From positions 896,001-960,000 of the forward strand of contig CBDHDG010000007.1 in the NCBI GenBank assembly GCA_965261595.1: a DNA stretch of 64,000 bases, written 5' to 3'. Below the pieces are notes generated by a model. That model did no database searches and was not told where the DNA came from. It saw only the letters and a list, made by a program, of their open reading frames with translations. This DNA is from a bacterium. GTDB taxonomy: Bacteria; UBA8248; JACPRG01; G963555815. This document shows positions 1 to 64,000 of this stretch, in pieces. The translations under genes were made by a program, and so were the position numbers. The stretch's first letter is position 1. Each line of letters begins with the position of its first letter.

Positions 1-714
1 TTCGCCGTGGAGTTCGCGGGCGCCTGCGCGTTGGTCATGATGCATCTGAGCCGGATGGCCGAGGAGATGATTCTCTGGTCCGGGGCGGAGTTCGGCTACA
101 TCACGTTGCCCGAGGCCTACCTCACCGGCAGCTCCATGATGCCCCAGAAGCGAAATCCGGACGTTCTGGAGCTGGTTCGCGGAAAGACCGGCCGGGTCTA
201 TGGGTCGCTGATCAGCCTGTTGACCCTCCTCAAGGCGCAGCCCTTGACGTATAACCGGGATTTTCAGGAGGACAAAGAGCCGGTTTTCGACGCGGCCGAC
301 ACGGTCCTGGCCAGTCTGCGGGTTTTGGCCGGGCTGGTAGCGGGGATCACCATCTCCGCTGAGCAGGAGGCGCGCATGCGGGCGGCGGCCGAAGCGGATT
401 TCTCTCTGGCGACGGAATTGGCCGACTACCTCGCGATGCGGGGAGTCCCCTTCCGGCAGGGCCATGAGGCGGCGGGCCGGGTCGTCCGGTATTGTGAAGA
501 CCATGGAAAGACCCTCACCGACCTGGACATCGCCGAGCTTCAACGGTTCTCGCCGGCTTTTGAAAAGGACGCCTTGCCCTGCCTGTCGGCGGACCGGGCC
601 GTCCGCGCGAGAGACTTGCCGGGAGGGACCTCGCCGACTAATGTGAAGAGGGCGATTCGAAGGGAGAAGAAAAAGTGCGCCGATTCCTTATCGCGGTTCT
701 CATCCTCGGGCTGA
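1..714 (+). CDS. argH: argininosuccinate lyase, 5' end outside the window
   Basis: GSSMMPQKRNPD lyase signature; LATELADYL..GVPFRQGH C-terminal motif. Confidence 0.95.
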   Translation, partial: FAVEFAGACALVMMHLSRMAEEMILWSGAEFGYITLPEAYLTGSSMMPQKRNPDVLELVRGKTGRVYGSLISLLTLLKAQPLTYNRDFQEDKEPVFDAADTVLASLRVLAGLVAGITISAEQEARMRAAAEADFSLATELADYLAMRGVPFRQGHEAAGRVVRYCEDHGKTLTDLDIAELQRFSPAFEKDALPCLSADRAVRARDLPGGTSPTNVKRAIRREKKKCADSLSRFSSSG

Positions 715-916
715 GCCTTTCGGGCGGACTGGCCGGGTGCGGGAAGAAGGGTGGCCCCGAAACCCCTAAGAAACCGATCTTTCCAGCCATCCGTTGAGCC
801 CCGGGCGCTCCCTGGAGCGCCGTTCCCCCGCTCGAAACGTATCCTGTGATTCATTGGAGAATTCCGTCTTCTGGAATTCTCCTTTGTCATTGTTCGATAC
901 AGCCAAGGACGGAAGG

Positions 917-1549
917 ATGAAATCAACCAGACTGAAGATGAGCAACCTGACCGCGCTGGCTCTCGTGGCCCTTCTTTCCGCGGGATGCGTTCCGGTGGCG
1001 ATCGAGGCGGCGAAAAAGGCCTGGGAGGACCGATCGACCGAAGACCAGGTGACGGATGCCAAGATCTATGGGGGAATCCTGAGCCGTTTGGCGGATAAAG
1101 ACAAGAAGCTTCTTCTGGATGTGTCGGCCGATGTCTGGGAGGGCCGTGTGCTGCTCACGGGGACGCTCGACAGCCGCAAAACCCACAGGGAGGTGTTGAG
1201 TCTCGTCCGCCGGGACAAACGGATCCGCAAGTTCTACGATGAGGTCCGGATTGTTACAAAGGCGGAGAAAAAGCGAAGAAGAAAGCAACAGGAGAGCCGG
1301 AAGGGCAAAAACGAGGAAGGCGGCATGGTTGACGACTTCTGGATCGAAACCAAGATCAGCGCCCGGCTTTTGACGACAAAGGGGGTGACCTCGGTCAATT
1401 TCCGGTGGCGATCGGTCGAGTTCAGGGTTTTCACCATCGGTCGCGCCCGAAGCGTATGGGAGCGGGACACCGTCCTGCGCGTCATCCGTGAAACCAAAGG
1501 GGTGAAGAGCGTCAAGCACTTTATCCAGGTGAAGAGCTTGAAAAAGTAG
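917..1549 (+). CDS. dual BON-domain lipoprotein (DolP/YraP-like)
   Basis: Lipobox LSAGC; two BON-like repeats (D..I...I, GRVLLTG; DDFWIETKISARL, GVKSV). Confidence 0.8.
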   Translation: MKSTRLKMSNLTALALVALLSAGCVPVAIEAAKKAWEDRSTEDQVTDAKIYGGILSRLADKDKKLLLDVSADVWEGRVLLTGTLDSRKTHREVLSLVRRDKRIRKFYDEVRIVTKAEKKRRRKQQESRKGKNEEGGMVDDFWIETKISARLLTTKGVTSVNFRWRSVEFRVFTIGRARSVWERDTVLRVIRETKGVKSVKHFIQVKSLKK

Positions 1550-1674
1550 GATTCCGCCAAGTCGGCGGGCGACCCGGTCTTCCGCATTGAATTCATACAG
1601 TTCGTTGACGGCAAATCGGCTCCTGTGTTAGCTTGACGGGGGTTTTTGGTGCCCTTATTCGGGACGGCGTTTCG

Positions 1675-2997
1675 ATGGATATTTTCGACTACAGGGCGGG
1701 TGAATTGGCCTGTGAGGAGGTCTCCCTCCGGGAGGTGGCCGAGCGGGTGGGCACGCCCTGTTACGTCTACAGCGCCGATCACATCACCCGCAGGTTCCGG
1801 GAATTCGATGAGGCGTTCTCTGGGCTTCCGCACCTTGTCTGCTTCGCCATGAAGGCCAACAGCAACCTGGCCGTCCTGCGGCTCCTGGGCAACCTGGGAA
1901 GCGGGGTCGATGTCGTTTCGGGCGGAGAGCTCTTCCGCGCCGTCGAGGCCGGGGTTCCGGCCGGCCGGATCGTCTTCGCGGGCGTCGGGAAGACGGTGGA
2001 GGAGATCATCATGGCCATGAAACGGGAAATCCTGATGTTCAACGTCGAGTCCGCCGGGGAGCTGGACGAGATCAACCGGGTCGCCGAGAGTTACGGGCGA
2101 AAAGCCCCGGTCGCCCTTCGGGTGAATCCGGACGTCGACCCGCAGACCCACCCCTACATCTCGACGGGGATGAAGAAGAGCAAGTTCGGGATCGAAATCT
2201 CCGGGGCCATGGATGAATACCGGCGGGCCGCGGCCATGCCCTGGATTGAAATCGTGGGGATTCATTCGCACATCGGCTCCCAGATCACGACCACCGGACC
2301 CTTTGAAGACGCCGCGGCCAAGGTGGCCGGCCTGGCGGGCCGCCTGCGGGGCGAGGGCATCGACGTCCGGTACATCAACCTCGGTGGCGGGCTGGGCATC
2401 TCGTATGAGGATGAGACGCCTCCCACGCCGCGCGACCTGGCCCAATCCATTATGCCGGCAATCAAAGAAAGCGGATGCACGCTCCTGTTCGAGCCCGGGC
2501 GAAACCTGGTGGGCAACGCGGGCGCGCTCCTCAGCAGCGTGATTTACACCAAGACGACGCCGGCCAAGACGTTCTATGTTGCCGACGCCGCCATGAACGA
2601 CCTCATCCGCCCCAGCCTGTACGGGAGCCATCATGAGATTCGGCCCCTGTCCGAAGCGGTCGCTTCGAGGCCGCGGTCGGTGGCGGACGTGGTGGGGCCG
2701 ATCTGCGAGAGCGGCGACTTTCTGGCCGAGGCGCGGGATCTCCCCGCTTTCGAGCCGGGCGACCGGTTCGCCGTGATGAGCGCCGGGGCTTACGGTTTCG
2801 TGATGGCGTCCAACTACAACGCCCGGCCGAGGGTCCCCGAGGTGTTGGTTCACGGGAGCGAGTTCACCGTCATCCGCAAGCGGGAGACCTTCCAGGACCT
2901 CATCCGCGGGGAGACGATTCCGGACTTCCTCGAAGCGCCGAAACCCGCCGACGCGGGGTGGGCCGCCGAAGCGCGCGACGGAGCGGCGAGGCCATGA
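1675..2997 (+). CDS. lysA: diaminopimelate decarboxylase
   Basis: FAMKANSN PLP-lysine motif, HIGSQ, GPICESGD, GAYG..MASNYN. Confidence 0.97.
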   Translation: MDIFDYRAGELACEEVSLREVAERVGTPCYVYSADHITRRFREFDEAFSGLPHLVCFAMKANSNLAVLRLLGNLGSGVDVVSGGELFRAVEAGVPAGRIVFAGVGKTVEEIIMAMKREILMFNVESAGELDEINRVAESYGRKAPVALRVNPDVDPQTHPYISTGMKKSKFGIEISGAMDEYRRAAAMPWIEIVGIHSHIGSQITTTGPFEDAAAKVAGLAGRLRGEGIDVRYINLGGGLGISYEDETPPTPRDLAQSIMPAIKESGCTLLFEPGRNLVGNAGALLSSVIYTKTTPAKTFYVADAAMNDLIRPSLYGSHHEIRPLSEAVASRPRSVADVVGPICESGDFLAEARDLPAFEPGDRFAVMSAGAYGFVMASNYNARPRVPEVLVHGSEFTVIRKRETFQDLIRGETIPDFLEAPKPADAGWAAEARDGAARP

Positions 2998-3818
2998 ACC
3001 CCGTGCCTTTCGTCAAGATGCAGGGGAGCGGCAACGACTTCGTCCTCATCGACAACCGTCCCGGACTCCTGGACCCCGAGAATCTGGGCGATTTCGTCCG
3101 GGGGGTCTGCCGGCGATCCCGGTCGGTCGGGGCGGATGGTCTCATCCTCCTGGAAGCGAGCGACCGGGCCGATTTCCGCTGGCATTTCTTCAACGCGGAC
3201 GGAAGCCGGGCGGAGATGTGCGGGAACGGCAGCCGATGCGCCGCCCGCTGGGCCCACCGTCTCGGGATGGCCCCGGCGAGCCTGACCTTCGAGACGGACG
3301 CGGGCCTCATCGCCGCGCGGGTGAGCGGGCGGCGGGTCAGGGTCAGGATGACCGATCCTTCCCCCGTCGAGAAGGACATTCAGATCACGATGAACGGGTC
3401 CGATCTCCGCCTTCAATTCGTCAATACCGGCGTTCCGCACGCGGTGGAATTCGTCGAGGACCTGGAAGGCCGCGACGTGGCCGGGGCGGGGAGGTTTGTG
3501 CGGAACCACGGCCGCTTCCAGCCGGCGGGGACGAACGTCAACTTCGTCCGGACGGAGGATCGCCATCGCGTCGCCGTCCGGACCTACGAGCGGGGCGTCG
3601 AGGAGGAGACCCTGGCGTGCGGCACGGGCGCGGTGGCGTCGGCGCTGGTTTCGGCGGAGATGGGATACGCCGACTCTCCGGTCGGCGTTCTCACGCGTAG
3701 CGGCGAGGTCCTGGAAATCAGTTTCAAAAAGGAAGGGGAGCGGTACACGGACGTGTGCCTGGAGGGCGAGACGGCCCTGATCTACGAAGGGTCGCTGAAT
3801 GAGGAGGCCTGGGGATAA
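2994..3818 (+). CDS. dapF: diaminopimelate epimerase
   Basis: KMQGSGNDF, EMCGNG, ERGV.EETLACGTG; ATGA overlap with lysA. Confidence 0.97.
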   Translation: MNPVPFVKMQGSGNDFVLIDNRPGLLDPENLGDFVRGVCRRSRSVGADGLILLEASDRADFRWHFFNADGSRAEMCGNGSRCAARWAHRLGMAPASLTFETDAGLIAARVSGRRVRVRMTDPSPVEKDIQITMNGSDLRLQFVNTGVPHAVEFVEDLEGRDVAGAGRFVRNHGRFQPAGTNVNFVRTEDRHRVAVRTYERGVEEETLACGTGAVASALVSAEMGYADSPVGVLTRSGEVLEISFKKEGERYTDVCLEGETALIYEGSLNEEAWG

Positions 3819-3848
3819 TCCCCGGCCCCCGGAAAAAGGGGATTGGAT

Positions 3849-4724
3849 ATGTTCCATGGATCGATTGTCGCCATCGTTACGCCGTTCAAGAACGGCGACG
3901 TGGATGAAGCGGCCCTTCGCGCCTTGATCGAGTGGCACATCGACAGCGGGACGCACGGGATCGTTTCCTGCGGCACGACCGGGGAGTCCCCCACGCTGTC
4001 GCATGAGGAGCATGACCGCGTTGTGGAATTTACGCTGGAGGTTGTGGGCGGAAGGGCGCCGGTGATCGCCGGATCGGGCTCCAACTCCACGCAGGAGGCC
4101 ATCCACCGGACCCGGCATGCCAAAGAGGCGGGGGCCGACGGGGCGCTCCTGGTCACTCCCTACTACAACAAGCCCACCCAGGAAGGCATGTTCCGCCATT
4201 TCCAGGCCGTCGCCGAGGCCGTGGACATCCCCATTGTCTTGTATGATGTCCCCGGCCGGACCGCGGCCGGCATGAAGCCCGAGACCGTGGCGCGTCTGGC
4301 GGAGATCCCCAACATCGTGGCGCTCAAGGAAGCGACCGGCAATCTCCGGCAGGCGAGCGACGTGGTGGGTTTGTGCCCGGCGGAATTCGCGGTTCTTTCG
4401 GGCGATGATTTCGTCAACCTCCCCCTGTATTCGGTGGGCGGCCGCGGGGTGATCTCCGTCACCGCGAACGTGGCGCCCAAGGACATGGCCGAGCTTTGCA
4501 ACGCCGCCGAAGAGGGTGATTGGCCCCGGGCCCGGGAGCTTCATTATCGGCTCCGGCCCCTGAACTGGGCGATGTTCCTCGAGACCAACCCGATCCCGGT
4601 CAAGACGGCGCTGAGCCTGATGGGCAGGGTTTCCGAGGAATTCCGCCTGCCCCTTTGTCCGATGAGTGAGTTGAACCGCGCGGCCCTCATCCAGGCCATG
4701 AAGGATTACGGTCTGCTGAACTGA
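3849..4724 (+). CDS. dapA: 4-hydroxy-tetrahydrodipicolinate synthase
   Basis: GTTGES, PYYNKP, LYDVPGRT, LKEATG, ETNPIPVK. Confidence 0.97.
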   Translation: MFHGSIVAIVTPFKNGDVDEAALRALIEWHIDSGTHGIVSCGTTGESPTLSHEEHDRVVEFTLEVVGGRAPVIAGSGSNSTQEAIHRTRHAKEAGADGALLVTPYYNKPTQEGMFRHFQAVAEAVDIPIVLYDVPGRTAAGMKPETVARLAEIPNIVALKEATGNLRQASDVVGLCPAEFAVLSGDDFVNLPLYSVGGRGVISVTANVAPKDMAELCNAAEEGDWPRARELHYRLRPLNWAMFLETNPIPVKTALSLMGRVSEEFRLPLCPMSELNRAALIQAMKDYGLLN

Positions 4725-4848
4725 GAGCGGCGGCGAGCGTCCCGCCCGGCGGGGTCCGAGCGGGGGTCGCTCAGGAGGCGTCTCCTAGACACGCGGCGTC
4801 CTGGACGCGTAGCGTCTTGGACGTATTGACGGCGGTTCACCGGACGAA

Positions 4849-6552
4849 ATGCTGAAGAAAGGAACCGTGTTTGTGAGATACAGGCTGAAAAAATGGGCGG
4901 ACAAGTGGCTTGCGCTTGCCCTGCTCTTGATTGTGGCCGGACTCTGGATGGGGTTTCCGAACGGTCCGAATCGTTCCCGGCCGGCGGCGTTCCCCCCTCT
5001 GGCCTGGGGATCGGACGGCCCCTCCTTTCGGGTGATCGAGGAGGCCTTCAACGTCATCCGGAAAAACCACTACTCCGATCCCCGCGACCGGAAGCTCATT
5101 CTGGCGGCGCTTGATGGGATTCGCGCCAAGGTGTCCGCCGATGAAGGGAAGGACGGGCTCAGTGAAACCAAGGGGACCGAAGGCGTCAGCTGGCGAATCG
5201 GCCCCAAAGAGATCGCCATCCTCGTCCAGGACAATGTCGATGGCGATTTGAGACCCCTCTCCCGGGCATTTCATTTCGTGCGCGCCGCTTTCTATCCCAA
5301 GGAAAAAGAGGCGCGGGAGCTGGCCTATGCGGCGATCCGGGGGATGATGAAGGGTCTCGATCCTCACAGCGCCCTCATGCCGCCGGAGGCCTTCCACGAG
5401 TTGCAGGTCGAGACCCGCGGGGAATTCGGCGGCATCGGCATCGAGATCACCATCCGGGACGGCAAGCTCACCGTCGTTTCCCCGATTGATGGGACGCCCG
5501 CCTATCGGCTCGGGGTCAAGGCCGAGGATCATATCGTCAGGATTGAAGACTTCAACACTAAGGGGATCACGCTCCGGGGAGCGGTCCGGCGCATGCGGGG
5601 CCCGAAAGGGATCCCGGTGACCATCCACGTTTGGAGGGAGAACATCGAGAAATCCCTCGTGTTCACGATCATCCGGGACATCATCCGGGTCCAGAGCGTG
5701 AAGTCCAAAGTGCTCCCCGGAAAGATCGGCTACATTCGGCTCCGCAGCTTTGTCGAGTCCTCGAGCCGGGACCTCCTGAAGGCCATGCGGAAGCTCAAGA
5801 GAAAGAAGATCCGGGGCCTCGTCCTGGACCTGAGAAACAATCCGGGGGGGCTTCTGAGGCAGGCCGTCCAGGTGGCCGATATGTTCCTGCGGAAAGGCTC
5901 TCTCATTGTCTACACGCGGGGCAAGCGCTTGGAGCACAGTCTACGGTTCGTGGACCGGCGAACCGGCCCCTTCGGCCGGGTCCCGATGATCATCCTCGTC
6001 AACTCCGGAAGCGCCAGCGCGTCGGAGATCGTCACCGGAGCCCTCCAGGACCTCCACCGCGCCCTGATCATGGGTACGCGGACGTTCGGGAAAGGCTCGG
6101 TGCAGACCATCATCCCCCTGAGTGACGGGTCGGGCCTTCGGATCACTACGGCGCTTTATTACACGCCGAAGGGGCGGGAAATTCACGCGAAGGGCATTCC
6201 GCCGGACGCGGTGGTCCGCCAACCGGGAGACACTCGGAAAGGGGACGTGGTCCTGGAAAAGGAGCTGCTTCGCAGGCATAGGGAGAGAAACAAGGCCGGC
6301 CGCGGCGCTGTTGCGAAACCGAAAAAACCCGAAACGGCCCCCCAGCCCCAAGCGGCGCCGCCCAAACCGATTCGGCTGGGGTCCGAGGAGGACTATCAGT
6401 TGAAGGTCGCCCGGCGAATTCTGGACGAATCTCCCGACCGTAGGGTGGCCCAGTTGATGATTCGCGCGCGCCGCGTTTTGGCCTTGCTCGCTCAAAATCC
6501 GGCCGGGGGGGGGGGAGTCAATAATCCGAAAAAGCAGGGCGCGCGGCCATGA
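4849..6552 (+). CDS. ctpA: S41-family C-terminal processing protease (PDZ)
   Basis: LDPHS, GGIGIEI PDZ motif, DLRNNPGG, SASASEI catalytic Ser, FGKGSVQ. Confidence 0.9.
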   Translation: MLKKGTVFVRYRLKKWADKWLALALLLIVAGLWMGFPNGPNRSRPAAFPPLAWGSDGPSFRVIEEAFNVIRKNHYSDPRDRKLILAALDGIRAKVSADEGKDGLSETKGTEGVSWRIGPKEIAILVQDNVDGDLRPLSRAFHFVRAAFYPKEKEARELAYAAIRGMMKGLDPHSALMPPEAFHELQVETRGEFGGIGIEITIRDGKLTVVSPIDGTPAYRLGVKAEDHIVRIEDFNTKGITLRGAVRRMRGPKGIPVTIHVWRENIEKSLVFTIIRDIIRVQSVKSKVLPGKIGYIRLRSFVESSSRDLLKAMRKLKRKKIRGLVLDLRNNPGGLLRQAVQVADMFLRKGSLIVYTRGKRLEHSLRFVDRRTGPFGRVPMIILVNSGSASASEIVTGALQDLHRALIMGTRTFGKGSVQTIIPLSDGSGLRITTALYYTPKGREIHAKGIPPDAVVRQPGDTRKGDVVLEKELLRRHRERNKAGRGAVAKPKKPETAPQPQAAPPKPIRLGSEEDYQLKVARRILDESPDRRVAQLMIRARRVLALLAQNPAGGGGVNNPKKQGARP

Positions 6553-7355
6553 TTCGCGCGGTTGTCGCCGGGGCGGCCGGACGGATGGGGGGATGCAACA
6601 TCCGTGCGGTGCGGGAGGCCGACGACTTCGAGTTGTGCGGCGCGTTTGAAGTCGCCGGGCATGCCGCCGTGGGGAAAGACGCCGGCGCGGCCGCGGGCGT
6701 CGGGGAGATGGGAGTCCCCGTCGTCGACCGCGCGGAAGACGCGATGCGGGGCGGGGACGTCCTCATCGATTTCTCGTCGCCGGCCGCGAGCCTGGAACAT
6801 CTGAGGCAAGCGGCTTCGCTGGGCCTCGCCGCCGTGATCGGCACGACGGGGTTCGACCCGGCCCAGAAGGAGGCCGTCTCCGAGTTGGCCGGCCGGGTGC
6901 GCGCGGTCATCGCCCCCAACATGAGCGTGGGCGTGAACGTGCTGATAGCTCTCGTTCGGCAGGCCGCCGGCCTTCTGGGAGAGGATTTCGACGTGGAGTT
7001 GGTCGAAGCCCACCACCATTTCAAGAAGGACGCCCCGAGCGGAACGGCCCTGGCGCTGGCGGAGGCCGCGGCGGAGGCCCTTGGCAGAGACCTGTCCCGG
7101 GTCGGAGTCTACGGCAGGGAAGGGCAGGTGGGGGAGCGGACCCGTGAGGAGATCGGCGTCATGACCCTTCGCGCCGGCGATCTGGTGGGCGAGCACACGG
7201 TCATGTTCGGCGGTGTCGGGGAGCGGATCGAGCTCATCCATCGCGCCCACAGCCGGGACAATTTCGCCCGCGGGGCGATGCGCGCCGCCCGCTGGGTCAT
7301 GGACCGCCCGGCGGGGATTTATTCCATGGCCGACGTGCTTGGCCTGAGCGGCTGA
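6549..7355 (+). CDS. dapB: 4-hydroxy-tetrahydrodipicolinate reductase
   Basis: GAAGRMG, GTTG, EAHHHFKKDAPSGTA. Confidence 0.97.
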   Translation: MIRAVVAGAAGRMGGCNIRAVREADDFELCGAFEVAGHAAVGKDAGAAAGVGEMGVPVVDRAEDAMRGGDVLIDFSSPAASLEHLRQAASLGLAAVIGTTGFDPAQKEAVSELAGRVRAVIAPNMSVGVNVLIALVRQAAGLLGEDFDVELVEAHHHFKKDAPSGTALALAEAAAEALGRDLSRVGVYGREGQVGERTREEIGVMTLRAGDLVGEHTVMFGGVGERIELIHRAHSRDNFARGAMRAARWVMDRPAGIYSMADVLGLSG

Positions 7356-7546
7356 GCGAACGTCCCCCGCCCCTTTTTCTCCCCCCTGCTCCTTTCTCTC
7401 CGGACTGTTCCCCGAGAAAGCCTTCGGGAAGCCCCCGAAAGGCGGCGTTTGAGCCCTCCCTTCGTTCGAGACCCGCGCATCTTTTTGATCGCTGAATTCC
7501 AAACGCCCTTGGAAGGCCCGCTGGGCGGCACACGGAGGTCAAGGTC

Positions 7547-8657
7547 TTGAAAAGGGCCCTGGCGATAGTCCTGGCCTTTGTCGCGGCCTTCCTTCTGGGC
7601 GAGGGCGGGGCGCTCGGTTGTTTTTTCGGCACAAGGATTTTCCGCGTTGGCGGGCGGCAGTTCTCCGCTATCGGGCCGACCCTTGTTTCGGGTGGAAGGT
7701 GGCCCAGGGGGAATACGTTCGCTCGTTGGAGATCATCCGGATCAACCGACAGGGGTTCCGGGGGCGGACGGTTCCCGCGAGGAAGGGGCCGCGGGAGATC
7801 CGCATCTTCGTTCTGGGCGGCTCTTCCGCGTTCAACAGCAATTCCCAGGGCGGAAACACCTGGCCGCGCCTGTTGGAGAAACGGCTTCAGGGGCGGTTCG
7901 GGCCCTCGGTTCGCGTTGTCAACGCGGCGACGCCGGGATTCACCGCGCACCAGTCCGCCCTGCGGCTCAAGTGCCAGCTTCTTGGCCTGTCGCCCGACTT
8001 GGTGGTGGTCTATCATCTTTGGAACGACGTCAAAAACTTCGGAAAGTCGGACATTCCTCGCCTCATCCGGGACTTGAAGGCCCACGGGCGGTTCAACGAG
8101 CGGTCCACGTTGAACGTCCTGACGGGTCGAATCCCGGTCTTGACGAGCTGACCCGGTGGTCTCAGCTTGCCGCCCGGCTGCGCTTCGCCCTCATCAAGGG
8201 GGTGCGTCACATCAATAAGGTGGGGGGGGAGGGACGGAAACGGGACGCCCTGGATGAGCGGGTTCACACGAACGGCGTCGGGTTTTATCGGCGGAACCTC
8301 CTGGCCATCCGATCCCTCCTGGCCGCGCGGAATCTTCCTCTCCTCATCGTAAAGCAGGCGACGCTCATTCGTCCGGACAACTCCCCGAGGGAGCGAAAAC
8401 GGATCGCCTACGAATACACCGGGTTCAATCACGCGATGCTTGTGGAGGCCATCCGCGCGGGATGGGCGGTCAACGACGAGGTCTGCCGTCTGGACGGCGT
8501 TCACTGCGTCGCCGCGAACGAGCGCGTGCCCTCCACGCTGGATACCCTCCGCGACCACGTCCACCTGACCGAGCGGGGCCGCCGCGCCCTGGCGGCCGTG
8601 GTTTACGAAGCGGTCGCCGGGTGGGTGGAAAGGATCAGGGCGCCCAAGGGGTCGTGA
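7547..8657 (+). pseudogene. SGNH/GDSL hydrolase-like membrane-anchored protein split by two frameshifts (about 7615 and 8125)
   Basis: Three consecutive frames give an N-terminal TM segment, INRQGFRG..IFVLGGSSAF..VVNAATPG..WND, and a C-terminal DHVHL. Confidence 0.7.
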
Positions 8658-8943
8658 CGGCCCGTGGTCCTGTTGGGGCCGTTTCGGGTTTCCGGCGATG
8701 GAGGATGTAGATTTTCACTCTTTCGATTGCTTCCATGTTTTCCAAGAGATGTATTTAAAGAGTTAAAGTTTTACTTGATTGTTCCCGCCAAATGCGCCAA
8801 AGTGGACGAAGGTCGATGGTTGGAGCCATCGTAATTCGAGGGCGCAGGGGATTTTGGAAGTTTTGAATCACATTCGGAATTTGAAGCGGTTGATCGAGCC
8901 GTTCCGGGGATGGGCCCGAAGGGGGCGTCTCCGATTTTGCCGA

Positions 8944-9621
8944 ATGTCGATCGTCCCGGCCGGACTGATCTTCGCCTTGCTCGGGTTCGGCGCCGCCCAT
9001 GCCGGAGAAATCAACATCGTCGCCTTCGGCGGGATTTATGACGCCTTCGGCGCGGACGCCAGCCTCTCGGACACCCCGTCTTCACGCGAGCCGGATGACG
9101 TGGTATTCAAGACGGGGAGGATTTACGCGGTGCGTTTCGAGGGCTTCAGCACCAGCACCCATTCAGATTTCTTCGGTTTTGGAATCGGGCTTTCGTATAT
9201 CCAGCGGGAATTCACTTTGCGCACCAAGGAATCCACCTTCCGAAGGACGGATGTCGAATCCGACATCCTTGAAATCAGCATGAGCGCCATGTTCCGCCGC
9301 CCGAGCGGCTGGATCCGGCCCTACGGGGGAACGGGGCTGTCGGTGTTGCTCGTCGATGAATCGTTGAAGGACAGGCGAGAGGAAACCACCGGGACGGTCA
9401 CCCAAAACTCGTCGATTTCATCCAACGACGTCGGTTGGCATTTTTTCAGCGGGGTGAAGGTCTTCCAGCCTGAAAGCCTTTTCCCGAATATGCCGGGCCG
9501 GTTCTTCCTGGTGGGTGAATATCGTTACCTCTGGGCGAATGTCGTTGCGGAGGGAAAGTCGGGGTTCAGAAGTCTGAAAGACCAAATCAACGGACAGTTT
9601 TTTCCGTATTTATATACTTGA
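8944..9621 (+). CDS. outer-membrane beta-barrel protein, C-terminus probably truncated by the repeat cassette
   Basis: Signal peptide (AAHA-G), RPYGGTGLS and GEYRYLW beta-strand motifs; the last codons run into the inverted repeat at 9604 and there is no terminal Phe. Confidence 0.6.
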   Translation: MSIVPAGLIFALLGFGAAHAGEINIVAFGGIYDAFGADASLSDTPSSREPDDVVFKTGRIYAVRFEGFSTSTHSDFFGFGIGLSYIQREFTLRTKESTFRRTDVESDILEISMSAMFRRPSGWIRPYGGTGLSVLLVDESLKDRREETTGTVTQNSSISSNDVGWHFFSGVKVFQPESLFPNMPGRFFLVGEYRYLWANVVAEGKSGFRSLKDQINGQFFPYLYT

Positions 9622-10513
9622 CACAGACGACCACAACATGTAGGTCGCGCCCGCGTCTCGGCTGACCACAAGATGTAGGGGCATGCTTCCATCGATCCGT
9701 TTCCAGAAGATGCGCTCTATCAGATCGTTCGGTTTCATTGATCGATAAAATCCACGCGCTGAATATCGCCCTTTTCATTGAAGTGTAAAAACAACTTTTT
9801 GTTTATATGCAATGTGTTGTTGGTTTTTCCTTTTCTTCCGTACTTAAACTCAAATTCAAGACCGCCCTCAAAAACGCCGCTTCTCTTCTGCTCTATAGGA
9901 TATGTAGTGATCGTCAAACCACCCCATCCCTCCTGCAGGGATGGTATAGCTATTCTTGGCATATGGCTCTTTTGTCGGGTACAACTTATCAAATGTTGAG
10001 ACGACATTTACAACCTCAAATGTCACCGGGAAAAGAGCTTTGTTGTTAAACGTAGCACCAATCCGCAGTGATTTTACTACACCAGCTTTGTCGATTATTC
10101 TGTCAGTTCTCACACTATGAAAGTTAAGCATATCCGCAACTCTATTACGATACCGCCATTCGCTGAATCGCAACAATCCCATAGAGGAAACTGAAAACAG
10201 AATGACCGCTCCAACATATAGGTTGAACAACTGGATATGTTGCGCAAAACCGATCGTGACGCCAGCCGCCGTGACCGCAATGGGCCATATCCAGCTCCGC
10301 AGTAATTCACCCGCCAAAAAGAGGGCGACTTTGCGAAGCCAATTGAGCATGATTCAGTCATTGTATGATCCCTCTTCGGTTGAGTCAAGCGCATAATTGC
10401 GAATCCAACTCCACCATGACTTGAGTTGAAGCATGCCCCTACATCTTGTGGTCAGCCGAGACGCGGGGACGATCTACATGTTGTGGTCGTCTGCGTCAAG
10501 TACATAATTCCGA
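9604..10513. mobile_element. non-autonomous cassette bounded by 86-bp inverted repeats (9604-9689, 10428-10513)
   Basis: The two arms are reverse complements with 8 mismatches in 86 bp (manual alignment); AT-rich interior; no transposase. Confidence 0.7.
9735..10350 (-). pseudogene. AT-rich hypothetical protein with two N-terminal TM segments, frameshifted near 9900
   Basis: ORFs 9868-10350 and 9735-10007 overlap and join into about 205 aa. Confidence 0.55.
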
Positions 10514-10592
10514 TCATCCTGGGTTAGAAAGCGGAAATGTTAGCGGAGTTCGGGGATGGGATCAAAGAAATAAGGGCGCGTCGCAAAGGGCG

Positions 10593-12071
10593 TCATTTCC
10601 CTATACAAAACTCCCGGAAGATTCCGTCCAGAAGGTCCTCGTTGAAATCTTTTCCCAACAGACCCCCCAGGGCGTTCATGGCTTCGGTGAGATCGACGGC
10701 GACAAGCTCGGGCGAGAGGCCCGCCTTCATGGCCTCGATGGCCGCGCCGACGAATTCGGCGGCCGCCTTGACGCGCTCGCGGTGGCGCTCGCGCGTGAGC
10801 AAAAGCTCCTCGTCCGCCGACCCCCCCCCCAGGACAGTCTCGACCATGAGGGCCTCCAGGGCCTTCAGGCCATCCCCCCGCAGGGCCGAAACCCGCGCGA
10901 ACCGTCCATCCGGAAAAAGCCGCCCGGCCTCCTCCGGACTGACGGCCGACCCCAGATCGGCCTTGTTCAGAACCCCGATGACCGCCGGACCGGACGGGGG
11001 GGGCGGGGGGGGGGAGGCGGCAAGCTCGCTCAGGATGGTCCTGTCTTCATCCGTCAGGGGGACCGAGGCGTCCAGGACGAGGAGGATCAGCGAGGCCGAC
11101 CCCGCCATCCGCCAGGCCCGCTCTACGCCCGCGCGCTCGACCGGGTCCGCCGATTCCCGCAGGCCGGCAGTGTCGATAAAGCGGAAAGGGATCCCGCCGA
11201 TGACGGCCGTCTCCTCGATGGTGTCCCGGGTCGTTCCGGGCACGGGGCTCGTGAGGGCGCGGTCCTCTCGCAAGAGCAGATTCAGGAGCGAGGACTTGCC
11301 GACGTTCGGCCGGCCGACGATGGCCGCCGGCGTCCCCTCGCGGATGGCCCGTCCCGCGTGAAAACTCCGCAGCAGAAACTCCAGCCGTTCGAGCGCGCCG
11401 CCCGCCCGTTCGACCAAACGGGCCGAGGCCTGGATCTCGATGTCCTCATCGGGGAAATCGATGGCCGCCTCGAGTTGGGCGGCAATCCCGATCAGCTCTT
11501 TCCACACCGCCTCCAGCTCCCGCGAGAGTCTCCCGGAGAGGTGTCCCAGCGCCGCCCGGAGGCCCGCCTCGGAGCGCGCCGCGATCAGGTCCGCAACCGC
11601 TTCGGCCTGAACGAGGTCCATCCGGCCGTTCAGAAAGGCGCGCCGCGTGAACTCGCCCGGCCCGGCCGGCGAAGCGCCGCGATCGATCAAGAGCCGCAGG
11701 ATCGCGCGGAGAGAGAAGGGACCGCCGTGGCCGTGAATCTCGGCGACGTCCTCGCCCGTGTAGGAGTGCGGGCCGGGCATAACCGCCAGGAGACACTCGT
11801 CGAGGACTTCGCCCGTCTCAGGGTTCGTCACATGGCCGTGGAGCAGTTTTCTGGGTGAGAACTCCGGGAAGGGGTCGCCTTGCGGCGTGCGGAAAATTTC
11901 GTGTGCGAGATCGAGAGCCCGGGGGCCGCTGAGACGGATAATCCCGACGGCCCCTTCGCCCGGCGCCGTTGCGATGGCGGCGATGGTCTCGGTCACGGGC
12001 GTCCCGGAATCGGGGCGGGAGGTCGAGCGGGGGGGAGGAGAAGGGCGGGGGGGAACCGGGCCGCGAGGCAT
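10593..12071 (-). CDS. mnmE: tRNA modification GTPase (start may be GTG at 11995)
   Basis: TIAAIAT, GRPNVGKSS, GTTRD, DTAG, NKAD, terminal FCIGK. Confidence 0.97.
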   Translation of the reverse strand: MPRGPVPPRPSPPPRSTSRPDSGTPVTETIAAIATAPGEGAVGIIRLSGPRALDLAHEIFRTPQGDPFPEFSPRKLLHGHVTNPETGEVLDECLLAVMPGPHSYTGEDVAEIHGHGGPFSLRAILRLLIDRGASPAGPGEFTRRAFLNGRMDLVQAEAVADLIAARSEAGLRAALGHLSGRLSRELEAVWKELIGIAAQLEAAIDFPDEDIEIQASARLVERAGGALERLEFLLRSFHAGRAIREGTPAAIVGRPNVGKSSLLNLLLREDRALTSPVPGTTRDTIEETAVIGGIPFRFIDTAGLRESADPVERAGVERAWRMAGSASLILLVLDASVPLTDEDRTILSELAASPPPPPPSGPAVIGVLNKADLGSAVSPEEAGRLFPDGRFARVSALRGDGLKALEALMVETVLGGGSADEELLLTRERHRERVKAAAEFVGAAIEAMKAGLSPELVAVDLTEAMNALGGLLGKDFNEDLLDGIFREFCIGK

Positions 12072-12078
12072 GAAAGGC

Positions 12079-12702
12079 TCAGGGGGCCGGCGAGATGACG
12101 ACGCGGCGGAAAGCCCCCTCCCCTTCGCTGAAGGTCTCGACGCCGGCTTCGTCCCGAAGGGCCAAGTGGATGACGCGGCGGTCGCGGGCGTTCATGGGCC
12201 GGCAGGGAATCCGCTCCCCCGTCCGGGCGGCCTTTTCCGCCAGGCGAAGGGCCATCTCCCGGAGCTGCTCGGCCGTGCGCTCCCGATAACCTTCGGCGTC
12301 CAGGATGATCCGAATCCGCTCGTGGGGCGGCCGGTTTACGATCCGGTCCACCAGATACTCCAGGGCGTCCAGGGTCTCGCCGCGCCGGCCGATGAGGAGG
12401 CCGAGCTCCTCGCCGGTGATTTCCAGCCGCGCTTCGCCCTCCAAGAGCCGCGCGTTGACCGACGCCTCGAAACCCATCCCAGCAAGCAGGTGTTCCAGTG
12501 TCTTGCGCGCCGCGTCCAGCCGATCGGCGCCCTCGGTGTAATGGATGCGCAAGCGCACCGGGGAGCGTCCCAGGATCCCCAAAAACCACTTCCCGGAGTC
12601 GACGGTCTCGATATCAACGTCCGCTTCCCGCAGCCCGAGCCGGGCCAGCCCCTGAGCCAGCGCGTCCTCTCTGGATTCGCCTTCAACCTCGATCGTGCCC
12701 AA
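12079..12702 (-). CDS. jag: Jag/KhpB RNA-binding protein (Jag_N-KH-R3H)
   Basis: LIGRRGETLDAL KH motif; RRVIH R3H motif; located between yidC and mnmE. Confidence 0.93.
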   Translation of the reverse strand: MGTIEVEGESREDALAQGLARLGLREADVDIETVDSGKWFLGILGRSPVRLRIHYTEGADRLDAARKTLEHLLAGMGFEASVNARLLEGEARLEITGEELGLLIGRRGETLDALEYLVDRIVNRPPHERIRIILDAEGYRERTAEQLREMALRLAEKAARTGERIPCRPMNARDRRVIHLALRDEAGVETFSEGEGAFRRVVISPAP

Positions 12703-12728
12703 CCGTTTGCCTCCGAGGGAAACCCGCC

Positions 12729-14555
12729 TCAGTTCTTTCCGGCCCTCGCCTTCGATTTTTTGGCCTTCGTCTTCTGCGTCTTGGCTTTGGCCTTGGGGGG
12801 GGTTGGTTTCTCGGCCGCCGCCTTCGGGCGGGCGGGCGAAGGGGCTCGCTCCACGAGAGCCGCCTTGGGTTGGTTGCCCCGGCGCAATGTGAAATATTGC
12901 TGAATGATGCTCAAGATGTTGTTCGTAAACCAGTACACAACGAGTCCGGAGGGGAACGTGTAGAACATGAAGGTGAAGATGATTGGCATGAACAACATCA
13001 TTTTCTGCTGCATTGGATCGCCCGCGGCGGGGGTCATCTTCTGCTGAAGAAACATGGACCCGCCCATCAAGAGCACGAGGAGCCGAAAATCAATGTCCAG
13101 GCCGGGAATGGCGAAGAGCCCGGTTTCGGGCGCCGAGAGGTCCAACATCCACAAAAACGGCGCCTGTCTGAGCTCGATGGCCCCCAACAAGGCGTTGTAG
13201 AGGGCGAAAAAGACCGGGATCTGCAAAACCATCGGGAGGCACCCGCCCAGGGGATTCGCCCCGCGCTCTTTGTAGAGCTTCATGACCTCTTCGTTCATCC
13301 GCTGTTTGTCGTCCTTGAAGATCTCCCGAATCTGTTTCATCTTCGGCTGGAGCTTCTGCATCGCCTGCATGGACTTGGTGCTCTTCTGCGTCAGCGGATA
13401 AAAGATGATCTTGATCAGGATGGTCAGAAGGATGATGGCCACCCCGTAGCTGCCGGTTACGTGGTAAAAGAAGCGCAGCCCTGTCAGTGCGGGTCCGGCA
13501 AGAAAGCTGAAGATGCCCAGATCGATGGCCTCTTCGAGGGAGACCCCGTAATCCCGGGACACCTGCTGAAAAATGGTCTGGTCTTTCGGTCCGGCGAAAA
13601 GCAGAAACTGCCCTTCCCCTCGCGAGCCGCCGCCGTATTGCAACCCCACAAGGACGCCCCCGTCCTCACGGACGACGCCACCGTCGAATTCACTTCGAGG
13701 AACCAGGGCCGCCATGAAATACTTGTTATGGATGGAGGCCCATTTGACCTCCTTTTTATAGACAATCCGTTTCCCTTTTTCGATGTCATCGTCGTTGCGC
13801 AATTTCTTGCCCTGAAGAATCACCGGCCCTGTCGTTGCGTAGCGGTCTTGCTCGTGCCCTTCCGAGGCGATTCCGGGCCCCCAGAGGATGGAAAGATCCT
13901 CCGAAGGGGATTTCCCCGCCCAGCGGGCCATCGCGTCAATGACGTACGACCCATATTTGAAGCGGAGCGTTTTCGTAACGGCGTCCCCGCCGGGAGAGCG
14001 ATAGACCAGCTCCACGCTCCCCTCAAGCCGATCCGGATTCAAAATCAGCGAATCCCGATTCGCCGAGTAGACGGCTTGGTTCGCCCGTGCGCCCAGCCCT
14101 CCTCCTCCGTCCAGGAAGAGAGGCCGCCAGCTTCGGCCCGAGGAAACCGTTCCGGCCTTGCCCCCGCCCTTTTGGGTCCCCCCGTTGGCCACCAGGTCCA
14201 AATACTTCCCGCCGGAATCCTTATAGCGGAGGAGCGTCAAGCCCTTCACGCCGGCGCCCAGGGTGGTGAGAACGATTCTCGCCACACCCGTATCCACAAC
14301 AATGTCTTTTGCGGGCGAGGGTCGGGCGGGCCCCGGGATCGCCGCCGGCGCGGGCCGGGTTGGTTTCGGTTTCGCCCCCCGGGCGCTCTCTACCTTTTGG
14401 GCCGCGCCTTGCCTTGCCTTCAAGGCCGCCGCTTTTTGCGCTTCCTCAAGCCGCGCCTTCCGCTGCGCCTCCAATTGGGGGTTGAGGAAGAAATACTGGT
14501 ATCCAAGCAGGACGGCCATCGAGAGAACGGCCGCACTGATTGCGCGCTTATCCAT
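12729..14555 (-). CDS. yidC: membrane protein insertase
   Basis: GVAIILLT, MQKLQPK, NPLGGCLP..LQIPVFFALY, PSGLVVYW. Confidence 0.97.
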   Translation of the reverse strand: MDKRAISAAVLSMAVLLGYQYFFLNPQLEAQRKARLEEAQKAAALKARQGAAQKVESARGAKPKPTRPAPAAIPGPARPSPAKDIVVDTGVARIVLTTLGAGVKGLTLLRYKDSGGKYLDLVANGGTQKGGGKAGTVSSGRSWRPLFLDGGGGLGARANQAVYSANRDSLILNPDRLEGSVELVYRSPGGDAVTKTLRFKYGSYVIDAMARWAGKSPSEDLSILWGPGIASEGHEQDRYATTGPVILQGKKLRNDDDIEKGKRIVYKKEVKWASIHNKYFMAALVPRSEFDGGVVREDGGVLVGLQYGGGSRGEGQFLLFAGPKDQTIFQQVSRDYGVSLEEAIDLGIFSFLAGPALTGLRFFYHVTGSYGVAIILLTILIKIIFYPLTQKSTKSMQAMQKLQPKMKQIREIFKDDKQRMNEEVMKLYKERGANPLGGCLPMVLQIPVFFALYNALLGAIELRQAPFLWMLDLSAPETGLFAIPGLDIDFRLLVLLMGGSMFLQQKMTPAAGDPMQQKMMLFMPIIFTFMFYTFPSGLVVYWFTNNILSIIQQYFTLRRGNQPKAALVERAPSPARPKAAAEKPTPPKAKAKTQKTKAKKSKARAGKN

Positions 14556-14563
14556 AAAACCTC

Positions 14564-14800
14564 TCAGCGCCTTCCGTCAGGCTGGGGAAGCGGGTCGTCG
14601 CCGCCCGGATGGAACGGATGGCAACGCAGAATTCGCCTCGCGATGAAAAAAAGGGCCTTGGGGGCGCTGTAATCATGGATCGCCTGCAAGGCATAGGCTG
14701 AACAGGTCGGATGAAATCTACAGGTTCGCGGCAGAAGGGGAGACAGCAGGATCTGGTAAAGCCGAACCGGCATCGCCAGGAGAAACTTGGTCGGTCGCAT
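14564..14800 (-). CDS. yidD: membrane protein insertion efficiency factor
   Basis: CRFHPTCSAY, RILRCHPFHPGG.DP. Confidence 0.93.
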   Translation of the reverse strand: MRPTKFLLAMPVRLYQILLSPLLPRTCRFHPTCSAYALQAIHDYSAPKALFFIARRILRCHPFHPGGDDPLPQPDGRR

Positions 14801-15179
14801 TCTGGCCTTCTTCAGGAATTTCTCCGCCGGGCCCGCCCTTGGACGCACGCCTTAGCGAGCGCTCCAACTGCCAGCAAAGCGCCCCAAATGTCAGCCGCTC
14901 GATTCCGGGTCTCGCGACGATGATCACATCCGCGCCCGCCGCCAAGCCGGCGCTCGCTCTGAAGGCCGCTTTAAGACGCCGCCGGACGAGGTTTCTAATC
15001 ACCGCGTTCCCGACCCGGCGGGAAACCGACAACCCCAGGCGCGCCCCCCCGGCCGGGCAACAATCCACCGGCGCGGGCTCGGCATAGAGCCGGTAGCTCT
15101 GGGTCCGATCGGCCGGAACCCGCGAGCAAACCCGGTTGAAGTCTCTATGCTTTAGGCGGCCAACTGTCTTTGGGGTCAT
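14718..15179 (-). CDS. rnpA: ribonuclease P protein component
   Basis: RLGLSVSRRVGNAVIRN..RRRLK motif; directly after rpmH; 3' tail overlaps yidD. Confidence 0.88.
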   Translation of the reverse strand: MTPKTVGRLKHRDFNRVCSRVPADRTQSYRLYAEPAPVDCCPAGGARLGLSVSRRVGNAVIRNLVRRRLKAAFRASAGLAAGADVIIVARPGIERLTFGALCWQLERSLRRASKGGPGGEIPEEGQNATDQVSPGDAGSALPDPAVSPSAANL

Positions 15180-15211
15180 TCCAGCGGCCACGGGAAGTGA
15201 GGCCCTCCGCC

Positions 15212-15346
15212 TTAAACGGTCAGGCGCTTTCGGCCCTTTCTCCGTCGTCTGCTCAAGACCCTCCGACCCGAACTGGACGACATTCTCGCAAAAAAGCCGT
15301 GCGTCCGGGCCCGCTTGATCCTGGAGGGCTGGTATGTTCGCTTCAC
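15212..15346 (-). CDS. rpmH: 50S ribosomal protein L34 (not in the ORF track)
   Basis: Manual translation from [47 protein letters not shown]. Confidence 0.97.
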
Positions 15347-15399
15347 GCAACAGTTCCTCCTTCGCTCGCCGGGGTGACAACCCCGGCCGCGATTGAGCC

Positions 15400-15683
15400 C
15401 CAGAACTCTCGGGCAAATTAAGTTTAGATTTCTGAAGCCCGGGTGTCAAGTTCGCTAACTTTTTTGTTGAAAAATCCATCCGGGTCTGGTATGATCCAGT
15501 ACTCGAAAAGGGGGTTTCCGTGTGGTGGGTGGACAACACACAACCCATTGATTCCATGCCTGTTGTTTCTATCCTGAGTCCAGGGTTCCTGTGTTTCATT
15601 TTAACCCTCGAATGGGGTGGTTTCCCGAGACCATAAACACATGTTGAAAACGCTCCACCTCATCTATAAATAAAGGGTTATCC
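15400..15683. promoter_or_regulatory. divergent rpmH/dnaA promoter region with degenerate DnaA boxes
   Basis: Lower GC; ggtggacaa (15528) and ttatccatg (15679) resemble TTATCCACA. Confidence 0.5.
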
Positions 15684-17042
15684 ATGGATGGCATGTCGGT
15701 TATCAACACGGAAACCGGGAAGATTTGGAGTGATTTACTGGATCGCGCCAGAAAGGTGACGCGAGAGCAGGCGGTTGAAACCTGGCTCATGCCGGTCAAG
15801 CCCCTTGGCCTCGACGGGTCGACCCTAAACCTCCTTGTCCCCAACCGATTCTTTCGCGAATATCTCCAAGATCGATTCGCGTCCGTCCTCTCCGATGGTC
15901 TTCGGGAAATAACCGGTCGGGATTTCACCCTGAACCTGATTGTCGACGACACGGCGGGCGATGATTCTCCGCCCCCTCCCTCGCCAAGACCGGAAGAGAG
16001 GGCCGTGGGCGCGCCCAGGCACTCGGGAGTTCTTGATGAGAAATACACCTTTGAGCGGTTTATTGTGGGCAGCTCGAACCAGTTTGCGCATGCGGCGGCC
16101 GAAGCGGTGGCCAAGAACCCCGCCACGGCGTACAACCCCCTGTTCCTCTATGGTGCCGTCGGTCTGGGGAAAACCCACCTCATGCACGCCATCGGCCGGC
16201 ACATCCTGGAGAACAACCCGAGCGCTCATCTCATCTACACCTCCTCAGAGGATTTCACCATCGAGTTGATCAACGCCATCCGCCGGGATCGAATGACGGC
16301 CTTCCGGGAAAAACACCGGCGCATGGATGTCCTCCTTGTCGACGACATCCAGTTCATCGCGGGCAAGGACCGCACCCAGGAGGAGTTCTTTCACACCTTT
16401 AACACCTTATATGAATCCAAGAAGCAGATCGTTATTTCCAGCGACAAGTTCCCGAAGGAAATGGTCGAGCTGGAAGAGCGCCTCCGATCGCGGTTTGAAT
16501 GGGGGCTCGTCGCCGACATTCAATCACCCGACTTGGAAACCAAGGTTGCCATCCTCACAAAAAAAGCGGAGGAAAGCGGGGTCGACCTGCCGCAAGATGT
16601 CGCGCTGCTCGTGGCCAAGAAAATCAGGACGAACATCCGTGAGCTTGAGGGTTGTCTCATCCGCCTCTCCGCGTTCAGCTCCCTGATAAAGCGGCCCATC
16701 TCCGTCGAGATGGCGGAAGAAATCCTCGAACAAATGTTCTATGACGAACAGCATTCGATTTCTATCGACAGCATCCAAAAGGCGGTCGCGGCTCACTTTT
16801 CGATGAGGGTTACGGACCTGAAATCCAAGCGCCGCCATCGAAGCATCGCCGAGCCCCGGCAAATCGCGATGTTTCTGGCAAGGGAGCTCACCGGCGCCTC
16901 CCTCTCGGAAATCGGACAAAAATTCGGCGGTAAAGACCACAGCACGGTCATTCACTCATGTAACAAGATTGCGAACATGAAAGACAAAGACAGCCGGATT
17001 ATATCCGCGTTGAACCAAATCCGCCGCGCGCTTAATGTGTGA
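15684..17042 (+). CDS. dnaA: chromosomal replication initiator
   Basis: YNPLFLYGAVGLGKTHL, DDIQFI, RSRFEWGL, KDHSTVIH. Confidence 0.99.
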   Translation: MDGMSVINTETGKIWSDLLDRARKVTREQAVETWLMPVKPLGLDGSTLNLLVPNRFFREYLQDRFASVLSDGLREITGRDFTLNLIVDDTAGDDSPPPPSPRPEERAVGAPRHSGVLDEKYTFERFIVGSSNQFAHAAAEAVAKNPATAYNPLFLYGAVGLGKTHLMHAIGRHILENNPSAHLIYTSSEDFTIELINAIRRDRMTAFREKHRRMDVLLVDDIQFIAGKDRTQEEFFHTFNTLYESKKQIVISSDKFPKEMVELEERLRSRFEWGLVADIQSPDLETKVAILTKKAEESGVDLPQDVALLVAKKIRTNIRELEGCLIRLSAFSSLIKRPISVEMAEEILEQMFYDEQHSISIDSIQKAVAAHFSMRVTDLKSKRRHRSIAEPRQIAMFLARELTGASLSEIGQKFGGKDHSTVIHSCNKIANMKDKDSRIISALNQIRRALNV

Positions 17043-17249
17043 ATACAGGGTTTAGTGATGGGGGAAAATATGTGTAAAAAAAAGGCCTCTGGTTTCTGTT
17101 GTGGATTTCCTGATATTTCTCAACAAAAAATCCAGCCGCTATCCCGTTGTAATTCCAGCCCCAATACCTGTTTTCCACGTTTCCACAACCCCTTCTCCTA
17201 TAACTATCTTTATTTCTATATTTATTAAAGAAGGAACTTATTCATCGTT
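17043..17249. other. probable oriC unwinding region
   Basis: DnaA-box-like 9-mers (17038, 17100, 17171, 17179), then a C-run and an AT-rich trinucleotide-periodic tract (17193-17228) resembling DnaA-trios. Confidence 0.75.
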
Positions 17250-20866
<3,617 letters not shown>

Positions 20867-20880
20867 CCGGGACCGGCTAG

Positions 20881-22023
20881 GTGCGAATCAAGAGTGTTCA
20901 GATAGACGGTTTTAAGTCCTTCCGGAAATTTGACTTGGACTTGAAGCCTCTCAACGTCCTCATCGGCCCCAACGGTTCGGGGAAAACGAACTTCGTCGAC
21001 TTTTTCAAGTTTATCCGTGAGGCGGCCGAGGAGGAACTCATTGAACCATCCCTCAGGCGCGGCGGCGCGTCAGGGATCGTCTTTCGCGGGTTAAATGAGA
21101 AGGAGCAAAAGGTATCCGCGTCGTTGGATTTCGCTTGGGACGATGAGTCACAGAGGCATAATCGGGGGATTTATAAGCTTCGCTTGAGGCCGCAGCCAAC
21201 TGATGTCCTCGTTGATGCGGAAGAATTCGTTCTCGTGGACCGAGAAGGCCGCGAGGCACCTTCCCCTGAAACCGGGCTTAGATCGGAGGTCCTCTCAAGG
21301 AGACGGTTAGCGATTGGAGAGACCCTGCCCACTTACGGCGGCGAGCCCGGGATCCACGGGTTTAATCGCTTGGGAGTCAGGGATTTTGCCTGGATCGGTG
21401 ACGCCGCAAGGGGCTGGAGGTTTTACGAGACAATTAATACCGGACCGAGGTCGGAGATTCGGATGCCCGCGCTCGCACGGAGTGGTTTCGAGCTAAAGGA
21501 GGATGGGTCGAACCTTACGAGTGTTCTACATAGCCTTCATAGTTTTCCTGAGGGCGAAAAAACGTACAAGGAAATCGAGGAGACACTTCATTTGGTCTTC
21601 AAAGATTTCAAGAAGATGACGTTCCCCTCACAGGGAGGCGACGGGAGATTGTACTTAAATTGGAGAGAGGGGCCATTCAGCGAGGAAACGTTCTCCGCGA
21701 TGTTCCTTTCCGACGGGATGCTGAGATTTTTATGTATGCTGGCGATTTTCCGCTGCCCGACACCACCACCACTCATCATCGTTGAAGAGCCGGAACTCGG
21801 CCTTCATCCTGATCTGATTCGGCTTGTTGCCTCCCTCGTGAAAGAGGCGAGCTCCCGGACGCAGCTCATCGTGACCACCCATTCGCCCGATCTGGTCTCG
21901 GAGCTTGAGCCCGAGGACGTTGTTATCGTTGAGAAGGCGGATGGCGCTACAGAAATGCGCCGGATTTCAGGGCCTAATCTTGAGATCTGGTTGAAGGAGT
22001 TTAGACTAGGCGAGCTTTGGTAA
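20881..22023 (+). CDS. ABC/SMC-like ATPase (AAA_21/COG4637-like); ancestral end probably 22050
   Basis: GFKS, Walker A GPNGSGKT, LSDG signature, Walker B EEPELGLHP, TTHS H-loop. Confidence 0.85.
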   Translation: MRIKSVQIDGFKSFRKFDLDLKPLNVLIGPNGSGKTNFVDFFKFIREAAEEELIEPSLRRGGASGIVFRGLNEKEQKVSASLDFAWDDESQRHNRGIYKLRLRPQPTDVLVDAEEFVLVDREGREAPSPETGLRSEVLSRRRLAIGETLPTYGGEPGIHGFNRLGVRDFAWIGDAARGWRFYETINTGPRSEIRMPALARSGFELKEDGSNLTSVLHSLHSFPEGEKTYKEIEETLHLVFKDFKKMTFPSQGGDGRLYLNWREGPFSEETFSAMFLSDGMLRFLCMLAIFRCPTPPPLIIVEEPELGLHPDLIRLVASLVKEASSRTQLIVTTHSPDLVSELEPEDVVIVEKADGATEMRRISGPNLEIWLKEFRLGELW

Positions 22024-22046
22024 ATGGGAGAAATTGGCGGGCGGCC

Positions 22047-22685
22047 TTGAGAATTTACTTTGCCTGCGAGGGAAAGAGCGAAGAAAGATGCATAGATTCT
22101 ATTCTCTTAAACCCGGGGCTAAGGTTCAGAGAAATCGGTATCGAGTCAAGAACTTTGAATCTCGGAGGTTCCCAAGGATTCCTGAAGCGAATTGGCCATA
22201 CCGTAAAGAGCGCCATCATGCAAAGCCGGGCGGATGCGGTTTTTGGCCTAACGGATCTCCGCGGTGCTGCGATCCAACTCCCTGGCGATGGGGTTTCTAA
22301 GGGGAAAAAAGCAGAGGTCTACCGCAATCATATCCACCAGAAGGCCGATCAGGAGTATCACGAGCGCTTCTTTCTGCATGTCGCTGTGCATGAATTGGAG
22401 GCTTGGATTCTGGCAGATCACGATGCAATCAGCCGGCATCTCAATGCCCCAGGCGTTGAAGAAATAGCCAATCCGGAAGATGTCAATCTGGAGAATCCCC
22501 CATCAAAACGATTAGATGACATTTTCTTTGAACACCAAATGCAGCCATATTCAAAGGGGAATGATCAATCGCTTCTGTGGAAAGAAGTTGATGTGAGGAA
22601 AGTCTATGCCCGATGTCCACACTTTGCGGCATTCTTGAACGATTTGGCAAAAGTCGCGGGACTTAACGGCCCGTTCCACGTCTAG
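22047..22685 (+). CDS. DUF4276-like (TOPRIM-related) protein
   Basis: ACEGKSE N-terminal motif, LTDL, ELEAWILAD, PE.VN..PPSKRL, CPHF. Confidence 0.75.
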   Translation: MRIYFACEGKSEERCIDSILLNPGLRFREIGIESRTLNLGGSQGFLKRIGHTVKSAIMQSRADAVFGLTDLRGAAIQLPGDGVSKGKKAEVYRNHIHQKADQEYHERFFLHVAVHELEAWILADHDAISRHLNAPGVEEIANPEDVNLENPPSKRLDDIFFEHQMQPYSKGNDQSLLWKEVDVRKVYARCPHFAAFLNDLAKVAGLNGPFHV

Positions 22686-22711
22686 GCCTAAAACTCCAAT
22701 AGGATAAGGAA

Positions 22712-25222
22712 ATGCCAGAGTTCCAGGAAACCCGGATTTCCGTCGCCATCGAGGACGAGATGAGGTCCTCCTTCATGGACTACGCGATGAGCGTCATCAT
22801 CGCGCGGGCCCTGCCAGACGTGCGCGACGGCCTCAAGCCGGTCCACCGCCGCATCCTCGTCACCCTCAACGACTTGGGTCTCCGCCCGGGCCGGGCCTAC
22901 CGGAAGTGCGCGAAGATCGCCGGCGATGTCAGCGGCAACTACCACCCCCACGGCGAAGCCATCGTCTATCCCTCCCTCGTCCGGATGGCCCAGGATTTCT
23001 CCCTCCGGTACCCTCTCGTCCTGGGGCAAGGGAACTTTGGCTCCGTGGACGGAGACCCCCCGGCCGCGATGCGGTACACCGAAGCCCGGATGACCGCCTT
23101 CACCGAGGAGATGCTCCGCGATCTCGAGAAAGAAACGGTCGATTTCGCCCCCAACTACGACGAGACCCTTCGGGAGCCGGTTGTTCTCCCTTCAGCCATT
23201 CCGAACCTGGTCATCAACGGATCGGACGGAATCGCCGTCGGCATGGCGACGAAGATCCCCCCCCATAACCTGGGCGAGGTCGTCAACGGTCTCGTCGCCC
23301 TCCTGGACGATCCCGACCTGCCGGACGCGAAGCTGATCGAGCATATCCCCGGCCCGGACTTCCCCACCGGCGCCATCATCAACGGCCGCAAGGGGATTCA
23401 CGACGCCTACCTCACCGGCCGGGGGCTCATTCAGGTTCGGGCCACCGCCCGGGTCGAGATCACCAAGCGGTTCGGACGCGAGCTCGAATCCATCGTCGTG
23501 ACCGAGATCCCCTACCAGGTCAACAAGGCCAAGCTCGTCGAGAAGATCGCCCATCTCGTTCGCGACAAGCAAATCGAGGGGATCGCCGATCTGCGCGACG
23601 AGTCCGACCGGGACGGCATGCGGATCGTCATCGAGCTCAAGCGGGACGGGGTCTCGGGCTATATCCTGAATCAGCTCTATAAGCACACGGCCATGCAGGG
23701 GACGTACGGCGTCATCATGCTGGCCCTGGTCAATAACCAGCCCCGCATTCTTCCGCTGAAAAGCGTACTGGGTTATTTCATCCAGCACCGCCGGGAGGTC
23801 GTTGTCCGGCGCACCCAGTACGACCTGCGCAAAGCCAGGGAGCGCGCCCACATCCTCGAGGGGCTCCTGGTCGCCCTGAAGAACATCGACGCGGTCATCA
23901 AGCTGATCCGCGCCTCCAAGACGCCCGAGGCCGCCCGCACGGGCCTGATGGACAAGTACAAGATCACCCAGATCCAGGCCCAAGCCATCCTGGACATGCG
24001 GCTGCAAAGGCTGGTCTCGCTGGAAAGGGAGAAGATCCAAGCCGAGCACAAAGAGCTGATAAAGACCATCGCCCGCCTCGAGGCCATCCTCGTCAGCGAT
24101 AATCTGGTGATCGGGATCATCAAAGACGAGCTGCTCGAAATCAAAAAGAAGTACGCCGACGAGCGCAGAACCGAGATCGCCGACGCCACAGATGACATCA
24201 CCCTCGAAGACATGCTCATCGAGGAGGAGATGGTCGTCACTGTCAGCCATGACGGGTACATCAAGCGGAACGCCGTCTCCCTCTACCGAAGCCAGCACCG
24301 CGGCGGCAAGGGGGTCAAGGGGATGCAGATCCGCCAGGAAGACGTGGTGGAAGAGATCTTCGTGGCCTCGACCCACGACTACATGCTCTGCTTCACGACG
24401 CGCGGACGCCTGCACTGGATCAAGGTCCACCGGCTTCCGCAGGCCGGCCGGGCCGGCCGGGGCAAGGCCCTGGTGAACCTGCTCCAGCTCAAAGACGGCG
24501 AGACCGTCTCCACCGCCCTCTCTGTCCGGGAGTTTTCCGACGGCAAGTTCGTCATGATGGTCACCCGGAAAGGGGTCGTGAAGAAGACGGCCCTGCCGCT
24601 TTTCGGCAACCCCAGGGCCGGAGGGATCATCGCCCTCAATCTGGACAGCGATGATGAGCTGGTCCGGGCCCGGATCACCGACGGCTCGCGCCAGGTTTTT
24701 CTGGCTACCCTCCAGGGCAAGGCCATCCGCTTCGAAGAGAGCCAAGTCCGGGCGATGGGGCGAAACGCCGCCGGTGTGCGGGGGATCCGCCTGGCGAAGG
24801 GAGACGAGATCATCGGCGCGGAGGTCGTCACGCCCGAGAGCGTCATGCTCTCCGTGACCGAGCTGGGTTACGGCAAACGCACCGCGGTCCGGGACTATCG
24901 GCTGACCGCCCGGGGCGGCAAGGGCGTGATTAATCTGAAGATCACCGGGAAAAACGGGCCGGTGGTGGGTGTCCGGCAAGTTTACGACACGGACGAATAC
25001 CTGATGATCACCAGCGGCGGGCAGCTCATGCGGGGGCGGATCAGGGACATCTCCGTCATCGGCCGCGCCACGCAGGGCGTTCGTCTCATCAACCTGAAAG
25101 GCGACGACCGCTTGGTTTCCATCGCGCGGATCGAGGAGAAAGACGTTCTCTCGTCCGCGAACGGGGCGGGCTCGCCCGAGACGGAAGGTTCGGAAGGCGG
25201 CGCGGATGACGCGCCCGGCTGA
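22712..25222 (+). CDS. gyrA: DNA gyrase subunit A
   Basis: YHPHG, AAMRYTE catalytic Tyr, GyrA box QHRGGKG, beta-pinwheel repeats. Confidence 0.99.
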
Positions 25223-25237
25223 TCGACGGGCCGGGCG

Positions 25238-25333
25238 TCACTTCTCAATGACCGGATCGAAGCCGCCCCACATCCATAAGGCGACGAGGCCCGCGGCGAC
25301 CAGGTAAAGAATCGCGAGCCGTAACAGCTTCAT
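25238..25333 (-). CDS. putative 31-aa single-TM small protein
   Basis: Manual translation MKLLRLAILYLVAAGLVALWMWGGFDPVIEK in the gyrA-serS gap. Confidence 0.35.
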   Translation of the reverse strand: MKLLRLAILYLVAAGLVALWMWGGFDPVIEK

Positions 25334-25464
25334 GGGTGGTTTTTCCGCCCGCGCAATGCCGGTCTCCGGAAAGACCCCCGCCCTTCAAAGGCGAGGGAAG
25401 CGATTGAGCCGCCGCCCTCCCGAATGCTAACATTCCGTATTCTCCCGAACAACGAAGGGGGCCC

Positions 25465-27105
25465 ATGCTCGACATTCGAAAGATCAGAGAAAAGAGCGAG
25501 GACCTCCGGGCGGCCCTGGCCCGCCGCGCCGCCGCGCCCGATTTCACGCCGATCCTGGAGATCGACGAGCGCCGGCGCGCCCTCGTCACCGAAATCCAGA
25601 CGGTCAAGTCCAAGCAGAAAGAGCTCTCCCGGCGAATCGGAAACCTGAAGCGCGAAGGCCAGGACGCCGAGGTCCTCATGGCCGAGGTCCGCGGGATGGG
25701 GGACGAGGCCTCCTCGCTGGAGCGCAGAATCCGCGAGGAGGAGGAAGCCGGCCGGGCGTTGATGCTCGACATTCCCAACGCGCCGCATCCCTCCGTCCCG
25801 GACGGGGCGGATGAGGGGGCGAACGTAGAGATTCGCCGCTGGGGCGCGCCCGCGACGTTCCCCTTCGAGGCCCAGGACCACCTGACCATCGGTGAGCGGC
25901 TCGGGATCATCGACCTGCCGCGCGCGGCGAAGATCGCCGGCGCGCGGTTCCCGCTGATGGTGGGCGTAGGGGCCGCGCTCGAGAGGGCGCTGTTGAACTT
26001 CATGATGGACCTCCACACCCGTCGCCACGGCTACACCGAGGTCCTCCCCCCGTTCTTGATCAACGCCGACTCCCTCGTCGGCACGGGGCAGCTTCCCAAG
26101 TTCGAGGAGGACCTGTTCAAGATCGACGAGGGCGGGCTCTACCTCACGCCGACGGCCGAGGTCCCGGTCACGAACATCCACCGGGACGAGATCCTCCCGG
26201 AGCGCGCCCTCCCCATCAAGTACGCCGCGTTCACGCCCTGCTTCCGCCGGGAGGCGGGGTCTTACGGAAAGGAAACCCGGGGTCTCATCCGCCAGCACCA
26301 GTTCGACAAGGTGGAGCTGGTCAGGTTCACCTCGCCCGAGACGTCCGACGAAGCGCTGGAGGACCTCGCGGCGGAGGTCGAGGAAGTCCTTCAGCGCCTC
26401 GAGATCCATTACCGCGTCATCGCCCTCTGCGCCGGAGACCTGGGATTCAGCGCCGCCAAGACCTATGACATCGAGGCCTGGCTCCCTTCCAGGAAGGGGT
26501 ACCTCGAGGTTTCCTCGTGCAGCAACTTCGAGGACTTTCAGGCCCGCCGGGCGGGAATCCGCACTCGGGGGCCGGAGGGGGGGACGATCTTCGTCCACAC
26601 CCTGAACGGATCGGGCCTGGCCATCGGCCGGACGATTGTGGCGCTCCTCGAAAACTTCCAGCAGAAGGATGGGACGGTTATCGTCCCGCCGGTGTTGCGG
26701 CCCTACCTGGGCGGAATAGAGATCATCGGCCGGATGAAGGCCCCCTGGGCGGCGAAAGGGGGAGACCCGCCGGAAAGGAAAAAGGCGGCGGAAAAAAAAT
26801 CGGCGCCCGAGACTGTTGCGGCCGCCCCCGCGACCGCCGCGAGCGACGAGAGCAAAAGTGAAGACCGCAAGGCCGACAGCGGCGGCGGCCGGGGGGGCAG
26901 AGACCGCAGGAGAAATCGGGGCCGGCGGAACCGCGGCCGGCAGGGCGCCGAGGGCTCCGCTCCAGCGGGGGGCGGCGCGCCCGCCGGGGATCGGCCACAG
27001 GGCGAATCACGGCCCGATCCGGCCGGATCGGCCGGACCCGATGCGTCTCAGCCGTCCGGGGACGGCGGCGGGGGAAAGGTCGACAATCCGGAATCCGATC
27101 ACTAA
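25465..27105 (+). CDS. serS: seryl-tRNA synthetase with a long low-complexity C-terminal tail
   Basis: [39 protein letters not shown]. Confidence 0.97.
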
Positions 27106-27158
27106 TTTGATTTCAACGGAAGGTTTCTCCCCGCCGGCGGAACACGACCCGTTCCGGC

Positions 27159-27250
27159 GGAGGGATGGCCGAGCGGCTGAAGGCGGCGGTCTTGAAAACC
27201 GCTAGGGGCCGAAAGGTCTCTCGGGGGTTCGAATCCCCCTCCCTCCGCCA
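27159..27250 (+). tRNA. tRNA-Ser(TGA)
   Basis: GGAGGGA/TCCCTCC acceptor stem, anticodon arm gcggt-cTTGAaa-accgc, long variable arm, GGTTCGAATCC, CCA. Confidence 0.96.
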
Positions 27251-27341
27251 AGGTGTCCGGCCAGCGGACGGAAACGGCCCATGCCGGGCGCGGCGTCTGG
27301 CCCGGTCCCGGGAAGAAATTGCAGAAATTCAAGGCTTGCGC

Positions 27342-27434
<93 letters not shown>

Positions 27435-27674
27435 ATCAATCCGCGTAAGTATCTGATACCGCGAAGGAAATCACAGAATCACCAGCGATTCTGTGCCATT
27501 CGTTCCCACATTCGGACTCAAAGCCAGTCCACCGCCTGCCGTAGTTGCCGCTCCTCGGCTTCGTCCCGACGCGCTTGCGGACAGCACCGCGCCGCAAGGA
27601 TTCCTTGGTCGGGCGAGGTGTCTCGCGTCGCGGTTGCCCGCTCAGCGGCCACGGATTCAGCTTGGGGCGGGTTC

Positions 27675-28313
27675 TCACCAGCACTCCGCCCGCGGTAGCG
27701 CGTTGCCCATCGCCGCGGTGTCGAACCACGTGATCCGCGCTCTGACTTCGGCGACGCGCCGATCGAGAGCAGCCAGCTCCATCAGCTCGTGCCCCTCGCC
27801 TTCGGTCTGCATGACCTTCGCCTTGCCGCCGCTGGCCGCGACCTTCTCCCGGGTGTTGAGCAAGGTCTGAAGTAACCGCCGTTCCTGCGAGGCGATGGTG
27901 CTCGCGTCGGTGCTGGTCGGTGTCGGCAGGCGGAACCGGTCGATGCTCATGACCTTGGCGTCCGGGGTCATCGACGCGATCATCATGACCTCGGGGTCGT
28001 GTCCGTCGAACAGCGAGAGCGTTGTCTGCCAGCCCACCTCGATACCGGCTGCGGTCAGCTCGATATTCGGTGCGGACGGCTTTGCCGCCACGGCCACGGG
28101 GAAGTCGAGAACAGCGGCGTTCGCAACATCGAACCCCGCCACCTGCGCCCACCGGGGAGAGTTTCCGCCGTAGGTGAGTTCGCCTGGATCGGTGCCGAAC
28201 CACGAATAGGAATCGGTCTTTACCCAGACGTAGTACCGCGCGGCGCCGGCGGGCGGCGCCCACGTCAGGGACTCGCCGAAGTCCACTTCATGCAGCGTTG
28301 GAATAGCGCGCAT
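27675..28313 (-). CDS. phage protein, possible head-tail joining/adaptor
   Basis: Directly downstream of the terminase; C-terminal helical segment (ELAALDRRVAEVRARI) recalls gpW-like adaptors. Confidence 0.4.
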   Translation of the reverse strand: MRAIPTLHEVDFGESLTWAPPAGAARYYVWVKTDSYSWFGTDPGELTYGGNSPRWAQVAGFDVANAAVLDFPVAVAAKPSAPNIELTAAGIEVGWQTTLSLFDGHDPEVMMIASMTPDAKVMSIDRFRLPTPTSTDASTIASQERRLLQTLLNTREKVAASGGKAKVMQTEGEGHELMELAALDRRVAEVRARITWFDTAAMGNALPRAECW

Positions 28314-29248
28314 TGGTCGTTGCCTCGATCAGCTCGCGCTCGGCGAGCAGGAATGGAATGCCCAGGTGAGAGACGCACGCGAGCGAGTAGACGAGCAGAT
28401 CAAGCGCCTCATTCGCGCGTCCGATTTTCTTCCACTGGAGCCGGGTCCGCCCGGTGCGCTTCTCGACGACGCGCTCCAGGGTCTCGGAGCAGATCCCCTC
28501 GAATTGCTCGGGACCGTAGAACGTCTCGTCAGCCGGCCACGTCATGGGTCGCGGGACGGTGCCGGTGCAGGACTGGCGTAGCAGGCTGAACACGGACGCC
28601 TTGCTCGAATTCGTGCATATCAGCGCGAGGCCGTTCGACCCGTAGTCGTGTAGCGCGTCCTGCGTCACCGACCTCCGCATCAGCACACCGCCGAAGCGGG
28701 TCGGCGGTAGTCCCTTCAAGCACTGGTAGCCGGCGCCGCGGGACTTCGCGAAGTCCGCAACCTGTTCGGTGTAGTGACCACCGGAGTCGATGCCGACGAT
28801 GACGGGGCGGAGCAGGCACCCGCTCGCGTGCTCGCGCGGGGTCTCCATCATCCTCGCCAGCTCGTCCCACGGCTGCGCGGTGCCGGGGTCGCCGGGGATC
28901 TTCCGGTACTCGATCCCCCACCGCCGGAGCCTGTACCAGCGCCCACCGTGCGCCAAGCCGTGATAGCCGGCTTGCTCCCAACCACGCACGCCCGTCGTCT
29001 CGGATTCGGCCCGGCCGACCTCCACGATGCCCCAGGCGGCGACCTCGACCTCCAGGCGGTTGTCTTGCGTGTCCACCGCCCCGGTAAGCACGCACGCGCC
29101 TCCAGGCACGTTCTCGTACGCCTCCCGGCACGTCGTGGCGATCATCTCCGGCGTGACGCCTTGTGTGCAGGCTCCGGCCGGAACGGGAGTGCGAGCCTGC
29201 CCTGCTGGAACGCTCTGATCTCGGCCATGGAGGATGTCTGCTTGCGGT
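28288..29248 (-). pseudogene. lambda GpA-type terminase large subunit, C-terminal nuclease part only
   Basis: LTGAVDTQDNRLEVEVAAWG, GIDSGGHYT, NEALDLLVY; 5' part replaced by IS21. Confidence 0.85.
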
Positions 29249-30011
29249 TGTTAGTGGCGCCAAGGAAACGCGTTTAACTGGTGCAGGGGGTGGTTTTTGA
29301 TGGTGCATATATTTCGCGTTGCGAACGGGGGGGGTCAGAAGGGCGGATCTTTGTCCCACAGCGGCAACTGTTCATCGTTGTCGGTGTGTTGTGTGTAGTG
29401 GCGACGGATCTGTGCGAAGTAGCGATTTTCGAGGCAACGCGCGATTTCATAGAGGCAACAGATGAGCTGGGCGGCGGCTTCGTCGGAGAGGTTGTCGGGG
29501 AGTTCGGGGTCGCGTTCGTCGTCGGTGTTCATGATTATTTGGCGAGGGTTTTCTTTTGTCGCTTTGGGCGTGCGGCCTTACGCTGCTCGGCACGCTCTTG
29601 GGCTTCTTTAAGGCGGTAGCTGCTGGCCTCGATGGGCAGTATTTCGCAGCGATGAACGAGTCGGTCGATGAGGGTGACGACACAGGCGGCGTTGGGGAAG
29701 ATGTCGTTCCAATCGGCGAACGCTCGATTGGTAGTGACGATGATGGGACGCAGCTGATAGCGTCGAGTGACCACCTCGAAGAGCAGGTCGGCGTAGCGGT
29801 TGTCGTAGTCGAGGCAGCCTATTTCGTCGATGGCTAAAATGTGCGGCAAGGTATAGCGCTTAAGGCGTCTGGACAGGGCGGCGGAGGAGTCCTGGGCGGC
29901 GAGGTCATGGAGCATATCGGAGGCGGTGACGAAGCGCGCCGAGGCGCCGTTGATAACGGCGTGATGGACGAGGTTTTTGGCGAGCATAGATTTACCGACG
30001 CCGTTGGTCCC
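29249..30011 (-). mobile_element. istB: IS21-family remnant: istB 3' part (29535-30011), small ORF (29335-29532) and terminal repeat
   Basis: GVGKS Walker A, IDEIG, TTNR.F.DW, IDRLVH, SYRLKE; TG end with repeated tgg(c/t)gc motifs. Confidence 0.85.
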
Positions 30012-31412
30012 CCGCTCTAGGGTTTTGTTGGACACTCGATTGATCCATGATTCATGGAGAAAGGGGTGTCGCGATGAACGAACAAAAGCAAGAGGGGGCT
30101 TTGGCGGAGGGCGCCCGCAGGGCGAACGGAGCCAAGGCCCCAGGGCATCGCAGTGAGCGGGGTCGGTTCTCCTGCCAGGCGCAAGCGGGAGGCGGTCCTG
30201 CGTCTTTTGCGGGGCGAGAGCCTGGAGACGCTCTGCCGCGAGTTGGGCACGACAGCGGCTCGGCTTTCCGCCTGGCGCGAGGCGTTCCTTCGCGGGGGCG
30301 AGGCGGCGCTCAAAGCCCGCCCGGCGGATGAGCGGGACGAGGAGAACGCCCGGCTCAAGGCCAAGGTGGGCGAACTCACGATGGAGGGCGAGGTCCTGCG
30401 GGAGAAGATCGACCGCCTGGAGGCCGGCCGCCCTTTAGCCGGCAGGAGGTGGAGGCGATGAGTCAGGCCCGCTTCACCTCCACGGGCAGAGCCTACGGCC
30501 TGAAGCGGGTGTGCGCCCTTTGAGGCTTGGCGCGCTCCACGGTCTACGCGCAACGGCGGCGAGAGGCGGTCCCCGTTCATGAACGCCCCACGCCCAATAA
30601 GCGCGGCCCTGTGGGCCCGTGCACCGATGCGGAACTCCTCGGCCACATCCGGCAGGTCCTGGAGGACTCTCCCTTCCATGGCGAGGGCTACCGCAAGGTG
30701 TGGGCGAGGCTGCGCTTCGCGGGCATCCGCACCAGCAAGGAGCGGGTGCGTCGCCTGATGCGGGAGGCGGGGCTTCAGGCCCCCCACCGGGTGGGCAAAC
30801 CCCGAGGTCCCAAGGCCCACAACGGGACCATCCGCACCGAGCGGCCCGACCGAATGTGGGGCACGGACATGACGACGACGGTGACCACCGAGGAGGGGAT
30901 GGCCTCGGTGTTCGTGGCGGTGGATCACTGCTCGGTGGACTGCGTGGGGATCCATGCGGCCAAGAGCGGCAACCGCTTCGAGGCCCTGGAGCCGATCCGG
31001 CAGGGGGTCGCCGAGCGCTTCGCCGGCTTGGAGGCGGACGTCGCCGAGGGGCTTAAAGTTCGTCACGACCACGGCCCCGCCTATCTGTCCGATGACTTTC
31101 AGCGGGAGATCGCCTACCTGGGCATGACCAGTTCGCCCAGCTTCGTGCGGGCGCCCGAGGGAAATGGCTACTGTGAGTGGTTCATCCGCATCTTGAAGGA
31201 GAATCTCCTGTGGGTGCGCTCTTTCGCCACCGTAGAGGAACTGCGGTGGGCGCTGCTTGAGTTCAAGAACCTGTACAACCATCATTGGATTCTCGAGGGC
31301 TACGGCTACCGAACGCCGGCCCAGGCAAGGCAGGAAAAACTCGCTCAAGTTGCGGAGGCCGCATGAGGTCGAATACCCTCACCCGAGTGTCCAATAACCC
31401 AGGGGCGGTCCA
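30012..31412 (+). mobile_element. IS3-family element, damaged (orfA frameshifted; TGA at 30521 in orfB 30458-31366)
   Basis: GYRKVWARLR, WGTDMT, RHDHG, PEGNG; inverted ends ttggacactcg / cgagtgtccaa. Confidence 0.85.
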
Positions 31413-31449
31413 CATGACTTCCACATCGAAACCGTGCACTACCCGCTGC

Positions 31450-32139
31450 CTAAACCTCTCCCTCGAGGATTTGACCGTGCTCCCTTAGCCAGCCGCGCGC
31501 TCTGTCCATGGTGGGTACTTGTGTCTTCACTATGTTCCAGAATCGCGGCGTATGGTTGGGCTCCAAAAGGTGGGTGAGTTCATGGGCGATAACGTAATCG
31601 ACCACAAAGATCGGCGCCTTAATCAACCGCCAGTTCAGGTTGATGTTGTCACGAACTGTGCATGAGCCCCACCGATATCGACTATCAACGATGCGCGCCT
31701 GCCAAAAGGAAACGCCAAGCTCTCGAGCCTGCTTCACAACGCGAGGTAGAATTCGCTCCTTTGCTCGCGCGATGTACCACTCACGCATGGCACCCTTCTT
31801 GTGAGTCGCAAGCGATGCCGAAATCAGAAAACGCTGATCAAACCGAATACGTTCCGTCTCTTTGTCGACGACTTCGATCCGGTAGCTCCGCCCAAGATAT
31901 AGCGCGGACTCACCATTAACGAGCTCTTTGCCAGGTGGATGAGGGCGCCCCGTGTTTTTTTGGCTATGCCGTGTTTTCTCGTAGATCCAATGCCGCTTGG
32001 CTTCGACTATCCGCACAATTGCTTCATCGGACGCATGATTCGGAGCGTGCACAACAACCTTTCTGTCACGCTCGATAGTGATCGTAACCTTCGTTCGTTT
32101 TGAAGATCTTTTTACCGAATAGGTAATATCCATCGTCAC
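31450..32139 (-). CDS. M48/YgjP (DUF45)-like metalloprotease of type I R-M loci
   Basis: RWGSC, DYVIAHELTHL.E.NH..RFW (HExxH). Confidence 0.88.
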   Translation of the reverse strand: MTMDITYSVKRSSKRTKVTITIERDRKVVVHAPNHASDEAIVRIVEAKRHWIYEKTRHSQKNTGRPHPPGKELVNGESALYLGRSYRIEVVDKETERIRFDQRFLISASLATHKKGAMREWYIARAKERILPRVVKQARELGVSFWQARIVDSRYRWGSCTVRDNINLNWRLIKAPIFVVDYVIAHELTHLLEPNHTPRFWNIVKTQVPTMDRARGWLREHGQILEGEV

Positions 32140-35100
32140 TAGTCCGCGAAAAGAATCATGTCATTGTTCTTTTCAGCGATTTCCATAACTCGGCTAATGA
32201 TGTGCGCACGATTCTTGATGAGGTCGGGCACTTTGGCGAACTCAGGCGCGAGCAAGGTTTTTTGGATCTCTGCTTTCAGCTTGTTGCGGGCCGGAATGCT
32301 CTCCCAGAATCCTGCCAATTTCAGCTCTCTCTCAATAACGAGAGTAATCTGCTGTGTCAAATCTACTAGACAGCTGATTCGGTCTTCATCGTCGATGCCA
32401 TAGACAGCATGCTCCTCAGCCACCTGAGACTGATCCACAGTCGGCTTATCTGCACCGAACAGCTCACGCTGAAACATTCGAAAGAATGGCATTTGCTTTT
32501 TTCGATGCAATCCGTATGTTGGCTCGTTGCTGGCATTGATAATGCGCGCCCGCAGCTTCTCTAGTTCTTCGTAGATCTTGTTCCAGTTGTCGCGGAATTG
32601 CTCAAAGATGACCGCCAGGGCTTCGGCGAAGGAGGCTCGCAGATCCGGATCATCGTCCAGGTCTACGTCGAGGTGGTGGCGGATCGCGTGCTCGATTTCG
32701 GCCGCCTTGGTCTTGGTCCGGCGGTGCTCGCCGACACCCTTTTCGAAATCCTCGTCAAGGATCGAGATCGGCGGGACTTTGACATCGATGTCCCGGGACT
32801 CGAGGTGGGCATCCGTGATTGCACGAAGCTTCGCCGGGATCCCCTTCATGCTCAGGCGCTGGTCGCGGAAGTGTTTTCCGGCGAGCACATTTATCTCGGC
32901 GAGCGCCTTGTAGTCGCCCATGAACTCAAGGGCCTGGCGGGCCGGGAACAGGAGATTGAGCGACTTGGTCAGCCGCTTGAACGCCAGCATGAAGTCAAAG
33001 CGCAGGTCCTCGTCGTAGAACACATCGTAGAAGGCATCGTGATCGCTCATGTCCGTAAGTCCGTGCTTCTGGAGCAGGGCCATCACGGCGGCGTGGGCTT
33101 CCTCGAGTTCCCGCAACTCCTCATCGGGGAAGCTCAGGGCGTCGATGATCTCCTTCTGCTCGCGCTCGTCGTAGGTGTCGATCGCTTTCTTGAGATGGTG
33201 GCCAATGCCGACATAGTCCACCACGAAGCCCTTGTCCTTGGATTCGCCGCCCACGCGGTTCACACGGGCGATGGCCTGCAGCAGGTTATGGGCAACCACG
33301 ACCTTGTCCAGATACATCACCTGCTCGACCGGCGCATCGAAGCCGGTAAGCAGCATGTTGTTGATAATGAGGATCCCCAGGTCGCCGTTGACACCGTCTT
33401 CTTCACTGCCGAACGCCAGTTTGAAGCTCTTGATGCTCGCCTCGTGCCGTGACGAGTCGGAATACTCTTTGAGGTGGGGCAGGTCGTTGTGGCGTCTGGA
33501 GATCACGACGTCCGTCTTCATCGCCTTGAGGCGGTCCAAGTCCAGCTTGTGCCCGTATCGGCCTGCTCCAGCTTTGCGACCGCCGCCGCGAGCGCGGCGT
33601 CCAGGTGCTTCTTGTAGCGCACGGCAGCCTCGCGTGACGTCGCCACCACCTGCGCCTTGTAGCCGTTGGGGAACACATGCGCGAGGTAGTGCTCCACCAT
33701 GTCCCTGGCCTTGGTCTCGATGGTCAGCTCTGCCTCGAGATAGGCGTCCCGCGATCCGTACCCGAGGATGTCCAGACGCTGCTGGATGTTGTACTCGCTG
33801 AACACGTCCTCGAACGCCGCGTCCATCCAGCCCCGGTCGGGGACCTCCGCGTTGTGCGTGCGGCCCTCGTAGACGATCTCTAGCGTCACGCCGTCCTCGA
33901 TGGACTGGCGCATCGTGTACTTGTCGATGTAGTCGCCGAAGACTTGCTCGGTCTTGTCGATCGGCGTGTCCGTGTAGCCGATTTTGGCGGCGTTGGGGAT
34001 GCCCTTGTCGAGGTTGGCCCCAAGCAGCTTGTACTGCGATCGGTGGGCCTCGTCAGTCATGACGAGGATGTTGGGGCTGGCGTTCAGCTCCGGGAAGGTC
34101 TCGGTCAGGTCCGCCTCGCGGAACTTGTGGATCATCGCCATCACCAGGTCGGAGGTGTCGGCGCTGAGCAGTTCCTTGAGCCCCTTGATGCTGTCGGCCA
34201 GCTTCACCGTGAAGCCGATGCTCTGACTGGTCTCGGACAGCTGCTGTTCCAATTGGGTGCGGTCGGTAATGAAGACGACCTTCCAATTCGAGAGCTGCGC
34301 GTGACGGTACATCTCCCGAACCATGAACATCATGGTGAGCGACTTGCCGGAGCCCTGGGTGTGCCAGACGATGCCGCTGCGCTCGCGGGGATTACGGCCT
34401 TCGATAAGCCGCTTTACCGCCAACTTCACCGCACGGAACTGTTGGTAGCGGCCGACGATCTTGATCGTCTGGCCCTTATCATTCGTCGAGAACAGCGTGA
34501 AGGTCCGAATCAAGTCGAGCAGGTTGTCCCGGTCAAGCATGCCGGCGACGAGACGCTGCTGGTCGTTGGGGCTGCCTGAGCCGTGGTCCAGCTCGTCCAC
34601 GGTTCGTGGATACGGGTCGGCCCAGCGGTAGAAGTACTTCTCCGTGTGCGTGGTGATGGTGCCGAACTTGGCTTCCTGCCGGCAAGTCGCCACGACGAAC
34701 TGGTTGTAGTAGAAGAGCGGCGCATTCCCTTCCCTCTCGGCCCCGCGCTGCTCGCTGTAGCGGAGAAGCTGATCGATCGCCTCGGGAATCGCGTCCTTGA
34801 CCTTGGGCGATTTGCACTCGATCACCACCACTGGCAGACCGTTGAGGAACAGCACGACGTCGGGGATGATGTGGTGCTCGGTGCCGAGGACGCGGACCTT
34901 GAACTGGCAGACCGCGATGAAGCGGTTGTTGTCGCGGGTCCCAAAGTCCGCGAAGCGGACGGTCGGGCTCTTCTCGCCGCTCTGACGGTTCTCGCTGACA
35001 CTGGTGTTCTCCAGTAGGAGCTGGAACAGGTGCTTGTTGTTCTCCAGCAAACCGGTGCTCGGGAAGCTCGCGGTGAGCTGCTTGACGACCTCCTCGACCT

Positions 35101-35326
35101 GATCGTCTTCGAGCCAGGGGTTGATGACCTTGAGCCGCTCGCGCAGCACCGGCGTCATCACGACCTCGGTGAAGCTCTCCCGATGGGTGTCGGCCGGGGT
35201 CTGCTTCATGTCCGTCAAGTCGATGACCGCCCAGCCCAAGCCCGCAAGCTGGTCGAGCAGCGGCTTTTCGACGTGGTTGCGCTCGTCGAGGCGAAGTTCC
35301 TTGGCTGTGGTCGATTCCGTGCCCAT
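32139..35326 (-). pseudogene. hsdR: type I restriction endonuclease R subunit, frameshifted near 33550
   Basis: PDVVLFLNGLPVVVIECK, WHTQGSGKS, DEAHRSQY, MLLTGFDAP, QAIARVNR across two frames. Confidence 0.93.
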
Positions 35327-35340
35327 GGCCGCCTGCCCCT

Positions 35341-35991
35341 TTACTTATGTTCCATCGGATGCGATCCGAAGTGGTCCGGGAGATCGTCGAGCCTTTCGCG
35401 ACACCTGAACGTCAGCGTGACCTCGCCGGTGGTCTTTCGCGTCGTCCAGTAGTTGCCCCTTAGCTTTTGAGCCGGCTCCCCGATGATCTCGAAGAGCATC
35501 GCTCCATCATGTGGCTGACTGCGATCTGGTATCAGAACCGACGGAACACTTGTATAGCAATATGCCAGCTTGCGTACCTGCTCGTCATTGTCGATCCAAA
35601 AATCAGCGCAATAACTGCGACTGGTCATCTCAGCCGTGCGCATCACACAACTGATTCGGCCAAACGTCTGCCGTATCATCAGAAGCACCGGAATCGGGCC
35701 GGGAACTTCTCGGGTATCCGGGTTCTTCCAAGTCGTCTGAAGGTGCCCCTGCCAAGTGCCATCGAGGCAAGGAAACGGCACAAGCCAGTTCCGAAAGATC
35801 CGCCACTTCCAGGCGTACAGCACGAAAGCCATCCATACGATGAGCAGGATGGGCACCGTCTTGTAGGCGATCTTCAACGCACTCCAGACATCGCGGACCT
35901 CTGCCCCCGTTGCGAGTGCAACGGCGATGAAACAGACGGCGAAGAGGCCGAACATGAAGAATGCGAATGGTCTGACCTTGATGTTCTTCAT
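35341..35991 (-). CDS. cap15: CBASS effector, SMODS-associating 2TM beta-strand-rich (Cap15-like)
   Basis: Two TM helices, AWKW, P.LDGTWQG, IRQTF, Y.Y.S.P, HDG, GNYWT.R.T.G. Confidence 0.88.
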   Translation of the reverse strand: MKNIKVRPFAFFMFGLFAVCFIAVALATGAEVRDVWSALKIAYKTVPILLIVWMAFVLYAWKWRIFRNWLVPFPCLDGTWQGHLQTTWKNPDTREVPGPIPVLLMIRQTFGRISCVMRTAEMTSRSYCADFWIDNDEQVRKLAYCYTSVPSVLIPDRSQPHDGAMLFEIIGEPAQKLRGNYWTTRKTTGEVTLTFRCRERLDDLPDHFGSHPMEHK

Positions 35992-36890
35992 TGGTATCCG
36001 ATGTAGTCCCATGCTGCTTGCAGGAACTCATTCGCCTCCTGCCGTGTCCAGGGCTGGGCAAGACGGAAGAGGTACTTCAGCTCGTTGACCTCGCCCCATT
36101 CCGAGCAGTCATCATCCTTTCGCGTGCGGTTCCACAAATCCGCAAGTAGATGCCGGACGATCGCTGTGTACGTGTCCTTGCTGAATGCATCGACGTTAGC
36201 GTTCCAGACCAGGCACTCAATCAGGAACGACGGCGTCTTCTTGGCTATGGCGATCCCATCGTCCTGCATCCTGTCACGCAGCCGCTTGAGGATACGGATG
36301 ACCCGCTTGTACTTCCGTCCGGTTGCGGTGTTCCGTTCCACTCCGTTGTTGTAAGTCTGCTCCGGCCAGTTAATGACCCGCGAACCTGAGTCGGGATCAA
36401 ATGCGACCCCGGACAGATAATGATGGCTGCCGTCGGCATTCTTCCGCCCCGTGTACCAGCGGCACTCGAATGTCGGGACGACATCTGCGTCGATGCGGTA
36501 CGTGTTGGCATGGACGTCAAATGCCTTGTTGCCTCGCGTAACACCAGTCTTGCCGAAGTAGTCCTCCAGCACCTTCTGGACCATGCTTTTGAAATCGGCG
36601 AACGGAAGCGATTCCTCAACATGCCCGAACGTCTCCCGTGTCGTACCTTTCGGATAGTCGGGGAAAAACGCCGAGTCATAGCGCACGCAGATGTCCACGT
36701 CGCTGTTCTGCCGGACGTTGGTCCTCGCACGATACGACCCTTGGGCGAACACGGAAATGTCGAGGGCGGCAAGTTGCTCACTCGCTTTGATGGCCTTTCG
36801 CACGGCCGTCTCAGCATTGCTGCACTTATCGGCCTCGGTTTGGCCGGGTCCCTTCGACCATGACACGAGGTTCTCTTCGGAAATGTTCAC
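35988..36890 (-). CDS. cdnE: cGAS/DncV-like nucleotidyltransferase (CdnE-like)
   Basis: QGSY...TNV...SDVD, RGNKA, DADVVP, INWPEQ..NG..N, YKR..RILKR, SFLIECLVWN. Confidence 0.9.
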   Translation of the reverse strand: MNISEENLVSWSKGPGQTEADKCSNAETAVRKAIKASEQLAALDISVFAQGSYRARTNVRQNSDVDICVRYDSAFFPDYPKGTTRETFGHVEESLPFADFKSMVQKVLEDYFGKTGVTRGNKAFDVHANTYRIDADVVPTFECRWYTGRKNADGSHHYLSGVAFDPDSGSRVINWPEQTYNNGVERNTATGRKYKRVIRILKRLRDRMQDDGIAIAKKTPSFLIECLVWNANVDAFSKDTYTAIVRHLLADLWNRTRKDDDCSEWGEVNELKYLFRLAQPWTRQEANEFLQAAWDYIGYQ

Positions 36891-38185
36891 GCGCCGACTA
36901 CCTGCTCCGGGCTCCCTAAGAGTGCGGTTACCCGACGATCTCCTGTAAGCAGGTCCTTCATGAGGCCACGCTTCTCTGCCTGCAACTTAGCGGTCAGGCC
37001 CTGGAGCCGCTCGTTGACCGACTGTTGCTCGTCAAAGATCCTCACGATGTGTTTCTGCTCGTTCGGCAGCGGGACACCTACCAAGGCGGCCTGCAGCTCA
37101 TCCATGTCAAACCGTTTGGTGCCATGCGTCGCAGTCGTGGTGAGCTTTAGGAACTGGTGAGAGTGTGACGAGAGCCAGTACGCCAGATAGCGACCCATGA
37201 GCCCCTGTTTGGGCACAATCGCCTTCACGTCCTGATTAAATACCACCTCCGTCCTAGAGACTCCTACCGGGAATGTGTGCGCCAAGATCATCCCGCGAAT
37301 GACAATGAACACCGTGCCGGTCGGCATGAGTCGGGCGCCCGCAGCGACGGCATCCCCGGTAATTGTGTCGATGCTCTGGTGAAGCTCAAACTGCTTCATG
37401 TCTTTTGGGCAGACCCACGGAACCCCTCCGCCCCAGAATCGCCGGATGGCCTTGGAGGGAGTCCCGCCGCTGAACCACTGGCCGCAGGAACCGAATGGCA
37501 TCGGATCCCACTCCACCGGAACCCGCCCGAGCGCGGAGTCCTTGAACTCGTGGAACTGTTCGGAGCGGAGGTTGCCGTGCTCGTCGATTCCTCGGGTGAG
37601 CAGGTCCTGCATGAGGCCGGTCTTGATGCGCTGCTGCTTGGCGATGAGCGCCTCGGTCTCCTCGATCGCCCGATCGACGGTCGAGAGCACGCGTACAATC
37701 ATCGATTGTTCACGGAGGTCAGCGGGGATGTCGACATTGACACCCTTGGTAAAGGCGGTCTTGAGGCCTGGCTGTGCCGAGCCCGAGATCTGCAGGCGGA
37801 TCTGCGCCTGCCCCAAATCAGACAAGAGTGAGTAGTAGAGGTATCCCTGCATTATTTAGTCAGGATCGCCGCGCAAGAGGAACACGTGTTCATTGATGCA
37901 GGCAACGAGAGCGCGGCCAGGGTGATACCAGCCAACCTTTCCTGTCTGAGCGCCGTCCTTATTAATCAGAACATCATTGTCACGCAGGTGCCCCTAGGTC
38001 ATTCTGTTGAAGAACGCGACCGGCACGCGCTTTACGTCCTCCAGCGTGACTCCTCCGGATTGCAGGATATTCTCGCCTCCAATGCTGAGCACTTCGCCGC
38101 CATCAATGGATGCACCGCCCGTGGGGCGAGAGCCACTCTCCAGTGTGGCGATCACGGTTTCCAGCGCTTCGTTCGACCACGTCAT
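36887..38185 (-). pseudogene. hsdS: type I R-M specificity subunit with two in-frame stops (TAG 37994-37996, TAA 37856-37858)
   Basis: Two target-recognition domains with conserved EQ..I, KTGLMQDLLTRG and KRGLMKDLLTG; the reading frame continues through both stops. Confidence 0.92.
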
Positions 38186-40879
38186 GACGACACTTCGAAG
38201 TAACCGAGGCCGACAAGATAGCCGTCAAGGGCCTTCAATGTCTGAGCGCGATTCGAGTCCAGCACCTGAGTGCTAATCGAGTACTTCTCCCATAGATTCT
38301 CGACGACTCGCACGAGCACCCGCTTCTCCGCATTGAAATAGCGGTCCAGCTCGGCGCGGGCGACGTCGTAGATTTTCTTCAGGATCAGGCGGCGAGCGTC
38401 GGCCTCGCTGATCTGGCCGCCGATCACCTTGAGCACCGCATCGACCTGGACAAGCCGGGCATTCAGCGCCTCCTTGTCCTTATCGAGCGCGGCAACGGTC
38501 TTCTTGTCGGCCTTCTTCTTCGGGTTCAGCCCGGCGAGACGGGCCTCTGCCTGTGCGATCAGCGCCTGGGCCTCGACCTTGAAGTCGTCGGCCCCGAGGC
38601 GCTTGAGTTCGAGCTTGAACTCCAACTCTGTGGCCTTTTCCTTGAGCGTCGCCTTGGCGTCCTTGCTCCGCTTCTCGATCGCCTTGATGGCCTTGTCGTG
38701 GTCCGTGAGGTTCTTGAGTTCCTTCTTAGCGGAAGCGCCGGCGCTGTCCTTCAGGTCGTCGATGAGTACCTTGAGGGCCTTCTTGATGACGGCGGCGGTG
38801 ACCTTCTCGTCCTCGTCGGGCTCGTAGCCGCTAACCTCCTGGGCGATCTCGACGGACTCGGACAGCTCGCCCTGGGCTTCGGCGATGGTCGCCTCCAGCG
38901 CCTCGATGGCGTCGGCCTCGGCCTGGAAGTACTCGGCAATGAGGTGTTCATCGGGGATGAGCGTGTGGTGCCAGCCGGTGGAGACGATGGTTTTGAGGTC
39001 GTAGCGGATCTGCTGCCACCAGTTGACGAAGACGCCGGCACTCTTGAACTCGTCGAGCACGCCCAACGGCACGAGCTTGGCCTTGAGGGTGGTGAGCAGC
39101 TCGTGGCGGACCTCGGGCATCTTCTTGCCGCCGTTGCCCGCATGCTGGAGCTGGGCGAAGTCGTCCCTGGCAACCGCCCACCAGGATTCGAGGGCGTCGT
39201 GGTGCCGGGTGAGAGTGCCCAGCAGCGCCGGGGCCGCTTCGAGCGTGGCCTTGATGGCGGGCCTGGCGTCGATGAACTCGCGAAAGGCGAGGTAGGCGGG
39301 ACGCTCGGGCTCGAAGAGTGAATCCGGGTTAACGCCGAACTTGGCGAAGTCGTCCGTGAGCGCAGCGACCTCCACCTCCGGGATTCCGCCGATGAGGTGC
39401 GCCTGGACATCCTCCGGCTCGGGGTTGGGCGTGTTGTCCACGTAGCGGCGGATGTTGAGGTTGTAGTCGTGGGTGTCCACGATCTCGGACTTAGGCACGA
39501 GGCGCGAGTGCTTGGGCAGCTCGCGCTTGTGGGTGAAGACGAAATCGATCTTCTCGATGTCCTCGGGGCGAAGCCGGTTCTGATTCTTGCCCTCTGCGTA
39601 TTCGCGATCGGCGTTGATGAAGAGGACCTTGTCCTTGAGTGCGTCGGGCTTGCTCTTGTTGCAGACCAGCACGCAGGCGGGGATGCCCGTGCCGTAGAAG
39701 AGGCCGGGCGGCAGGCTGACGATGGCCTCGATGCAGTCGTCATTGATGAAGAGCTCGCGGATGAGCTTTTCCTTACCACCACGGAACAGGACCCCGTGCG
39801 GCATGATCGTCGCCATCCGGCCGTTGGACTTGAGGCTGGCGAGCATGTGCTGCACGAACATGAGGTCCGCCTTCTTGCCGGACTCCGGGCACCACTCGCG
39901 GAAGCGACTGGTGAACTTCATGCCGGCGCGGCTGTAGTTCTGCGAGAATGGCGGGTTGGCGAGCACCCGGTCGAACTTGCGGATCTGGCCGTTGTCGAGC
40001 ATGAGCGGGTCCTCCAGCGTGTCACCGTTCTCGATCGTGGATCGGGTGATATTGTGGAGGATCATGTTCATGATGCAGATAGGACCAGACCGTTCCGTTG
40101 GAGTCCTGGCCGTAGAGGGCGAGGTCGTCGGCGTTCTGGCCCTGCTCTTCCACGTACTGGTGGGACTGAATGAGGAAGCCGCCGGAGCCGACCGTAGGGT
40201 CGTAGATGGTGTTGCCGGCCTCCGGCTGGGTGAGCTGGACGAGCAGGCGGACGACCTCGCCCGGGGTATAGAACTCACCGCCCTTCTTGCCGGCGCTGTC
40301 GGCGAAGAACTTGATGAGGTACTCGTAGGCGGCGCCGAGCAGGTCGGGGAACTCGAAGTTGTCGTTGACGAGGACGAACCCGGGCTGGCTGAAGTGGTCG
40401 AGCAGATCTTTCCACTTTTGGTCCGGGATCTTGGTCCTGCCCTTCACCGCGTTGAAGTCGATGTTGTTCTTCAGCACACCGGCGAGTGCATCGTTCTCGT
40501 CTTCGATGGCAGCGATGGCCTTATTGAGCATGTTGCCGATGTCGTGCTTTAGGTCCTTCAGGGCTGGCACGAGATCGCCGTTATCGTCCTTCCAGGGCTC
40601 GTGCCAGCGGGCTCTGACAGGGACAAAGAAAGTCTCGCCGTAGGATGTCTTGTCTTCGAGCAACTCGGCGACGAGATCCGGCTGGTCTTTGAAGTGTGCG
40701 AAGGTCTTCTTGTGGAGCTGCTCGCGTTTGCGGTCGAACTCGTCGGAAAGCCGCTTCAGGAACAGCATGCCGAAGATGAACTCCTTGAATTCCGAGGCGT
40801 CCATCTTGCCGCGCAGGATGTCGGCGGCCTTCAGGAGGAAGGACTCGAGCTGGGCGAGGGTGATTTTCCCTTGTTTCAT
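38182..40879 (-). pseudogene. hsdM: type I R-M methyltransferase subunit, frameshifted near 40080
   Basis: [22 protein letters not shown], then ANPPFS, PHGVLFRGG, YNLNI.RY in the next frame. Confidence 0.93.
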
Positions 40880-41330
40880 CTTCTGCCCCCTCTCACGCTT
40901 CCGCCTCTGCCTTCCCCTTTTGCTTCTCGTACGCCTGCCGGACCAAGCCCATCACATATGGCTCTCTTCTGCATCCTATAGGAAATTTCCAGCGGCGCTC
41001 AGCAATTCATTCCTTCGTAATATACTGTATTATAACGATTTTCTTTCCTCCATCGCACCATCGCACCAGCCCGCTTGATCGGCACTGCCAAATTGCGAAA
41101 GCACAGCGCAACCGGATTTGCGCACTATCTGAGCTCGGCATGCCAGCGATTGACGCCCACGCCCCGGAACGCACGATTCCGGCCCCGGCCGGGTAGGAGG
41201 GGTCGTTGCGAGCCATCTTGTTCGGTCACGCAGTGACAGCGGTCTGGCAGCGAAACCCAGCCCCCGACACTCCGCTCCGCTGCCCTCCGGGGCGCTCGCC
41301 CGCCTCCCGCCGGTCCGCGTCGGCTGAACC

Positions 41331-41621
41331 CTAGCGCACCGCGTCGCGCAGCGTCTTGCCGGCCTTGAACGCGGGAGACTTCGAGACGACGATCTCGATG
41401 CTCTCGCCGGTCCTCGGGTGCCGCCCGGCGCGCGCCGGGCGGCACCCGACGGAGAACGTGCCGAACCGCGCGAGCGCGACCGTATCCCCCTTCGCAAGCG
41501 CGTCCTGAATCGCATCCAACACCCCGTCGACGGCCGCCGACGCCTCGGCCTTCGACAGCGAAACGCGGTTTGCCACCCGCGACACCATGTCTGCCTTGTA
41601 CACCATGTCTGCCTTGTTCAA
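41331..41621 (-). CDS. hup: HU-family DNA-binding protein (island copy)
   Basis: NKADMV, FGTFSV, R.GRHPRTGESIEI, PAFKAGKTLRDAV. Confidence 0.9.
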   Translation of the reverse strand: MNKADMVYKADMVSRVANRVSLSKAEASAAVDGVLDAIQDALAKGDTVALARFGTFSVGCRPARAGRHPRTGESIEIVVSKSPAFKAGKTLRDAVR

Positions 41622-42195
41622 CTCTGCATCTCCCTCAACCGGATTCGATCCTGTCCGCGCGCGGGGACTACACGCTGCCCGGCCCCCGGCGGCAGGCGCG
41701 CGTCCCGCCTGTCCTTCAACGGCCCCGCTAAACCTCTCCACCGTACCAGAACCGCCTTGGTCAGTCCTTCGTCGCGCCGTCGGCCGCATCCGGCCTCCGT
41801 CCGCTCTCGACGATGCCGCTTGCGAGCACCTCCATCTGCTTCCTCAGCCCGGGATCCTCTCTGGGCCTGTCCCATTCCGAGGTCTCGCTTCGTCGATGAT
41901 CCCGTAGCGCCGCCAGCTCCGCTTCCTCCATGTTCAGAAGAAATGTGTACAGCTTGTCCACGATTTCGCGCATCGTCTGACCCATCTCGGTGGCGTCCAG
42001 ACGGGCCGCCGGGAGCACCACCGACCCGATCGCAAGTGCATGGCGATGGCGGCACCTGGAAGCGACCGGTGCGCCCTTCACCACCTGGAGGCCTTCACGC
42101 AGCAACGGGCTCTCAACCGCCGCCGCCGGTTGTGCGGATGCGGCGCTCAACCGGACCCCGGATACCGTACGTGCGCCCGGTGCCGGGTTTGGGCA

Positions 42196-43020
42196 TAGAC
42201 CTCGGGGCTCGTAAAGGCGGCATCGGCCCGAAAGGAACGGCGAACATCAGCGTGCTCATAGCGGGCCGTGATGGGCTCCAACAACTTTCGCCACCCATCG
42301 GCGCTGTGAACGTTGCCCAGACGCAACATCGCCCCCTCGCAGTCCCCAAACGGGTTGAAGCAGAATAAGGGATGGTAGCAGAGGGAACCGAAGTGACCGT
42401 TATAGGCAGTCCCTTCCTGCTGTCCGTGCACCCGGCTTTCCGAGCTATCCATGTCCAGGATGACCCGCTGATGCGGCGTGCGGCTCATGGCCCGCTCTAC
42501 CCATTCCGTGTTCAGTTGCCTCAGCCTACTCAGGTTCTCCTCGCTGCAGAGAACTTCAGTCTCGAACCGGCTCCATGTGTTGGTGCTGGCCGCCTGCTTC
42601 TCAAGTGCCCGCCGGCCAACTACGGCTTGCCTAGCAGGGTCTCTCGCCAATCGCTCGGCATCGTTGGTGTCCTCGTACCCGGCCAGGCGACTATAGACTG
42701 ACTGGCGCAATAGCGGCACCAACTCATGCTGGACGTTCCGGCCATGACGGATCTCTTGCAAGTGGGCTGGCGCTCTCACCGTCAAACCCAGCGCATCATC
42801 CAACTCCCGGCAGGCCAGCAATCCTGCATCTGAAGTGATTCTGGCTCCGTGAAAGTCAAGCCTCAGCTTACGGTTACAATGGACCCTCAATGCCGTCTTT
42901 TTCGCTTCACCCATAGGGGTACCCCGCGAGAACGTGGCAGGGGGAAGCCAACACGCTGATTTTACAAGAAAAAGCGCCTTTCGGTCTGTCGAATCTTATG
43001 ATCTAAATGGGAAATGCGGG
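42196..43020 (-). mobile_element. IS1380-family element, 5' half only
   Basis: ITSDAGLL, GYEDTNDA, LDMDSSES, FRADAAF; end CCCGCATTTCCCAT shared with the copy at 50518. Confidence 0.88.
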
Positions 43021-45253
43021 TGAATACGATGGCGCGAGGCCACCGTTCTTCCGGAATCCCATCACTGATGTAGACCCACCACGGCCGCGAGGCGGATTCG
43101 ACACAAGCCAACACCTCCCCGTGGGCCATGTGTCCAGGGCTGAAGTATTCCTCCCGACCCTGGATTTCATCGAAATGGCCGCCCGCCGGTTGACGCTGGA
43201 TGCTGACCCATGAATCGCCGTCGGGGGCTCTTGCGGCGTGGCGGTCAAGGGCGGTTCGCACTTTGTGGCGCATCGGTAGCAGGAAGTCGCTGTGCAGATA
43301 GAGCGTCCCCGCGCTCATATTCTCCGGCGCGAGCTCGAAGCCAACCCAGTATGCGAAGGCAACCAGGTTGAGGAACCCGCGCAGGTTCGGAAGGAGAATG
43401 CCCCTTTCCTTCAGTTCGTCGACCTGCTGGAGCAGCTTCCAGGCCCGCAGTGCGGTGAAATCCGGCAGGCTTCCCAGAAGCATAAAATCGGACGCGGATA
43501 CGCAAAGCCGCTGCCAGCCGGGCGGAAAGTCTGGAAGGTCTTCCAAAGTCGGCGAGAACCTCCGCCCGACGCCGCCGTGCACGAGAACCGTCAGGCCTCT
43601 CCGGTAGTCCTGTCTACTCGCAAGGGCCGACGCACGCTCCCGGATCCGCTTGCAGACCGCCTCCTCAAGCGGACGGATACTGGCGAGCCCTGCCTCGCCG
43701 GCAGCCTCGAAATCATCCGGGACGAAGACCAGATGGACATATCCGCTTTCGTCGAACGTCCCGATGAACTCCCGCATGCCGTCGTCGGGATCCGGCTCTG
43801 GCATCTCGATGTATCCGACACCCCAACCCGGGCGCCCCAACAGGAACGCTTCCGAAAATTGCGCCAAGTGCCATGTCGATTGGAATGGCCGTAGGTCTCC
43901 TGCCGCCGCAGCCTGCTCAATCGCGAAACGCCTGACCGCCGTACCAATCGCGGTTGGGACAGCGACTGTCGTGCACCCCTTGAGCCGCACCAGGGGGCGA
44001 CGTTCCAGCGCTGGGTGACCCATCGTCTGTCCGGCGAGCGAGCCCGCATGCTCGTTTTGAATGACGAAGGGGTAGAGGGCCCCCGGCCCGACCCCTATCG
44101 CGGCCAGGTCCTCGTCGCTGAAAACGACATGACGACTCGATTCCTTCACCGCTGAATCGCGGAGGACGATCTTTTCCCCCGGCGTGCTTTCCGTGCGGGT
44201 GTAACGCTCCGCCCCGGCCCGTTCGGCCAAGGCCTCGCTCAAGCGCAGCAAAGCCATGATGTGTCCTAGGGCCTCCCGCGCCCAAGGACGCTCTTCTCCG
44301 ATCCTGAGCAGCGTCTCGGTGCAGGCTCTCACATATTCTGCGTTGTTTTCCCAGCGCCCCTGGAACAACCGTGCGTTCCCGAAACTCGCCTCCACATTCG
44401 AGACAAAGACATCCTCGATCGGGATCTCTAGCTTCGCGATCGGGTCCTCGTCGATCTCGGTCAGCCACTCGCGCAACTGCTGTAGGCCCGGCTTCTTCCT
44501 GCCCCGGCAAGCCAGCGCGGCCAGATGAAGCAGCGCTTCGATTCGGGCGGTCGCCGTGTGGTTCTCTGGACGGGTCAGCAGGCCGGAAAGAAGCACAGCT
44601 ACCGCGGGGAAACTGTATTTCCGGAGGCGCCTTAGCAATCGGGCTTGACGCGCCGCTATGCCTCGGAGGTCCCGCACCTTGGCTCCTGCAGCGTCCGCGG
44701 ACAGCAATCTGGCGGCTTCGCCCTGAGGGTCCAGAGGTTCGCTCTCTTCTACGATAGCAACGAAAGCATCCAGGTCAGCAATGACCCCCGAAGCTGCCTT
44801 TGGAGCGGATTCGGCCAGAATCGAGGCCAAGGTTTCCTTCGGCTCATTGGCGATTCTGGCTGCGTCTTCATGGCGTCCCATGGCGCGCGCGGTTTCGACC
44901 ATGGAGTTCCGCAGGCCGTCGAGCGCCTCGTCCGGCATACTGGCGATCCACCCCGCCATGTCGGTGTCGGGCGGGGCTATGAAGACATGCGCGCCGACAG
45001 CGAACAGCGCGGCCTGCATCGCGAAGTCGCTCACCTTCTCCGGGGCTTCCGGCGCCAAGACTGCGAGGGCATCCGCAACTGCGGCGGCGAGAAGTCGCTC
45101 GGCTCCGGCAACGGCACCGGGATCGATCCCGCCATCGCTCACCTTCGAGTCCGGTTCCCTTGCCGCCCGCCGGACGAGCGAGTCCTTGGATGCAGCGATT
45201 GCGGCCTGCCGCTCGGCACGGGTGAAAGACTGCAAAGCGTTATTGAATGTCAT
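43021..45253 (-). pseudogene. large hypothetical protein truncated at the C-terminus by IS1380
   Basis: More than 740 open codons running into the IS end; family not recognised. Confidence 0.6.
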
Positions 45254-45722
45254 CGTCAACGCATTCCGATCCAGTCTTGAAGCGACTCCCCGCGGGCCGT
45301 TCCACTTCAATGAGGCGCCGAGGCCGGATTACCAGATAGCGCCCGGGACCGACCCACGGGGGCCCTTCATGCCGGAGCGGTCGGACCGCGGCGCGGTATC
45401 TTCATCGAGTGCTAGAAATTTCCTATCCGCCATAGGAAAGGCGGACACCCTTTTGCCCGGATTCGGCCAAAAGTCTAATCGACGGCACGCGCCCAACCTT
45501 CCGTCAGTGCACTGATGGCAGTGAAGCAGGCCTCGGGCCAAACTGACCACCATCGGCTTCGGTAATCGCACCACCCAACGACCGAACACACACCCGCCGT
45601 CATCGTCACCCGCTGACCAAAGCCTTACTCGCCACCGCCGCGCATCCCGGCTGGTTGCACGCTTCCGTCCCCGCAATTTCGGCGGCCTCGGTGTGCCGCC
45701 CGACATTGCGCTGTCCCGCCCT

Positions 45723-47134
45723 TGGAGTTACTCGTTTCAGTGGACAGTTTAGGGCTGTCCCCTCCAGCCCTGAGTTGGGCGACAGCCGGTGGACGTAAAG
45801 TCTTCCCCAAGATCGGTGGATAGGATATCGCTGGAGGGGATATCTTTCCCTTTGGCTCACCGCTCCAGCAAGCACCGGGCACCCCTCGGGCCGGACGATG
45901 AACGTTGCGCACTGCACCCGGCGTTGCCTTCGCCGCGTCGCGTTCGAAGTCGTTGGGGCTGAGGTAACCCAGGGCGGAATGACGATGGCGTGGGTTGTAC
46001 CAGCCTTCGATGAATTGGAAGATCGCCATGCGCGCCTGGGCCTGGGTACGGAACGAACGCCGGTCGATGAGCTCGCGCTCCAGCGTGGCGAAAAAGCTCT
46101 CGGCCATGGCGTTATCAAAGCAGTCCCCGGCCGACCCGGTCGAGGGAAGCACCCCCATCTCCCGGCATCGTTTGCCAAAGGCGAGCAAAGTGTACTGCGT
46201 TCCCCGGTCCGAATGATTCACGACCCCATAGGGCCGGCGCTGTCCCAGCGCCATGTTGAGCGCCCCGAGCACCAGTTCGGTGCGAAGATGATGGGCCATG
46301 CACCACCCTACGATCCGGCGGCTGAACACGTCGAGCACGACCGCTAGGTACACGAACCCCGCCCAGGTCGGCACGTAGGTGATGTCGGCCACCCAGATTC
46401 GGTCCGGTGCATCGGCCTGGAACTGGCGTTCGACCCGGTCCGGGACCGCACGATGACTCGGGTCCAGACGCGTGGTGCGCGTGCCCCGGCGCCGGCTCAC
46501 CCCGGCCAAGCCCGACTCGCGCATGAGACGAGCCACCCGTTTACGGCCCACCCGGCAGCCGCCGGCCATCAGCCCGGCATGCACCCGAGGTGCCCCGTAC
46601 GTGCCACTAGAGGCCTCGTGGAGGGTCCGAATCATGCCGCGCAGCTCCTCGTCGCACCGGGTACGAGGTGAACGCCCACGGCCTCGCCACGCATAGTACC
46701 CGCTGGGGGAGACGCCCAGCACCCGGCACATCGTGGCCACCCGATGACAGGCTTGGTTCGCCTTCACGAGCCCGAAGACCTCCCCGGCACCGAGCCGGTC
46801 TCCCGTGCGAACCAGACCGCGGCTTTTTTCAGGATCTCCCGTTCCTCGCGAAGCTGACGGTTCTCCCGGCGAAGCCGGGGCGCAGCTCCTCGAGATTTGA
46901 GCTTGTCAGACCGTCCTCACGACGGCCCTCGTCGCGGTCGGCCTGGCGCACCCAGTTGCGAATCGCCAAAGCGGAACACTCGAACTCCCGGGCCAGCTCC
47001 CCGGGCGTACGGCCCGAGCGAACCAACTCGACCATCTGGCGCCGGTACTCCGGCGCGTAGGGCGAATGAGTCTTTCGCATCTGAACACCTCCTGCGCACA
47101 GTCTGAAGGTGTCCACGAAAACGGGTCAACTCCA
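45723..47134 (-). mobile_element. IS3-family element (orfA damaged; orfB from about 46767)
   Basis: IRs TGGAGTTGACCCGTTTTCGTGGACA / TGGAGTTACTCGTTTCAGTGGACA; AAAAAAG slippery site 46823-46829; WVADITY, HSDRG, DNAMAESFF. Confidence 0.92.
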
Positions 47135-47214
47135 CCGATCCGTCCGGCCGCGCACCGTGCAGTTGAAAGCCTTGTTTCGCCAAATCAATGCCGATGATGT
47201 TCACTTGTTCCATG
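47135..47214 (-). pseudogene. IS110 transposase N-terminal fragment cut by IS3
   Basis: MEQVNIIGIDLAKQGFQLHG. Confidence 0.75.
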
Positions 47215-47299
47215 GACGCTTCCTCCTTCAGGGGTTGAACACGACACCACCTTGCCACAGCGTGATGCCGTCGGGAGGGGCGTCCACCCCATCGATACG

Positions 47300-48310
47300 G
47301 GTACCGCAGGATCACGGCGATGCTTCGCCTTAGAGGGGTGGAAGGTGAACCCCAAGCGCGTGGAAAGGCTTTGGAGACAGGAGGGGCTGAAGGTCCCGTC
47401 TAGACAGCCGAAACGAAGGAGACTGTGGCTCCATGACGGCTGTTGCGTACGCCTGAGACCGACTCATCGGAACCATGTCTGGAGCTATGACTTCATGCAT
47501 GAGCGCACCCAAGAAGGGAGGGCTTTCCGGCTGTTAACCATTTTGGATGAGCACAGCCTTTGAATGTTGTTCCATTGATGCCCCAAGGCAGATGAATCAC
47601 CAGGATGTGCTGGAGCGGTTGGCAGAGCTGTTTGTGGGCCGGGGCGTCCCTGAATGCCTCCGGTCAGATAACGGATCGGAGTTCACGGCCAGGGTGGTCA
47701 GGGACTGGCTCAAGGCGGTTGGCGTGAGGACGTTGTACATCGAGCCAGGGAGTCCCTGGGAGAACGGATATGTGGAGAGTTTCAATGGGAAGCTGAGGGA
47801 TGAGCTCCTGGACGTGGAGGTGTTTGAGACGCTGAAGGAAGCCCGGGTGCTGGTGGAGAGGTGGAGGCGGGAGTACAACCAGCGACGGCCTCACAGCGCC
47901 TTGGCCTACCGGCCGCCTGCGCCAGAGGCCAGATTCCCAAGAACCCAAGCCCTGGCGCCGGTCCCCCGGGGTGGACTTCAAATGGTCCCGTGTCTAACGT
48001 AACAGGTGGTCTCGTTGGGGGGGGCAGGTCATCGAACCCGGTAGTCCCTGGGACAATGGGTATTGTGAGAGTTTCAATGGGAAGCTGAGAGACGAATGCC
48101 TGAATGGTGAGGTTTCTATTCGGGAGGAGGCCCAGATTGTGATTGAGCCATGGCGGGAGGAATATAACACCCGGAAACCCCACTCGGCGCTGAATGATAG
48201 GCCCCCGGCGCCGGAGGTCTGCACTCCATTCCTTCCCCCCAAACCGGTTTCACAGCCTCAGGCTGTCATGTAAACTCTCTCCCAAAAAGTGGTACAAAAA
48301 CTCGTCTGGT
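47300..48310 (+). mobile_element. IS3-family (IS407-like) orfB fragments, two partial copies
   Basis: NPKRVERLW, WSYDF, RSDNGSEF, PGSPWENGYVESFNGKLRDE; a second ESFNGKLRDE segment near 48060. Confidence 0.8.
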
Positions 48311-48850
48311 CAGCCTGACGGAACGCTTACCGGAACAGTTACGGGGCATCCAGGGGGCGGCCGTCATTCGCATCCATGTCACGCCGCAATAGTGCGCAAA
48401 TCCGATTGCGAAATGCTTACGCAACTCTCTGAAGCGCAATCGGGTGCGCTGCGAAAAATAAAGCTAGCATTTTATTGTATAATGAAAATATCGGAGATAC
48501 AACCGTAGGGCAGTTCATATATGTTCCACAAGAGTGGCCCTTGTGCAACGCGCGCATGACCTCGAAGCCCTTGATGCGGAAAAAGGAATTTCGGTTTGAT
48601 TTCTTTCTGGCACATAACGTGAAGGAAACAGAGTATTCCGAGAGGTGGAGATTATTCTTTCCAAAAGGACTTTAACCTCCCAACAAGCTCCAAAACGTAA
48701 TCAAAATAAAAATTAAACTCCTCTAAATCCACCTCAGGTCCTACGGTCAATTCAAGCGCCGAGAAACCTAGGCGATGATACTCCCGAGTATCTCCGATTT
48801 GGCCGAGCAATTTTAATGGCACCCTTTTGGCCACGAACATTGCGTTCAAG

Positions 48851-50518
48851 CCGGAATTTCCCATATCAACTTGCTTGGGTGGTTTCCGGTCCCCTTTCCC
48901 GATGAAAACCAGTTGACCCCCTTCCGATGGGTTTGTCAAGAGCCTTCCAACCCTCCGCAACAAGGTGCTGACGGCCATCGACTGCCCCAAAAGGCGGACC
49001 CTCGCCCTTCGGTCCCCTTTGTTCGCGGTTCAACCCGTTAACCAATCACCTCATGCTGCCGGGAACCCTCTGCACAAGGTTAGACCGGCACCGGCCGTAA
49101 TCGGTTGATTCGGTCCAGGATGATGGCGAACTCTTCCCTGGACACCGCTACTTCGGCCAATTGAAAGATGATCTACCGGGCGTGCCGCACAATCCTCCCG
49201 CCCATTTTGATGAGCTTGACCTGGAGGCTTCGCAGCGACCAGTGCTTGAGCCCCCTGGGCAAGGCTAGCCTGCGCAGGAAATTGCCCAGGTTGTACGCCA
49301 GGACGAAGAGAAGGAGCCGCACCTGGTTGCACACGAACCGGTGACAGGAAAGGCGTGTCCAGTTCAGGGCGTACTTGCCTTCCTTGATCCATTGCTCGGC
49401 TGTGCCTCGCTGGTTGTAGAAGTGCACGACCCCCTCGGGTCGAGCCGTCAGGTTCGTGACAATGAATCCGACGCGAGGGAAGAGTTCGCCTGAGTGCCAT
49501 TCCACCTTCGCCACGACCCGCCGGGAACGGTCCCAGCTTCCAGCCTGATACCGGAAGTCGTAATAGAAGATGATGGGTCTCTTGGGCGGGCGACCGACCG
49601 GGCGGGTGAGGAGGAAGTCGATCTCTCGCTGCACCACGTCGTTGGCGGGAAGGCGGATGGCGTAATGGAAGCTGTGCGCTTCCAGGCACTCATAGACCTC
49701 CGGGCGCGCAAAGGCGGCATCGGCTCGGAAGTAACGGCGAACACCCGCCCGCTCATACCGGGCCGCGATGGGCGAAAGCAACTCGCGCCAGCCATCGGCG
49801 CTGTGCACGTTGCCGGGGCGCAACATCGCCCCTTCGCAGTCCCCGAACTGGTTAAAGCAAAAAAGAGGGTGATAACAGGTGCAACGAAAGTGGCCGTTGT
49901 AGGCCGTACCTTCCTGCTCCCCATGGACGGGGCTTTCCGAGCTGTCCATGTCCAGGATGATTCGCTGATGGGGTGAGTGTGCCATGGTCCGGTCCACCCA
50001 CTCCCGGTTCAGCTCGCTCCGGCCCCTTGAGATTCTCCTCCCTGGTGAGAACCTCGGTCTCGAACCGGCTCAGGGTGTTGGCGCCCGCCGCCTGCTTCTC
50101 AAGCGCTCGGCGGCCGACCACGGCTTGCATCGCGGGGTCCTGGGCCAACCGCTCGGCATCGTTGGTGTCTTCATACCCTGCCAAGCGGCTATAGACCGAC
50201 TGGCGCAATAGCGGCGCCAACTCATGCTGGATGTTCCGGCCATGACGGATCTCTTGCAATTGCACTGGCGCTCTCACCGTCAAACCCAGCGCATCATCCA
50301 GCTCCCGGCAGGCCAGCAATCCCGCATCCAAAGTGATTCTGGTTCCGTGAAACTCAAGCCTCAGCCGACGGTCAAAACGGATCTTCAAAGCCCCCTTCTT
50401 CGCTTCACCCATTGGGTCCCCTCGCAAGATGATGGCAGGGGGAGGCCAACACCTTGATCTTACATGAGAAAACGGCATTCGGTCCGACAAAACTTATGAT
50501 CCATATGGGAAATGCGGG
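48851..50518 (-). mobile_element. IS1380-family element, full length but transposase broken (frameshift near 50020, TAG at 49173)
   Basis: IRs CCGGAATTTCCCATAT / CCCGCATTTCCCATAT; LDMDS, RADAAF, YNQRGTAEQWIKEGK. Confidence 0.92.
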
Positions 50519-50545
50519 CTTGATCGTCCCGTAGGCCAGAATCAT

Positions 50546-51208
50546 CTAGTCGTCCCCGGTGGCCCCAAACTCGGGGTGCAGGGGACCCACCAGCAGACCG
50601 TCCTCCTTATTGAAGAACATCCGTCGATTCGCCCGCTTGGCGAGCAGCCGGGGCCGGTCGATCACCGTGCTCTCGATCTGCACGATGACCGCGCCGATAA
50701 GCGCTACTACTAGGTTGGAATCTCTGTCACTCGAGTTCCATACGACCCTCACGTCGCCGGTCCAGAGTGTCGTGCCCGAAGGGACGTCGACCAGCCGTCC
50801 CTTGACCGACACCACCGTCTTGGAATTCACCACTTGGTATTTCTGACCCCAGTCGACGATCGTGATGTACAGAACCGCATCCGCACCGATGATCTCGTCG
50901 ATCTTGTTCAACGAGACGCCGTGCATCTCGCCGGCGGTCGGTAGCCCGTTGTCCTTCATGTATTCCTCAACGACCGACACCGGAAAAATGTAGTACCCGC
51001 GTTCGGCAACAGGCTTCGTGACTGTGGTCAGGTAGGAGTAGGGTGCACTCACCTCCACCGATTCGTTGAGCGGCGGCAGCACGAGAATCGAACGCGGCAT
51101 GTGTTCCCGGTAGGTGGAGTAGTCGTACGACGGCTCAGATACGGGTCCCGTGCACCCCATCACTCCCGACAGCAGGAACCCCGAGAAGAGGATGCGTTTC
51201 GAGCTCAC
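50546..51208 (-). CDS. DUF799/GNA1162-family lipoprotein
   Basis: Lipobox VMGC, PRSILVLPPLNES, GYYIFPV, GADAVLYITI. Confidence 0.85.
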   Translation of the reverse strand: MSSKRILFSGFLLSGVMGCTGPVSEPSYDYSTYREHMPRSILVLPPLNESVEVSAPYSYLTTVTKPVAERGYYIFPVSVVEEYMKDNGLPTAGEMHGVSLNKIDEIIGADAVLYITIVDWGQKYQVVNSKTVVSVKGRLVDVPSGTTLWTGDVRVVWNSSDRDSNLVVALIGAVIVQIESTVIDRPRLLAKRANRRMFFNKEDGLLVGPLHPEFGATGDD

Positions 51209-51570
51209 TGCGATTTCCGCCTTATGCGGGAGAGGAGGCGGTTGATGAAGGTTGCCGATTCCGGAAAGAGCTCCCGCTCGCGCTCGAAGTGAGCACGTGC
51301 AGATTCCAAGTCGCCCAATTTGTAGTGGAGAAAGCCCAGATGGGCGTGGACACCCGGTGGCACCCGCTTGTCCTCGGCCTGGGTGCGTGCGATGTCTTCG
51401 CCGAGGCGTTGCGCCTGAGTGGCCGGATCGGCCTCACCCGGCTTGGCATACGAGAGGTACATGAGGTCCTCGTAGATGCCCCACCGGTACACGGTGGTTT
51501 CTGGTGGTGATGCGCACCCCGCGAGAACCACGATGCATGCGCTGACGCCCACGAGGAGACGACGGCTCAT
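51205..51570 (-). CDS. DUF4810-family lipoprotein
   Basis: Lipobox LAGC, Y.WG.Y, VPPGVHAHLG, E.ELFPES. Confidence 0.85.
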   Translation of the reverse strand: MSRRLLVGVSACIVVLAGCASPPETTVYRWGIYEDLMYLSYAKPGEADPATQAQRLGEDIARTQAEDKRVPPGVHAHLGFLHYKLGDLESARAHFERERELFPESATFINRLLSRIRRKSQ

Positions 51571-52289
51571 CGTTCCGGAGTCGGCGACCACTCGCCTCGT
51601 TGGAGTCCATCGACCAGATTGTCCACGGCCTCGACAATCGCCAAGTTCAACACCTTGCCGTTCAGCGTGGAATCGTAGCCTGCTGTGCCTCCGAAGCCAG
51701 CAATCTCTCGGTTGGAGAGCGCGAACTCGCCGGCCCCCTGAGATGAGTACACGACTTCCGAGGTGCGCACGTCAACGACGTTGAGCGCGACCTTCGCATA
51801 GGCAACCTGTTGCTTGCCTGCCCCCAGAATTCCGAATAGTTGGCGGTCGCCCGTAGTCTTGCGGCCGAATTCGGTGACGTCGCCGGTGATGGCGACCTGT
51901 GCGCCCTTCAGCGCCTGTTGCGTCCCGCCGATATCCGCCTCTTGCTGAAGCACGGCCATGTTGTCCCGGTCGACCACGACGAAGCGTCCAGTCTGCTGGA
52001 GATGAGTCTTGAGGATGGTCTTCGCCTGGCTGCCCAGCCGGTCGCCCCCTTCGGAGAAAATCCCCTGCATATAGGTCGAGCGATTCTCGAAGTTCCCGAT
52101 CACGAGAGTATGGCGAGACCCGCCAAAGGCGGTATCCGCCGAACGGGTAGTCTGCGCCTCAAGTGTTCTGGACGACTCGGTCGCGCAGCCTGAGAGGTGC
52201 ATCCAGAGAGCCGCCGCGAGGATGCTCGCGGCGGTCCGCGAAACACGGAGCCGATTGGCCTTGCACCATATAAGTATATTCACTAACAT
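51567..52289 (-). CDS. CsgG/HfaB-family lipoprotein
   Basis: Lipobox LSGC, F.NRS, HLQQTGRF.VVDR, TGDVTEFGR; 4-bp overlaps through the operon. Confidence 0.85.
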   Translation of the reverse strand: MLVNILIWCKANRLRVSRTAASILAAALWMHLSGCATESSRTLEAQTTRSADTAFGGSRHTLVIGNFENRSTYMQGIFSEGGDRLGSQAKTILKTHLQQTGRFVVVDRDNMAVLQQEADIGGTQQALKGAQVAITGDVTEFGRKTTGDRQLFGILGAGKQQVAYAKVALNVVDVRTSEVVYSSQGAGEFALSNREIAGFGGTAGYDSTLNGKVLNLAIVEAVDNLVDGLQRGEWSPTPER

Positions 52290-52534
52290 CCTCGTCCCGT
52301 TATGTCCGCAGGATCCTCGCTTGCCTTCACCGACGCCCAGAACTCGCGCTGCGACAGTACTCTGTATCAGGCCCTTGAGCCCATCGGTGTACGATATACA
52401 TAAGACTTATAGTGTATTTGAATACCTGAAAAAAAAACAATCGGAGTCTTGTCCCATGAGACATGAGCCTGAACGGTAGGAGCGAATCCCACGAGAGATG
52501 AGCCTGAACAAGGGGATTTTGGGATCATCGGAGG

Positions 52535-52755
52535 ATGATCTTGAAACTGGACATCGGACGGGTGCGGACCATAGACGAGGTTCGCGATTTCATGGCCGGC
52601 AGCGACGCGGTTGACTTTCACCTCACCGACCGGCGGGGGGCGTACGACTTCGTGACGCGGACCCTGAGGCGGCTGAACTACGCCGGGTCGACCAAGGCGC
52701 GGACAAGGGGGTCGTGCGTCGCTTTGTGGCGAAGGTCACGGGGTTGTCGCGGGCA
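52535..52755 (+). pseudogene. transposase/integrase N-terminal fragment
   Basis: R..AYDFV..TLRR..Y and, after a frameshift, AKVTGLSR, as in uncharacterised DDE transposases. Confidence 0.5.
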
Positions 52756-52881
52756 TCCAATGAGTGACAAGCAGAACTGTTGCATTCGGAAGCCCGTCTT
52801 TGGGCGAGGGACGGGTGTTCTCATTTCCCATTCTCGTGCTGCGCTTGCGCGAGAGAAACGGAATCCCGTCACGTTGCGGAG

Positions 52882-53110
52882 TGGAGTTGGCCCCATTTCG
52901 GTGGACACTTTCGCACTGTGCGCAGGAGGTGTTCAGATGACAAAGACTCATTCCCCTTACGCGCCGGCGTAACGGCGCCAGATGGTCGAGCGGGTCCGCG
53001 CGGGGCGCAAGCCCGGGGAGCTGGCTCGGGAGTTCGAGTGTTCCGCTTCGGCGATTCGCAACTGGGTGCGCCAGGCCGACCGCGACGAAGGCCGTCGTGA
53101 GGACGGTCTG
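52882..53110 (+). mobile_element. IS3 left-end fragment related to the element at 45723-47134
   Basis: TGGAGTTGGCCCC..GTGGACAC end; orfA M.KTHSPYAP with premature TAA. Confidence 0.85.
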
Positions 53111-53225
53111 TGGAGTTCGGGGCGTGGAGGAGCTCGGGCGGATCGTTTTTCGTGAATGGAGCCGTGCGGCGGGCCGCGGTGCGGGGATGTCGGAATCAGG
53201 GTCCCGGGAGCGATAATCGAAAAGC

Positions 53226-56200
53226 GTAACCGTTCGGCCGGGCCGTGATGGGCACAGCGTTGGAAGCATCGTCTACATTGGATGGAATCTTCCCAAGACA
53301 CTGGTAACGCGATTCGGCATGTGGTATTCATGTCGACATGACGATTCGCGCAGAAGTTGCTCAAGCGGAACTTTCGTTGGTCGAGAGGCCAGATGTCCGA
53401 TGGCCTCTTCCCCCCAAGACGTCCTCATGCAGGGAGTCGGACTGGCGTTCGCTGTTCAAGCGCGAACGGGCGCGGGCGGAGGCGCGCTGCGAGGAGTTGC
53501 GGTGGGCGGAGGTGGATTCCCGCGCCCGGGCGGGTTCGCTGAAGTGGCGACTCGACGCCTGCCGGAGCAAGCTGAAGGCGGCCGTGGAGGAGACGAAGGA
53601 AGTCCGCCGAGCGGCGCAGGACGCCCTTTCCTTGCAGGCGGAAGTGGCGCGGCTGGAGAAGCGCCTTTCGGAAGCCAGGGTCAAGTCGGCCGGGGGCCGC
53701 TCGGGCGCGTCGCCGTCGGGGGAGGCCGCCCGGCTGCGCAAGGAGGCGGTCCGGCTGACCAGGGAAGTCGCCCGGCTGGAGGACCGGCTGGCCCGGGAGA
53801 CGCAGGCGTCGGAGACCGACAAGGAGACCATCAGGTGGCAGGGCCGCGAGGTCATTGGGCTCCATGCGGAGTTGAGGCGATTGCGCGACCAGGCGGAGGC
53901 GGTCAAGTCGTTGTCCGGGGAGGTCTACCGTCTGGGGGTCGCCCTGGAAGTCGCCGGATCCGCGAAGGAGCGGCTGAAGGCCCGGCTTTTGCGCGCGAGC
54001 GAGGCGGCGCGGTCGAGGTCGCCGTCGCGTGAGGACGCTGAACTGCGCAAGGCCCTGGGGAGGTCGCGCCGCCAGAAGACGGCGCTCAGGTCCCTATCCA
54101 GGGAGAACGCCCGGCTACGCAAAGCCGTGAATGCATCGCAGAGCCGGAACGAGACGCTGGAAGCGCAGCTTGCGAAGCTTCGTGCGAGCGGGGCGGTGCT
54201 GTCGAAGGCGCTGTTCGGGCGCAGGAGCGAACAGCAGGAGCGAACAGCAGGAGAGGCCGCGCTCTGAGCCGCCGGGCATGGCCGCACCCTGCGGCCCGCG
54301 CTCGAGGAGAGGACGGAAGAGCGCAATCCGCCGGCCGAGGCATGCGTCTGTGGCCGATGCGGGAAGCCCTACGTGGCCAACGGCGCCGAGGTCTCCACCA
54401 TCGTCGAGATCGAAGTCTCGGCTCACAAACGCGTCATCCGCCGTCCGCGATGGCGCCGGAGGTGCGACTGCGCGTCCTCACCCACCGAAGTGTCGGCGCT
54501 CCCGGCACCGCGCCTGTTCGCAGGCACGCCCTGCGGGACCAGCGTGTGGGCGCGGTTCCTGTTCGAGCGCTATGCCTGCTTCCGTCCCCTGCGCCGGGTC
54601 GCCTCGTGGCTGTCCGCCATGGTGATGAGACTACCTGGCGCGTGCAGTCGCTTCGCGAGGAGAGCCGCTCGAGCCGGGCTTGGCTGTGGACCTCGGTCAG
54701 CGAGGACGCGGTCTACTTCCACGTTGACCCCTCGCGCGGTGCGGAGGTCGCGAGGAAGCTGTTCGGAACGGCCGGCCTCCATACGGTCATCGTCTGCGAC
54801 CGCTACAGCGCCTACAAGAAGATGGCGCGCATTCCCGGGGGCCTGGTGACCCTCGCTTGGTGCTGGAGTCATATGCGGAGAGATTTTATCCACTGCGCGG
54901 CCGGCGAGGTGCGGCTGACGCGGTGGTGCCGGAGATGGATCGAGCGGATCGCACTGATCTATCGCCTGAACGAGGCTCGCCTGGCCCATTACGACCCCGG
55001 CCGCGACCGGCAGAGCGCGGCGTTCGACGCGGCGCAGGCCGCGCTGAAGAAAGCGCTCGACGGCCTGTTCGCGGAAGCCGGGCGGGAGTTGGCCTCCTTG
55101 CCGGAGAACGCGCGCGAGGGCAAGGCGTTGCGCTCGCTGCTGAACCATCGCGAGGGCTTGAGCGTCTTCGTCGACCGCCCGCAGACGCCGATGGACAACA
55201 ACGCCGCCGAGCGCGCGCTGAGGGGACCGGTGATCGGGAGACGGCTCTCGTTCGGCTCCGACCGCGAGACCGGCGCCCGGTTCACGGCGATGATGTACTC
55301 GGTCCTCGGTACCCTCGCGCCGGGCGGCATCGACCCTCTCCGCTGGCTGGAGGCATGGCTGGCGGCATGTGCGGAGAGAGGCGGCCGGGCGCCTGAGGAC
55401 CTCTCGCCGTGGCTGCCCTGGTCGATGGGCGCGGAGCGCAGGCGCGCCCTCATGGCGCCGGGATGACGTCATGATCGAGTGCCGCTATTACGGACGCGAC
55501 TTCACCACCGAAGAGATGACGCTCCTGCGCGCGCTGATCGCCGGTCCTCCGGCGCTGAACCGCCACGCGCTCTCGAAGGAGTTCTGCCGGCGCATCGGCT
55601 GGCGCAAGCCCGACGGCGGGCTCAAGGACATGATGGCCAGGGTGACCATGCTGGCCATGCACAAAGACGGCCTGATCGCCCTGCCGCCGCCGAAGTGGCG
55701 GCAGAACCGGCCCGGGCTGATCGTCTTCGGTCCGGAGACCGAACCACCACCGGTCCCGGCGCCGGCCACCCTGGAGGAGGTCCGCCCGCTCGACATGCAG
55801 ATCGTCGTGCGCGGCACCGCCGGGGGCAAGCGGTGGAACGAGTTCGTCGCCCGTTACCACTATCTCGGCTACAGGACCCTCGTCGGCGCCCAGATGCGCT
55901 ACGCCGTCCACGACCGCAACGGTTGCCCCATCGCCATGCTCGGCTTCTCCACCGCCGCGTGGAAGCTGGCCTCTCGAGACCGCTTCATCGGTTGGACGCC
56001 CGGGCTGCGCGAGAAGAACCTCCCCCTCGTGGTCGACAACCCGAGGTTCCTCATCCTGCCCTGGATCAAGATCCCCAACCTCGGTTCGCACATCCTCGCC
56101 ATCGTCCGCCGTCGCCTGCCCCAGGACTGGGCCGAGCGCTACAACACCACCCCCGTGCTCATCGAAACCTTCGTCGAGACCCCCCGTTACACCGGCGCCG

Positions 56201-56378
56201 TCTACAGGGCATCGGGATGGACCCACGTCGGAACCACCCAGGGACGCGGACGCTACGACAGGTACACGAGACGCGCCCAACCGAAAAAGGATATCTGGCT
56301 CCGCCCCCTCAAAAAAAATTGGAAACGAACCCTCAACAGCTAAATTACCCCCCCATCACGGCCCGTCCGAACGGTTAC
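53226..56378 (+). mobile_element. IS66-like element: frameshifted transposase (53338-55466) plus a passenger gene
   Basis: 27-bp IRs GTAACCGTTCGGCCGGGCCGTGATGGG / CCCATCACGGCCCGTCCGAACGGTTAC; FGRRSE, zinc-finger remnant, DET, CDRYSAY, CWSH.RR.F, DNNAAERALR. Confidence 0.88.
55471..56343 (+). CDS. DUF4338 (DruA-like domain) protein
   Basis: YHYLGY, RDRFIGW, RFLILPW, NLGSHIL, ETFVE, G..YRASGW..VG.TQGRG. Confidence 0.85.
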   Translation: MIECRYYGRDFTTEEMTLLRALIAGPPALNRHALSKEFCRRIGWRKPDGGLKDMMARVTMLAMHKDGLIALPPPKWRQNRPGLIVFGPETEPPPVPAPATLEEVRPLDMQIVVRGTAGGKRWNEFVARYHYLGYRTLVGAQMRYAVHDRNGCPIAMLGFSTAAWKLASRDRFIGWTPGLREKNLPLVVDNPRFLILPWIKIPNLGSHILAIVRRRLPQDWAERYNTTPVLIETFVETPRYTGAVYRASGWTHVGTTQGRGRYDRYTRRAQPKKDIWLRPLKKNWKRTLNS

Positions 56379-56550
56379 CGACAGGGACTCGCCGAGATGC
56401 GCAGGAGTTTTAACGAATCCGCTTTCATTTTGATTACGGACTGCAGAAGGCAGGTTCCGAATGAGATTGGAAATTATGTATATTCTCAATAATATCAATA
56501 GTATAATAGGATCTCACGGCTGGAAAGAACGGCTTTACGGCTGAATCAAG

Positions 56551-56953
56551 ATGCAAAACGTCGTGAAGAAGGTCCGAAAGCGCAACCAGGAGGCGGTGGT
56601 CTCGGGCGCACAAAGGATCTACGAGGCCCACAGCCGCCGGGCGGCCATCGCCGCCTTTTGGCGATGTGCCAAGCAGTGGCGAGGGCGGGAGCCCAAGGCG
56701 GTGGCGTGCATCGAGAGCGACCTCGAGACGTTGTTGGCCCACTTCCAAGAGCCCCCCGCCCTTCGGGTCACCCTGCGCACGATAAACCCCATTGAGCGGG
56801 TCTTTCGGGAGGTGAGACGAAGAACCAGACCCATGACCGTCATGAACAACAACGAGTCCCTGGAACGCGTCGCCTACAGCGTGTTCCACCGCATTAACAC
56901 CTAGTGGGAGACAAACCCTCTCTGCACTTCTACACAAAACTCGTGACATTACC
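56551..56953 (+). mobile_element. IS256-family 3' remnant
   Basis: LRTINPIERVFREVRRRT; end TACACAAAACTCGTGACATTACC. Confidence 0.75.
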
Positions 56954-57205
56954 TTCGACAACCACGGATTTCACAGATGGGCGCGGATTCTTGCCACCCT
57001 CGATCATATCCGACCCCATCCATTTCCCGCACCGAACACCATGGCGGCGTAAGCCAAAAGCCAAGCATTCAGTATGGTGTCTCTGGAATCCCACAGGTTC
57101 CCTTGACGGGAAGCAAAAATTGTCTTATTGTCTGATCATCATTCAATATGGAAGAACCCCGCAATCCGGGGATCTTCTTTTTTCCGTGTGGGGGGATCGA
57201 GGGTC

Positions 57206-58750
57206 TTGAAATCTCTATCCGAGGAGTTGCGGGGCCGCATCGAAAAGGCCCGCCTGGGCGGCGGCCACGAGGCTGTCAAGCGGCAGCACGACCGCGGCAA
57301 GATGACCGCCCGAGAGCGCGTCGCTTTCCTCCTCGACGAGGGAAGCTTCACCGAGCTGGACGCCTTCACCGAGTCGCGCGCCACCGATTTCGGGATGGAT
57401 CGGCGCCGCACCCCCGGCGACGGGGTCGTGACAGGGTCCGGGCGGATCGACGGGAGCCTCGTCTACCTCTACTCGCAGGACTTCACCGCCCTGGGCGGGT
57501 CGCTGGGCGAGATGCACGCCGAGAAGATCTGCCGCGTCATGGACCTGGCGGTGAGCGCCGGGCGTCCCTTCATCCAGATAAACGACTCGGGCGGCGCCCG
57601 GATTCACGAGGGGGTCAGCTCCCTCAACGGTTACGGGAAAATCTTCCGGCGAAACACCCTCGCGTCGGGCGTCATCCCGCAAATCGCCGTCATCCTGGGG
57701 CCCTGCGCCGGGGGGGCGGTCTACTCGCCGGCCATCTGTGATTTTGTCTTCATGGTCCCGGGCGTCAGCCACATGTTCGTCACCGGCCCGGACGTGATCA
57801 AGACCGTCACGGGCGAAGACATCACCTTCGACGACCTGGGGGGCGCGGGGGTGCACGGCGGCGTAAGCGGCGTCGCCCACTTCATCCCGGCCAACGAAAA
57901 GGAATGCCTCCTGACGGTCAAGAAGCTTCTGAGCTTTTTGCCCTCGAACAACGCGGACGACCCCCCACGGAGCGAATCGCCCGATTTTCCGCCCCTGGAG
58001 AACGAGGCCCTGGACAACCTCATTCCCATTCGGCAGACGGAGCCTTACGACGTTCACGACCTGATCGATGGGGTCTTCGACCACGGCGACTTCCTCGAAG
58101 TGCAGCCGGATTTCGCCCGAAATGTCGTGGTGGGTTTCGCCCGCCTCGGCGGGTCACCGGTCGGCGTGATCGCCAACCAACCGGCGTTCCTGGCCGGCGT
58201 GATGGACATCGACTCCTCGGACAAGGTCGCCCGGATGGTCCGCCTGTGCGACAGCTTCAATCTGCCGGTCATCACATTCGTGGATGTCCCGGGATTCCTC
58301 CCCGGCGCCCAGCAGGAGTTCGGCGGGATCATCCGCCACGGGGCCAAGGTCCTGTTCGCCTATTCCGAGGCGACGGTTCCCAAAATCAGCCTCATCGTCC
58401 GCAAGGCGTACGGCGGGGCGTATATCGCCTTCGCGAACCGCGACATGGGGTTCGACCGGGTGCTGGCCTATCCGACGGCGGAGGTGGCCGTGATGGGGCC
58501 CGAGGGGGCGGCCAACGTCATTTTCCGGCGCGAGATCGCCGACGCCGAGGACTCGGAAGCCAAGCGGCAGGAGTTGATCGAGGATTTCCGCAAGAAGTTC
58601 TGCACGCCTTACTCGGCGGCCGCCCTGGGCTTCGTGGATTCGATCATCGAGCCGCGGCACACCCGCCGGGCGCTCATGAGCGCCCTGGAGATGCTCCAGG
58701 GAAAACGCGAGAGCCGCCCGCGGAAAAAACACGGGAATATCCCTTTGTGA
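57206..58750 (+). CDS. acyl-CoA carboxyltransferase (methylmalonyl-CoA decarboxylase alpha / PccB-like)
   Basis: GK.TARER, DSGGARI.EG, GPCAGGAVYSPA, DVPGFLPG, RKAYGGAY, KKHGNIPL. Confidence 0.92.
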   Translation: MKSLSEELRGRIEKARLGGGHEAVKRQHDRGKMTARERVAFLLDEGSFTELDAFTESRATDFGMDRRRTPGDGVVTGSGRIDGSLVYLYSQDFTALGGSLGEMHAEKICRVMDLAVSAGRPFIQINDSGGARIHEGVSSLNGYGKIFRRNTLASGVIPQIAVILGPCAGGAVYSPAICDFVFMVPGVSHMFVTGPDVIKTVTGEDITFDDLGGAGVHGGVSGVAHFIPANEKECLLTVKKLLSFLPSNNADDPPRSESPDFPPLENEALDNLIPIRQTEPYDVHDLIDGVFDHGDFLEVQPDFARNVVVGFARLGGSPVGVIANQPAFLAGVMDIDSSDKVARMVRLCDSFNLPVITFVDVPGFLPGAQQEFGGIIRHGAKVLFAYSEATVPKISLIVRKAYGGAYIAFANRDMGFDRVLAYPTAEVAVMGPEGAANVIFRREIADAEDSEAKRQELIEDFRKKFCTPYSAAALGFVDSIIEPRHTRRALMSALEMLQGKRESRPRKKHGNIPL

Positions 58751-59004
58751 TCGGAGAAGAACCTTACCGGGGGGGACATCTCCGCCTTCGCGTGGGACAA
58801 GCTTTGAAAACCGTCCCCCCCCTGCCCCCCCCCCCGAAAGCTTTCTGCGGCCCGGTAAAACCGGGCCTTGATGGGGTTGGGTCTCGGGTCGGCTGAACGG
58901 TTTGTCTGTGGCCCGCCGATGGCGTCGGTCGTTGGCGGACACGGCATCCGGCGAATTTGCAAGTTTTTGTGATTGTGTAAAAAGCACACCACCGCCCAAC
59001 AACG

Positions 59005-59027
59005 GTAGGGCGGGCTTCCAGCCCGCC
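59005..59027 (+). repeat. GTAG-type REP-like palindrome
   Basis: GTAG-GGCGGGCT-TCC-AGCCCGCC followed by a T-run. Confidence 0.55.
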
Positions 59028-59149
59028 TTTTGATTTCAAATGGTGTGCGCCAACGAGGTTGCGATGAACACGAGAACCTCCATCCGCAGCCTGGCCGGCG
59101 CGCAAGCGCCCCGCAGGTTGGCCGTCGTGCAAGCGCCCCGAGCGCGGAC

Positions 59150-59497
59150 ATGATGAATCAGGGCCTGTTACTCGCCGTCATCGGGATGGGGACCGTTTTC
59201 CTCTCCCTGTTCGCGTTGGCCGTCCTGATCCGGTTGCTGAACTGGCTGGCCGCCCGGAGGGAGGAGAGCGGGAGAGATCGGGCGCCGGCGCCCGAGAGGG
59301 GGGGGGAGAGGGGGACGGGCGGCGCTCCGTCCGAAAACTCCGGCGGGGAGGATTTCCTCCCCATCGTCGCCGCTGCCGTGGGCGCGTATCTGGAGGCCCA
59401 GTCCGCACAAGTGTTCCTTATTCCCGTCGAGCGGCCCGACCAATCCCGGTGGGTGATGGATGGACGGAAGGACGCCCTTTCCAGGGCGGAGCCCTAG
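59150..59497 (+). CDS. OadG/MmdD-family decarboxylase membrane anchor subunit
   Basis: GMGTVF..L TM helix, linker, IVAAAV, W...GR. Confidence 0.85.
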   Translation: MMNQGLLLAVIGMGTVFLSLFALAVLIRLLNWLAARREESGRDRAPAPERGGERGTGGAPSENSGGEDFLPIVAAAVGAYLEAQSAQVFLIPVERPDQSRWVMDGRKDALSRAEP

Positions 59498-59513
59498 CGA
59501 CAGAGAAAAGGTC

Positions 59514-59924
59514 TTGAAAAAGTTCACGCTGACCCACAGGAACGTCACGTATGAAGTGACCGTAGAGGAGGCCGGCGGCCCGGACCAGCTTCGGGTTGTG
59601 GTCGACGGGGCGGAGCACTTGGTGGACGTCGTGGCCGAGGAGGCCGACGCGCCCGCCCCGGCGTCCCGCGCCCGTCGTCCCCGTTCCGGGCCCGTGGCCG
59701 GACAGGCCGGAGAGGTGACCTCCCCGCTTCCCGGAAACATCCTCAAGGTCCTTGTCAAAGAAGGGGACCCGGTCCAGGCCGACACGGTGGTCTGCATCCT
59801 GGAGGCCATGAAGATGGAGACCCAGGTTCAGGCGAACCAAGCCGGGGCGGTCGCCGAGGTGTTGGTCCGGCAGGGGGACAAGGTGGAGGGCGGCCAGACC
59901 CTCGTCCGCATCGAGCAGGACTGA
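59514..59924 (+). CDS. biotin carboxyl carrier subunit (MmdC-like)
   Basis: YEVTVEE, Ala/Pro linker, SPLPG, EAMKM biotinylation motif. Confidence 0.92.
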
Positions 59925-59947
59925 ATCCTTTAACCGTCAGGAGCGAA

Positions 59948-61078
59948 ATGGTGGACGCTCTGGGGTCCGCTTTCTTTCAATTTCTGGGACAGACCGGGGT
60001 CGCGAACCTCACGTGGGGGCACGCCACGATGCTCGTTATCGGCGCGGTCCTGGTGTACCTGGCGATTCACAAGAGGTTCGAGCCCCTGCTCCTGCTGCCG
60101 ATCGGCATCGGGGCGATCCTGTCGAACCTTCCCCAGGGCGGGATGTTCGAGGAAGGGGGGCTGCTCTACTATTTCTATTTCGGCGTCAAGCTCGGGATCT
60201 TCCCACCCCTCATCTTCCTGGGCATCGGCGCCCTGACCGACTTCGGCCCGTTGCTGGCGAACCCCAAGACCATTCTTCTGGGCGCGGCCGCGCAGTTCGG
60301 GATCTTCGGGACCCTGTTGGGGGCCCTCGCCCTGGGGTTCAGCCTTCCGGAGGCGAGCTCCATCGGCATCATCGGAGGCGCGGACGGACCAACGGCCATT
60401 TACCTGACGGCGAAGCTGGCCCCGCATCTGCTGGGCCCGGTGGCGGTGGCGGCGTATTCCTACATGGCCCTGGTGCCGCTCATCCAGCCGCCCATCATGA
60501 AGGCCCTGACCACGGCCGAGGAGCGCAAAGTGGTCATGGTGCAGAGCAAACCGGTCTCGAAATCCGTCCGGATCCTGTTTCCCATCGTCTGTATCTTTTT
60601 TACGGGCCTTTTGTTGCCGTCGTCCGCTCCCCTGGTGGGGATGCTGATGCTGGGCAACCTGTTCCGGGAGTGCGGCGTCGTGGACCGTCTGTTGAAGACC
60701 TCGGAGAACGAGTTGTTGAACATCGTGACCATCCTCCTCGGCATGTCCGTCGGGGCGTCGATGTCCGCGGCGGCGTTCCTCAACCTTCAGACACTGTTCA
60801 TCCTCCTTCTGGGGTTCATCGCGTTTTCCATCGGCACGGCGACGGGCGTCTTGTTCGGAAAGATCATGGCGGCCTTCTCGAAAGACGCCATCAATCCGCT
60901 GATCGGCGCGGCGGGCGTCTCGGCCGTCCCCATGGCGGCGCGGGTCGTTCAGAAGGTCGGTCAGGAAGCGGACTCGAACAACTTCCTCCTCATGCACGCC
61001 ATGGGGCCGAACGTGGCCGGGGTCATCGGCTCGGTCATCGCGGCCGGGGTCCTGCTGTCGGTTGTGGGGCAAGGCTGA
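59948..61078 (+). CDS. Na+-translocating decarboxylase beta subunit (OadB/MmdB)
   Basis: [37 protein letters not shown]. Confidence 0.95.
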
Positions 61079-61100
61079 GGGCGGAAAGGGAGGTGCATTC

Positions 61101-62291
61101 ATGTCAGGCGCACTGGAAGGCATCCGCGTCCTGGACCTGACCCGGATCCTGGCCGGACCTTACGCCACGATGATGCTGGGGGACCTGGGGGCCGAGGTCA
61201 TCAAGGTCGAGATCCCCGGCAAAGGGGACGATACGCGCGGATGGGGTCCTCCCTTCGTCAACGGGGAGTCCTCCTATTTCATGAGCATCAACCGGAACAA
61301 GAAGAGCCTGACCCTCAACCTCAAAGACGAAAAAGGAAAGGCGATCCTCACGCGTCTCATCGAACGCTCCGACGTCGTGGCCGAGAACTTCCGGCCCGGG
61401 ACGATGGAGAAACTGGGGTTCGGATACGGCCGCGTCCGGGAGATCAACCCGCGGGCCGTCTTCGCCTCCATCTCGGGGTTCGGCCACACCGGGCCGCTGG
61501 CGGAGCGTCCGGGATACGACGTTGTGATTCAGGGAGAGGGCGGCGTCATGAGCCTGACCGGCGAGCCGGACGGGCCGCCGGCGAAGGTCGGGGCCTCGAT
61601 CGCCGACATCACGGCCGGCATGCTGGCCTGTCACGGCATCCTGGCGGCCCTTCTCGCCCGGGAGCGGACGGGGACCGGCCAAAAGGTGGACATCGGCATG
61701 CTGGACGGCCAGGTCGCCCTGCTGACGTACCAGGCGGGGATCTTCTTCTCGACCGGGGCGGCCCCCAAGCGGCTCGGCAACGCCCACCCCAGCATCACCC
61801 CGTACGAGACCTTCCGGTGCGCCGACGGGTTCATCAACCTCGGTGTGGGGAACGACTCGTTGTGGGTCAAATTCTGCGACGAGATCGAGCGGCCCGAATG
61901 GGCCCGCGATCCCCGGTACGAGAAGAACGCCGACCGGGTGAAGAACCATGATGAGGTGAAGGCCCTCCTGGATGAGATCCTCATCGCCCGGCCCCGGTCC
62001 TTCTGGCTGGACAAGCTGAACGCCGCCGGCGTCCCGTGCGGGTCCATCAACACGCTGGATCAGGTGCTGACCCACCCGCAGGTTCTGGCCCGGGACATGG
62101 TGGTCGAGGTGGACCATCCGGTGGCGGGGAAGACGAAGCTCACCGGCGCGCCCATCAAGCTCTCCGACACGCCGGCGGAAATTCGCACGCCCCCGCCCCT
62201 TCTGGGGGAGCACACCGATGAGGTTCTGACGGAGGTCCTGGGGTTTTCCGCGTCCGAGATCGAGGCGCTTCGGGCCGGGGGGGTGGTCTGA
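61101..62291 (+). CDS. class III (CaiB/BaiF) CoA-transferase
   Basis: LAGPY, LGDLGAEVIKVE, NRNKKS, ENFRPG, SISGFG, PPPLLGEHT. Confidence 0.93.
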   Translation: MSGALEGIRVLDLTRILAGPYATMMLGDLGAEVIKVEIPGKGDDTRGWGPPFVNGESSYFMSINRNKKSLTLNLKDEKGKAILTRLIERSDVVAENFRPGTMEKLGFGYGRVREINPRAVFASISGFGHTGPLAERPGYDVVIQGEGGVMSLTGEPDGPPAKVGASIADITAGMLACHGILAALLARERTGTGQKVDIGMLDGQVALLTYQAGIFFSTGAAPKRLGNAHPSITPYETFRCADGFINLGVGNDSLWVKFCDEIERPEWARDPRYEKNADRVKNHDEVKALLDEILIARPRSFWLDKLNAAGVPCGSINTLDQVLTHPQVLARDMVVEVDHPVAGKTKLTGAPIKLSDTPAEIRTPPPLLGEHTDEVLTEVLGFSASEIEALRAGGVV

Positions 62292-62295
62292 GATC

Positions 62296-63006
62296 ATGGC
62301 CCGCGAAACGAGATCCGAATCGAGATTGCCGGAATTCAAAGAGATCCGTCCCCGGTCGATGAGCCGGGCGGTGGCGTCCGAGATCCGGGAGGCCATCCTG
62401 GGAGGCCGACTCGGGGCGGGCCAGCGCCTGATCGAAAAGGACCTGACGGCCACCTTCGGCGTCGGCCGGACGTCCGTCCGGGAAGCCCTGAAGGAGTTGG
62501 AGGCCCAGGGGTACATCTCCCTCGTCCCGCACAAAGGGGCCTTCGTGAGCCGGCCGACGGAGGATGAGGTCCGGGAGTTGTACGCCGTTGTGGCGGTTCT
62601 GGAGGGCCTCGCCGCCAGGATCGCGGCCAAACGGATGACGAAAGAGAATCTGGAGACCCTGCGCGGGATCACCCTTTCCCTGGAGGAGTGCCGCCGGCAG
62701 GGGGACGTGGACGGCTATTACCACCACAACCACCGGTTCCACCAGACCTTCGTCGAGGCGACCGGCAATTCGCGGCTGCGCGAGCTGATCGAGCGGGTCC
62801 GGTCACAGATCATCAAAACGAGAATCCTCTCCCACGCCGTCCCGAACCGTCTCGACGAATCCATGCGCGAGCACAAGGGCATCCTCTCCGCCTTCCTCCG
62901 CCGCGACGCCGGACGGGCGGAAAAGCGGGTGATCCGCCACCTGGAGAACCAGGAGCGGGCGTTTCTGTCTCTGATGGGATCCTCCGCCAAGCTGCGCCGC
63001 GCCTAG
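62296..63006 (+). CDS. GntR-family (FCD) transcriptional regulator
   Basis: GVGRTSVREAL winged HTH; N.RFH and EH..I FCD motifs. Confidence 0.92.
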   Translation: MARETRSESRLPEFKEIRPRSMSRAVASEIREAILGGRLGAGQRLIEKDLTATFGVGRTSVREALKELEAQGYISLVPHKGAFVSRPTEDEVRELYAVVAVLEGLAARIAAKRMTKENLETLRGITLSLEECRRQGDVDGYYHHNHRFHQTFVEATGNSRLRELIERVRSQIIKTRILSHAVPNRLDESMREHKGILSAFLRRDAGRAEKRVIRHLENQERAFLSLMGSSAKLRRA

Positions 63007-63727
63007 GCGGCGGACACGAATCGGATTTATCCGCAGATTACACAGATTGCGCGGTACTCAAGGAGAAATCGGATACCGAGGCAAGCTGGGGTCAGGTCTT
63101 ACATTCTAGCATTTTCCAGATTTGCGGCGAATTTTGGAAAAGAAGAAAGCCGTCAACACTTCCAAATATATCCGGGTCAAATCTTGAATCCTGAATGACC
63201 TTCGCCAAATCATTTCGCCTCCGTCGTAGCGCGCCTACGCCCTCGCGCGCTCACAGCTTTCGTGGAAAACGGCGATCCAGGGCGGTCCCCCTATTGCGGC
63301 GGTCTGTCTCAGGAGATAGGGTTTGAATACGGGGTTCGCGGCGGATTCCCCGCGTCCACCGGGGAACGCCCGGAACCGTCCGTTTCATCTATCCGACACC
63401 CTCTTTTGAACAGGAGGCCGGCCGTGACATCTTCCGAATTGCCCAGCGGACTCGATCCCGACGTCCTGGCCAAGGGAAGGACGCTCGTCATCGAGGCGGA
63501 CATCACGACCTTGGACACCATGGCCAAGGAAGGCGTGGTGATCAAAACTTGACGCTCGCTTTGACCTCTCGCGGGAAATCCAGCAAATGTTAGAATGTAA
63601 GAGCTGACCGCATCCTTCCACTTGGTTCGACCCTCAGCGAGATCCCCCAACCTCTCTTCGAGGCGAGATTCCTCCCGCGGGCCAATGGCCCGCACTCGGA
63701 AGGACATTGTGATTGTATCGGGGGCGC

Positions 63728-64000
63728 CTACGGCCCAGGGAGCCCGTAGCGCTCCCACCGCTCGGCCGCCCGGTCCAGGTACTTTTGGGGAGGAAGGGAG
63801 ACGTCCGGAAAGTCCGGCCAGGGCTTGGTGGCGTCGATGCAGATTTTGGAGCTGCGCTTCTCCCACAGGTTCTCGTCGTGCCGGCCCGCCGAGGGATCGA
63901 GCTGGACGGGGGCCGTGTTCGGGATCGTGAAAAGATCCCGGTGGGGCTGGACACGCCAGGCAAGCGCCCATTCCCGCTGGAAGGGGTCCCGGATATCCAC
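63728..64000 (-). CDS. UbiD-family decarboxylase, C-terminal part
   Basis: WALAWRVQP.RD, LDPS, SKICIDATKP. Confidence 0.8.
   Translation of the reverse strand: MDIRDPFQREWALAWRVQPHRDLFTIPNTAPVQLDPSAGRHDENLWEKRSSKICIDATKPWPDFPDVSLPPQKYLDRAAERWERYGLPGP

Follow-up and report, generated by a model that had tools for sequence, protein, structure and literature searches.

The DNA analyzed here, a 64,000-nt stretch of a bacterial contig (hereafter the window), contains an intact two-gene CBASS cassette set between the specificity and restriction genes of a type I restriction-modification (R-M) operon. The explanation that we consider likely is that this operon, with the gene order hsdM-hsdS-cdnE-cap15-hsdR-ygjP, was acquired horizontally, that the embedded CBASS would work independently of the Hsd proteins, and that the R-M component was inactivated recently.

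Open reading frames and direct reading of the sequence place all six genes on the minus strand. The operon begins with hsdM, encoding the type I methyltransferase (38182..40879, in ORF pieces 40022-40879 and 38182-40278), which is followed by hsdS for the specificity subunit (36887..38185, in pieces 37994-38185 and 36887-37852), the intact clade-E CD-NTase gene cdnE (35988..36890, 300 aa), the intact two-TM effector gene cap15 (35341..35991, 216 aa) and hsdR for the restriction subunit (32139..35326, in pieces 33518-35326 and 32139-33539), and the last gene of the conserved operon encodes a YgjP-like metallopeptidase (31450..32139; PF01863, E 5.8e-55). Pfam and PADLOC find HsdM, HsdS and HsdR domains all in this one operon, with hsdS recognized by its Methylase_S domain (Pfam) and as Specificity_I (PADLOC). 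The genes are tightly joined, with 4-bp start/stop overlaps at hsdM/hsdS (ATGA, 38182-38185), at hsdS/cdnE (GTGA, 36887-36890), where the GTG start of cdnE overlaps the hsdS stop, and at cdnE/cap15 (ATGA, 35988-35991), where the cap15 ATG at 35991 overlaps the cdnE stop; 14 bp separate the cap15 stop (35341-35343) from the hsdR ATG (35326). This reading confirms the gene order, the three overlaps and the 14-bp gap described in an earlier note on this DNA; the final gene, which that note called M48, is indeed present after hsdR, but its domain is YgjP-like. The cassette lacks an intergenic space of its own, with cdnE starting on the hsdS stop and cap15 on the cdnE stop; it would therefore be co-transcribed with the R-M genes, and it is probably translationally coupled to them as well. 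A scan of positions 31000-41600 returned two promoter-like sites (2.4 expected), none above chance, and ten terminator-like sites (8.8 expected). No promoter-like site was called in the minus-strand flank upstream of hsdM (40880..41520), the presumed promoter region; contig C5 carries a second copy of this flank, along with the 5' two thirds of hsdM.

Both cassette proteins are recognizable members of known CBASS families. CdnE matches the PADLOC cyclase profile PDLC00801 (E 3.6e-126) and falls just under the cut-off of the Pfam SMODS family (25.3 versus 26.5 bits), while its five PDB matches are all members of the CdnE group, with 7x4f (E 9.2e-74) the best. The catalytic GS...DxD...D residues are present (G51, S52, D64, D66, D136) and, together with Q279 and W281, are invariant in a 29-sequence alignment that includes the window protein, which differs from the consensus in one of 75 highly conserved columns. 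N174 and Q279-P-W281 align with NWPEQ and QMW of LpCdnE, corresponding to an Asn in lid 1 and the (R/Q)xW motif of lid 3; the QxW motif has been linked to pyrimidine donors (PMC10442399), and the protein is accordingly assigned to clade E and predicted to be of the di-pyrimidine type. Similarly, Cap15 matches the PADLOC 2TM effector PDLC00702 (E 3.3e-81) over all 211 profile positions (1-211) and Pfam Cap15_CD_rec (PF18153) at 63.1 bits against a cut-off of 31.2, with this cyclic-dinucleotide receptor domain spanning residues 72-194. Two hydrophobic segments lie at approximately residues 4-33 and 38-66 (19-residue windows), and none of its 24 highly conserved columns differs. A search of Cap15 against PDB sequences gave no match to any solved structure; inner-membrane disruption is the activity described for Cap15 (PMC10442399). 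Cap2/Cap3 (E1/E2/JAB) and HORMA/TRIP13 genes are missing from the operon, whose other members are only hsdM, hsdS, hsdR and ygjP, and, as judged from its sequence, the cassette is a type I CBASS made up of CdnE and Cap15 with no accessory genes. The earlier description of an intact CBASS holds, in that neither frame is truncated and both retain their conserved residues, and that of a type I CBASS inside a type I R-M operon is supported by Pfam, by the PDB matches and by PADLOC, the check that the note had proposed.

To assess how widespread this arrangement is, we surveyed 80 related loci. The cassette lies inside a type I operon in 14 of them and is appended to an hsd operon in two, while in 64 it is neither inside nor directly appended; locus L032, whose 60 upstream codons represent a leftover hsdS 3' end with stops before it, was not counted among the 14. 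The gene directly before cdnE is hsdS in 12 of the 14 embedded loci, and nine of these 12 show the identical 4-bp overlap. Embedding is concentrated in the clade that contains the window CdnE (13 of 28 rows, 46%, versus two of 53 rows, 4%, outside it). The CdnE-Cap15 family appears to nest in restriction operons unusually often, in a comparison drawn within CdnE loci. Embedded loci span at least four unrelated R-M families; between families A and B, for example, HsdM is 27-34% identical and CdnE 57-67% identical, and in family B the downstream neighbor of the cassette is hsdM, with no hsdR at that place. The gene order of the window recurs in L001, L002, L047 and L017 with GmrSD added, and ygjP follows hsdR in these four and in L070. 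Unrelated cassettes (GmrSD, DarTG, Abi_C, M78/DUF4411) occupy the same slot, and stand-alone members of the clade (L026, L046) carry their own HTH and M78 gene pair upstream. Moreover, short pieces of the 5' end of an hsd gene are found in several loci: 53 nt of hsdR after cap15 in L001, 65 nt of hsdM (60 of 65 identical) after cap15 and before darTG in L022, and a short hsdM stub in L019. The neighborhood survey suggested in the earlier note therefore indicates more than a local accident: relatives have retained the embedding, and it is seen repeatedly across several R-M families.

The boundaries and surroundings of the operon point to a unit of separate origin. Homology to L001, L002, L047 and L017 spans exactly from the start of hsdM to the end of ygjP and stops at 31447-31450, and the 9.4-kb operon is, on this evidence, predicted to be a horizontally moving unit. 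A CdnE was found in only one of 60 relatives of this genome, at 34% identity, and the operon is therefore not shared vertically with known kin. The earlier statement that there is no IS scar is correct within the operon, where none was found, but a 1.4-kb repeat element (30008..31417) ends 33 bp beyond ygjP. This element has at least 40 copies in the genome at approximately 100% identity, from 279 first-look candidates, and is IS-like by copy number only; its 443-aa ORF has no family match in Pfam or NCBIfam. On contig C5, two tandem copies of the repeat abut a truncated second copy of hsdM, which is 99.84% identical to window positions 38956-41520 over 2565 bp. The housekeeping genes of the window are whole, while the IS and phage genes of the island are fragmented. 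As a separate observation, a 1716-nt contig from a metatranscriptome run covers the 3' half of hsdS, cdnE and the 5' end of cap15; it comes from a 95% identical relative and hints at co-transcription in relatives, although contigs from RNA libraries can derive from DNA.

Measured against the intact L002 (Rhodanobacter ginsengisoli) and L047 operons, all three hsd genes of the window are broken, by one extra nucleotide in hsdM, two in-frame stops in hsdS and two extra nucleotides in hsdR. The hsdM insertion, an extra C relative to L001, L002 and L047, lies near 40081 and divides HsdM_N and N6_Mtase between two ORFs, such that residues 1-266 and 267-894 of the L002 HsdM map to two different frames. 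The hsdS stops are TAG at 37994-37996 and TAA at 37856-37858; 3 nt past the second, the frame is open again from an ATG at 37852. The hsdR insertion (CA, near 33552) changes the frame between L002 residues 590 and 592, leaving HSDR_N and SWI2_SNF2 in one ORF and the C-terminal T1R_D3 and T1RH domains in the next. The dN/dS values of the hsd pieces (0.05-0.17) are similar to those of cdnE and cap15, and we conclude that the lesions are recent and that four small lesions have inactivated the R-M part, within an island riddled with IS elements.

One alternative is that the lesions are sequencing errors and that all six genes form a fully working operon. No contig that covers the hsdM site has the extra base in any of the four runs compared, the hsdR insertion is absent from three of the four (X2, X15 and X16), and the genome is assembled in seven contigs for 6.17 Mb. 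The hsdM lesion may indeed have arisen in assembly, which would lower the number of real lesions, although the same frame break recurs in the 99.8% identical partial copy on C5. Both hsdS lesions are substitutions to stops rather than indels, and in run X1 a 681-nt contig matches 37646-38326, both stops included, with 0 differences; contigs of this run also carry the hsdR insertion. X1 is possibly the source sample itself, so that its support for the two hsdS stops and for the insertion in hsdR does not count as independent. Long window genes (gyrA, gyrB, dnaA, serS) are whole, rare variants are lost from contigs, and those covering hsdM, which are deeper than the strain-specific ones (85 versus 14), probably come from other strains; altogether, we regard a fully functional operon hidden by assembly errors as highly improbable. 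A second alternative, which we think possible although unlikely, is that the operon as a whole, CBASS included, no longer functions and is a relic in a genome with expanded IS elements, in which the 1.55-kb cassette simply has not been hit yet. It is consistent with the four lesions in the genes flanking the cassette, with the many gene fragments in the island (IstB, terminase, split DDE transposases, a Upx piece) and with the many copies of the repeat element. Moreover, with four lesions in 9.43 kb, the cassette would be untouched by chance with a probability of (1-0.164)^4 = 0.49, and its intactness therefore carries no statistical weight. The expression of the cassette in this genome is uncertain because the genes upstream are broken, and the two premature hsdS stops could silence it by loss of coupled translation or by polarity. 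Against a dead cassette stand the near-complete conservation of both proteins (one of 75 and none of 24 conserved columns changed) on a short terminal branch (0.068), the ATG past the second hsdS stop, from which translation could resume and reach the cdnE start, and the occurrence of related operons in metatranscriptome-library contigs.

A further explanation concerns the function of the nesting rather than its state of repair. The earlier note proposed that CBASS guards the R-M complex, with CdnE held inactive by, or monitoring, the Hsd proteins and firing upon anti-restriction proteins, as PrrC does with EcoprrI. The slot between hsdS and hsdR is the same as that of PrrC (PMC12707154), the hsdS junction is tight and conserved, and at least four R-M families have acquired the cassette, with embedding enriched in the clade of the window CdnE; this enrichment could reflect a functional tie to R-M, which the explanation of an Hsd-independent CBASS does not require. 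However, most of the surveyed loci (64 of 80) are neither embedded nor appended, one of the outcomes that the earlier note itself had set against the idea, the low HsdM identity between host families argues against a specific protein contact, the downstream neighbor in family B is hsdM and not hsdR, the slot also houses unrelated cassettes, and the stand-alone L026 and L046 have an upstream gene pair of their own. Similarly, the Ssc-CdnE03/Cap15 system is active without its R-M and senses phage RNA (PMC10686824), and in the window the R-M partner is broken, leaving nothing here to guard. We therefore find the guard claim unsupported and consider it very unlikely, whereas the broader proposal of a layered, co-expressed system fits the embedding and its recurrence. 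A bolder proposal, which we hold to be doubtful, is that the clade is a specialized promoter-less lodger of type I R-M at the hsdS stop that moves between unrelated families and is stacked with other cassettes through recombination in the opening 10-25 codons of the hsd gene that follows (Campbell-type integration and excision, leaving 5' stubs), making the slot integron-like; in its boldest form, the cyclase would read the state of the R-M complex.

In the explanation we prefer, an Hsd-independent CBASS in a horizontally acquired operon, a phage would be sensed and CdnE would then make a cyclic dinucleotide, probably pyrimidine-containing, which Cap15 would bind, disrupting the inner membrane and aborting the infection, as in characterized relatives. 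By the same analogy, CBASS would form a second layer behind restriction that needs no Hsd proteins. The slot after hsdS may be a recombination hot spot at which cassettes are exchanged and stacked, leaving behind 5' stubs of the downstream hsd gene; the hsdR and hsdM stubs found behind cap15 make this a testable mechanism for the stacking and loss of cassettes. Embedding in type I R-M has already been described (PrrC, DarTG2, TgvAB, 'guilt-by-embedding'), and the present locus adds a clear CBASS example to the defense systems nested in such operons. In one CdnE clade, about half of the members follow hsdS directly, and they do so in at least four R-M families spread over several phyla and one archaeon. 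The R-M operon that hosts the cassette here is in decay, on a chromosome with expanded IS elements.

Among known CBASS systems, the type I-B CBASS of Staphylococcus schleiferi (Ssc-CdnE03 and Cap15) is likewise described as a two-gene operon of clade-E cyclase and Cap15, is flanked by type I R-M according to a figure legend, and works alone with phage RNA as its trigger (PMC10686824); its product is cGAMP, whereas the window CdnE has the QxW pyrimidine motif (PMC10686824; PMC10442399). The best matches among solved structures are LpCdnE, ClCdnE and EfCdnE (PDB 7X4F, 7X4A, 7X4C; E 9e-74 to 2e-57), which are also described as encoded with Cap15 and share the Asn of lid 1 and the (R/Q)xW of lid 3 with the window protein, while at the lid 2 position it has Thr179 in place of their Asn or His (PMC10442399). 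Our literature searches on CBASS and hsd operons returned no title or abstract devoted to such nesting, the figure legend in PMC10686824 being the only mention within these searches, and the main text of the Payne et al. preprint never uses the term 'CBASS'; its supplements and figures may list it. Like PrrC, the anticodon nuclease of the type IC EcoprrI locus (PMC12707154), the cassette is an abortive-infection system in the hsdS-hsdR slot, but the proteins are unrelated, and PrrC is reported to occur almost only in embedded form (Payne et al. preprint), in contrast to the minority of embedded cassettes in our survey. It also resembles DarTG2 in EPEC (PMC12255303), TgvAB in V. cholerae VPI-2 (PMC11411939) and the GmrSD-like HEC-05/06 of the 'guilt-by-embedding' study (bioRxiv 10.1101/2024.01.29.577857), all of them same-orientation defense genes nested in type I R-M, the cargo here being CBASS. 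For DarTG2, TgvAB and HEC-05/06, the type I R-M slot has been described as a possible recombination hot spot (PMC12255303; PMC11411939; bioRxiv 10.1101/2024.01.29.577857), and in our survey the CdnE-Cap15 cassette shares this slot with DarTG in L022 and with GmrSD in L001, L002 and L047.

The operon under study occupies 31450-40879 of the window, with all genes on the minus strand and, by ORF and Pfam annotation, the order hsdM, hsdS, cdnE, cap15, hsdR and a YgjP-like metallopeptidase gene (31450-32139). Each hsd gene is in two ORFs: hsdM at 40022-40879 and 38182-40278, with HsdM_N and N6_Mtase split over both, hsdS at 37994-38185 and 36887-37852, and hsdR at 33518-35326 and 32139-33539. The cassette between hsdS and hsdR comprises cdnE (35988-36890), encoding a 300-aa nucleotidyltransferase, and cap15 (35341-35991), encoding a 216-aa protein. 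Start and stop codons overlap as ATGA at hsdM/hsdS, GTGA at hsdS/cdnE and ATGA at cdnE/cap15, and 14 bp separate the cap15 stop from the hsdR ATG. The coordinates and overlaps in the earlier note proved exact on reading the junction sequence, and gene order, junctions and domain annotation bear out its description of a CBASS set into a type I R-M operon.

The cdnE gene aligns with PADLOC cyclase model PDLC00801 over the full length (E 3.6e-126), and its matches to solved structures are confined to the CdnE group, led by 7x4f (E 9.2e-74) and followed by ClCdnE, EfCdnE, 6e0m and 6e0k. Catalytic residues G51-S52, D64, D66 and D136 do not vary across an alignment of 29 sequences, the window protein among them, and alignment to solved CdnE structures places Asn174 and Q279-P-W281 on the Asn lid and (R/Q)xW motif, features tied to pyrimidine donors in CdnE enzymes (PMC10442399); these motifs point to a pyrimidine-containing cyclic dinucleotide as the likely product. 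The cap15 product scores 63.1 bits against Pfam Cap15_CD_rec (cut-off 31.2), spans the PADLOC 2TM effector profile (positions 1-211 of 211), carries two hydrophobic segments at its N-terminus and has no match among PDB sequences. The operon contains no accessory CBASS genes, and cdnE-cap15 is therefore a type I CBASS. Compared with 80 relatives, CdnE deviates at one of 75 highly conserved columns (A107V) and Cap15 at none of 24.

The protein database held 2949 CdnE homologues at E <= 1e-20, and a one-genome-per-species scan yielded 110 CdnE relatives, from which 80 loci were retained. Flanks were annotated by phmmer with the Hsd proteins of the Rhodanobacter ginsengisoli operon (L002), then with those of eight further loci, and thirdly by running Pfam on the two closest ORFs per side that still lacked a label; a cassette was termed embedded when it lay within a type I operon of the same orientation. 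Fourteen of the 80 loci have this arrangement. With M, S and R for hsdM, hsdS and hsdR and [ ] for the cassette, they read M-S-[ ]-GmrSD-R-YgjP (L001, L002, L047), M-S-Abi_C-[ ]-GmrSD-like-R-YgjP (L017), S-[ ] on short contigs (L010, L015), (R-)S-[ ]-M (L016, L018, L025), R-..-S-[ ]-M78/DUF4411/Fic-M (L019), R-S-[ ]-DarT-DarG-M (L022), R-HigBA-like-S-[ ]-DUF4062-M (L029), M-YhcG-S-[ ]-R in an archaeal MAG (L077) and M-[ ]-Bro-N-S-R-YgjP (L070). In 12 of the 14, cdnE directly follows hsdS, and nine of these 12 share the 4-bp hsdS/cdnE overlap of the window. Outside the 14 are L062 and L082, in which the cassette lies directly behind hsdR-ygjP or ygjP, and L032, left out with an hsdS 3' remnant ahead of cdnE; in L008 a type I operon adjoins the cassette on the opposite strand. 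Other cassettes stand alone or lie by BREX, type II/IIG R-M, TIR or an HTH and M78 pair, and a patatin replaces Cap15 in some non-embedded loci.

Two further neighbourhoods were observed in the survey. In a subclade of Myxococcota and others (L048, L055, L056, L058, L059), a ~590-aa DACNG/DACNH sensor-domain protein, in L055 also with a DisA-type DAC domain, comes directly after cap15, the two genes overlapping or abutting, and may represent a third gene conserved in CBASS operons of this kind. Directly upstream of CdnE-Cap15 in L006, L007, L009 and L051 are ThiF-type E1-like genes (with a DUF6791 or JAB domain) and DUF6527, which resemble Cap2/Cap3-type accessory genes, here paired with a Cap15 effector.

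In a quick maximum-likelihood CdnE tree of 81 rows, the window protein falls in a clade of 28 rows, of which 13 are embedded (including the window), one is adjacent and 14 are others, three of them (L021, L028, L032) with less than 1 kb upstream and hence poorly assessable. Outside this clade, two of 53 rows are embedded, and the embedding label requires eight changes on the tree. The survey of CdnE neighbourhoods that the earlier note proposed thus shows recurrent embedding, concentrated in the window's own clade, with the remaining loci mostly stand-alone or beside other systems. HsdM identity is 77-83% within R-M family A (L002, L047, L017) and 64-81% within family B (L016, L019, L022, L025, L029); between the two families HsdM is 27-34% identical whereas CdnE is 57-67% identical, and L077 and L070 belong to R-M families other than these. 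The cassette has thus moved into no fewer than four type I R-M families that are unrelated to one another, and has since spread along with each of them.

In L001, L002 and L047, similarity to the window carries on past cap15 over the initial 35-70 nt of hsdR, stops, and picks up again at the true hsdR after GmrSD; aligned to the hsdR of the same locus, the 53-nt stub of L001 agrees in 45 of 54 columns. L022 has a 65-nt hsdM stub between cap15 and darT (60/65 identical) and L019 a short one, and in contigs of other strains from public sequencing runs, followed from the hsdR side, similarity breaks off at 35293-35296, which is where the stubs lie. From these stubs we infer that cassettes may come and go by recombination in the initial 10-25 codons of the hsd gene that follows; the window operon displays the GmrSD-less state. 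Over 31400-41100, contig depth in four runs (X1, X2, X15, X16) is several-fold lower on 35288-37555, which comprises cdnE-cap15 and the hsdS target-recognition regions, than on hsdM and hsdR; it seems that many of the strains sampled have this R-M backbone in common and carry a different cassette or none.

The window lies beside replication origin genes, and its ~27-50 kb portion is an island of gene fragments, including a terminase nuclease piece, an IstB piece, split DDE and rve transposases and an Upx-like anti-phage piece. This last, a 782-aa ORF upstream of the operon (42962-45310, minus), matches the first half of NCBIfam anti-phage Upx at 213 bits (cut-off 1900) and probably represents what is left of a further defence gene. 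A 1.4-kb repeat element (30008-31417) ends 33 bp past the YgjP-like gene and, from 279 first-look candidates, has at least 40 copies in the genome at ~100% identity; its 443-aa ORF (30017-31348, minus) matched no Pfam or NCBIfam family and could encode a transposase not yet described; alternatively, the opposite strand may hold the true gene. Similarity to related operons begins at the hsdM start and ends at the ygjP stop, and CdnE has a match in one of 60 genome relatives, at 34% identity; accordingly, the operon is a unit that moves horizontally. Between gyrB and gyrA, a two-gene insert (20881-22685, plus) encodes a DUF4276 protein and an AAA_21/AAA_15 ATPase for which NCBIfam gives weak matches to MAD3 and retron-effector ATPases; the two resemble a small defence-type pair set into the row of genes near the origin.

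Against the intact L002 operon (hsdM 895 aa, hsdR 1063 aa), the window has one extra C near 40081 in hsdM, an extra CA near 33552 in hsdR and two in-frame stops in hsdS (TAG 37994-37996; TAA 37856-37858, with an ATG 3 nt past it). A 681-nt contig from X1, which may be the window's source sample, is identical to the window over both hsdS stops, and the hsdR insertion is present in X1 and absent from X2, X15 and X16 contigs. The extra base in hsdM is absent from all covering contigs in all four runs, a test limited by the loss of rare variants from contigs; depth is 85 on the hsdM contigs vs 14 on the strain-specific hsdS contig, and the former probably derive from other strains. The same frame break recurs in a second, truncated hsdM copy on another contig of the genome (L083 on G000:C5, 10440-13004, equivalent to window 38956-41520; 99.84% identity, 2565 bp), which holds the 5' two thirds of hsdM plus 640 bp upstream and adjoins two tandem copies of the 1.4-kb element. 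The big housekeeping genes of the window (dnaA, gyrB, gyrA, serS, mnmE) are unbroken. We regard the lesions in hsdS and hsdR as real and the one in hsdM as probable; the R-M layer is decaying in this genome. Relative to L002 and L047, dN/dS of the hsd pieces (0.05-0.17) is in the same range as that of cdnE (0.12-0.16) and cap15 (0.13-0.16), which points to recent inactivation. If four lesions are spread over 9.43 kb, all of them miss the 1.55-kb cassette with a probability of ~0.49, and an intact CBASS in a dead R-M operon therefore carries no statistical weight. Split hsd genes likewise surround a whole cdnE-cap15 in L001, L017, L018 (hsdR and hsdM each in several pieces) and L029, all metagenome-assembled and open to assembly errors.

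Defence genes are already known to nest in type I R-M, examples being PrrC (PMC12707154), TgvAB (PMC11411939) and DarTG2, the last between hsdS and hsdR in a slot termed a potential recombination hot spot (PMC12255303). A 'guilt-by-embedding' survey reports embedded genes in the orientation of their host in 96.7% of cases and PrrC as embedded almost exclusively; the main text of this preprint does not contain the term CBASS, which its figures or supplements may list (bioRxiv 10.1101/2024.01.29.577857). A literature search for CBASS with hsd terms returned no paper devoted to the cassette-in-hsd-operon arrangement, and only the preference of the clade for the slot next to hsdS, together with the signature left by the stubs, goes beyond print as found. 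Of the layered system suggested in the earlier note, the presumably co-transcribed, layered, conserved and recurrent arrangement stands; the proposal that the CBASS guards the R-M complex finds no support and some contrary evidence. Ssc-CBASS, the best-studied CdnE-Cap15 system, is also flanked by type I R-M according to a figure legend; the pair of genes by itself is enough to protect S. aureus RN4220, a strain with defective HsdR, and its cyclase is switched on by a phage RNA (PMC10686824).
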